Shown: positions 1 to 64,000 of the stretch, one piece after another
How the letters are laid out: each line of letters starts with the position of its first letter
How positions within the stretch are numbered: position 1 is the stretch's first letter
Assembly (NCBI GenBank): GCA_965261335.1
Contig: OZ253450.1
Coordinates: 506,705-570,704, forward strand
Length of the DNA: 64,000 nt
Reading direction: 5' to 3'
Source: Candidatus Spongiihabitans sp.
GTDB lineage: Bacteria; Pseudomonadota; Gammaproteobacteria; Arenicellales; Poriferihabitantaceae
The notes under the pieces: generated by a model
Databases searched by the model: none
Told to the model about the DNA's origin: nothing
Seen by the model: the letters and a program-made list of their open reading frames with translations, nothing else
Program-made: the position numbers and the translations under genes

Positions 1-428
1 ACTGAAGAATCGGTCAATTGCGTTATATCCTCTAGCCGAGTACAAGCGGTTGCCATCATCGCATCGGTATCATCGGCTAATGCCTGTGCGACTTGATTGA
101 TCAAAGCCGCTGGCATGTCCGGTTCGTCGCCTTGCACATTCACGATAAGCGATTGTTCTTGTAAGCCGAGTTGTGTGGACACTTCGGCAATGCGGTCGCT
201 GCCTGAACGATGTGTCGCAGAGGTCATAACGGCTTCTCCGCCAAAACCGAGTACCGCATCGATAATGCGTTCATCATCAGTTGCCACGATAACACGTTGT
301 GCGGCACTTCGATGACCGTTTTCGACTACATGCTGAATCATCGGCTTACCGCCTATATCCAACAACGGCTTGCCAGGCAGTCTGCTTGACCCGTAACGTG
401 CTGGAATGATGATGTTAAAGGGGGTCAT
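1..428 (-). CDS. kdsB: 3-deoxy-manno-octulosonate cytidylyltransferase (CMP-KDO synthetase), N-terminal part; 3' end outside window
   Basis: Reverse-strand translation from ATG at 428 reads MTPFNIIIPARYGSSRLPGKPLLDIGGKPMIQHV...IVNVQGDEPDMP, the typical KdsB N-terminus. It follows lpxK directly, the classic lpxK-kdsB order. Confidence 0.85.
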   Translation of the reverse strand, partial: MTPFNIIIPARYGSSRLPGKPLLDIGGKPMIQHVVENGHRSAAQRVIVATDDERIIDAVLGFGGEAVMTSATHRSGSDRIAEVSTQLGLQEQSLIVNVQGDEPDMPAALINQVAQALADDTDAMMATACTRLEDITQLTDSS

Positions 429-430
429 GC

Positions 431-1501
431 TTAATTTACTCCGTTTGCCAGTAAATCATCGATATGTCGGTATAAAGTGTCGTCAACGTGCAGATGTGCG
501 ACAACCACCCATATATTTTTGGCAGTCGCCACAGAGCGACATTTTATTGCGTCTTTTTCGGTCATAAGAATTGGTCTGTTGTCGGCAAAGGATATATCAT
601 CGGCAGTAAATTTATGGTGGTCGGGAAAAATATGCGGGATGATGTCTATGTCGGCTTGTTCAAGTTGCGAAAAAAATCGAGCTGGATTACCAATGCCTGC
701 CACCGCATGTGCCGGCTTGTCGGTAAATTCTGACAATGCACGGCGACTATTATCTATTAGATTACGCGCATCCTGTAATTCCATGTTCATGTGGCAAGCT
801 ATACAGCCCGATGGAATGTTATGCTGCCATTGTTTAGGGGATTGACCATTGAAGACCACAATATCTGCTCGCATGAGTGCGGATATTGGTTCGCGTAGTG
901 GCCCTGCAGGCAGACACCAGCCATTTCCGAATCCGTATTGACCGTCAATAACCACAATATCAATGTTACGCTTTAATGCAAAATGTTGGTAGCCATCATC
1001 GCTAACTAGAATATCGCAATTCATGTTATCAATCAAATAAGTGCCGTTTTGTACGCGCTTAGTGCCGACTACCACAGCAACATCACAACGCTCGAAAATC
1101 AATTGTGGCTCATCGCCAACAAGGTGAGCCGAAGTTGTGCGGTTCACTTCTCGTGGATAAAACGCCGATTTACCGCCATAGCCACGCGCAATGACCCCGG
1201 GCTTAAAACCACGCGCCTTTAGATGGTCGACCAATGCCATTACCAACGGTGATTTACCACTGCCTCCCATACTGATATTGCCAACCACGATAACGGGTAC
1301 TGGCAGACTGTCGGAGCGCAGTAACCGCATTCGGTAGCAACTACGCCGTAACGCCATCAACAACCGATAACACCATGAAATGGGCAACAGCAGATAGTTC
1401 AGTAATCGTGCTCGCCGCCACCCTTGTTGCAGTGTATCCCGCATCGCATTCAATGCTGTTCCGCTTTGTTCATCGATTTTGTTGCTGATATTCAAGCTCA
1501 A
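431..1501 (-). CDS. lpxK: tetraacyldisaccharide 4'-kinase
   Basis: 356-aa ORF with P-loop GNISMGGSGKSP and LpxK-like layout, adjacent to kdsB. The true start may be an internal Met. Confidence 0.85.
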   Translation of the reverse strand: MSLNISNKIDEQSGTALNAMRDTLQQGWRRARLLNYLLLPISWCYRLLMALRRSCYRMRLLRSDSLPVPVIVVGNISMGGSGKSPLVMALVDHLKARGFKPGVIARGYGGKSAFYPREVNRTTSAHLVGDEPQLIFERCDVAVVVGTKRVQNGTYLIDNMNCDILVSDDGYQHFALKRNIDIVVIDGQYGFGNGWCLPAGPLREPISALMRADIVVFNGQSPKQWQHNIPSGCIACHMNMELQDARNLIDNSRRALSEFTDKPAHAVAGIGNPARFFSQLEQADIDIIPHIFPDHHKFTADDISFADNRPILMTEKDAIKCRSVATAKNIWVVVAHLHVDDTLYRHIDDLLANGVN

Positions 1502-1539
1502 TCAAGAGAAGTGATTAGCAAGTAGAGTATTTGTGATGC

Positions 1540-1738
1540 TTATAGATGTCTTTTGAGAATTTCACTTTTACGAGCAACGCTGACATCAATTATCGCATGA
1601 GATTGAGCGATGATTGATTCTAATTTTTCTATTTCGGATACTAATTATTCTTGTTCCGATAGTGTGGGGACGGGAATTTTAAATTGTTTTACTTTATTCC
1701 AAGACGTTCTTGGCAGTTGTTGTCCGCTGACTGTTTTT
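1540..1738 (-). pseudogene. remnant of a type I R-M specificity subunit (HsdS) C-terminus
   Basis: Reverse translation gives KTVSGQQLPRTSWNKVKQFKIPVPTLSEQE*LVSEIEKLESIIAQSHAIIDVSVARKSEILKRHL*. The IPxPxLxEQ...IE motif and helical tail are typical of HsdS ends. It has one in-frame stop and its 5' side is cut by the ISL3 terminus at 1751. Confidence 0.4.
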
Positions 1739-1750
1739 AATGCTTTATTA

Positions 1751-2069
1751 GGTTCTTCTGGCAACCCTATGGGTATAGATTAAGTTTTCCACAATGAAAT
1801 AGAATTGAAACGCGATAGTTTTCGAAGTTTCTAAATCCTCTGGCGGCCGATTTTATGGACTGAACCTTTGAATTAAATCCTTCTGCGGTCGCATTGGTGA
1901 TGCGATATTTCAGATAAGTTATTATGTCGTCGAGATGGTTTTTCAGCATCTTGACAACTGATATGACCAGATTTAGACGTGAATGTGTCGCCCACCAGTA
2001 CCCTTTCTTAAAGAACGCTCGGGCTAGTTTATCGTCGCAGTAAGTCCACAGATCAAGCAGTGTCTCTTG
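1751..2069 (-). mobile_element. ISL3-family IS fragment (terminal inverted repeat plus transposase C-terminus)
   Basis: The end GGTTCTTCTGGCAACCCTATGGGTATAG recurs at 10122 and, inverted, at 60886. ORF 1767..1949 (MLKNHLDDIITYLKYRITNATAEGFNSKVQSIKSAARGFRNFENYR) is an ISL3 transposase C-terminus. Homology to the other copies stops near 2069. Confidence 0.7.
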
Positions 2070-2138
2070 GGCTTGTCGATTAATTAAAAAATAATGTCAA
2101 AATTCACATATTTGTTCAAATAAACGGACAATAGTCCG

Positions 2139-3252
2139 CTTTATTTAAGTCCCAATGGGCTATTTTAGGCTATGGGTGCCTTAAATCATGTTCTTTAGAT
2201 AAATTTAAGACGAATTTATCCTAGTATTGACCCTAGTCAGGCACCAAATTGATGTTTTCAAAACCCAGCGTAATCACTCTTTTGAGGTTGAAAGTCAGCA
2301 CGCGTATGCCTACCTGAAATTGCACCTTATTCAAACCACGATAACGAACATGCCGGTTACGGCGAGCAAAGACACGTTCATAAGGTGAACGCATCGCTGA
2401 AAGCCAACCATCTTTTTTAGTATCTTTGCCTTTCATGTTGGCTTTCTTAATCGTTGCATCATGACAACCTTTGCGTTTGAGGGTGGTTTTGGCTGGGTTC
2501 ACACAGCACCACTTATCGCCAAAAACAGCACCTCCTGTGGGGCAAACGTGAGCAAGCCCTTCAGCATCGGCAACTTCCGCCGATGTAGCCGCAATCTTAT
2601 TATTAAACTGCTCTGCATATCAACCGAGGCGTGTTCTTTATAACCACACCAAAACTTGTTACCGCCCTTACAACCAAAGTGTGCCCCCTTATCAACCGCT
2701 ATTTTTTCAGCCGTCTTATTATTAAACTTCCCTAAACCTGCCTTAATAGCACGATCTCTATCGTCCCAAGTGGTCAGCTTACTCACCCGAGTGACTTAGC
2801 ATCAACAAAGGTAAAAACTTCGCGAATTAAATCCATAGACTTCAGTCCTTTACGAACACGGTTAAAAATCGTCATTAAGTTTTTTGTACCCAGTCGTTTC
2901 CGAAAATCACCAAAGTAACTGTGATCCGGGGACTTCTCTCCTAAATTCAATTCGCAAAACCATTTTCCAGAATTGTTCTCTTGCAAAAAACGTTCCATTT
3001 CACGGTCGCTCATATATTCCATGAATGGTAAAACCAGTGCACGTAAGCCAAAGACAACCCCTTTTTCTTTGCGACCTTTAGCCGAATTAGAGATTAACGT
3101 AAGGTTTGGCTAGTTCATCGAATGACAATAAAGCATCAAGCTTACGATAGGGATGGTTTGCCACTACCAGATCGTCTAGTGCTATAAACAGCGTGTTTTG
3201 TTGGCGTTTGCTCATAAATAAGACCCGTTTTGAATTTCGGGTATTATCTCAC
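2139..3252 (-). mobile_element. decayed IS5/IS1182-superfamily element, copy A
   Basis: Transposase pieces lie in three frames (2233..2502, 2499..2786, 2783..3022, N-terminus from ATG at 3215: MSKRQQNTLFIALDDLVVANHPYRKLDALL). The motif DREMERFLQENNSGKWFCELNLGEKSPDHSYFGDFRKRLG is present. A near-identical copy lies at 12963..14024. Confidence 0.65.
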
Positions 3253-3716
3253 ATTGCGGCAAAAGTGGTTAGAACGGGACGTTAACTCTTGGTCAAAATA
3301 CGGGAAAACCACCGAATACTCCTAGAACAAGTGCTGCTCGTACTGAATATGTTTGAAGCACTGCCCATTTAACCCGATATTGGACAACAGTAACGGTTTT
3401 TGAGTAAACTTCTCGGCAATATCTGCTGTAATGACCAACCATAAGACTTGAAAGAGAGATTCACATATCATTGAAGTGCTGGCACTGCGCTATCTGGGGA
3501 TTTGGGGAGTATTGGGCGGTTTGTTTCCAAGACATTTGACGGTATCCTCATGGTTTATTTGCAGGAGCAAATAACCGGTGTCATACCCCTCCTGAATAAG
3601 TTAAAAGGGGATATTACTGCTTTGGGCTAACAGGTGTCGTTATCTTATTGCGAATCATTATCATTTGTGTTATTATCCAATGTCATTTTCGCCTTTTTCA
3701 CATATTATTAGAGATT

Positions 3717-4748
3717 ATGCTAAAACAATCATTTAGAAACTCAATCACGACTTTGGTATTGTCCGTTATGATGACAATATCCGCCCAGAACGCTTATGCC
3801 GATGAGGAGGTCAATGTTTATTCCTATCGTAAGCCCCAGCTTATTCAGCCGATGTTTGATGAATTCACCAAGGAGAGTGGTATCAAGGTCAATGTGGTGT
3901 TCGCTAAAACAGGCATGCTAGAAAAACTGCAAAGCGAAGGCATCAATAGTCCCGCTGATCTGGTTTTTACCGTTGATATTGGACGCTTATCCGATATTAA
4001 AAATGCCGCTTTAACACAACCGGCTCAGTCGTCCGTGCTGAAGGATAACATCCCGTCCAGCATGCGTGATGATGAAAATCATTGGTTTGGATTAACCTCA
4101 AGAGCGCGTATTATCGTGACCTCAAAAGATCGCATCAAAAAGGGTGCGGTCGCCAACTATGAAGACCTTAGCGAACCGAAGTTTAAGGGGAAAATTTGCA
4201 CCCGTTCAGGCAAACACCCCTATATGGTGGCACTGACTGCTGCTATGATTGCCCATCATGGGGTGGCGGATGCGGAGCAATGGCTCAGCGGCTTGAAATC
4301 CAATCTGGCTCACCAACCAGAAGGCAATGATCGTGCCCAAGTGAAAGCAATCAAAGAAGGCATCTGCGATATTGCGGTAATCAATCACTATTATATGTAT
4401 AAAATGATCAATGACCCGGAACAAAAGACCTGGGCAGATGCGGTCAATATCACCTTCCCCAACCAAAACAATCGTGGCACACACATGAACATCAGCGGGA
4501 TGGCGATGACGAAACACGCACCTAATCAAGATAACGCACTCAAGCTCATGGAATTTCTCGCCAGCGAAAAAGCACAGCGAATGTATGCTCAGATGAACGG
4601 CGAATATGCGGTCAAACTTGGTATTCCGTTGGCAGATTCGGTCAAAATTTGGGGACATTTCACGCGCGATGAAGTTGGACTCACCGACGTTGCGTCACAT
4701 CGACGGGAAGCCTCAAAAATGGCAGACCGTGTCGACTACGATGGTTGA
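3717..4748 (+). CDS. fbpA: Fe(3+) ABC transporter periplasmic binding protein (FbpA/HitA type)
   Basis: Signal peptide MLKQSFRNSITTLVLSVMMTISAQNAYA, then EVNVYSYRKPQLI...RSGKHPY...GNDRAQVKAIKEGICD, closely following my recollection of HitA/FbpA. The start is moved to the ATG at 3717 inside ORF 3648..4748. Confidence 0.85.
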   Translation: MLKQSFRNSITTLVLSVMMTISAQNAYADEEVNVYSYRKPQLIQPMFDEFTKESGIKVNVVFAKTGMLEKLQSEGINSPADLVFTVDIGRLSDIKNAALTQPAQSSVLKDNIPSSMRDDENHWFGLTSRARIIVTSKDRIKKGAVANYEDLSEPKFKGKICTRSGKHPYMVALTAAMIAHHGVADAEQWLSGLKSNLAHQPEGNDRAQVKAIKEGICDIAVINHYYMYKMINDPEQKTWADAVNITFPNQNNRGTHMNISGMAMTKHAPNQDNALKLMEFLASEKAQRMYAQMNGEYAVKLGIPLADSVKIWGHFTRDEVGLTDVASHRREASKMADRVDYDG

Positions 4749-4757
4749 TCTTCATTT

Positions 4758-6425
4758 TTGAGCGATACCAATTTAAGCACATACAGCCGTGTCAATCCTT
4801 GGCGAATTGGCACGGCTGTCATTGTTGTGCTGGCAATATTGCCGGTGCTTGCCATTGTTTGGCTGGCATTTTTCCCAGCGGAAAACATCTGGCCACATCT
4901 CATTAGCACTGTTTTACCGCGTTATCTTGCCAATACGATTGTTCTCATGCTCGGTGTGGGACTGTTCGTTTTCCTCATCGGCGTATCGACTGCTTATCTG
5001 GTCAATACCTATGCGTTCCCCCTGCGTCAATATTTCGAATGGCTGTTAATACTCCCGCTTGCTGTTCCCGCCTACGTCATCGCCTATCTATACACCGACT
5101 TGCTGGAATTTTCCGGCCCGGTGCAGATGCTAATACGCGAATTCTTTGGCTGGCAGGCTGGCGATTATTGGTTTCCCAAGATACGCAGCATGGGTGGCGC
5201 AATTATGTTGATGGGCTTGGTGCTATATCCCTATGTCTATCTCATGGCGCGTGCCTCATTTCTGGAGCAGTCGCCACATCTGCTTGATGTCAGTCGCCTG
5301 ATGGGGCGGTCGCGATTCAATACCTTTCTGTTCGTTTCATTGCCTATTGCTCGTCCTGGCATTGCCATTGGCATCGCCTTAGCACTGATGGAGACCTTGA
5401 ATGATTTTGGTACGGTGGATTATTTTGCCATACACACTTTAACCGCCGGGGTATTCGATGTCTGGCTGAACATGAATAATCTCGGCGGTGCGGCACAAAT
5501 CGCAATTGTGATGTTAAGTTTTGTGTTGTTGCTCATCGGACTGGAATATATCGGGCGCAAACGCACCGCTTTTTACCAAACTACCGGCAGATTTACGCAC
5601 ACGGACAAAATTCAGTTAAACGGATTAGCAAAATGGGGCGCGTTTAGTCTTTGTTTTGCACCGGTTGTGGCTGGATTTTTCATTCCTGCCGTGATGCTGG
5701 TTAATTACGGAATTATCTATTTTGAACAATCATGGACTATGCAGTTTCGGCAATACGCATTAAACAGCCTGTTCGTGTCGGTCATTGCAGCAGGGTGCTG
5801 TGTCGTCATCGCGGTATTGGTAAGTTATGCAAAACGCATTGAAGGGTCGAAGCTGGCAATTGCATCAAAATTGGCTTCAATGGGATATGCCGTGCCCGGT
5901 GCCGTCCTCGCCGTAGGCGTTATTATTCCGCTCGCCGCCTTTGACAATGCGGTGGATGGATTTTTTCGTGCCCAATTCGATGTCTCCACTGGATTGATTC
6001 TCAGCGGTACCACTTTCGCACTTATATTGACTTATGTGATTCGCTTTCTGGCTATATCCATCGGCAGCATCGAATCCAGTTTTTCTAAAATTTCAATCTC
6101 GGTGGACATGGCAGCACGCACACTCGGACATGCGCCATTGAGAACCCTGCAACGTTACCATTTACCGCTCATCAAAAGCGGTGTTTTCACTGCTGCCCTA
6201 ATCGTGTTTGTCGACTGCATGAAAGAGTTGCCGGCGACACTATTACTGCGCCCGTTCAATTTTGAAACTTTGGCGACCCATGTTTATCTGTTTGCCTCCG
6301 ATGAAATGATTGAGCAAAGCGCACTCGGTGCCTTATTGATTGTCATCTGCGGGTTGATTCCAGTCATTGTGTTAAGCCGAACAATTACGTATTCTCAGAT
6401 TTTAACCAATCAGACCGAACCATGA
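4758..6425 (+). CDS. fbpB: iron(III) ABC transporter permease, duplicated 2 x 6 TM type
   Basis: 555-aa polytopic membrane protein located between the binding protein and the ATPase. TTG start as called by the track. Confidence 0.8.
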   Translation: MSDTNLSTYSRVNPWRIGTAVIVVLAILPVLAIVWLAFFPAENIWPHLISTVLPRYLANTIVLMLGVGLFVFLIGVSTAYLVNTYAFPLRQYFEWLLILPLAVPAYVIAYLYTDLLEFSGPVQMLIREFFGWQAGDYWFPKIRSMGGAIMLMGLVLYPYVYLMARASFLEQSPHLLDVSRLMGRSRFNTFLFVSLPIARPGIAIGIALALMETLNDFGTVDYFAIHTLTAGVFDVWLNMNNLGGAAQIAIVMLSFVLLLIGLEYIGRKRTAFYQTTGRFTHTDKIQLNGLAKWGAFSLCFAPVVAGFFIPAVMLVNYGIIYFEQSWTMQFRQYALNSLFVSVIAAGCCVVIAVLVSYAKRIEGSKLAIASKLASMGYAVPGAVLAVGVIIPLAAFDNAVDGFFRAQFDVSTGLILSGTTFALILTYVIRFLAISIGSIESSFSKISISVDMAARTLGHAPLRTLQRYHLPLIKSGVFTAALIVFVDCMKELPATLLLRPFNFETLATHVYLFASDEMIEQSALGALLIVICGLIPVIVLSRTITYSQILTNQTEP

Positions 6426-6556
6426 ATACTGTGCAAAAACCCAATATTCGCCATTCCGCGCGAAAGCAGGAATCCAGTAAAACACCCAAACCCGACAGGT
6501 TTTCTGCTAGTAACGCATGCCTAGCGAAGGTTTCTTGCAGTTTCCCATGCTCCGCT
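6424..6556 (+). repeat. MITE-like repeat, copy 1 (degenerate ends), filling the fbpB-fbpC spacer
   Basis: Aligns by eye with 8751..8871: gtgcaaaaacccaatattcgccattccgcgcgaaagcaggaatccagtaaaa...aacgcatgcctagcgaaggtttcttgca. It begins at the fbpB stop codon. Confidence 0.55.
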
Positions 6557-6581
6557 CAATCAATGTCGCCGCAATCTGTCT

Positions 6582-7622
6582 ATGTCGATACTCGAAGTAG
6601 AAAACATTCGCTGTGACTACGGTGGTCAGAGTGCGGTGAAATCCGCCTCATTCGAACTTGAAGAAGGTAGCCTCGCCTGCTTATTAGGCCCCAGTGGATG
6701 TGGCAAAACGACCATATTGCGCGCAATTGCCGGATTTCACGACCTGCAAAGTGGTTCAATCACCCTGAACAACACCTGCATTTCTAGTCGCACAAACACC
6801 GTTCCGCCTGAACAACGTAATATCAGCATGGTATTTCAGGACTGCGCTTTGTTCCCCCATCTTACGGTGGAAAAAAACATTGCCGCTGGACTATATGGTC
6901 ATACAAAAAACACCATCGCCAACACGGTGTCGGAAATGATCGACTATGTACGGTTAGCTGGATTAAACAAACGCTATCCGCATGAACTATCAGGCGGACA
7001 ACAACAACGGGTTGCCTTGGCGCGCGCATTGGCACCTAAACCAAGATTGTTACTGATGGATGAACCGTTTTCCAACCTTGATTTAGAATTACGCGAAAAA
7101 CTCGGTCGTGAGGTACGGGATTTGTTAAAAAATATCGGCACAACCTGTATTTTAGTCACCCACGACCAACAAGATGCGTTCACGTTTAGCGACGAGGTAG
7201 GGGCAATGCGCGAAGGTAAAATTGAGCAATGGGACACGCCTTATAACCTGTACCACAAACCGTCCACTCGATTTGTGGCAGATTTTATCGGCGATGGCGT
7301 ATTTCTCGATGCGATTATTTTGAATCAAAACACGATTGAGTCTGAACTTGCCAAACTCAGCGGCGAGCTTGGCACCACTGCCCGTCACGGGCAACGCATC
7401 CAATTATTGGTGCGCCCTGACGACATAATCCATGACGATGACAGCAAAATGACCGCCAAAATCAAGAAAAAAACATTTCGCGGCGAAAACTATCTATACA
7501 CATTGGAACTCCCCAGCGGCAGTGAAATTCTGTCACTAGTGCCCTCCCACCATAACCACGCCATCGGCGAAAATCTCGGCATAAAACTAGAAATAGATCA
7601 CTTGGTTTATTTTGATGCCTGA
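6582..7622 (+). CDS. fbpC: iron(III) ABC transporter ATP-binding protein
   Basis: Walker A GPSGCGKTT, ABC signature LSGGQQQRVALARAL, Walker B LLLMDEP and a C-terminal regulatory/TOBE-like tail. Confidence 0.85.
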   Translation: MSILEVENIRCDYGGQSAVKSASFELEEGSLACLLGPSGCGKTTILRAIAGFHDLQSGSITLNNTCISSRTNTVPPEQRNISMVFQDCALFPHLTVEKNIAAGLYGHTKNTIANTVSEMIDYVRLAGLNKRYPHELSGGQQQRVALARALAPKPRLLLMDEPFSNLDLELREKLGREVRDLLKNIGTTCILVTHDQQDAFTFSDEVGAMREGKIEQWDTPYNLYHKPSTRFVADFIGDGVFLDAIILNQNTIESELAKLSGELGTTARHGQRIQLLVRPDDIIHDDDSKMTAKIKKKTFRGENYLYTLELPSGSEILSLVPSHHNHAIGENLGIKLEIDHLVYFDA

Positions 7623-7669
7623 CGAGTGTCTGTCTGTGAGATTTTTTTACTATAAAAAATCGGGAGTTG

Positions 7670-7784
7670 GATGATTTTCAGTCTTATTACAACGAATACC
7701 GAGCACATGGTTATTGAACTTGGCAACACCTTACGAGTATTATCAGAACCTCGTGAAGACACCCGATTTGTCTCATAGGTATTG
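7670..7784 (+). pseudogene. tiny remnant of an rve-type (IS3/IS481-like) transposase C-terminus
   Basis: Two frames read DDFQSYYNEYRAHGY* and LATPYEYYQNLVKTPDLSHRY*. This resembles the F..YYN..R.H..L...TP.E.Y tail of integrase-core transposases. Very short. Confidence 0.3.
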
Positions 7785-7886
7785 AACTCGGACAGGTTAT
7801 ATTTTAGCGATGCTGATATGGTATATTTTGGTATCGTGTTTATGTATAATAAGTTAAAATTATAGTAATTATTTTTAATAAAATCA

Positions 7887-8729
7887 ATGAGTTATTCATC
7901 TCCCCAGAACAAACCAAAGCCTACAGGCTTCATAAGCAGCACCTTTCGTACATGTCTCTGCTTATTCAGATTGGTAAAAAGGACATTATTAGGATATCGC
8001 TATATTAGATTGAGCCCAAACTTAAAGGGTAGAATTTGTTTCTACGATCGAAAATTTTCTAAATTTTTTACTATACAATCTCGCGGTCATACTGATTCGA
8101 ATACGGCTCGCCAGATATATGATTCCGAAGATTATTCTTTAAATAGATTGGCTCGTGAACAAGATATTATTGAAGAATATGAGAGAATATTAACGACGGG
8201 TAAGATTCCTCTTATTTATGATTGCGGAGGAAATATTGGATTGGCATCAAGATATTTCGCAGAACAGTTTCCTGCTGCCCGAGTTATCTGCATTGAGCCG
8301 GAAAAGGGTAATATGGTTCAGGCAAGAAAGAACTGTAAAAAATTCGACAATGTTATTTTTAGAGAAGCGGCTATTGGAGCAACCGTTGGTTTTGTCACGA
8401 TTATGGATGAAAATGTAGATGCGGATACATTCAGGGTTTTAACGAGCGATAAATCTGATGAGACGGAAATGGTAAATATTGACCAATTATTGAAAGAAAA
8501 CAATGATTGTTCTTTGTTTATCGTTAAAATCGATATCGAAGGCTTTGAAGAAAATCTATTCTCACAAAATACTGAATGGATCGATGATTGCATGTTGCTG
8601 ATCGTTGAATTACATGATTGGATGCTACCAGGGTCTGCTAATAGTTCGAATTTCTTACAAGTAATCTCGCATAAGAACAGAGATTTTGTTCACAGAGGGG
8701 AGAATATTTTCTCCATACGAAATAGTTAA
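7887..8729 (+). CDS. FkbM-family SAM-dependent methyltransferase
   Basis: DCGGNIGLASRYFAEQFPAARVICIEPEKGN...REAAIG and IVKIDIEGFEENLF are FkbM-family hallmarks. The start is uncertain. Confidence 0.65.
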   Translation: MSYSSPQNKPKPTGFISSTFRTCLCLFRLVKRTLLGYRYIRLSPNLKGRICFYDRKFSKFFTIQSRGHTDSNTARQIYDSEDYSLNRLAREQDIIEEYERILTTGKIPLIYDCGGNIGLASRYFAEQFPAARVICIEPEKGNMVQARKNCKKFDNVIFREAAIGATVGFVTIMDENVDADTFRVLTSDKSDETEMVNIDQLLKENNDCSLFIVKIDIEGFEENLFSQNTEWIDDCMLLIVELHDWMLPGSANSSNFLQVISHKNRDFVHRGENIFSIRNS

Positions 8730-8750
8730 AGCAACTGTACCCGCCCAGAT

Positions 8751-8871
8751 GAGACTGTGCAAAAAACCAACATTCGTCGTTCCTGCGAAAGCAGGAACCC
8801 AGTAAAATAGCCAAACCCGCAAGGGTTTCCGCATGTAACGCATGCCTAGCGAGGGTTTCTTGCATAGTCTC
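8751..8871 (+). repeat. MITE-like repeat, copy 2 (best preserved, 121 bp)
   Basis: Terminal inverted repeats are GAGACTGTGCAAAAAACC and GGTTTCTTGCATAGTCTC. An internal perfect hairpin GTTCCTGC-GAAA-GCAGGAAC is present. ORFs 8638..8892 and 8655..8873 are read-through artefacts of it. Confidence 0.65.
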
Positions 8872-8977
8872 ATATGCGGGTAACGATAGCACCCAATGAC
8901 GACAGCAATGACACCAGCAAATAATCGGCTTGTTGCTGGATAAAAATTAAAATGCTACAGGATACTTTTACATAACT

Positions 8978-10099
8978 TGAATTCACATAATAAGTGCAAC
9001 ACTCCTAAGTCAGTCAAAGGGTACACTCGTACTCTTTTAACTGAACGGAAAAAAGGAGTAAAACATGACGAGATATACCCATTTGACTGAACACGAAAGA
9101 TACCACATTTACCTCATGAATAAGCAACATTGTACACTGACAGAAATCGCTAAAACCATGGGCAGAAGTAGGTCAACCATCAGCCGTGAAATTAAACGCA
9201 ATACCGGGGGCAACGGCTATCGCTACAAACAAGCCCACCGCTTTGCCCAAACGAGGCATCAGCAAAAGCCCAAGCACATCAAGCTCAATGACGAGTTAAA
9301 GCTTCATATTCAACAAAAGATCGCGCTGTATTGGAGTCCTGAACAAATTAGCAGTCGTTTGAGAATGGAGGAAAACATCAGTATTAGCACCGAATCCATC
9401 TATCGTCTCATTTTGAAAGACAAAGTAGCGGATGGGTCGTTATATCGATACTTGCGCCATCAGGGTAAGAAATATCGCAAGCGTTATGGACAGAACGATT
9501 ACCGCGGACGCATCCCCAATCGGGTTGATATTGCTGATAGACCCCGTATAGTGGACAGTCGCTCGCGTATAGGCGTAGTGATAGAGGGGGGAGGCTGATT
9601 GTGTTATCGGTAAGGGTCGTCAAGGGGTGTTTGCCACCCTTGCTGAACGCAAAAGTAGGCTTTATCTCGCACTTCGGACTAAGAACAAAACCGCAAAAGA
9701 AACCAACGCGGCTATACTCAGGTTGTTAAAGCATATGAAACAACATGTAATGACACTAACCTTTGATAACGGCAGAGAATTTTGTTGGCATAGTGAGCTT
9801 GCCAAACAACTCGAGTGTGAAACTTATTTTGCTAAACCGTATCACTCTTGGGAGCGTGGCTTGAATGCCAAATAATCATCTGGCACAATGGCTTGCTCAT
9901 ACTTTTTGTTCAGGCAGTTTTTTCCAAAGAAAATGCCTTTGCATAAAGTCACCGAAAAAGAGCGGTTCAAAGCGACCGATTTAATGAATAACCGACCTAG
10001 AAAATGTTTGGGGTATAACCCTTATGGAGGTCTTTTCTCACGCAATGGGAATAGATCATAATATAAACCCGAGTGTTGCACTTATGGGTTGAATTCGCC
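8978..10099 (+). mobile_element. IS30-family element, copy 1, transposase frameshifted
   Basis: Ends are TGAATTCACATAATAAGTGCAACACTC and GAGTGTTGCACTTATGGGTTGAATTCGCC. The transposase is split (9065..9598 MTRYTHLTEHERYHIYLMNKQHCTLTEIAKTMGRSRSTISREIKRN, 9627..9875, plus a tail in another frame). Confidence 0.8.
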
Positions 10100-10121
10100 T
10101 AATCCTTAAATTCACATAAAT

Positions 10122-10575
10122 GGGTTCTTCTGGCAACCTATGGGTATAGGTTAAGTTTTCCACAATTAAGCAGAATTAAAACGCGATAGTTTTCGAAGTT
10201 TCTAAATCCTCTGGCAACCGGTTTTATAAACTGAATCTTTGAATTAAATCCTTCTGTGGTCGCATTGGTGATGCGATGTTTCAAGTAGGTCATTATGTTG
10301 TCGAGATGGTTTTTCAGCATCTTGGCGACTGATATGACCGGCTTTAGGCGTGAATGTGTCGCCCACCAGTACCCTTTCTTAAAGAACGCTCGGGCTAGTT
10401 TATCATCGCAGTAAGTCCACAGCTCAAGCAGCGTCTCTTTGATTGCTCAAGCTCGGGCAACCTTCAATCCTTTTGATTGAAGTGCGTAAAAAGTGTCTTT
10501 ATCTTTCTGATTCCATTTGTCTGGATTGCGTAACCATGTATAGCGAGACCCGACCAAATCATCGATACTAGTGTT
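10122..10575 (-). mobile_element. ISL3-family IS fragment (terminal repeat plus C-terminal third of the transposase)
   Basis: Starts with GGGTTCTTCTGGCAACCTATGGGTATAGG. ORF 10138..10320 is a paralogue of 1767..1949. It abuts IS30 copy 2. Confidence 0.7.
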
Positions 10576-11687
10576 GGCGAATTCAACCCATAAGTGCAAC
10601 ACTCGGGTTTATATTATGATCTATTCCCATTGCGTGGGAAAAGACCTCCATAAGGGTTATACCCCAAACATTTTCTAGGTCGGTTGTTCATTAAATCGGT
10701 CGCTTTGAACCGCTCTTTTTCGGTGACTTTATGCAAAGGCATTTTCTTTGGAAAAAATTGCCTGAACAAAAAGTATGAGCAAGCCATTGTGCCAGATGAT
10801 TATTTGGCATTCAAGCCACGCTCCCAAGAGTGATACGGTTTAGCAAAATAAGTTTCACACTCGAGTTGTTTGGCAAGATCACTATGCCAACAAAATTCCC
10901 TGCCGTTATCAAAGGTTAGTGTCATTACATGTTGTTTCATATGCTTTAACAACCCGAGTATAGCCGCGTTGGTTTCTTTTGCGGTTTTGTTCTTAGTCCG
11001 AAGTGCGAGATAAAGCCTACTTTTGCGTTCAGCAAGGGTGGCAAACACCCCTTGACGACCTTTACCGATAACACAATCAGCTTTCCCCCTCTATCACTAC
11101 GCCTATACGCGAACGATTGTCCACTATACGGGGTCTATCAGCAATATCAACCCGATTGGGGAGCGTCCGCGGTAATCGTTCTGGCCATAACGCTTGCGAT
11201 ATTTCTTACCCTGATGGCGCAAGTATCGATATAACGACCCATCCGCTACTTTGTCTTTCAAAATGAGACGATAGATGGATTCGGTGCTAATACTGATGTT
11301 TTCCCCCCATTTTCTTGCCGACCGCTAATTTGTTCAGGACTCCAATACAGCACGAGCTTTTGTTGAATATGAAACTTTAACTCGTCATTGAGTTTGATGT
11401 GCTTGGGCTTTTGCTGATGCCTCGTTTGGGCAAAGCGGTGGGCTTGTTTGTAGCGATAGCCGTTGCCCCCGGTATTGCGTTTAATTTCACGGCTGATGGT
11501 TGACCTACTTCTGCCCATGGTTTTAGCGATTTCTGTCAGTGTACAATGCTGCTGATTCATGAGGTAAATGTGGTATCTTTCGTGTTCAGTCAAATGGGTA
11601 TATCTCGTCATGTTTTACTCCTTTTTTCTCGTCAGTTAAAAGAGCACAGTATGCCCTTGGCTGACTTAGGAGTGTTGCACTTATTAT
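10576..11687 (-). mobile_element. IS30-family element, copy 2 (inverted relative to copy 1), decayed, left end split by IS5
   Basis: Mirror image of copy 1 (ORFs 10800..11048 and 11258..11611). The last 13 bp of its terminal repeat (attatgtgaattc) reappear at 12945..12957 beyond the IS5 insertion. Confidence 0.8.
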
Positions 11688-12944
11688 GAGACCTTTGCAT
11701 AAATCCACCCGGGGCCCCACTTAAAATGGTAAAATAGCGTTCATTCAATAAACCCTTGAGGATACCGTCAAATGTCTTGGAAACAAACCGCCCAATACTC
11801 GTTCGCAGATGCCCTTTTAATTGAGCATAAGTCATTGTCCAAACTAGATGATGTGCATGAAATTATCGATTGGAAACAGATCGAAAAAACGCTCAGCCAT
11901 CTTTATGCCAGCAAGCGCGGTGTGCCAGCATACCCACCTTTGATGATGTTTAAGATACTGATTTTACAGGCGTGGTATAACTTAAGCGATGAAGCCTTAG
12001 AAGAACAGATAGCCCGGGATTTAATGTTCCGCCGGTTTATTGGTTTGAGTCTCAGTGATGCAGTACCCGATCATTCCACTATTTGGCGGTTTAGGAACTT
12101 ATTACACACCGAAAATCTGCTTGATTCTTTATTGGTGCAGATCAATAACCATCTCGCTAAAAACAGTCTTATTGTTGCCACAGGCTCGGTCAATATTATC
12201 GATGCGACTGTGATTGAGGCGAAGCAATGCCGTTCTAAAAAGAACAAACAAGGCGACAATACCCAAGACCCAGAAGCGGCATGGAACGTGAAAACGGCAT
12301 CCGATGGCAGGCGTAAAAGCACCTACGGATTTAAGATGCACGCCAATACCGATGAAGATGGTTTTATCAAGAAAATGACCTATACGCCTGGCAATGTGCA
12401 TGATTCACAGGAGTTTGAACATCTGTTAGGCGATAGGCACGGACAAGTTTACGCAGACAGTGCCTATGCCAACAAAGACAATGACGAGAAACTGGGTAAA
12501 GAAAACAATAGAATCTTGCACCGGGCTTATCGCAACACACCATTAACGGAGCAACAAAAAGCACTGAATAAAATGTATAGCAGTGTCCGCTATGTGGTTG
12601 AACGCACCTTTGGTTTGCTCAAACTGCATCACGGATTAGGCAAGGCAAGATACATGGGGTTAGCCAGAAACAAAACCCGCGCACATCTGATTGCCATGAG
12701 CCATAACCTTAAAACTGGGATGAATATTTTCAAAGAACTGCAACGTTTAAAGGAGAGTTGTGCCTAAATGGGCAATAAAACAGATAAAAACCCACTAAAA
12801 GTGGTTAAAAGTGCCGAAATAGCGGCTTTTTTGGTGTCGTATTGATGATTGAGAGAACATGGGCGAAAAAATGAGGCAAATTTATAAAAAATCACGTTGT
12901 TTGTGAGTTGCGAGGGGGTGTTTTGTGGATTATGCAAAAGTCTC
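11688..12944 (+). mobile_element. IS5-family element, apparently intact
   Basis: Terminal inverted repeats GAGACCTTTGCATAAATCCAC and GTGGATTATGCAAAAGTCTC, with a single 331-aa transposase ORF. It is flanked by a duplicated ATTA/ATTAT of the IS30 terminal repeat. Confidence 0.8.
11772..12767 (+). CDS. IS5-family DDE transposase
   Basis: Uninterrupted 331 aa. The N-terminus has the ...PAYPPLMMFKILILQAWYNLSDEALEEQIARDLMFRRFIGLSL..VPDHSTIWRFRNLL motif, and the DDE region includes YADSAY. Confidence 0.85.
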   Translation: MSWKQTAQYSFADALLIEHKSLSKLDDVHEIIDWKQIEKTLSHLYASKRGVPAYPPLMMFKILILQAWYNLSDEALEEQIARDLMFRRFIGLSLSDAVPDHSTIWRFRNLLHTENLLDSLLVQINNHLAKNSLIVATGSVNIIDATVIEAKQCRSKKNKQGDNTQDPEAAWNVKTASDGRRKSTYGFKMHANTDEDGFIKKMTYTPGNVHDSQEFEHLLGDRHGQVYADSAYANKDNDEKLGKENNRILHRAYRNTPLTEQQKALNKMYSSVRYVVERTFGLLKLHHGLGKARYMGLARNKTRAHLIAMSHNLKTGMNIFKELQRLKESCA

Positions 12945-12962
12945 ATTATGTGAATTCAAGCA

Positions 12963-14024
12963 CTTTATTTAAGACCCAATGGGCTATTTTAGGCTATGGG
13001 TGCCTTAAATCATGCCCTTTAGACAAATTTAAGGCGGATTTATCCTAGTATTGACCCTAGTCAGGCACCAAATTGATGTTTTCAAAACCCAGCGTAATCA
13101 CTCTTTTGAGGTTGAAAGTCAGTGTGCGGATGCCTACTAAAATTGCACCTTATTCAAACCACGATAACGAACACGCCGGTTACGATGAGCAAAGACACGT
13201 TCATAAGGTGAACGCATCGCTGAAAGCCAACCATCTTTTTTAGCATCTTTGCGTTTGAGGGTGGTTTTGGCTGAGTTCACACAGTCCCTTTATCGCCAAA
13301 AACAGCACCTCCTGTGGGGCAAACGTGAGCAACACCTTCAGCATCGGTTATTGCCACCGATATGTCCGCAATCTTATTGATTAAACCACTCTGCATATCA
13401 ACCGAGGCGTGTTCTTTATAACCATACCAAAACTGGTTACCCCCTTACAACCAAAGTGCCCATTATCAACCGCTATTTTTTCAGCCGTCTTATTATTAAA
13501 CTTCTCTAAACCGGCATTAACAGCACGATCTCTATCGTCCCAAGTGGTCAGCTTACTCACCAAGTGACTGGCATCAACAAAGGTAAAAACCTCGCGAATT
13601 AAATCCATAGACTTCAGTTCTTTACGAACACGGTTAAAAATCGTCATTAAGTTTTTTGTGCATAAGCGTTTCCGAAAATCACCAAAGTAACTGTGATCCG
13701 GGGGATTCTCTCCTAAATCCAATTCGCAAACCATTTATCCAGAATTGCTCTCCTGCAAAAAACGTTCCATTTCACGGTCGCTCATATATTCCATGAATTG
13801 TAAAACGCAGGGCGCGTAAGCCAAAGACAACCCCTTTTTCTTTGCGACCTTTAACCGAATAGAGATTAACGTAAGGTTTGGCTAGTTCATCGAATGACAA
13901 TAAAGCATCAAGCTCACGATAGGAATGGTTTGCTGCTACCAGATCGTCTAGTGCATAAACAGCATATTTTGTTGGCGTCTGCTTATAAATAAGACTCGTT
14001 TTGAATTTCGGGTATTATCTCATA
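12963..14024 (-). mobile_element. decayed IS5/IS1182-superfamily element, copy B
   Basis: Co-linear with 2139..3252 by eye, with extra deletions. The only ORF over 60 aa is 13381..13734. Confidence 0.65.
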
Positions 14025-14039
14025 CTTTCGTGCTATTAA

Positions 14040-15121
14040 CCGACAAGCCCATTGTTAGGAAAGTGCGGAAATTAAAAAGTACAGCGCATTGGCAACAAAA
14101 TCTGAACACGGCAGGGTGTCACCACCAAAATCTCGCTTCAGTTCCTTGACTCGGTTCTCGCTGTCCTCGCCACGTTGCCATATTAGTCATATTGGCCAGT
14201 GGACAATCTCGCTATCGCTTAGTCCATCCCGATTAGTGGCAATCGCACGATAAATATAAGCACCCGAGTTTATTTCCTCTGAATTATCGGGTGAACCTAA
14301 ATCCAGACTCGTTTGACCTATAACGGCTGTTCTCTGAATGATCAGGGTGAAGCCTTTTGCATAATCACCGATACAGAAGCTGGTGCGGTAGGTATCCTGA
14401 CTACTGACCGCTTCGCCTTTTTTATCGAGGAAGGGATCCAGTCCGAAGCACTTACCACCGCTATCTGTGTGCACATAGCCGCGCTGGTCTTGGCTCGAAT
14501 GGCATACTCGATGCCTTCCGTATCGCAATATTCAATGATTTTTGTTTGGTAGCCTGCAACATCGATACGCAGGGCACTCACGGCACAGCCTTCGGGTAAT
14601 GACTGCTGGCATTGCTTGATAAACGCCAGATTATCTTCCGCTGGCGGCACATGCTTTGACGGAAATCTACGTCCACAATCTGCCCTGTTTCCGCTATATG
14701 CCCGACCATCGGTATAAAGCCTTTGCGTTTGTTGTCAGTCCACTGCACTTGGGCTTTATGGGCAACAATTTCAGTGGTGTCAATGTCCAGCGTCACTTTC
14801 TTACAGCGATGCAAGGCTGCCTTCAATACGGCTTTATTGACCTTCACCCAAGTTACCACGGGCAGTATGGATTTGCGGATCTATTCCAACCCGCCTGAGC
14901 CAGCCTCCAAGCGTGGTCGCTTGGGGAAGTTTATTCATATCCAACACAGTACACAGCGCCCCATCATCTTGAATATGGCGAACCTCATCCAAGTGAAAAC
15001 TGCCTTCATGCCGCATCAGGATGAATATCTTGGTGAATTTAGAGGGCGGGTACCCACGATTACTTTTTGGCAGAGGGAAGTGCTTATCGATTCGCTCAGA
15101 CATGTTCAGGGAGTCCATTAG
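14040..15121 (-). pseudogene. IS1380-family transposase, multiply frameshifted and 3'-truncated
   Basis: Consecutive pieces lie in different frames: 14834..15118 (MDSLNMSERIDKHFPLPKSNRGYPPSKF...), 14578..14859, 14342..14650 and 14187..14528 (...YRAIATNRDGLSDSEIVHW), then ...ENRVKELKRDFGGDTLPCSDFVANALYF. Confidence 0.6.
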
Positions 15122-15327
15122 GAGTCCATTACTTGAGCAGTAGCCAATAAACCGGCACGAGATGTGAGTAAATCGTTCGTTGTATCGAGTTTATATGGTA
15201 GCACAGTCATAAGCCTTGAGTTGTACGCCCATTAGGTGATGGAGAGTTTAAGTGCTAACCATTATACCACCAAGGCTCCTTACGTTTTAGGGGTTATCTA
15301 TCTGCGGATCTGGGTAACAGGATTAGG

Positions 15328-15368
15328 TTGACATCACGCGGATAAAAAGTGTAAGGTGTCGCGACACC
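15328..15368 (+). promoter_or_regulatory. candidate sigma70 promoter plus 14-bp perfect palindrome upstream of the needle operon
   Basis: TTGACA (15328-15333), an 18-nt spacer, then TAAGGT (15352-15357). This overlaps the palindrome GGTGTCGCGACACC (15355-15368), 26 nt upstream of the sctF ATG. AGGAGA lies at 15382-15387. Confidence 0.3.
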
Positions 15369-15393
15369 AATCACAAATTTAGGAGAATCGGTT

Positions 15394-15618
15394 ATGTCAG
15401 AATTCACACTCGACAATGTAACAAAAGTGCTAGACCCGCAAATCCAAAAGGAAGACACCAAATTGAGGGACATGATGAGTACCGGCAAAGAACTCAGCAC
15501 GGTGGATATGGTCAAGCTACAAATGGAGTCCAATAAATATTATATGACTATTCAATTGGAAAGTGCACTGGCCAAAAACATGAAGGATGCGTTTAGCCAA
15601 ATTGTGCAGAAGATGTAA
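15394..15618 (+). CDS. sctF: type III secretion needle subunit
   Basis: 74-aa two-helix protein with a C-terminus ...ESALAKNMKDAFSQIVQKM like YscF/PrgI/MxiH. It is the first gene of the sctF-I-J-K-L block. Confidence 0.75.
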   Translation: MSEFTLDNVTKVLDPQIQKEDTKLRDMMSTGKELSTVDMVKLQMESNKYYMTIQLESALAKNMKDAFSQIVQKM

Positions 15619-15624
15619 CCACCG

Positions 15625-16020
15625 ATGGAAAATTTAATTTCAAAAGATATTTTGCGTCAGTGTTCGGAACTCGGTTTCGCCGCTAGTCGCTGGTCTGCTT
15701 TGCGTGAATATTCCCTGAGTGTTTTCGAAGCTATCAAGGAAGTTGCTCCAGACAATCCTGCTTGGATTGTTGGCTCGGCAATGGTCTATGCGTGTGCTGA
15801 CGAAAACCCCGATGAAGCACGCAACTTCATGTTAAAACACGGCATATCCAGTAACTCAGGTGACCCTTTGGCGCGTGCCTTCCTAGGGGTTTTTCTGACT
15901 CTCGGGTTGCGCACTGGAGAGGGAGAAGAAGTGTTGCGAAGTGTGGTAGCAGAGGGTAGCAATCCCGAGGCAGTCAACCTAGCTAAGGTAACGCTGGATA
16001 ATATGCATCTAGCCTCTTGA
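15625..16020 (+). CDS. putative needle-subunit co-chaperone (YscG/PscG-like helical repeat protein)
   Basis: 131-aa all-helical ORF directly after sctF, in the yscG position. Sequence similarity was not verified. Confidence 0.35.
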   Translation: MENLISKDILRQCSELGFAASRWSALREYSLSVFEAIKEVAPDNPAWIVGSAMVYACADENPDEARNFMLKHGISSNSGDPLARAFLGVFLTLGLRTGEGEEVLRSVVAEGSNPEAVNLAKVTLDNMHLAS

Positions 16021-16091
16021 TACGTTCGCACAGTTGGGCAGTGCTGTGAGGCAACAAAAAAAGCCTATTATTATGGATTCTGGAGTCGATT

Positions 16092-16538
16092 ATGCCAGTT
16101 GATATGAGTAGTCTGCAACGAATGTTGATGGATCGGTTGCAGGAGCAAATTGCTAGCCCACCAGTACAACAGCAGCAGGCGGATTCGCAGCAAGTCGCCC
16201 AATTTCAGAATGAGTTAGGAGCAGACGCAGGCACAAAGAATGCGGGTGCTACGCAGCCAGTGGCGGCCGGAGACGGCAACAATGCAGTCAATTTGCAAAC
16301 CGTGCAGAGTCAGGCATTAACGCCTGGCGATAGAATTCTGGCCAATATGTCTTCACCCAGTGCCAACGGCATCGATGCCCGACAGATAACGCCGGTCGCC
16401 AACATTGCTGGAGACGGTGTCAGCGGTCTCGTACATGCCCAGATGGCAATGAATGAAGCCACATTGAATTCCAGCATAGGCGTTAATTCGCTCAGTAGCA
16501 CGTCTCAGGGTTTTGAAAGCCTGTTGAAATCGTCATAA
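16092..16538 (+). CDS. sctI: putative inner rod protein
   Basis: 148 aa, located between the needle and sctJ genes. Q-rich N-terminus and a C-terminal amphipathic stretch ...AQMAMNEATLNSSIGVNSLSSTSQGFESLLKSS, reminiscent of YscI/PrgJ tails. Confidence 0.5.
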   Translation: MPVDMSSLQRMLMDRLQEQIASPPVQQQQADSQQVAQFQNELGADAGTKNAGATQPVAAGDGNNAVNLQTVQSQALTPGDRILANMSSPSANGIDARQITPVANIAGDGVSGLVHAQMAMNEATLNSSIGVNSLSSTSQGFESLLKSS

Positions 16539-16664
16539 ACTGCTGTTTCCCTGCGACAAGGCAGAACACATGAAAACTACAGCTGTATATCACCCGCACC
16601 TATTTTTCCGTGTTGCAAGAAGCACTATTCTTCCGCCTGCGGGAACCAAAACGGTCGGGTAACC

Positions 16665-17414
16665 ATGAAAGCCCTAAAAGTCCTCGCGGCAAGTGTGTTG
16701 CTTTGCTTGTTGGCGGCTTGCAAGGTCGAGCTTTATGCGCAACTGGATGAACAGCAGGGGAACGAAATGCTCGCCCTGTTGCTGGACAACGGCATCAGTA
16801 GCAATAAAGTTCAGGGCAAGGGCAATATGATTAGCCTGCATGTGGACGAAAGAAAAATATCAGAGGCGGTTGAAATCCTGCGGCGCAATGGTTTTCCAAA
16901 ACACAAATTTTCCACCGTCAATGACATGTTTGGCACCGACAAGCTAATATACACACCCTTTGAAGATCGAGCTCGCTACAATTACGTCCTCTCCCAGGAA
17001 ATCGCCGAGACGCTATCTCATGTGGACGGGGTGATAGAAGTGCGAGTGCATCTAGTCACGCCCGATAAACAGCGACACGGCGAGCAGTCACCGAAGGACT
17101 CAACTTCAGCATCTGTCTTTATCAAGCATAACCCCTCCTTTGATTTCAACGCCTATATACCCGAAATCAAGACCATCGTCGCCAGTGGTATCGCTGGCAT
17201 GTCGTATGAGAATGTCAGTGTCACTCTCTTTCCCGCACAAAAAGAAACAAAGATGAGCGATTTGCATCGTCCGATTCATCTTGAATATGTGTTTTCCCTT
17301 GAATTAGCCACAAAATCGGTGACTCGTTTTTATCTAATCGTTGGTAGTCTGCTGGCACTGATTTTCATATCCGTTGTGACCAATATTTACCTGCTCTTGT
17401 CAAGGAACGGCTAG
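16665..17414 (+). CDS. sctJ: T3SS inner-membrane ring lipoprotein
   Basis: Lipobox LLAAC, then KVELYAQLDEQQGNEMLALLLDNGI (YscJ/PrgK/EscJ signature start) and a C-terminal TM helix. Confidence 0.85.
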   Translation: MKALKVLAASVLLCLLAACKVELYAQLDEQQGNEMLALLLDNGISSNKVQGKGNMISLHVDERKISEAVEILRRNGFPKHKFSTVNDMFGTDKLIYTPFEDRARYNYVLSQEIAETLSHVDGVIEVRVHLVTPDKQRHGEQSPKDSTSASVFIKHNPSFDFNAYIPEIKTIVASGIAGMSYENVSVTLFPAQKETKMSDLHRPIHLEYVFSLELATKSVTRFYLIVGSLLALIFISVVTNIYLLLSRNG

Positions 17415-17444
17415 ACTTTAGCTAACACGGCGAAGTTACCGATC

Positions 17445-18161
17445 ATGTATAATACAGATACGCCGAAGGTATTAGACAGCTCTGCAGTCTCAACCCCAGA
17501 ACTGTTTTCCGCAATCCTCAGATTTAATTTTCAGCCCGCTGGTTACATGGATACAAGCTGGTGGCAACCCGAGTGGCCGTCTAGTGAGTTACGGGCGCAT
17601 TTGCATAAGAGCAGACGGGCACAGTGCCGTCTGTCACAGATTATCCTGCATCAGTTTGGATTGACTAGCAAATTCGACCTCGACTTTGCCATAGAAAAGA
17701 AACGCCTAGCCTTGCTGACGCCGACCCGCCTTATGTATCTGATCAAGCTGGCGGGGTTGATTCTACAAATACAACGCATTGCCCGTGCTATTCTTCGTCA
17801 GGATAGGGAATCCATCACTGCTACTGTCGGTGAATCAGATTATCGCTTCGCTCTTAAGCACGCTACCCAGATACTCAGGAAAGCAGGAGTTGAGCCAGTG
17901 GCGATTACTGATGACATGGTAGGTGATACCCGCTTCAGCACACTAGAGGAGGACTGTCGGCGATTTGGTTTCGGTGCATTTGCGTTAGCTATGCAAGATA
18001 TGTCGACGGCTTTCTCGCGCCGCTTACAATTAAAATTAACCAAAACAGATGTTGATCAATATTGGCACGATGCGGATGCACAAACTAATGAGGCGGTGTC
18101 AGCGGGTGACCAAAGTGCTCGCTTTTTCCTCATCCTCAATCGGGAGGTAGGTGCAACGTGA
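17445..18161 (+). CDS. sctK: T3SS sorting-platform protein, YscK-like
   Basis: 238 aa between sctJ and sctL. LRFNFQPAGYMD resembles the YscK LRFCPAAY motif from my recollection. The stop overlaps the sctL start. Confidence 0.55.
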   Translation: MYNTDTPKVLDSSAVSTPELFSAILRFNFQPAGYMDTSWWQPEWPSSELRAHLHKSRRAQCRLSQIILHQFGLTSKFDLDFAIEKKRLALLTPTRLMYLIKLAGLILQIQRIARAILRQDRESITATVGESDYRFALKHATQILRKAGVEPVAITDDMVGDTRFSTLEEDCRRFGFGAFALAMQDMSTAFSRRLQLKLTKTDVDQYWHDADAQTNEAVSAGDQSARFFLILNREVGAT

Positions 18162-18766
18162 CCAGAGTCGCCATAAGAAAACTTGGCGAGATACCGGTCT
18201 CACCAATAGGTAAAGTTATCCGCTCGGCGGATTATCAACTGATTCTTGAGTGTGAGGAGTCCATCGCCGCCGTCAAACAGGAAGCGGAAATCTTGTACCA
18301 GAAAACCTGCACGGAGGCACGCAGTGTTGGAGAGTCTCAAGGACAGGAGCAAGCGGCTGAGCAACTGCTCAAAACAACGCTAGGAATTAATGAATATCTG
18401 GTTGCGATAGAGCAAAAACTGGCAACCATTATTGTCGATACGGTAAAAAAAATCATCGGCGATTGTGATGCTGTTGAGGCTGTGAGTGGCATGGTAGGCA
18501 GAGCACTGTACCATGTGCGTAATGAAAACCGTATCACTCTGCAGGTGTCGCCCGGCCAGTCCGATGGCATTCGCGAGCGGCTTGGTGCCGTGACCACAAA
18601 CTATCGCAACATGGGTGTGGTTGATGTCGTCGCAGCACCTGCGATAGCGGACGGGGCTTGTCGGCTAGAGACCGCCGCCGGCACTATCGACACCAGCCTC
18701 GATCGACAGATCGAGTTACTGGAAAAAGCTTTGTGGGAGAGCCTCAACCGAGCTACGGAGGTTTGA
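18158..18766 (+). CDS. sctL: T3SS stator protein (YscL/HrpE family)
   Basis: 202 aa with an N-terminal coiled coil and a FliH-like C-terminus (...TLQVSPGQ...RLETAAGTIDTSLDRQIELLEKAL). Confidence 0.7.
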   Translation: MTRVAIRKLGEIPVSPIGKVIRSADYQLILECEESIAAVKQEAEILYQKTCTEARSVGESQGQEQAAEQLLKTTLGINEYLVAIEQKLATIIVDTVKKIIGDCDAVEAVSGMVGRALYHVRNENRITLQVSPGQSDGIRERLGAVTTNYRNMGVVDVVAAPAIADGACRLETAAGTIDTSLDRQIELLEKALWESLNRATEV

Positions 18767-18767
18767 C

Positions 18768-19205
18768 ATGGCTGGACTGGATCTGCATATCTCCGCCTTT
18801 GCCGAACGTTATCGTATTGATGATCTTAGTGCGGATGACGAAAACACCTATATCCTGACCTTCGACGATGACTTAGAAATACGCTGTTTTGAAAATTTCG
18901 ATTTGATTCATTTGGTCGCTCACTTGGAGCGGTTGCCAGAACATGACAGCGAGGTGGAGGCGCGATTACAGAAAGTACTCAACTATGCGTTAATGCGAAT
19001 GAAGCACAGCCGCGCCACGCCTATACTGGACGGAGACAATTGCCTGTTGCTGTTTGAGCGCTTCGTGGCGAACATCAGCGGACCAATGTTTGAAGAAAAA
19101 ATCGAGCAGTTTGTTAATGTACTGGAAGAGTACCGACATTTTCTAGGGCAACGCGGGGCTACTTCCCCGCTACGCACTGATAATGCGATGATGTTCCGTC
19201 CATAA
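18768..19205 (+). CDS. class I (CesT/SycE-like) T3SS chaperone
   Basis: 145-aa acidic protein with the pattern ...[30 protein letters not shown]... typical of effector chaperones. Confidence 0.5.
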
Positions 19206-19221
19206 ACTTGGAAATGATGCC

Positions 19222-20541
19222 ATGATTTCCGCTTTCGATTATATCACTGATAATTTTGCCCACACGCTCAGAGACCTCAAACTGGTCGAAATACATGGAC
19301 AGGTACAAGATGTGACTGGTGCCATGATTCGTGCCACCGCACCGGGTAGCAGAGTGGGTGAGCTTTGCTATCTGCAAACCGATGGTGAGCAGATTATGGC
19401 GGAAGTGGTGGGTTTTGAAGGCCAGTACGCACTGCTGACCCCGATGGGTAATACCACCGGGGTCTCCTATGCGGCTGCGGTTATTCCTACTGGGCGCATC
19501 CATGAGGTGCCAGTTGGACCTGAACTACTCGGTCAGGTGCTGGACGGTTTGGGGCGATCCAGTAGTGGCGAGAGACTCGCATGTCGCACAACGCGCCCGG
19601 TTTACGCCGCCCCCCCCAACCCGATGGATCGAAAAATCATCGCACAACCCTTGTCCATGGGTTTGCGGGTGCTGGACGGTCTGCTGACCTGCGGCGAGGG
19701 TCAGCGCTTGGGTATTTTCGCCGCCGCTGGAGGCGGTAAGAGTACCCTGCTTTCCATGTTGATTCGCAACGCCGATGCGGATATTGTTGTACTCGCCCTG
19801 ATTGGTGAGCGGGGGCGGGAGGTGCGGGAATTCATTGAGCATGATATTGGTAAGGAGGGACTAAAAAATACTGTGCTGGTGGTAGCGACCTCCGACCGCC
19901 CGGCGATGGAGCGGATGAAGGCGGCCTATGTTGCTACCACCATCGCTGAGTACTTCAGAGATCAAGGCAGCAAAGTGTTGCTGCTGATGGATTCGGTAAC
20001 CCGCTTCGCCAGGGCCCAACGGGAAATCGGGCTCGCCGCTGGCGAACCGCCCACACGCAGGGGGTTTCCGCCTTCAGTGTTCGCGGCTTTACCGCAATTG
20101 ATGGAACGTGCTGGACAGTCCGACAAGGGCTCCATTACCGCACTTTACACGGTGCTGGTGGAGGGAGACGACATGACCGAGCCGATTGCCGATGAAACTC
20201 GCTCCATTCTCGATGGGCACATTATCCTCTCCCGTCAGCTTGCTCAAGCCAATCACTATCCAGCGATTGACGTACTGGCCAGCGTCAGCCGCGTGATGAA
20301 CAATATCGTCGCTGATGAACACACACGCTTGGCTGGGCGTATGCGCCAACTATTAGCCAAGTACAAGGAAGTCGAACTATTGCTGAAAATAGGCGAGTAT
20401 AAAGCTGGTGCGGATGCTGATGCAGACGATGCCATCGCCCGGATTGACGGAATTAACGATTTTCTCAAACAAGGGTTGCGGGAGACCATGATGTTGGAGG
20501 ACACTTTAGAGCAGATGCGATTAGTGGTGGGTCAGGTATGA
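19222..20541 (+). CDS. sctN: T3SS ATPase
   Basis: Walker [12 protein letters not shown], Walker [13 protein letters not shown], and ...[22 protein letters not shown]..., the YscN/FliI family. Confidence 0.9.
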
Positions 20542-20566
20542 ATGGATTAGGGAGAAACATCAACTA

Positions 20567-21445
20567 ATGAAAAAATACAAAGAGTCAAACCATACAATTC
20601 ATCATGGGGATGCCTTGGAAGTATTGCGATCTGAAATAGACAGTGATTCTATAGATTTAGTGTTTGTTGATCCGCCGTACAACATTGGGAAAAAATTTTC
20701 TGAATTTAAAGATAGTTGGCCATCTGATACTGAATATGTGGAATGGGCATATCAATGGATTGATGAATGTATAAGGGCACTAAAACCTACAGGAACCTTA
20801 TATCTAATGACAAGCACCCAAGCAATGCCATATTTTGATCTGTATGTAAGAAAAAATCTTGAAATTCTTAGTCGTATTGTCTGGTCTTATGATAGCTCTG
20901 GAGTTCAAGCAAAAAAACATTATGGGTCAAAATATGAACTTATTTTACACTGTGTAAAAAACATCAAGTCCTATTGTTTTAATGCAGATGATATTCTCGT
21001 AGAAGCCAAAACTGGAGCGAAACGAAAACTAATTGACTACAGGGGTGATGTCCCAAAACTGTATAATACAAAAAAAGTGCCTGGTAATGTATGGGAGTTT
21101 CCTAGAGTCAGATACCGTATGCATGAGTATGAAGAGCATCCATCACAAAAGCCAGAAGCACTATCGGAAAGAATAATTCGTGCGAGTAGTAATAAAGGAG
21201 ACACAGTGCTTGATCCATTTTCAGGCACGTTTTCTACGGCTGCCGTTGCTAAAAAATTGGGACGCAAAAGCATTAGTATCGAATTACAAGATGAGTATCT
21301 AAAAATTGGTTTGCGTAGAGTATTAGGTAGGGGCGATCATTTAGGCGAAAAGCTAGAAGCCGTTAAGAAAAACACAAAAATAAGAAATGGTCGCGGGATA
21401 AAATACGACGACAAAACAGAGGATATTTTTAGTGTCAATCATTAA
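20567..21445 (+). CDS. beta-class N6-adenine/N4-cytosine DNA methyltransferase
   Basis: Motif IV FVDPPYNIG is N-terminal, HPSQKPEAL follows, and motif I VLDPFSGTFSTA is C-terminal. One 60-nt line counted about 35% GC. Overlaps the next ORF by 14 nt. Confidence 0.85.
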   Translation: MKKYKESNHTIHHGDALEVLRSEIDSDSIDLVFVDPPYNIGKKFSEFKDSWPSDTEYVEWAYQWIDECIRALKPTGTLYLMTSTQAMPYFDLYVRKNLEILSRIVWSYDSSGVQAKKHYGSKYELILHCVKNIKSYCFNADDILVEAKTGAKRKLIDYRGDVPKLYNTKKVPGNVWEFPRVRYRMHEYEEHPSQKPEALSERIIRASSNKGDTVLDPFSGTFSTAAVAKKLGRKSISIELQDEYLKIGLRRVLGRGDHLGEKLEAVKKNTKIRNGRGIKYDDKTEDIFSVNH

Positions 21446-22592
21446 ACACGATTTTACAGATCAAATTATTGCTACCCTTGATGTCAATACGGGTGGCAAA
21501 GGTGAGAAAATACTGCAAACAAGTGAGATTGTTCAATATTTGAACATCAAAACTAAAGCGGCAAATCGTGGTTCAAAATCTAGGGCTGGCTTTGCAAATC
21601 ACTACGCAATATATGTGCTAATCGAATATTATCTAAATAAAGGCTTTAATAAAAAGGGTGACTATTCGAACTACGATGGAGCAAAATTTAGTAATCTGTT
21701 TCGCAGACAACGTGAATTGCCTTTTGGTAGTAAATTACAAAATCACGCATTAAACCATCGCCTGAATGAATAATTTAAAAAATACTTTCCTACAAGCGGG
21801 AATTTGCCAATTATAAGAGACACCGAAAGTAATAAATATTGGATAAATGAAAAACTGATTATCTCAGGTTCAATAAATCTTGCACAATCAATCAAGGATA
21901 TTATAGAGGCTTACATAAAGGCAAGACAGAGTGCTTTTTCGGAATTTATGAATTATTGCCAAAAAATAATTGATATACAGGAAAATTCACCAGAAAAAGC
22001 AATCGAATTTGTCAAAGGACTGTTCCGCCAAAATGTTGATGCAAGAGTTTTTGAAATAGCCAGATTCGCAGTTCGTAAACAATATTATGTCGATCAAAGA
22101 ATTTATTGGGGTTGGTCTCCAGAGAAACTGATTGAGGAATCATTAATACTTTATAAAACTGGCAGAACAAATGCCAATGATGGCGGCATTGATTTTGTTA
22201 TGAAACCGCTTGGTCGCTTTTTTCAAGTAACCGAAGCAGTGGATGCGGGAAAATATTTTTTAGATATTGATAAAGTGCAACGCTATCCAATTACATTTGT
22301 GGTAAAGACCAATGAATCAAGTGAGGAAATACTTGAAAAAATTGCACATCGAGCTGAGGAAAAGTATCAAATTAAAGCCATTGTAAAAGTATATATAGAA
22401 TCAATTGAATAAGTAATAAATATACCAATGCTTGTAAAAACATTTGAGAAAGTGTTAGAAACTGGAAAAGGTGCGAGTGTAATTGAGGAAATTGTCCTTC
22501 AAAGCCGTGTTGAGTTTAATGTTGAGGCAGAAGAACAAGATATTTTGGCGTTTGAACAAGCACAAGACGATGCCCGTAAAGAAGCAACCTGA
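21432..22592 (+). pseudogene. presumed cognate restriction endonuclease, one reading frame interrupted by two in-frame TAA codons
   Basis: ORFs 21432..21773, 21804..22412 and an unlisted 54-codon ORF (ATG 22428, stop 22590-22592) are all in the same frame. Only TAA 21771-21773 and TAA 22410-22412 separate them. The endonuclease role is inferred from position only. Confidence 0.5.
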
Positions 22593-22724
22593 CAAAAACA
22601 CGCGCTCGGGTAAAATAAAGCCACATTCGTTCCCCACTACGATTTGTTTTGTCGGTAATGTTGGACGTTATAAGGACGGTAATTATGACACATGAACAAA
22701 CGGCTGGCGTTTTGAGGTATCCTA

Positions 22725-23219
22725 ATGCTTGATGAGCTAATAAAAGTTAAGCGGTTGCGCGAAGACAAGGCTATCGCCGCACTTAACGAAGCCCAGACGT
22801 TGCTGGAACAACGCATCGCCGATGAGGAGGCGAAGCGGCAGGAGCAAGCCGACTACAGCCTTTGGCGGGCAAGACGGAAACAGGAGTTGTACCAAGATAT
22901 TGAGGGCAAATCGGTGTCCCTTACAGCATTGGAGCAAATGCGTGAGCAGATTGCCTCTCATCGGGACATGGATCTGCAACTGCAGGAGGATCTCGTCGAG
23001 TCCGTGCGTGAGCGGGAAATAGCAGGGCAGGCTCTGGAGACAGCACGGCAGGTACGTTTGTCGGCTTATCGGGAAGTCACCAAGTATGAACAATATAATC
23101 AGACCCTGGCGAATGAAGAACAACGGGAACAGGAACGGCGGGAAGAAGTTGAAGTGGAGGACACAAATACCGGACGGGGCAGTGCCCTGAAACAAAACAA
23201 ACGGGGAACATTACAATGA
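22725..23219 (+). CDS. sctO: T3SS stalk protein (YscO-like coiled coil)
   Basis: 164-aa coiled coil. VKRLREDKAIAAL...QADYSLWRARR parallels the YscO VKVLRVERAEKAI...SQDYHLWRIDE from recollection. The stop overlaps the sctP start. Confidence 0.7.
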   Translation: MLDELIKVKRLREDKAIAALNEAQTLLEQRIADEEAKRQEQADYSLWRARRKQELYQDIEGKSVSLTALEQMREQIASHRDMDLQLQEDLVESVREREIAGQALETARQVRLSAYREVTKYEQYNQTLANEEQREQERREEVEVEDTNTGRGSALKQNKRGTLQ

Positions 23220-24316
23220 AAATATCGAAAGAAAATGTACCGCTCTCGAAGCAGTCGGAGAACCCTCAGCAACAGACTCAGCGCTCCAAAGAACAATTGG
23301 ATGAAGCTAAAACAAAGTTTTCATCCGCGCTAAAAGGGGACAAAGCCAAACATGACAAACGACAAAAGGAAAATATACCACTCTCGAAGCAGGCGGAGAT
23401 ATCTCATCATCGGCAGCAAACTCAGCACTCCAAAGAGCAAATGAATGAAGCAGAGGCAAAGTTTTCATCCGTGCTAAAAGAGCCCAAAGCCAAACTTGAC
23501 AAACGACAAAAGGAAAATGTACCACTCTCGAAGCAGGTGGAGAATCCTCACCATCGGCAGCAAACTCAACACCCCAAAGAGCAATTTGATGAAGTTAAAA
23601 CAAAGTTTTCATCCGCGCTAAAAGAGCCCAAGGCCAAACCTGACAAACAACAAAGAGAAAATGTATCACTCTCGAAGCAGGTGGAGAATCCTCACCATCG
23701 GCAGCAAACTCAACACCCCAAAGAGCAATTTGATGAAGTTAAAACAAAGTTTTCATCCGCGCTAAAAGAACCCAAAACCGAAGAGATGCAGTCGAAAGCC
23801 AGACTTAATAAACGGCAAGATGACAACCTTTTTGACATGCCCGTTGACAGCACAGAAGCTGGACGTGGCTCGGGGGGCATCGCAAATTCCGACAACACCA
23901 GTGCGGAAACGCTGGCAGTGAAAGGCAGCCAAGAACCGCCAGTCGCCCGCGACATCAGCTCGGTCGCACAGCAGATTGCTACGCGCGTACTGGTCTCCCC
24001 GCCCGGTGTCAACAATCCAGAGGTGCGTATTCAACTCAAAGAGTCCGTCCTTCAGGGTAGCGACGTGCGTATTTTCCGTGAGGGTGGTACCTTGAAAGTC
24101 GTATTTGTGGCACCGAACCAAGAAGCTGCCAATTTTATTGCCAACAACCGTGAGGCTATGACGGTGACCTTGAATAACCGCTTACCCGGAGAACAAATCG
24201 ATATCAGCATTGAAACACAGCAATCGGAACGCGACCGTGGTGAACATGGAGAGGGACGCTCCCGTCAACAGTATGTGGCAGACGATGACGATGACATATC
24301 TGGTGTGGGACTGTGA
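23216..24316 (+). CDS. sctP: needle-length ruler / substrate-specificity switch protein with four tandem repeats
   Basis: Sits in the yscP position. The repeat region is followed by a C-terminal T3S4-like block (...VRIQLKESVLQGSDVRIFREGGTLKVVFVAPNQEAANFI...). Confidence 0.65.
   Translation: MKISKENVPLSKQSENPQQQTQRSKEQLDEAKTKFSSALKGDKAKHDKRQKENIPLSKQAEISHHRQQTQHSKEQMNEAEAKFSSVLKEPKAKLDKRQKENVPLSKQVENPHHRQQTQHPKEQFDEVKTKFSSALKEPKAKPDKQQRENVSLSKQVENPHHRQQTQHPKEQFDEVKTKFSSALKEPKTEEMQSKARLNKRQDDNLFDMPVDSTEAGRGSGGIANSDNTSAETLAVKGSQEPPVARDISSVAQQIATRVLVSPPGVNNPEVRIQLKESVLQGSDVRIFREGGTLKVVFVAPNQEAANFIANNREAMTVTLNNRLPGEQIDISIETQQSERDRGEHGEGRSRQQYVADDDDDISGVGL
23228..23776 (+). repeat. four tandem 138-144-nt (46-48-aa) repeats inside sctP
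   Basis: Units KENVPLSKQ.EN.HHRQQTQH.KEQ.DE.KTKFSSALKEPKAK.DK.Q lie at residues 5-50, 51-98, 99-146 and 147-187. Units 3 and 4 are nearly identical at the DNA level. Confidence 0.85.
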
Positions 24317-24359
24317 CTACTCGGGCTGGGTTCGGACTGAATCACGAACGCATTGAGCT

Positions 24360-25451
24360 ATGACTTGGCAGGCAACCCCCTATCCTCGCTACGCCCCCCC
24401 ATCGGTCAGCTTTGCTAATCACTGGCACAAGCATTGCTTGGATAACGTAAAGTTGACGCTGGGTTCGCTGATTTTTGGGGCGAAACGGATTGTCAATGGT
24501 GGCAATGACAATGTTGGCATGGTGCTGGACTGCACACTCGGTGACAGCAGTCTTGCGGTCTATTTGACGGAAGATGCCCTTGCCGGATTGCTGGATGACG
24601 TAATGACAGTCGAAACTTTACGGGCTTTGGATGAACCTTGGAGGCTCACATTAATCGAATCTGCCTTGACACCGCTGGTGGATACGCTACAGGAGCAACT
24701 GGGCTTGGCATTACGATTGGTACAAGCCAGACAGGCAGAAGCACCGTTACCCGTTGATAGTCTTCGCTTCAGCATTCGTTCTGGTGGTAATGCCGGACCA
24801 GAGAGGAGTTGGTTCCTTGCTATCGTCCTTGCGGATGATCCTCCAACAGAGGTGCTGGAATATCTGCAACGGTTCGGAAACACGGCAGCTAAAGATCTTT
24901 CGTGGCTACCTCTGCCTGTTGCACTTGAAGTGGGGCGAACTAGTTTGTCGTTAGCGGAGGTTGCACTTTTGACAATTGGTGATATTATCATGTTGTGCGA
25001 TGCTTATTATCTATCGGAGAAGTGCCTTCGCATCAACGTCAGCGACCAGCTGTCCTGCATAGCAAAGATTGACGGTAATGTCCTGACGCTACAAACCCCG
25101 TTCAACAACAATACAGACAACAAGATGGCATACGAATCAACCTATTCTAACACTGCGGAAGCCCAGATGCCGGGGACAGTAAACGCCGAGGGAAAAGCTG
25201 AAGGCAACGATAACGTACAAACCGACACCGAGAACCACCTTGCCGAACTCCATGTTAATCTGGTGTTCATCGCCGGTCGACTGCAATTAACAGTGGGCGA
25301 GCTCCGTCAGATGCAACCAGGTCATGTGTTTGATCTGCGGCAAACCGCCGACCGACACATCGATATCACTGCTAACGGTGCCGTCATCGGTACGGGTGAA
25401 CTGGTGGAAGTAGATGGACGAGCCGGAGTCCGTGTACATGAGTGTAAATAG
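24360..25451 (+). CDS. sctQ: T3SS cytoplasmic ring / sorting platform protein
   Basis: 363 aa with a C-terminal SpoA-type domain (...LVFIAGRLQLTVGELRQMQPGHVFDL...ITANGAVIGTGELVEVDGRAGVRV). Confidence 0.8.
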   Translation: MTWQATPYPRYAPPSVSFANHWHKHCLDNVKLTLGSLIFGAKRIVNGGNDNVGMVLDCTLGDSSLAVYLTEDALAGLLDDVMTVETLRALDEPWRLTLIESALTPLVDTLQEQLGLALRLVQARQAEAPLPVDSLRFSIRSGGNAGPERSWFLAIVLADDPPTEVLEYLQRFGNTAAKDLSWLPLPVALEVGRTSLSLAEVALLTIGDIIMLCDAYYLSEKCLRINVSDQLSCIAKIDGNVLTLQTPFNNNTDNKMAYESTYSNTAEAQMPGTVNAEGKAEGNDNVQTDTENHLAELHVNLVFIAGRLQLTVGELRQMQPGHVFDLRQTADRHIDITANGAVIGTGELVEVDGRAGVRVHECK

Positions 25452-25481
25452 ATTGTATTGATTGGCAGAGCGGGTATCTGA

Positions 25482-26135
25482 ATGAGCGTGGAAAACATTG
25501 ATCCACTTGCGTTGATTCTATTTCTCAGCGCACTCAGTCTCCTGCCTTTGCTGGTGATAATCGGCACTTCTTTTGTCAAAATCAGCATTGTTTTCTCCTT
25601 GATTCGCAACGCCCTTGGCATCCAGCAAATTCCCCCCAACATGGCACTGCATGCACTGGCACTAATCATGACAATGTACATCATGGCGCCGGTGGGCTTG
25701 CGTAGCTACGACAATATTACCAGCGAGCCGATCGCCTTGGATAATTTCCAATCCATTGAGCGCACTTTCAAGCGCGGACTCCAGCCCTATAAGGAATTTC
25801 TGAAAAAACATACTAGCGACAAAGAGCTTGACTTTTTCGTATCCACCGCGAGAACCCTGTGGGCTACTGAATTCCATGTGGACATCCACAAAGACAACAT
25901 GATCATTCTATTGCCATCATTTATTGTCGGAGAGCTCACCGTCGCCTTCGAGATAGGTTTTTTGGTATATCTACCATTCATCGTTATCGATCTGGTCGTC
26001 TCCAATATTCTGATGGCGATGGGTATGATGATGATGTCGCCGACGACCATCTCTCTGCCTTTCAAGCTACTACTATTCGTTTTCCTTGATGGCTGGACTC
26101 GGTTGGTACACGGATTAGTTTTGTCCTACCAATAG
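25482..26135 (+). CDS. sctR: T3SS export apparatus protein
   Basis: 217 aa, FliP/YscR pattern (...SFVKISIVFSLIRNALGIQQIPPN...). Confidence 0.9.
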   Translation: MSVENIDPLALILFLSALSLLPLLVIIGTSFVKISIVFSLIRNALGIQQIPPNMALHALALIMTMYIMAPVGLRSYDNITSEPIALDNFQSIERTFKRGLQPYKEFLKKHTSDKELDFFVSTARTLWATEFHVDIHKDNMIILLPSFIVGELTVAFEIGFLVYLPFIVIDLVVSNILMAMGMMMMSPTTISLPFKLLLFVFLDGWTRLVHGLVLSYQ

Positions 26136-26143
26136 GTGTTAAG

Positions 26144-26419
26144 GTGTCTGAAGCCGAGATAATTAGTCACGCCTCCCAGGCGCTGATACATGTGCTGTTG
26201 TTATCCCTGCCGCCGATAGTGGTGGCAGCGCTGGTGGGTACGCTGGTCAGCCTAGTGCAGGCTCTGACTCAGATTCAGGAGCAAACTATTTCCTTTGCCT
26301 TTAAGTTGGTTGCGGTGATATCGGTGCTGATTCTGCTTTCGGGATGGATTGGTGCGGATTTGATTGGCTATGCTAGTCGTTCTTTCGATGCAATTGAGGA
26401 TTTGTATTTTCTCGGTTAA
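26144..26419 (+). CDS. sctS: T3SS export apparatus protein
   Basis: 91-aa two-TM hairpin, FliQ/YscS pattern (...LVSLVQALTQIQEQTISFAFKL...). GTG start. Confidence 0.85.
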   Translation: MSEAEIISHASQALIHVLLLSLPPIVVAALVGTLVSLVQALTQIQEQTISFAFKLVAVISVLILLSGWIGADLIGYASRSFDAIEDLYFLG

Positions 26420-26614
26420 GTGTCAAGGGCACCTCTATTAACTAGAATATTTTTGTGCCCGGTTTTTGCTCCTGCAAAATCGGCATACTGTGCTTCCTGC
26501 ACATAAGTGCCGGTCAGCCCCGCACGGAAAGCAGTTAATAAAGATGCCCTAAATTATGATTACAAACACTGTGCATTTTGATAATAGAATACAGTAGCAC
26601 CTCATTGACGGATT

Positions 26615-27421
26615 ATGGAACAACTGATTGACCTGATCAAAGAGGTATTACTCACTTTTTCCTTGGGGCTGCCTCGGCTTATGGGGGCTATGACCATGCT
26701 TTCGTTCTTGGGTTCTTCAGTAATGGGTGGCGTGATGACCCGTAACATGGTGGTCATCGCTCTCTCCTTGGTTATCTACCCAATGCTACAGCACCAGATT
26801 CAGTCAGTCGAACTGAGTCCGTGGATGATTGCCGGTATCGCAATGAAGGAGCTAATGGTGGGCATGATGATAGGTTATCTGGTCACTGCGGTGTTTTGGG
26901 CGATTCAAGCAGTTGGCGCGTTCATCGACAACCAGCGAGGAGCCACCATGGCCAGCAGCATGGACCCGTTGCTTGGTGGTCAGTCTTCGCCCTTTGGTAT
27001 GTTGATGACACAAACTCTGGTCACTTTGTTCTTTGTCAGTGGTTTGTTCCTCCTTTTTCTTGGAGGTATCTACAAGAGCTATAACCTGTGGCCAGTGGTT
27101 TCCTTTTTTCCGGTAGTCAGTATGGCATTGCTTGAATTTTTGTTAGCACAATTTGTGTTGGTGGCGAAACTGGCCGTGGTGGTCGGCGCTCCCATCATCA
27201 TCGCTATGTTCTTGAGCGAGTTTGGTCTAGGCTTGATTAGTCGTTTTGCACCACAATTAAATGTCTTTTTTCTTTCCATGTCAATCAAGAGTGCGGTTGC
27301 CAACTTCTTGCTTATCCTGTTCTGGAGCGTGCTGATACTTTACTTCGGAGATTTGCTGGGCAACTTCGACAACCAACTGCATCTTTTAGATGATATTGTC
27401 AGCAAGGACACTCGAACATGA
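26615..27421 (+). CDS. sctT: T3SS export apparatus protein
   Basis: 268-aa polytopic protein, FliR/YscT pattern. The stop overlaps the sctU start. Confidence 0.85.
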   Translation: MEQLIDLIKEVLLTFSLGLPRLMGAMTMLSFLGSSVMGGVMTRNMVVIALSLVIYPMLQHQIQSVELSPWMIAGIAMKELMVGMMIGYLVTAVFWAIQAVGAFIDNQRGATMASSMDPLLGGQSSPFGMLMTQTLVTLFFVSGLFLLFLGGIYKSYNLWPVVSFFPVVSMALLEFLLAQFVLVAKLAVVVGAPIIIAMFLSEFGLGLISRFAPQLNVFFLSMSIKSAVANFLLILFWSVLILYFGDLLGNFDNQLHLLDDIVSKDTRT

Positions 27422-28458
27422 GTGGCTCCGCTGACAAAACTGAACAGCCAACCGCCAAGCGTCTGCGTGATGCTCGTAAAAAAGGACAGGTCGCCAAAAG
27501 CAAGGAGGTGCCCAGTGCCGCAGTGATCGTGACTGTCATGCTTTTTCTGTGGAATGCCAGTGACTATTATATGGACAAGCTGGAACAACTTTTGAACATG
27601 CCGATATGGATTGAGAGCGTTCCCTTTGAAAAAAGTTTTAACGATATAGTCAGGGAAGTGCTGGAGCTAGGTTTGTCCATGGTACTACCAGTAGTTGGTT
27701 TGGCTGCTTTGGCGGGTATTCTGGGTAACTTTTTTCAGGTGGGGGTACTGTTCGCTCCCGAGGCGGTGAAACCAGACCTGAAAAAAATCAATCCAGGTTC
27801 TGCCCTGAAGAATATATTTTCCACCAAAAGTGCCATAGAAATGCTTAAGTCGATCATCAAGATTGTCATCATGACCTATCTGATCGGCCATGTCATTTGG
27901 ATTCACGCGCCGTCTTTGTTGCGTATTCCCTATTGCGGCATTGATTGTGTATTCCTCACACTCGGTATGGCACTGCTGGACGTGATAGTTTACGCATCTA
28001 TAGCCTTTATCATCGTGGCCGCATTAGATTATGTATTCCAGAAATTTGAGTACATTAAGGGACTGAAGATGAGCAAAGATGAGATCAAACGGGAATACAA
28101 GGAATCGGAGGGCGATCCACAGATTAAGGGCCGCCGCCGACAACTGTTCATGGAGATTGTCAGCTCCCAGCAGACCTCCAACGTCAAACGTTCCAGCCTA
28201 ATTGTCAGCAATCCCACCCATGTGGCAGTCGGGCTTTACTATGAACGGGAGAAAACACCATTGCCGGTTGTTACCCTCAAAGAGCAAGGATTGCATGCCC
28301 TGCGGGTGATTGAAATTGCCGAAAAGGAAGGAATACCAGTGATGCAGAATATCCCTCTGGCACACTCACTGCTGGAGGAGTGTGACCTAAATGCTTATAT
28401 ACCAGATACGCTAATTGGGCCAGTGGCAGAAGTGCTACGACTGGTTCGAGGTATGTGA
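27418..28458 (+). CDS. sctU: T3SS autoprotease / substrate switch protein
   Basis: 346 aa. N-terminus MSGSADKTEQPTAKRLRDARKKGQVAKS, four TM helices, and the NPTH autocleavage motif at 28210-28221. Confidence 0.9.
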   Translation: MSGSADKTEQPTAKRLRDARKKGQVAKSKEVPSAAVIVTVMLFLWNASDYYMDKLEQLLNMPIWIESVPFEKSFNDIVREVLELGLSMVLPVVGLAALAGILGNFFQVGVLFAPEAVKPDLKKINPGSALKNIFSTKSAIEMLKSIIKIVIMTYLIGHVIWIHAPSLLRIPYCGIDCVFLTLGMALLDVIVYASIAFIIVAALDYVFQKFEYIKGLKMSKDEIKREYKESEGDPQIKGRRRQLFMEIVSSQQTSNVKRSSLIVSNPTHVAVGLYYEREKTPLPVVTLKEQGLHALRVIEIAEKEGIPVMQNIPLAHSLLEECDLNAYIPDTLIGPVAEVLRLVRGM

Positions 28459-28518
28459 CACCCGCTCATAAATTCTATCAGTTTGGCTTTTTTTTCTGCT
28501 CTTTGGTGTCACAGGGAA

Positions 28519-45574: not shown

Positions 45575-46717
45575 GCGAATTCAACCCATAAGTGCAACAC
45601 TCGGGTTTATATTATGATCTATTCCCATTGCGCGGGAAAAGACCTCCATAAGGGTTTTATACCCCAAACATTTTCTAGGTCGGTTGTTCATTAAATCGGT
45701 CGCTTTGAACCGCTCTTTTTCGGTGACTTTATGCAAAGGCATTTTCTTTGGAAAAAATTGCCTGAACAAAAAGTATGAACAAAAAGTATGAGCAAGCCAT
45801 TGTCCCAGATGATTATTTGGCATTCAAGCCACGCTCCCAAGAGTGATACGGTTTAGCAAAATAAGTTTCACACTCGAGTTGTTTAGCAAGATCACTATGC
45901 CAACAAAATTCCCTGTCGTTATCAAAGGTTAGTGTCATTACATGTTGTTTCATAACATGTTGTTTCATATGCTTTAACAACATGAGTATAGCCGCGTTGG
46001 TTTCTTTTGCGGTTTTGTTCTTAGTCCGAAGTGCGAGATAAAGCCTACTTTTGCGTTCAGCAAGGGTGGCAAACACCCCTTGCCGATAACACAATCAGCC
46101 TACAATCGCCTATACGCAAGCGACTGTCCACTATGACTGTCCACTATACTGGGTCTATCAGCAATATCAACCCGATTGGGGATGCGTCCGCGGTAATCGT
46201 TCTTGCCATAACGCTTGCGATATTTCTTACCCTGATGGCACAAGTATCGATATAACGACCCACCAGCTACTTTGTCTTTCAAAATGAGACGATAGATGGA
46301 TTCGGTGCTAATACTGATGTTTTCCTCCATTCTCAAACGACCGCTAATTTGTTCAGGACTCCAATACAGCGCGATCTTTTGTTGAATATGAAGCTTTAAC
46401 TCGTCATTGAGTTTGATGTGCTTGGGCTTCTGCTTATGCCGCGTTTGGGCAAAGCGGTGGGCTTGTTTGTAGCGATAGCCGTTGCCCCCGGTATTGCGTT
46501 TAATTTCACTGCTGATGGTTGACTTAACTTCTGCCCATGGTTTTAGCGATTCCTGTCAGTGTACAGTTTTGCTGATTCATGAGGTAAATGTGGTATCTTT
46601 CGTGTTCAGTCAAATGGGTATATCTCGTCATGTTTCACTCCTTTTTTCCGTTCAGTTAAAAGAGTACGAGTGTACCCTTTGACTGACTTAGGAGTGTTGC
46701 ACTTATTATGTGAATTC
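45575..46717 (-). mobile_element. IS30-family element, copy 3, decayed
   Basis: Same terminal repeats as copies 1 and 2. The transposase is fragmented (45581..45823, 45813..46094 with a small internal duplication KQHVMKQHVM, and 46100..46336). Confidence 0.8.
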
Positions 46718-46827
46718 ATGAGGAAACAAGTAGTAAAAATGCTTAAGTTATGTAATCAATTTAAGATACTGCAGTAGCAACAATAGCGGGAACCACCACT
46801 AATCAAAGTCGTTAACATGTGCGTAAC

Positions 46828-49101
46828 CTAAAACTTTCTGTTGCCAATATCATCTGGAATATTCTCGTCAGCCGTTGGAATCGGTCGCGATTGTTGCGAA
46901 TTTATATTTTGACTATTAGTGCGATGATTTTGTGAATGTCCTGAACTCGGTGTGTGTGGCACATTTGACTGTCGTTGCCTGTTTGGTCGTGGTGTTTGGT
47001 TAGATTGTCGCGGCGGACGGACAGAATGCTCGTTATTGGACAAGTTCTGTGAGGATGCTTCAGTTTCCTGATGTTGCGGAGTCGCTTGGGCGGGGCGATT
47101 GTCGTGATTGGGATTTCGCTTTCTCGATCTCATGTGACGGCTTCGTGGATTGGGTTTATCTTGCTGCGTCCGACCTGCATGATTTGGTTTGTCATCACGT
47201 TCAGAATGAGCGTGCTGTCGAACTTGTTGATCCGAAGACGGCTTATCATTCTGCTGGCGTTTTCGGTTTTGTTGGTTGCCACGACCTCGCCCGTATGCAG
47301 ATTGATTGTTCGGGCGATTATGTGGTTTTCGCCTTGCTTGGGCTGGTTCCCTGTTTTGCTCATGTTGCGGTTCGTCTGCATCGTTCTCTCCAAAAATCGC
47401 CGCGCCAATGCGGCGTAACAAACTCGACTTTTTGTTGTCTATGGTAGCGGCTTTGGCTAGCTTACGCTCTGGCGGAGGGCGATGCGTAATCTCATCGAGT
47501 TTGACCAATGCGACTTGCTGGTTGGTAGCTGGTTTTGCAAGCAGATTGGCTTCATGGTTATCAATCTCGACTTTTTGTTTATAGCTGGCTATGCCGCTCA
47601 ATGTATCAAATTCTTCGCTACGCAATCGTTTAACTTGAAAATGCGGACTGGATAGTTGGCTCGAAGGTATTATTATTATTTTAGATGCCAGTTTTGATTC
47701 GAGCTGACTGAATTCATCGCGTTTTTCATTCAAAAGATAAGTTGCCATATCCAGTGGCAGAACGACCTGTATTGCTTCGGCATTTTCTTTTAATGCCTCG
47801 TCTTCAATAATGCGCAAGAGATTCAATGAAGACGATACGATATTACGAATCGAACCCATTCCTTCGCAGCGTGGACAGGGTTGGTAATTGGCTTCGCTAA
47901 TCGATGAGCGCAATCGTTGTCGAGACATTTCCAGCAATCCAAAACGAGATATCTGTCCAATCTGAATACGTGCCCGATCCGCTTGTACTGCATTTCTCAA
48001 TTGTGTTTCCACGTCTCGTTGGTTGCGACTGACCATCATATCAATCAAATCAATGACAATTAAGCCGCCCATATCACGCACCCTAAGTTGACGTGCTATC
48101 TCACCAACCGCTTCCAAATTGGTTTGCAAGGCAGTTTCCTCAATGTCGCTACCTTTTGTTGCACGGGCAGAATTGACATCAATGGAAATCAACGCTTCTG
48201 TGTGGTCAATGACAATCGCACCACCTGATGGTAAATGAACTTCACGATTGAAGGCCGATTCAATCTGGCGTTCAATCTGATAGCGTGAAAATAACGGTAC
48301 GCTATCTTTATACAGTTTTAGTTTGGATAAACTCTGTGGCATCACCCGCTCGATAAAACGCTTCGCACGTTCATATATTTCTTCATCATCGATAATGATT
48401 TCCGTAATATATTCTGAAAGATGATCCCGAATTGCACGGATAACAAGGTTGCTTTCTTGATAAATTAAAAACGGGGCTTTGACTCCGCTTGCAGATTGTT
48501 CGATGGTTTGCCAAAGGGTTGTCAGAAAATCCAAGTCCCATTGAAGTTCGTTCTGGCTCCTGCCAATACCTTCGGTTCTTGCAATCAGTGAATGTTGGGC
48601 ATCAATGTTTAAGTTCGACAAAATAGTCTTCAATTCTGCACGTTCATCACCCGCGACCCGCCGTGAGATGCCACCCCCTTTAGGATTATTGGGCATGAAC
48701 ACCAGAAAGCGTCCAGCGAGGCTGACAAAAGTGGTTAAAGCAGCCCCCTTGTTGCCTCGTTCATCCTTGTCCACCTGAACGATCATTTCCTGCCCCTCCT
48801 CAATGACCGAATCAATTTTGACCTGACTGATAGGCGTTTTCGGATCATAGTCAGAACTATGCCTGCTAAAGTAATTTCGATAGATTTCTCTAAGCGGCAG
48901 GAAGCCGTTTTTCTCGGCACCATAATCCACAAAACAAGCCTCAAGACTGGGTTCGACTTTGGTGATGATGCCTTTGTAAATATTTCCTTTTTTCTCGGTT
49001 CTTATTGCCGATTCTAAATCAAAGTCAACGAGCTTTTGCCCATCGACGATGGCAACCCTCAGCTCTTCAGCATGAGTTGCATTAAATAACATTCTTTTCA
49101 T
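46828..49101 (-). CDS. rne: ribonuclease E
   Basis: MKRMLFNATHAEELRVAIVDGQKLVDFDLES...GNIYKGIITKVEPSLEACFVDYG (S1 domain), followed by a catalytic domain and an R/P/Q/N-rich low-complexity C-terminal half. The start is moved to ATG 49101. Confidence 0.9.
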   Translation of the reverse strand: MKRMLFNATHAEELRVAIVDGQKLVDFDLESAIRTEKKGNIYKGIITKVEPSLEACFVDYGAEKNGFLPLREIYRNYFSRHSSDYDPKTPISQVKIDSVIEEGQEMIVQVDKDERGNKGAALTTFVSLAGRFLVFMPNNPKGGGISRRVAGDERAELKTILSNLNIDAQHSLIARTEGIGRSQNELQWDLDFLTTLWQTIEQSASGVKAPFLIYQESNLVIRAIRDHLSEYITEIIIDDEEIYERAKRFIERVMPQSLSKLKLYKDSVPLFSRYQIERQIESAFNREVHLPSGGAIVIDHTEALISIDVNSARATKGSDIEETALQTNLEAVGEIARQLRVRDMGGLIVIDLIDMMVSRNQRDVETQLRNAVQADRARIQIGQISRFGLLEMSRQRLRSSISEANYQPCPRCEGMGSIRNIVSSSLNLLRIIEDEALKENAEAIQVVLPLDMATYLLNEKRDEFSQLESKLASKIIIIPSSQLSSPHFQVKRLRSEEFDTLSGIASYKQKVEIDNHEANLLAKPATNQQVALVKLDEITHRPPPERKLAKAATIDNKKSSLLRRIGAAIFGENDADEPQHEQNREPAQARRKPHNRPNNQSAYGRGRGNQQNRKRQQNDKPSSDQQVRQHAHSERDDKPNHAGRTQQDKPNPRSRHMRSRKRNPNHDNRPAQATPQHQETEASSQNLSNNEHSVRPPRQSNQTPRPNRQRQSNVPHTPSSGHSQNHRTNSQNINSQQSRPIPTADENIPDDIGNRKF

Positions 49102-50006
49102 TAGTATTATTCCGTCTGCCTGCGTTAGAAAACCTAACATAGCAGTATTGCTAGTGACTGTCCTGACGTATGCTAACGTGGACAGATTTAATTTAGGGGC
49201 GTTTTTGACAGAATAATAGCGAACGAAATGAGCATGTAGAAAGCGACCAGTAGAAGGCAAATTGTGCTGTTCTCAAAGAAGCTATAAACATCGCCACAAC
49301 ATCAAAGTGTTGTTGAATTAGCACGGGTCAAGTCCGTTCAGCATGCCACACTTAAAATCGAGACACATCGAAATCGCCACACTCGTATTTTCTGTTGTAT
49401 CGCTTAATATGCCGTTGCTTCCTAGCATCAGTGATTAGTCTATAGATAGAGATGATTCGGTCATCTCGCTAATCAAATCCGAAGTTTCATGAGATTTCAA
49501 AGCAATTTCTCAACATAAATCATTATGTCGGATTGTTTTGCTCGTTTCACCCTATTTACCCACTTCATTTGTGAGCAGGTGATACGCATACCGCTATTTC
49601 TGACCATCATATCCCACGACACTGGCATTTATTGCGGTACACCTTATCAGGAAACACACGATATCTCTCAACCTTAATTCAGGTCTGTCTGGACGCCACC
49701 GCCCAATAATTACGACCACCATCGCTTATAGATTATAGTGAAAATGACCGCAAGATAAATATTCAAAGCCCTTTGGATTGACAACGGCAACCCAAAGCGT
49801 TACGCGACTATATCAATCTTAAACGGCGAATGCAATCTTTTGTCCGGTTTTTGTTACGAGCAAATTAACTGTCCTATTAATTAGTCCGCCCTTAAAAACG
49901 TCTAACCATATTGATTTATATCAATAAAACAAACAAAACCATTAACCAAATCAACCGCTTTGTGTTAGAATAACCGTTGTTTTTTGGTCGTTTTAGTTAA
50001 AAAATT

Positions 50007-50640
50007 ATGCTGACTCCATCTACCCCAAACACAGGGCAACAAAATCTGTTTCACACCGAATTGTTCTCTCAATTAGACCCACGAGACCCTTTAATCCAAT
50101 TAGCCAACGTCATCGACTGGAAGGTCTTCGAGGATGCATTTAGCAAACACTATTGCCACGATAACGGCAGACCCTCAAAACCAATACGCTTAATGGTCGG
50201 GTTGCTGATGCTCAAACAACTGGAAAACCTGTCCGATGAGAATGTGGTCTTACAGTTCAAGCGTAATCCGTATTATCAATACTTCTGCGGTTATCCAACC
50301 TACACCCCTGCCATGCCTTGCAATGCAACCGAACTGGTGCATTTTAGAAACAGAATCGGTGTCGCAGGTTTTGAACTCATTTTTAAGATGAGTGTGATGT
50401 TGCACGGCAAAAAAGCCAATGAAAACACTGTTTTGATTGACACCCCTGTACAGAAGGGAAAAACAGGAAAAAAACATCACCTATCCGACTGATTCTAAAC
50501 TAGCCATCAAAATTATCAACCGTCTCAACAAATTGGCGAAAAAACATGGCATCAAACAACGCAGAACCTTTGTAAAAGAAGTTAAAAACTGTCGCTTACG
50601 CATTCGCCACTTCCGCCATGTTAAAAAGCCCTTGATCCAT
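50007..50640 (+). pseudogene. IS5-family transposase (a different lineage from 11772..12767), frameshifted and 3'-truncated
   Basis: ORF 50007..50492 reads ...QQNLFHTELFSQLDPRDPLIQLANVIDWKVFEDAFSKHY...GRPSKPIRLMVGLLMLKQLENLSDE. It continues in another frame (EKNITYPTDSKLAIKIINRL...). It is cut at 50641 by a MITE end (cctagcgcgggtttcttgcactgtctc). Confidence 0.65.
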
Positions 50641-50676
50641 CCTAGCGCGGGTTTCTTGCACTGTCTCTATTAGCCG

Positions 50677-50796
50677 CGCCAACCATCTTGTCTATCCTGT
50701 TTATCCATGTTAAATGCTTTTCGCTAAATACTCTTTGGCGGTCATCGGACAATGGACGGTGAATTGAGAATTAGAAAATGGTGGTTAGGTTTTGAA
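50677..50796 (+). repeat. ~100-bp repeat, copy A (direct repeat of 59465..59552)
   Basis: cgccaaccatcttgtctatcctgtttatccatgttaaatgcttttcg...catcggacaat...gaattgagaattagaaaatggtggttaggttttgaaag aligns with copy B apart from two short indels. Confidence 0.6.
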
Positions 50797-50988
50797 AGTG
50801 GAAGTCTCCGAAGTGTGGGTTGGTATCGCCCGTGGACACGATAACCACAGCGTTGACCGAATTTGCAACCGTGCCAATAAGCATGCTAAATAGCATCCTA
50901 ATTAAGCAACACCCACCGAGTCAGAATCACTTCGTATCTATGGACGAAAAATGATTGTGGGTGTCCATGATCATTTGATGATTATTTG

Positions 50989-51435
50989 TTAGCGGAGGAA
51001 AAAGCTGAACAGTGCAACCATCACCCCTACGCTACCCATTGTTAAGCCAACCATCCACTTGATTAGGTGTGCTTCGGTGTTGGCAATTTCTACTTTGGTG
51101 TTGGCAATTTCTACTTTAAGCGCGGACTCGGTTTTGGCAATTTCTGCTCTAAGTACGGACTCGGTGTTGGCAATGTCCACTTTAAGTGCGGACTCGATTT
51201 TAGCAATTTCTACGTTAGTTTTGGCAATGTCTGCTTTAAGTGCGGCCTCGGTGTTGGCAATGTCTGCTTTAAGTGCTGCCTCGGTGTTGGCTAATTCGTT
51301 TTTGGTGGCGAGGTTGGCGTTGAGCAGATCAGCTTGAGATTCGGCAAGTGCTTCGGCTTGTTGTACAGGCATACCGACCGCCGTCATACGTTTGACGAAA
51401 TGGTGTGTATCAAAGGCGAGAGCATTAGAAGCCAT
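50989..51435 (-). CDS. membrane-anchored coiled-coil protein with 11-residue repeats (DUF1640/CCDC90-like)
   Basis: N-terminus ...FDTHHFVKRMTAVGMPVQQAEALAE, then repeated ...NTEAALKADIA.../...KTESALKVEIA... units and a C-terminal TM helix WMVGLTMGSVGVMVALFSFFL. Confidence 0.5.
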   Translation of the reverse strand: MASNALAFDTHHFVKRMTAVGMPVQQAEALAESQADLLNANLATKNELANTEAALKADIANTEAALKADIAKTNVEIAKIESALKVDIANTESVLRAEIAKTESALKVEIANTKVEIANTEAHLIKWMVGLTMGSVGVMVALFSFFLR

Positions 51436-51574
51436 GCTTTGACTTTAATACAGACGCTGTTGTTTGTCCACTCTCTGGCAATTGAAAATTGAAAATTGAG
51501 AAGCAACCTAGTCCGTCATTCCTGCGGAAGCAGGAATCCAGTAAAATAAATATTCTTATCAAAACCTAGCCGTC

Positions 51575-51640
51575 ATTCTCAATTATCAATTTTCAATTTT
51601 CAATTCTCAATTCTCAATTCTCAATTTTCAATTTTCAATT
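51575..51640 (+). repeat. nine heptamer units (ATTCTCA/ATTTTCA/ATTATCA) about 95 nt upstream of the adhesin ATG
   Basis: attctca attatca attttca attttca attctca attctca attctca attttca attttca. This is the reverse complement of the TGAGAAT family downstream. Three opposite-orientation units (aattgaa aattgaa aattgag) lie at 51480-51502, across a GGAA-loop hairpin (51527-51546). Confidence 0.85.
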
Positions 51641-51731
51641 AGTTGTGCTACAGTAACGCTATCGAGAGGGATGTTTACACACTCCGAAAATAAGTCGCAC
51701 AAATAACCCATCAAACTGAAGGAGATTCCAA

Positions 51732-54700
51732 ATGAAATCATCGTTTACCATAAAAACACTTAATAATCATATAGTTACCACCCCACAATCCGCGTTCGGC
51801 TTATGGGGCAGAGCAATGATGGTGGCTATAACGCCCCTCAAAACGGTGGCACGAGTGGCATTGAACGAAACAGCACCTCTGAAGCACTTCCTCGCCGCTA
51901 CTTTCTTTGCACTATTGTTTGTCGCACAGCTGGCTAATGCACAAGGCATAGATGACTTCGTGACCACTTGGAGCGTACAAGGAAGTTCAGGAAGTCCGAC
52001 GGTTATTCCAACAACAGGCAGTGGCTATAATTACAACGTAAATTGGGGTGATGGTGGCATAGATACAACGACCTATACCGGCAATGCCATGCATACTTAC
52101 GCCGATGCAGGGACTTATACCGTCCGTATTAGTGGCGCCTTCCCGCGTATTTATTTTAATGCGGAGGAAGGCAATGCTAATTCCAACAGTATCATCGCCA
52201 TTAACCAATGGGGAACAGGGCAATGGACTTCAATGGAACATGCTTTTAGTGGAGCAACCAACCTTATAGGAGACGCAACCGACCGACCTGATTTGTCTCG
52301 GGTAACAGATATGTGGGGTATGTTTAGATATGCTAGCAAATTTAACCAAGACATCGGCGATTGGGATGTCAGCAATGTTGAGCGTATGGGCACGCTGTTT
52401 GAATATACTGACGAATTTAACCAAGATATTGGTGATTGGGATGTCAGCAATGTGACCAATATGACGTGGATGTTTGCTAGTGCCACTGCCTTTAACCAAG
52501 ACATTAGCCGTTGGGATGTCCGCGGTGTAACGAATATGAGTAATATGCTTGGTAACAACACACCTGATTTTAGTCAAAACCTAGGTGCTTGGTATATTAC
52601 TGGGGATTTATCCGTGTCCCCGGCACTTGAAGCAGGAGCCGAAGTAACCCGGTTTACGACTCAGAATAGTGAATTAGACGGTCACAACCCGAGCTATACG
52701 CTTGTCGTCGGAGGTGATGCCAATTTGTTTGCCCTAACGTCAATGGGTGTCCTGAGCATAAACGATGCACCGCCCGCTGGAAAAACTTCATATCACATTA
52801 CCATAGCGGCTACTGGCTTATTTGGAACAAACAATCAGCAAGAGTTGACCCTTGTCGCCAATCATAAACCCGAGATTACCTCTAACAATGGTGATTCCCC
52901 ATATACAATAACACTCCCCGAGAACACCAAGGCAGTCACCACCATCACCGCGACAGATATGGACGCGAATACTTTGACCTATACGCTTTCAAATAACGAT
53001 GCCGCGTTGTTTGAGATAAATAACGCAGGAGAATTAAGTTTCAAAGACGAGTATATTCCAGATTATGAAAAACCAAGAAACACTATGGGAGAGTTTGACC
53101 AGAATGCAGACCAAGAATATAGCGTTCTGGTAACCGTATCGGACGGCGTATCGACCGACACACAGGAAATTATCGTAACCATTGAAAATGTTACAGTGGC
53201 GGTTCCCAACATTCCCGCGTTCCTCGATCCCATCTCACTGGGTGCCACCGTGGGCACTGCCATTAGCCCCGTCACCATTACCAATAGCGGTGGTACAGCC
53301 ACCTACAGCATCAGTCCAGACCTGCCTGCGGGACTGTCCATTGACACCGCCACGGGCACCATCTCGGGCACGCCAACTGCAACCAAAGGGAATTTGTTGT
53401 ACACCATCACGGCTACCAATGACGCTGGCAGCGATAACGCCCAAATCAACCTATCCGTTCAGATAGGAGCGTCTGCTCCCGACATCAGCGTCAGCCCCAG
53501 TATGCTGACCTTCACCGTAGGCATCCCCGTTACAACTAACCCCATCACCAATAGCGGTGGTAGATTCGATACCGGAATCAGTATCACGGACGCGAATGGT
53601 CAAACTTTGACTGAGAACACCGGTCTTAACACTAATGCACATGGTGACATCTATGGCACACCAACGATGTCCGCTAGCGCGGAGATTTACACCATCAGAG
53701 TTAGCAATATCCAAGGCAGCTCCGAGGTCACCATCACCATCACTGTTAATGCGGCAGTGGTTGCTCCTGACATTCCCGACATCAGCGTCAGCCCGGGATT
53801 CCAGAACGCCACCGTAGGTGTTGCCATTACCCCATTCGTCATTACCAATAACGGTGGTACAGCTACATATAGTATCGCTCCAAATCTGCCAGCTGGACTG
53901 GTGATTGACCTAAACACTGGCACCGTATCAGGCACCCTAACGGAGCTGTCTAGTGCCATCATAGTTTACTCCATCACGGCTACCAATATCACCGGTAGCG
54001 ATGTCGTTACTTTCACCCTATCCGTTCAGCCATCAGGAATAATTGCTCCAAACATCAGCGTCAGCCCCAGTAGCCTGACCTTCACCGTAGGCATTCCTGT
54101 TACCACTAACCCCATCACCATTACGAATAGCGGTGGTCCAGCAGATGCAGGGTTCGTCATCTCAAATACAAGTAATAGTCAAAGTTTGGAAGATGACACA
54201 GGTCTGTCCTATAATTATCTTACCGGTGTCATCTCTGGTACACCAACGAGAGCCGTTAATGCGAGGATTTACAGAATTCAAGCTGATAATGCCGGAGGCA
54301 CATCGCGGACTACCATCACCGTTACTGTTAATGCGGCAGTGGTTGCTCCCGACCTTCCCGACATTAGCGTCAGCCCGGGATTCCAGAACGCCACCGTAGG
54401 TGTTGCCATTACCCCATTCGTCATTACCAATAACGGTGGTACAGCCACCTATAGCATCAGTCCAGCCCTGCCAGTGGGACTGTCTATTGACACCGCCACT
54501 GGCACCGTATCAGGCACCCTAACGGAGCTGTCTAGTGCCATAGTTTACTCCATCACGGCTACCAATATCACCGGTAGCGATGTCGTTACTTTCAGCCTAT
54601 CCGTTCAGCCAGGATCGATTGCTCCAAACATTAGCGTCAGCCCCAGTATCCTGACCTTCACCGTAGGCATTCCTGTTACCACTAATCCCATCACCATTAC

Positions 54701-57700
54701 GAATAGCGGTGGTACACCAGATGCAGGATTCGTCATCGTACTTAATAATGGTCAAAGTTTGAACACTGACACAGGTCTGAACTTTAATCGTACCGGTGTC
54801 ATCTCTGGTACACCAACGAGAGCCGTTAGTGCGGAGATTTACACAATTAGAGCTGAAAATGCCGCAGGCAGATCGGAGGCTACCATCACCGTTACTGTTA
54901 ATGCGGCAGTGGTTGCTCCAAGTATCAGTATCAACCCCGCCACCGTAACGGTAACAGCGGGTACGGCTATTGCGGATATAATTATCACTTCAAGTGGTGG
55001 TGATGCTGTCAGCTACAGCATCGATCCAGACATTGCTAATGGATTATCGTTTGACGAAACCAGCGGAACCATATCAGGTACGCCATCGGAGGAGGCAAGT
55101 TTAATTACCTACACCATTACTGCCGAAAATAGTGTTGGTTCGAATAGTGCGACAATAGCCATTATCGTTAATGAGGCACCAACAACATCCGTAGCTGTCC
55201 CGATTATCAGTATCAGCCGTGCTACGCTGGTTGCCACCGTGGGTACTGCTATCCAGCAGATAACCATCGTTTCAAGTGGCGGTATGGTTTCCAACTACAG
55301 CATCAATCCAGCCATTGCTAATGGACTGTCATTTAACGCAGCCAACGGCACCATCTCGGGCATACCAACGGCGGTTGCAGGTCCAACCAGCTACACCATT
55401 ACTGCTACTAATAGCGGTGGTACGGCTATGGCTACGGTAGCCATCACCGTTAATGATGTTGCCCCAAGTATCAGCATTAACCCCGCCGCCGTAACGGTAA
55501 CAGTGGGCAGTGCTATCACGCCGATAACCATCAGTTCAAGTGGCGGTGATGTTGTCAGCTACAGCATCGATCCAGCCATTGCTAATGGACTGTCATTTGA
55601 CGCAACCAACGGCATCATATCAGGCACACCAACGGCGGTTGCACCTTCACGCACCTACATCATCACCGCGACCAATAGCGGTGGTATGGCTATGGCTACG
55701 ATAGCCATCACCGTTAATGATGTTGCTCCGAGTATCAGTATCAGCCGCGATACGCTGGTTGCCACAGCGGGTACGGCTATCCAGCAGATAACCATCGTTT
55801 CAAGTGGCGGTGGTAATGTTGTCAGCTACACCATCGCCCCAGCCATTGCTAATGGACTGTCATTTGACGCAACCAGCGGCATCATCTCGGGCATACCAAC
55901 GGCGGTTGCACCTTCACGCACCTACATCATCACCGCGACCAATAGCGGTGGTATGGCTATGGCTACGATAGCCATCACCGTTAATGATGTTGCTCCGAGT
56001 ATCAGTATCAGCCGCGATACGCTGGTTGCCACAGCGGGTACGGCTATCCAGCAGATAACCATCGTTTCAAGTGGCGGTGGTAATGTTGTCAGCTACACCA
56101 TCGCCCCAGCCATTGCTAATGGACTGTCATTTGACGCAACCAGCGGCATCATATCAGGCATACCAACGGCGGTTGCAGGTCCAACCAGCTACACCATTAC
56201 TGCTATTAATAGCGGTGGTACGGCTATGGCTACGGTAGCCATCACCGTTAATGATGTTGCCCCGAGTATTGTTGCCACCCCGACCACACAAAATGTCACC
56301 GTAGGCAGTCCCATTGAGACGATAACCATCACCTCAAATGGCGGAGCGGTTATCAGCTACAGCATTAGTTCAACATTGACAACTGGATTGTCATTTGACA
56401 CCACCACCGGCACCATCTCGGGTACGCCATTGGTGGTTACGGGTTCAACCAGCTACACCATTACTGCGACCAATAGCGGTGGTATGGCTATGGCTACGGT
56501 AGCCATTACCGTCAATGAAGCCGTCCCGATTATCAGTATCAGTACCGATACGCTGGTTGCCACCGTGGACACTGCTATCCAGCAGATAACCATCGTTTCA
56601 AGTGGCGGAGCGGTTGTCAGCTACAGTATTAGTCCAACACTGACATCTGGATTGTCATTTGACACCGCCACTGGCACTATTTCGGGTACACCAACGGTGG
56701 TTGCGAGTTTAGCCACCTACTACACCATCACGGCGACTAATACCAGAGGTTCAGATAGCACGACAATAGCCATTACCGTTAATGCACCAAAATTAGACAC
56801 CCCGACTGCAACAGTGAGAGGAACGGTGACTACTAGCGGCAAAAGTATTACGGTTGAAGTGACGAGCAAAGGAACTGAAACAATCACTCAGTTTTATGCC
56901 GGCGAAGTATCCGAGTCAAAGTTGCAAACGATAGTGAAAAAGGCGGTTGCTACGGATGGCATTGATTTCGCCAAAGCACCAGCAAGTATTGACCGCACAA
57001 TAACCCCAACTTTGGTGCTGAATACGGCGGTTGATATTACGGTGAATGAGGACGCATGTTCTGGCAAAGGATGTGAAGTTACCTTGTCTTATGAAGCAAG
57101 CGATGAACAAGTAGGCAAAGATTTGTATGTCTTTCACTATGATGAGATGGCAGACACGTGGGAAGCCTTGCCACATGTTCGCCGTGATAGAACAGAGTTA
57201 ACGGTGACAGCCCTTGCCGATAGTTTTTCGCCATTCGCATTGTTTAATGCAAGCAGAGCGGACAAATTGGCGAAGCAACTGAACAAGGATATTTTGCCAA
57301 TTCTTGTCCAAACTATGCTTGCCAGCACCATGTCAGCGGTGAGTACCCGCATTGATGCTACTTTCTCGGGCACACCTCAAGGCAGTTATCAATTAGATGG
57401 TCAAACGGTGAAACTGAATGGTAGCGGTAACCTGCAAGATGCGATGGCGAGCAAACTGCCGCATTATGCGACATCACTGAAAGACGGCACAATGGACTGG
57501 AAAGCAATGTTGTCTCGTTCATCCTTTGTATTGCCGCTGAATGCGGTGGGCGAAGAGGGTGCTGGTGGTGCGACCATATGGGGCAGTGGCGATTACAATA
57601 AAATGAGTGGCAAGCTCAGTGATGGCGACTGGAAAGGCGATGTATTTAGCCTTCAACTTGGTGTCGACCAGCGTATGAAAGATGATTTACTGGCAGGTGG

Positions 57701-64000: not shown

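Follow-up and report, generated by a model that had tools for sequence, protein, structure and literature searches.

Does the 296-bp divergent intergenic region between the coiled-coil gene (start 51435, minus strand) and the adhesin gene (ATG 51732, plus strand) serve to vary expression of the adhesin? Host-adapted pathogens typically vary their surface adhesins by means of repeats; in uncultured sponge symbionts, such variation is, to our knowledge, essentially undescribed. A previous sequence-only reading of the window (the whole stretch of 64,000 nt analysed here) had noted inverted heptamer arrays around a hairpin in this region and proposed phase or expression variation. We find a region that is unstable between strains, both in array length and in core orientation; any on/off switching of the adhesin that it may bring about is conjecture only.

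The two flanking genes are as previously described, as judged by Pfam. The coiled-coil gene carries internal 33-nt (11-aa) repeats (51097-51291, identified by TRF) and belongs to a multicopy family with DUF1640 paralogues in related genomes. An exact-protein look-up of its 148-aa product returned no match. The adhesin combines a long signal peptide, a DUF285 domain, about 10 He_PIG Ig-like repeats and a C-terminal autotransporter beta-barrel (Pfam). Its gene includes internal 264/267-bp repeats at 55199-56720, and the protein is 2053 aa long in a second strain (L005) versus 2303 aa in the window. Poly-C tracts (C16 and C18) are present in the 5′ coding region of the adhesin orthologues of two related genomes (L012 and L023), which makes this gene family plausibly phase variable. 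Pfam scans of window ORFs revealed DDE transposase fragments (50007-50492, 59867-60265 and 60292-60708) and no tyrosine or serine recombinase among the ORFs scanned (a few, e.g. 28519-31611, were outside the scan). An Rfam search of positions 50800-52000 gave a sub-threshold snoRNA match alone, with no known RNA family, and no intrinsic terminator was found at the hairpin. A type III secretion cluster is located about 13 kb from the adhesin locus.

Table 1. Features of the adhesin locus (positions in the window)
Feature	Position	Strand	Basis
Coiled-coil gene, 148 aa, DUF1640/CCDC90-like, C-terminal membrane segment	50989-51435	-	Pfam PF07798, E = 2.6e-13; translation
Promoter-like site TGGACA-17-TAAAGT for the coiled-coil gene	51442-51470	-	Promoter scan, 9/12 matches; PWM 9.5
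Left array, AATTGAA x2 then AATTGAG x1 (plus partial 'AA' to 51502)	51480-51500	+	Direct reading, TRF
77-bp core between the arrays	51501-51577		Exact comparison with second strain; module recurrence
20-bp palindrome ATTCCTGC-GGAA-GCAGGAAT, perfect 8-bp stem, GGAA loop	51518-51537	+	Direct reading
Right array, 9 full NTCAATT units	51578-51640	+	Direct reading; TRF 51575-51640, 9.4 copies, 93% matches
Best adhesin promoter candidate: -35 TTTTCA, 18-nt spacer, extended -10 TGcTACAGT (51646-51654)	51625-51654	+	Alignment, PWM
Autotransporter adhesin gene, 2303 aa	51732-58643	+	Pfam
Downstream array, 88 units, same heptamer, inverted relative to the upstream array	58655-59270	+	Starts 12 nt after the adhesin stop
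MITE-like mosaic unit bounded by CGTCATTCCT...AGGAATGACG	59302-59429		Unit family also inserted into the L023 palindrome

The repeats themselves were confirmed, with a correction of the hairpin position (Table 1). The three AATTGA(A/G) units placed at 51480-51502 are real, the last two nucleotides being a partial unit. The nine complementary heptamers given as 51575-51637 are indeed nine, with full NTCAATT units at 51578-51640, and the hairpin given as 51527-51546 is indeed a perfect palindrome but sits 9 nt further left. Read toward the coiled-coil gene, the left array is NTCAATT as well and stands 44 nt before the ATG, whereas the right array adjoins the adhesin promoter candidate and ends 91 nt before the adhesin ATG. 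Each of the two divergent genes therefore carries a separate copy of the NTCAATT array next to its promoter-like region, and the upstream arrays are inverted because the genes diverge. In a predicted fold of the single-stranded DNA, the two arrays pair with each other over a long stem whose loop holds the small hairpin (dG -23.1 kcal/mol, z = -4.1). The downstream array is composed, in order, of AATTGAG x72, AATTGAT x5, AATTGAG x1, AATTGAT x9 and AATTGAG x1. A two-unit heptamer pattern matched 105 times in the window compared to 4.96 +/- 2.2 in shuffles, nearly all of the excess being due to the arrays upstream of the adhesin and to this 88-unit array. The sequence-only reading mentioned neither the 88-unit array nor the inversion of the core described below.

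The exact locus is known from two alleles, those of the window and of L005, whose flanks are 98.5% (59125-64000) and 99.3% (51074-51499) identical. All three arrays around the adhesin differ between the two strains in unit number and type, with 3 versus 4 units on the left, 9 versus 10 on the right and 88 versus 20 downstream (window and L005, respectively), and the 20 units of the L005 downstream array include no AATTGAG. The arrays are hence hypermutable. The right array has 5-6 units in two related genomes. Moreover, once a 40-bp unit present in L005 alone is set aside, the cores of the two strains are exact reverse complements of each other. The two orientations were found between strains only, with breakpoints inside the inverted arrays; L005, L012 and L023 share the same orientation relative to the adhesin and the window alone is flipped. 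The units bordering the core are chimeric. In the window, the left array ends with AATTGAG, a D-side unit type, and the right array opens with CTCAATT ATCAATT TTCAATT TTCAATT, which are A-side types, before continuing as in L005 with CTCAATT x3 and TTCAATT x2. Such an order fits a crossover between inverted arrays.

Exchange of a cassette bounded by the 5′ and 3′ arrays is not consistent with the first ~800 nt of the adhesin gene, which are 93-100% identical per 100-nt window between the two strains (mostly 97-100%), divergence starting inside the passenger domain and not at the arrays. The L025/L026 contig (from another sample, 3x coverage) shares GlmS and a DUF772 fragment with the window; it was discarded as a third allele because it departs from the window near 51306, inside the coiled-coil gene. 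The top homologue matches (L002-L004, L023 and L024) are paralogues at other loci. JGI metagenome scans with a locus-specific 30-mer and with the family pattern gave no match.

The core consists of two dispersed modules, either one ending CAA(A/C)CCTAG(T)CCGTCATT, joined at the 20-bp palindrome. The palindrome class ATTCCY-N8-RGGAAT is represented by 12 copies in 313 kb (window and related loci), compared to 0.06 in shuffles. All 12 are in fact ATTCCT-N8-AGGAAT, with GGAA, GCAA, GAAA or GAAG as the loop. The palindrome is thereby a dispersed element of REP/dRS3-like type, and its loop is of the GNRA type. Units of 40 bp to about 176 bp are inserted or duplicated at this point in relatives: three units of ~176 bp sit inside its loop in L023, and a single 40-bp unit lies between duplicated half-palindromes in L005, while the window has none. 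The related mosaic unit downstream of the adhesin (Table 1) holds a run of 11 G (G11, 59397-59407), shortened to G8 in L005. IS110-family-like transposase ORFs, assigned to this family by eye from sequence motifs, adjoin the mosaics in relatives.

Are these elements dedicated to the adhesin? We classified 67 non-identical arrays from the window and fetched loci, after removal of 3 duplicate rows from the alignment file. A conserved 18-nt leader always precedes the arrays, and those with the conserved leader CAAAACCTANCCNNCATT (17 occurrences) are confined to 4 sponge-symbiont MAG species. Among the 67 arrays, 15 with an A-type flank adjoin a DUF1640 promoter and 3 with a D-type flank adjoin an adhesin promoter; the window alone has the two exchanged, with the A-type flank at the adhesin and the D-type flank at DUF1640. 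Unrelated genes (DUF1640, a hicB-like gene) have the same arrays in front of them, and some arrays come after genes. Adhesin-linked arrays count 5-10 units upstream of the gene and 20 and 88 units downstream, much more than the 2-6 units of most arrays that precede DUF1640 genes, a difference that could reflect selection for mutability at adhesin loci. A literature search for heptamer dimers returned primers and unrelated eukaryotic sequences alone. Palindrome, modules and arrays are thus not confined to this locus. They belong to a mosaic that is scattered over intergenic regions and that was met in sponge-symbiont Gammaproteobacteria alone (Ca. Poriferihabitaceae/Spongiihabitans), and the layout of inverted arrays plus hairpin is a recurring combination of such modules, not built for the adhesin gene.

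All promoter assignments here are consensus matches. The promoter-like site of the coiled-coil gene ends 6 nt from the ATG, which suggests a leaderless mRNA, and the same TGGACA-17-TAAAGT sequence follows arrays upstream of more than 20 DUF1640 paralogues. Upstream of the adhesin, TGCTACAGTAACGC comes directly after the array and is invariant in 4/4 genomes compared by alignment, and TGnTACAGT is the sole promoter-like element conserved across the four genomes. The candidate to which it belongs (PWM 7.7, the top plus-strand score in both alleles), a promoter that we infer from consensus matches, has its -35 in the last array units and its extended -10 directly downstream of the array. Since the -35 lies in the terminal unit and the -10 downstream of the array, unit number leaves the predicted core promoter geometry unchanged. 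The idea that changes in unit number would alter the spacing between an upstream element and the adhesin promoter is therefore not supported. Nor is there a conserved partner upstream, the flank on that side of the array being swapped (A-type versus D-type) between the two strains. Thus, of the phase or expression variation initially proposed, hypermutable repeats beside the adhesin promoter with strain-dependent unit numbers are retained (3/4, 9/10 and 88/20), and the expression switch is unsupported.

In the window allele, PWM scores of plus-strand promoters upstream of the right array reach 5.6 at most. Within the core, the best match is TTCCTG-17-TAAAAT (PWM 5.6), so that a strong promoter is lacking there, and a stricter scan of it finds none. 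In the AATTGAN direction, the arrays themselves include phased sigma-70-like TTGAnA-17-GAnAAT sites (9-10/12 matches; 7 sites versus 1.3 expected), AATTGAT units yielding TTGATA-17-GATAAT. An adhesin-directed TTGAAA-17-GAAAAT site scores 8.8 in L005 and is absent from the window, this complete promoter-like site being made or broken by the change from 3 to 4 units in the left array together with the orientation of the core. GATAATT repeats might be Fur-box-like sites; the majority of the units in front of the adhesin are of types other than AATTGAT. Matches to the IHF consensus showed a register misfit on inspection.

Taken together, these results lead us to favour, with some reserve, a reading of the 296-bp region as lineage-specific intergenic mosaic DNA, in which unstable repeats give rise to the polymorphisms of length and orientation mostly as a by-product. 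Unit number would change by slipped-strand mispairing. The flip of the core in the window strain would stem from homologous recombination, or from template switching, with the inverted arrays as partners and without need of a dedicated recombinase. The last array units would provide a -35 and an AT-rich upstream region to the extended -10 of the adhesin promoter, and the core promoter would therefore be insensitive to unit number. The polymorphisms would have at most a graded effect on transcription, with no ON/OFF switch, and the phased sigma-70-like sites of the arrays are treated as incidental. Points that speak against this reading are the good quality of those phased sites, the greater length of adhesin-linked arrays and the poly-C tracts of orthologous adhesins, a sign that this gene family is under pressure to vary its expression.

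Several other explanations were weighed against this one. Gain and loss of units could tune adhesin expression, in a graded or phase-variable manner, as in hmw1A/hmw2A or in nadA of N. meningitidis, where a TAAA tract upstream of the promoter reportedly tunes expression. A 7-bp array 91 nt upstream of a giant adhesin gene, differing in unit number at the same promoter (9 versus 10 between strains, 5-6 in other species), is what such tuning would look like; the greater length of adhesin-linked arrays, the poly-C tracts of related adhesins, which make variable expression plausible, and the conditional TTGAAA-17-GAAAAT site point the same way. We nevertheless consider it unlikely: the conserved extended -10 and the -35 keep their geometry whatever the unit number, no conserved element exists upstream of the array where the flank is swapped, the low promoter scores there (5.6 at best in the window) do not indicate an hmw-like transcribed tract, and the same arrays accompany unrelated genes or follow genes. 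Alternatively, flipping of the core with the chimeric inner units could redirect a promoter or another directional signal from one of the two divergent genes to the other. Both orientations do exist in nature, with clean breakpoints inside inverted repeats, the core is directional in that the palindrome loop is GNRA-type in one strand orientation only, and a flip alters which flank completes the array-borne promoter-like sites. However, the core is without a strong promoter and stands ~100 nt or more upstream of the adhesin -10, with the array in between. The flip seen in the window alone fits a rare event, and no tyrosine or serine recombinase is encoded by the window ORFs scanned. An invertible switch is thus doubtful.

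We regard as equally doubtful that the arrays are multimeric sites for a lineage-specific DNA- or RNA-binding regulator, or promoters firing in the AATTGAN direction, with unit number setting occupancy or multiplicity. Regulator binding has been proposed for the TAACTGA heptamer repeats of Beggiatoaceae (PMC4679880), from which the TAATTGA rotation of our heptamer differs by one substitution, and this possibility could account for the excess of phased sites and for the fixed distances between arrays and promoter-like elements of several gene families. Fixed spacing could nevertheless also result from co-duplication of array, promoter and gene; array-borne promoters in the usual arrangement would point away from the gene that follows and, in tandem DUF1640 clusters, would read antisense into the one before; TAACTGA repeats are found a few nt at most from start codons (PMC4679880), whereas the arrays here stand at 44 and 91 nt or, for some, downstream of genes; and no candidate binding protein was identified. 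Finally, both sequences come from metagenome assemblies, and repeats are a classic source of misassembly. It is nevertheless very improbable that the inversion or the unit counts are artefacts: arrays and core together span just 161-215 bp, well inside single reads, a near-perfect tandem array of 616 bp is resolved in the window, implying long reads, the name of the L005 contig indicates 507x coverage, and the chimeric unit order is exactly that expected from a real crossover.

A more far-reaching possibility, to which we give little credence, is a Neisseria-like contingency system in sponge-symbiont Gammaproteobacteria, combining a dRS3-like palindrome, mosaic units and a heptamer microsatellite. 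The inverted arrays would be substrates for inversion and slippage, either independent of a recombinase or assisted by an IS110-type enzyme, that reversibly rewire array-borne promoters around autotransporter adhesins. The locus presents traits typical of adhesin variation, namely strain-variable microsatellites, inversion between them, a near-dRS3 palindrome as the insertion point of mosaic units and, in relatives, poly-C tracts in the adhesin reading frame. Such a system would be a new phase-variation module made purely of simple-sequence repeats, in an uncultured, injectisome-encoding animal symbiont. If the variation were fast and affected expression, it would imply immune-evasion-like or host-matching dynamics in the sponge symbiosis and would extend NIME-like architecture beyond Neisseria.

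The preferred reading, that of a mosaic of unstable repeats, can be compared with known systems. As in invertible promoters (invertons) such as E. coli fimS, an adhesin gene is preceded by a short segment between inverted repeats that occurs in either orientation. In contrast to fimS, microsatellite arrays, unequal and variable in length, act as the inverted repeats, the search for a recombinase gene among the nearby ORFs scanned found none, the segment includes no convincing promoter and the orientations differ between strains only. The locus resembles hmw, with its (ATCTTTC)n tract, in having a 7-bp tandem repeat of polymorphic unit number upstream of a very large adhesin gene. In H. influenzae, the tract of hmw1A/hmw2A is transcribed in the 5′-UTR, pairs with a G-rich arm and forms a long hairpin cut by RNase III, and expression drops with a longer tract (PMC12721329). 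Neither a transcribed tract nor a G-rich partner is evident here, where the best conserved promoter candidate is downstream of the array. Furthermore, the present array is one of a dispersed family whose other members may follow genes or precede unrelated ones, and its variation is known from a between-strain comparison (9 versus 10 units).

The TAACTGA repeats of marine Beggiatoaceae, Cyanobacteria and some Bacteroidetes, located a few nt from start codons, have a proposed post-transcriptional role (PMC4679880). Like the present arrays, they are direct tandem repeats of an intergenic heptamer restricted to certain lineages, with 2-6 copies in most cases and occasionally very long arrays. The units here are AATTGA(A/G/T), of which the closest rotation, TAATTGA (from AATTGAT), has one mismatch. 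The arrays differ from TAACTGA in lying 44-91 nt upstream of start codons by promoter-like sites, or just after stops, and always with the conserved 18-nt leader in front.

In NIMEs, dRS3 palindromes (consensus ATTCCCNNNNNNNNGGGAAT) flank RS units, an arrangement reported as not observed outside Neisseria, and a transposase/recombinase encoded by filamentous prophages integrates into dRS3 (PMC1797815). No exact dRS3 palindrome occurs in the 313 kb of window and related loci, and the system considered here differs from NIMEs in its host, Arenicellales sponge symbionts, and in the embedded heptamer microsatellite, which is no described NIME feature. There are also points of likeness. ATTCCT-N8-AGGAAT departs from the dRS3 ATTCCC-N8-GGGAAT by one compensated position per arm; at the few loci compared, the palindrome appears to bound units of 40 to ~176 bp whose number varies between genomes, where NIMEs have repeat units of 50-150 bp in variable arrays; the IS110-family-like ORFs beside mosaics in relatives, assigned by eye, would parallel the dRS3-targeting transposase; and, as in NIMEs, the mosaics seem to cluster around surface-protein genes.

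The upstream region of the adhesin is demonstrably variable between strains, both by unit number and by inversion. In the window, the interval between the divergent coiled-coil gene and the adhesin ATG (51732) is 296 bp. The sequence-only reading had listed here three AATTGA(A/G) units, a GGAA-loop hairpin and nine complementary heptamers, and all were present on direct reading; the perfect palindrome exists, not at 51527-51546 as given, but at the position in the table. A two-unit heptamer pattern matched 105 times in the window vs about 5 in shuffles. As single-stranded DNA, the left (coiled-coil side) and right (adhesin side) arrays are predicted to form a long paired stem (z = -4.1).

Features of the adhesin locus and its surroundings in the window, with array unit numbers in both strains
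Feature	Coordinates	Strand	Description	Units, window	Units, second strain
Injectisome cluster	about 16665-38660		non-flagellar type III secretion
N6/N4 DNA methylase gene	20567-21445		inside injectisome cluster
Degenerate heptamer array	40310-40341		TTCAATT CTCAATT and decayed units
Coiled-coil gene	50989-51435	minus	DUF1640/CCDC90-like, C-terminal membrane segment
Left array	51480-51500		AATTGA(A/G)	3	4 (L005)
Palindrome	51518-51537		perfect 8-bp stem, GGAA loop
Right array	51578-51640		NTCAATT, complementary to left-array unit	9	10 (L005)
Candidate extended -10	51646-51654		TGcTACAGT
Adhesin passenger repeat	55199-56720		264/267 bp, 5.3-5.7 copies
Array after adhesin stop	58655-59270		same heptamer, 616 bp	88	20
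MITE-like mosaic unit	59302-59429		G11 at 59397-59407

The second strain of the same species is a 1.1-Mb contig (ENA assembly ERZ26693861; loci L001 and L005), found by looking up the TrpD and Smr proteins as exact matches. In the flanks, identity to the window is 98.5% over 59125-64000 and 99.3% over 51074-51499; within the adhesin gene it is 93-100% per 100-nt segment (mostly 97-100%) over the first 800 nt or so, dropping to 50-90% from about 52540 onward. All three arrays differ in unit number. The one starting 12 nt past the adhesin stop codon, in inverted orientation compared to the array upstream of the gene, is near-perfect (99% matches; 88-89 units over 58649-59273) and composed of 72 AATTGAG units followed mostly by AATTGAT. 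The AATTGAG block appears to have expanded recently, since the second strain has 20 units there and none of this type. Further downstream lies a MITE-like mosaic unit bounded by CGTCATTCCT...AGGAATGACG, whose G11 tract is G8 in the second strain; the copy in that strain also carries a separate C8 run about 20 nt upstream of the G tract.

None of the parts of this region is locus-specific. We sorted 67 non-identical arrays from the window and 25 fetched loci by flank type (of 70 rows in the scripted count, 3 were duplicates originating in the A1 alignment file and were dropped). In the commonest layout, an A-type flank (...AATATTCTTATCAAAACCTAGCCGTCATT) is followed by (NTCAATT)n and then by GCCAGAGAGTGGACAAACAACAGCGTCTGTATTAAAGTC..ATG of a DUF1640 paralogue (15 cases, with 2-6 units except one with 21). 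At the adhesin promoter of three other genomes (L005 and the related-symbiont loci L012 and L023), the array follows a D-type flank (...GGAATGACGGACTAGGTTGCTT). Other arrays lie 3′ of stop codons of other autotransporter genes or upstream of the promoter-like TTGACT of a hicB-like gene. An IS/MITE-like repeat about 440 bp long adjoins a short degenerate array downstream of glmS and recurs near 12502-12945 and, in L005, downstream of the adhesin. The palindrome CGTC-ATTCCTGC-(GGAA/GCAA/GAAA/GAAG)-GCAGGAAT-CCAGT occurs 12 times in 313 kb vs 0.06 expected. Since arrays and palindrome are both dispersed, what reads as ‘inverted arrays around a hairpin’ is one microsatellite module present twice, each copy next to the promoter of one of the two divergent genes, and mosaic DNA fills the space between them. 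In a scan of one genome per species, the array with its conserved 18-nt leader (CAAAACCTANCCNNCATT) was found only in four metagenome-assembled genomes, titled Candidatus Spongiihabitans sp. (placed in Arenicellales, Gammaproteobacteria), Candidatus Poriferihabitaceae bacterium, Gammaproteobacteria bacterium and ‘uncultured Pseudohongiella sp.’; the JGI metagenomes scanned gave no match.

Reverse-complementing the 77-bp core between the window arrays reproduces the L005 core exactly, except for a 40-bp L005 unit located between duplicated CTTCCGCAGGAATGACGG half-sites. Not a base is lost at either end of the core, which places the breakpoints within the arrays. The last unit of the window left array (AATTGAG) is the type seen beside D-type flanks, while the right array starts with CTCAATT ATCAATT TTCAATT TTCAATT, typical beside A-type flanks, and continues with CTCAATT x3 TTCAATT x2 as do the outer units of the L005 array. 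Such a chimeric order is what a single crossover, or a template switch, between inverted arrays would produce. Among the 67 classified arrays, only the window combines an A-type flank at the adhesin promoter with a D-type flank at the DUF1640 promoter; as the sole case with swapped flanks, its core is judged to be in the derived, flipped state. The inversion and the unit counts are unlikely to be artefacts of assembly: arrays and core span under 220 bp in total, and the window assembly resolves a perfect 616-bp array, which implies long reads.

We aligned the adhesin upstream regions of the window, L005, L012 and L023. Directly 3′ of the last heptamer, TGCTACAGTAACGC is invariant in all four; beyond it the sequence varies, with a 17-nt insertion in L023. 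TGcTACAGT reads as a candidate extended -10 of the adhesin promoter and obtained the top plus-strand score in both alleles in an approximate PWM scan. The candidate -35 position falls in the terminal array units, as TTTTCA (18-nt spacer) or TTCAAT (16). If this assignment is right, the array would supply the -35 and the AT-rich upstream region, and therefore gain or loss of units could not alter core promoter geometry. The interpretation of the sequence-only reading is thus partly supported: unit number does vary, as seen between strains, whereas the proposed mechanism, a changing distance between an upstream element and the promoter, is not supported. On the other side, the left array ends 9 nt before TGGACA-17-TAAAGT (51442-51470), a conserved DUF1640 promoter-like site; since it ends 6 nt before the ATG without a Shine-Dalgarno sequence, the coiled-coil transcript may be leaderless.

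Rival models are kept alive by promoter-like sites borne by the arrays themselves. In the AATTGAN direction, phased sigma-70-like sites TTGAnA-17-GAnAAT (9-10/12 matches) were found 7 times vs 1.3 expected. A complete site requires just over four units, and in L005 the 4-unit left array with its A-type flank forms one aimed at the adhesin (score 8.8); it is not formed in the window, with three units and a flipped core. However, in the usual family layout transcription from such sites would be directed away from the gene that the array precedes, and we treat them as probably incidental. The core contained no convincing promoter in the PWM scan (best score 5.6), and no tyrosine or serine recombinase was detected among the window ORFs scanned by Pfam, where only DDE transposase fragments lie near the locus. 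A hypermutable mosaic is therefore the best-supported reading: slippage would change unit numbers, recombination between inverted arrays would flip the spacer, and any effect on adhesin transcription would be at most graded.

The adhesin, 2303 aa long in the window vs 2053 aa in the second strain, belongs to the type V autotransporters and carries DUF285, some ten He_PIG Ig-like repeats and a PF03797 beta-domain; its passenger repeat corresponds to He_PIG modules. Orthologues in two related genomes carry C16 (L012, about 4804-4819) and C18 (L023, about 8134-8151, minus strand) about 46-50 nt past the ATG, where the window (about 51780) and L005 have only C4. As assembled, the annotated ATG of both orthologues is out of frame with the gene body; these tracts may represent either a classic slipped-strand phase-variation signature or homopolymer sequencing error.

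DUF1640 genes are multicopy, often beside He_PIG autotransporter genes and IS elements, and contain variable numbers of internal 33-nt (11-aa, ANTEAxLKxxI-like) repeats (window 51097-51291; L005 18756-19289; L006, a Ca. Spongiihabitans locus, 1780-5885). The protein is 148 aa in the window vs 177 aa in the second strain, and three tandem paralogues of 220, 180 and 209 aa are present in Ca. Spongiihabitans. L026, a 33-kb contig at 3x coverage from a different sample (ERZ26051151), agrees with the window across GlmS, RNase E and a DUF772 fragment and turns to unrelated sequence at about 5303 (window about 51306), inside the 33-nt repeats of the coiled-coil gene; either a rearrangement has its breakpoint here or the low-coverage assembly is chimeric. 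A complete-looking injectisome cluster (YscJ/K/L/N/O/P/Q/R/T/U, YscD, secretin, CesT-type and TPR chaperones, SseC-like translocon protein) precedes the adhesin at a distance of about 13 kb.

Several known systems resemble this locus in part. The hmw1A/hmw2A precedent shares the 7-bp repeat length and adhesin context. There, the heptamer tract is transcribed as part of the 5′-UTR, where it base-pairs to a G-rich arm and undergoes RNase III processing, with expression inversely proportional to tract length (PMC12721329); these defining transcript-level features are not evident here from sequence alone, and the analogy is not supported. The TAACTGA repeats of Beggiatoaceae are similar in length and lineage-restricted tandem pattern but have another unit sequence and sit elsewhere with respect to start codons (PMC4679880). 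As in invertons, inverted repeats and both orientations were seen, but no convincing internal promoter and, among the window ORFs scanned, no nearby tyrosine or serine recombinase. The mosaic also resembles Neisseria NIMEs, in which 20-bp dRS3 palindromes (ATTCCC-N8-GGGAAT) flank RS units near surface-protein genes in a strain-variable manner, and which are reported not to occur outside Neisseria (PMC1797815). The palindrome here is ATTCCT-N8-AGGAAT, with one compensated position changed per arm; exact dRS3 was absent from the 313 kb searched, which makes this a resemblance rather than membership. The palindrome is an insertion point: L023 carries three units there, each about 176 bp, and L005 one 40-bp unit; the L023 palindrome loop holds related units, some shorter and some longer (about 176 bp), that share terminal inverted repeats with the 59302-59429 unit. 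Palindrome/mosaic arrays in L006 (56-1050, 6402-7378) and L012 (about 5230-5500) adjoin transposase ORFs that look IS110-family-like, judged by eye on sequence motifs. The dRS3 palindromes of Neisseria are the integration target of a transposase/recombinase that a filamentous prophage encodes (PMC1797815), and these transposases might target the palindrome here in a similar way. The locus is a case of repeat-mediated hypervariability beside surface-protein genes, here with a heptamer microsatellite in a NIME-like mosaic of sponge symbionts.
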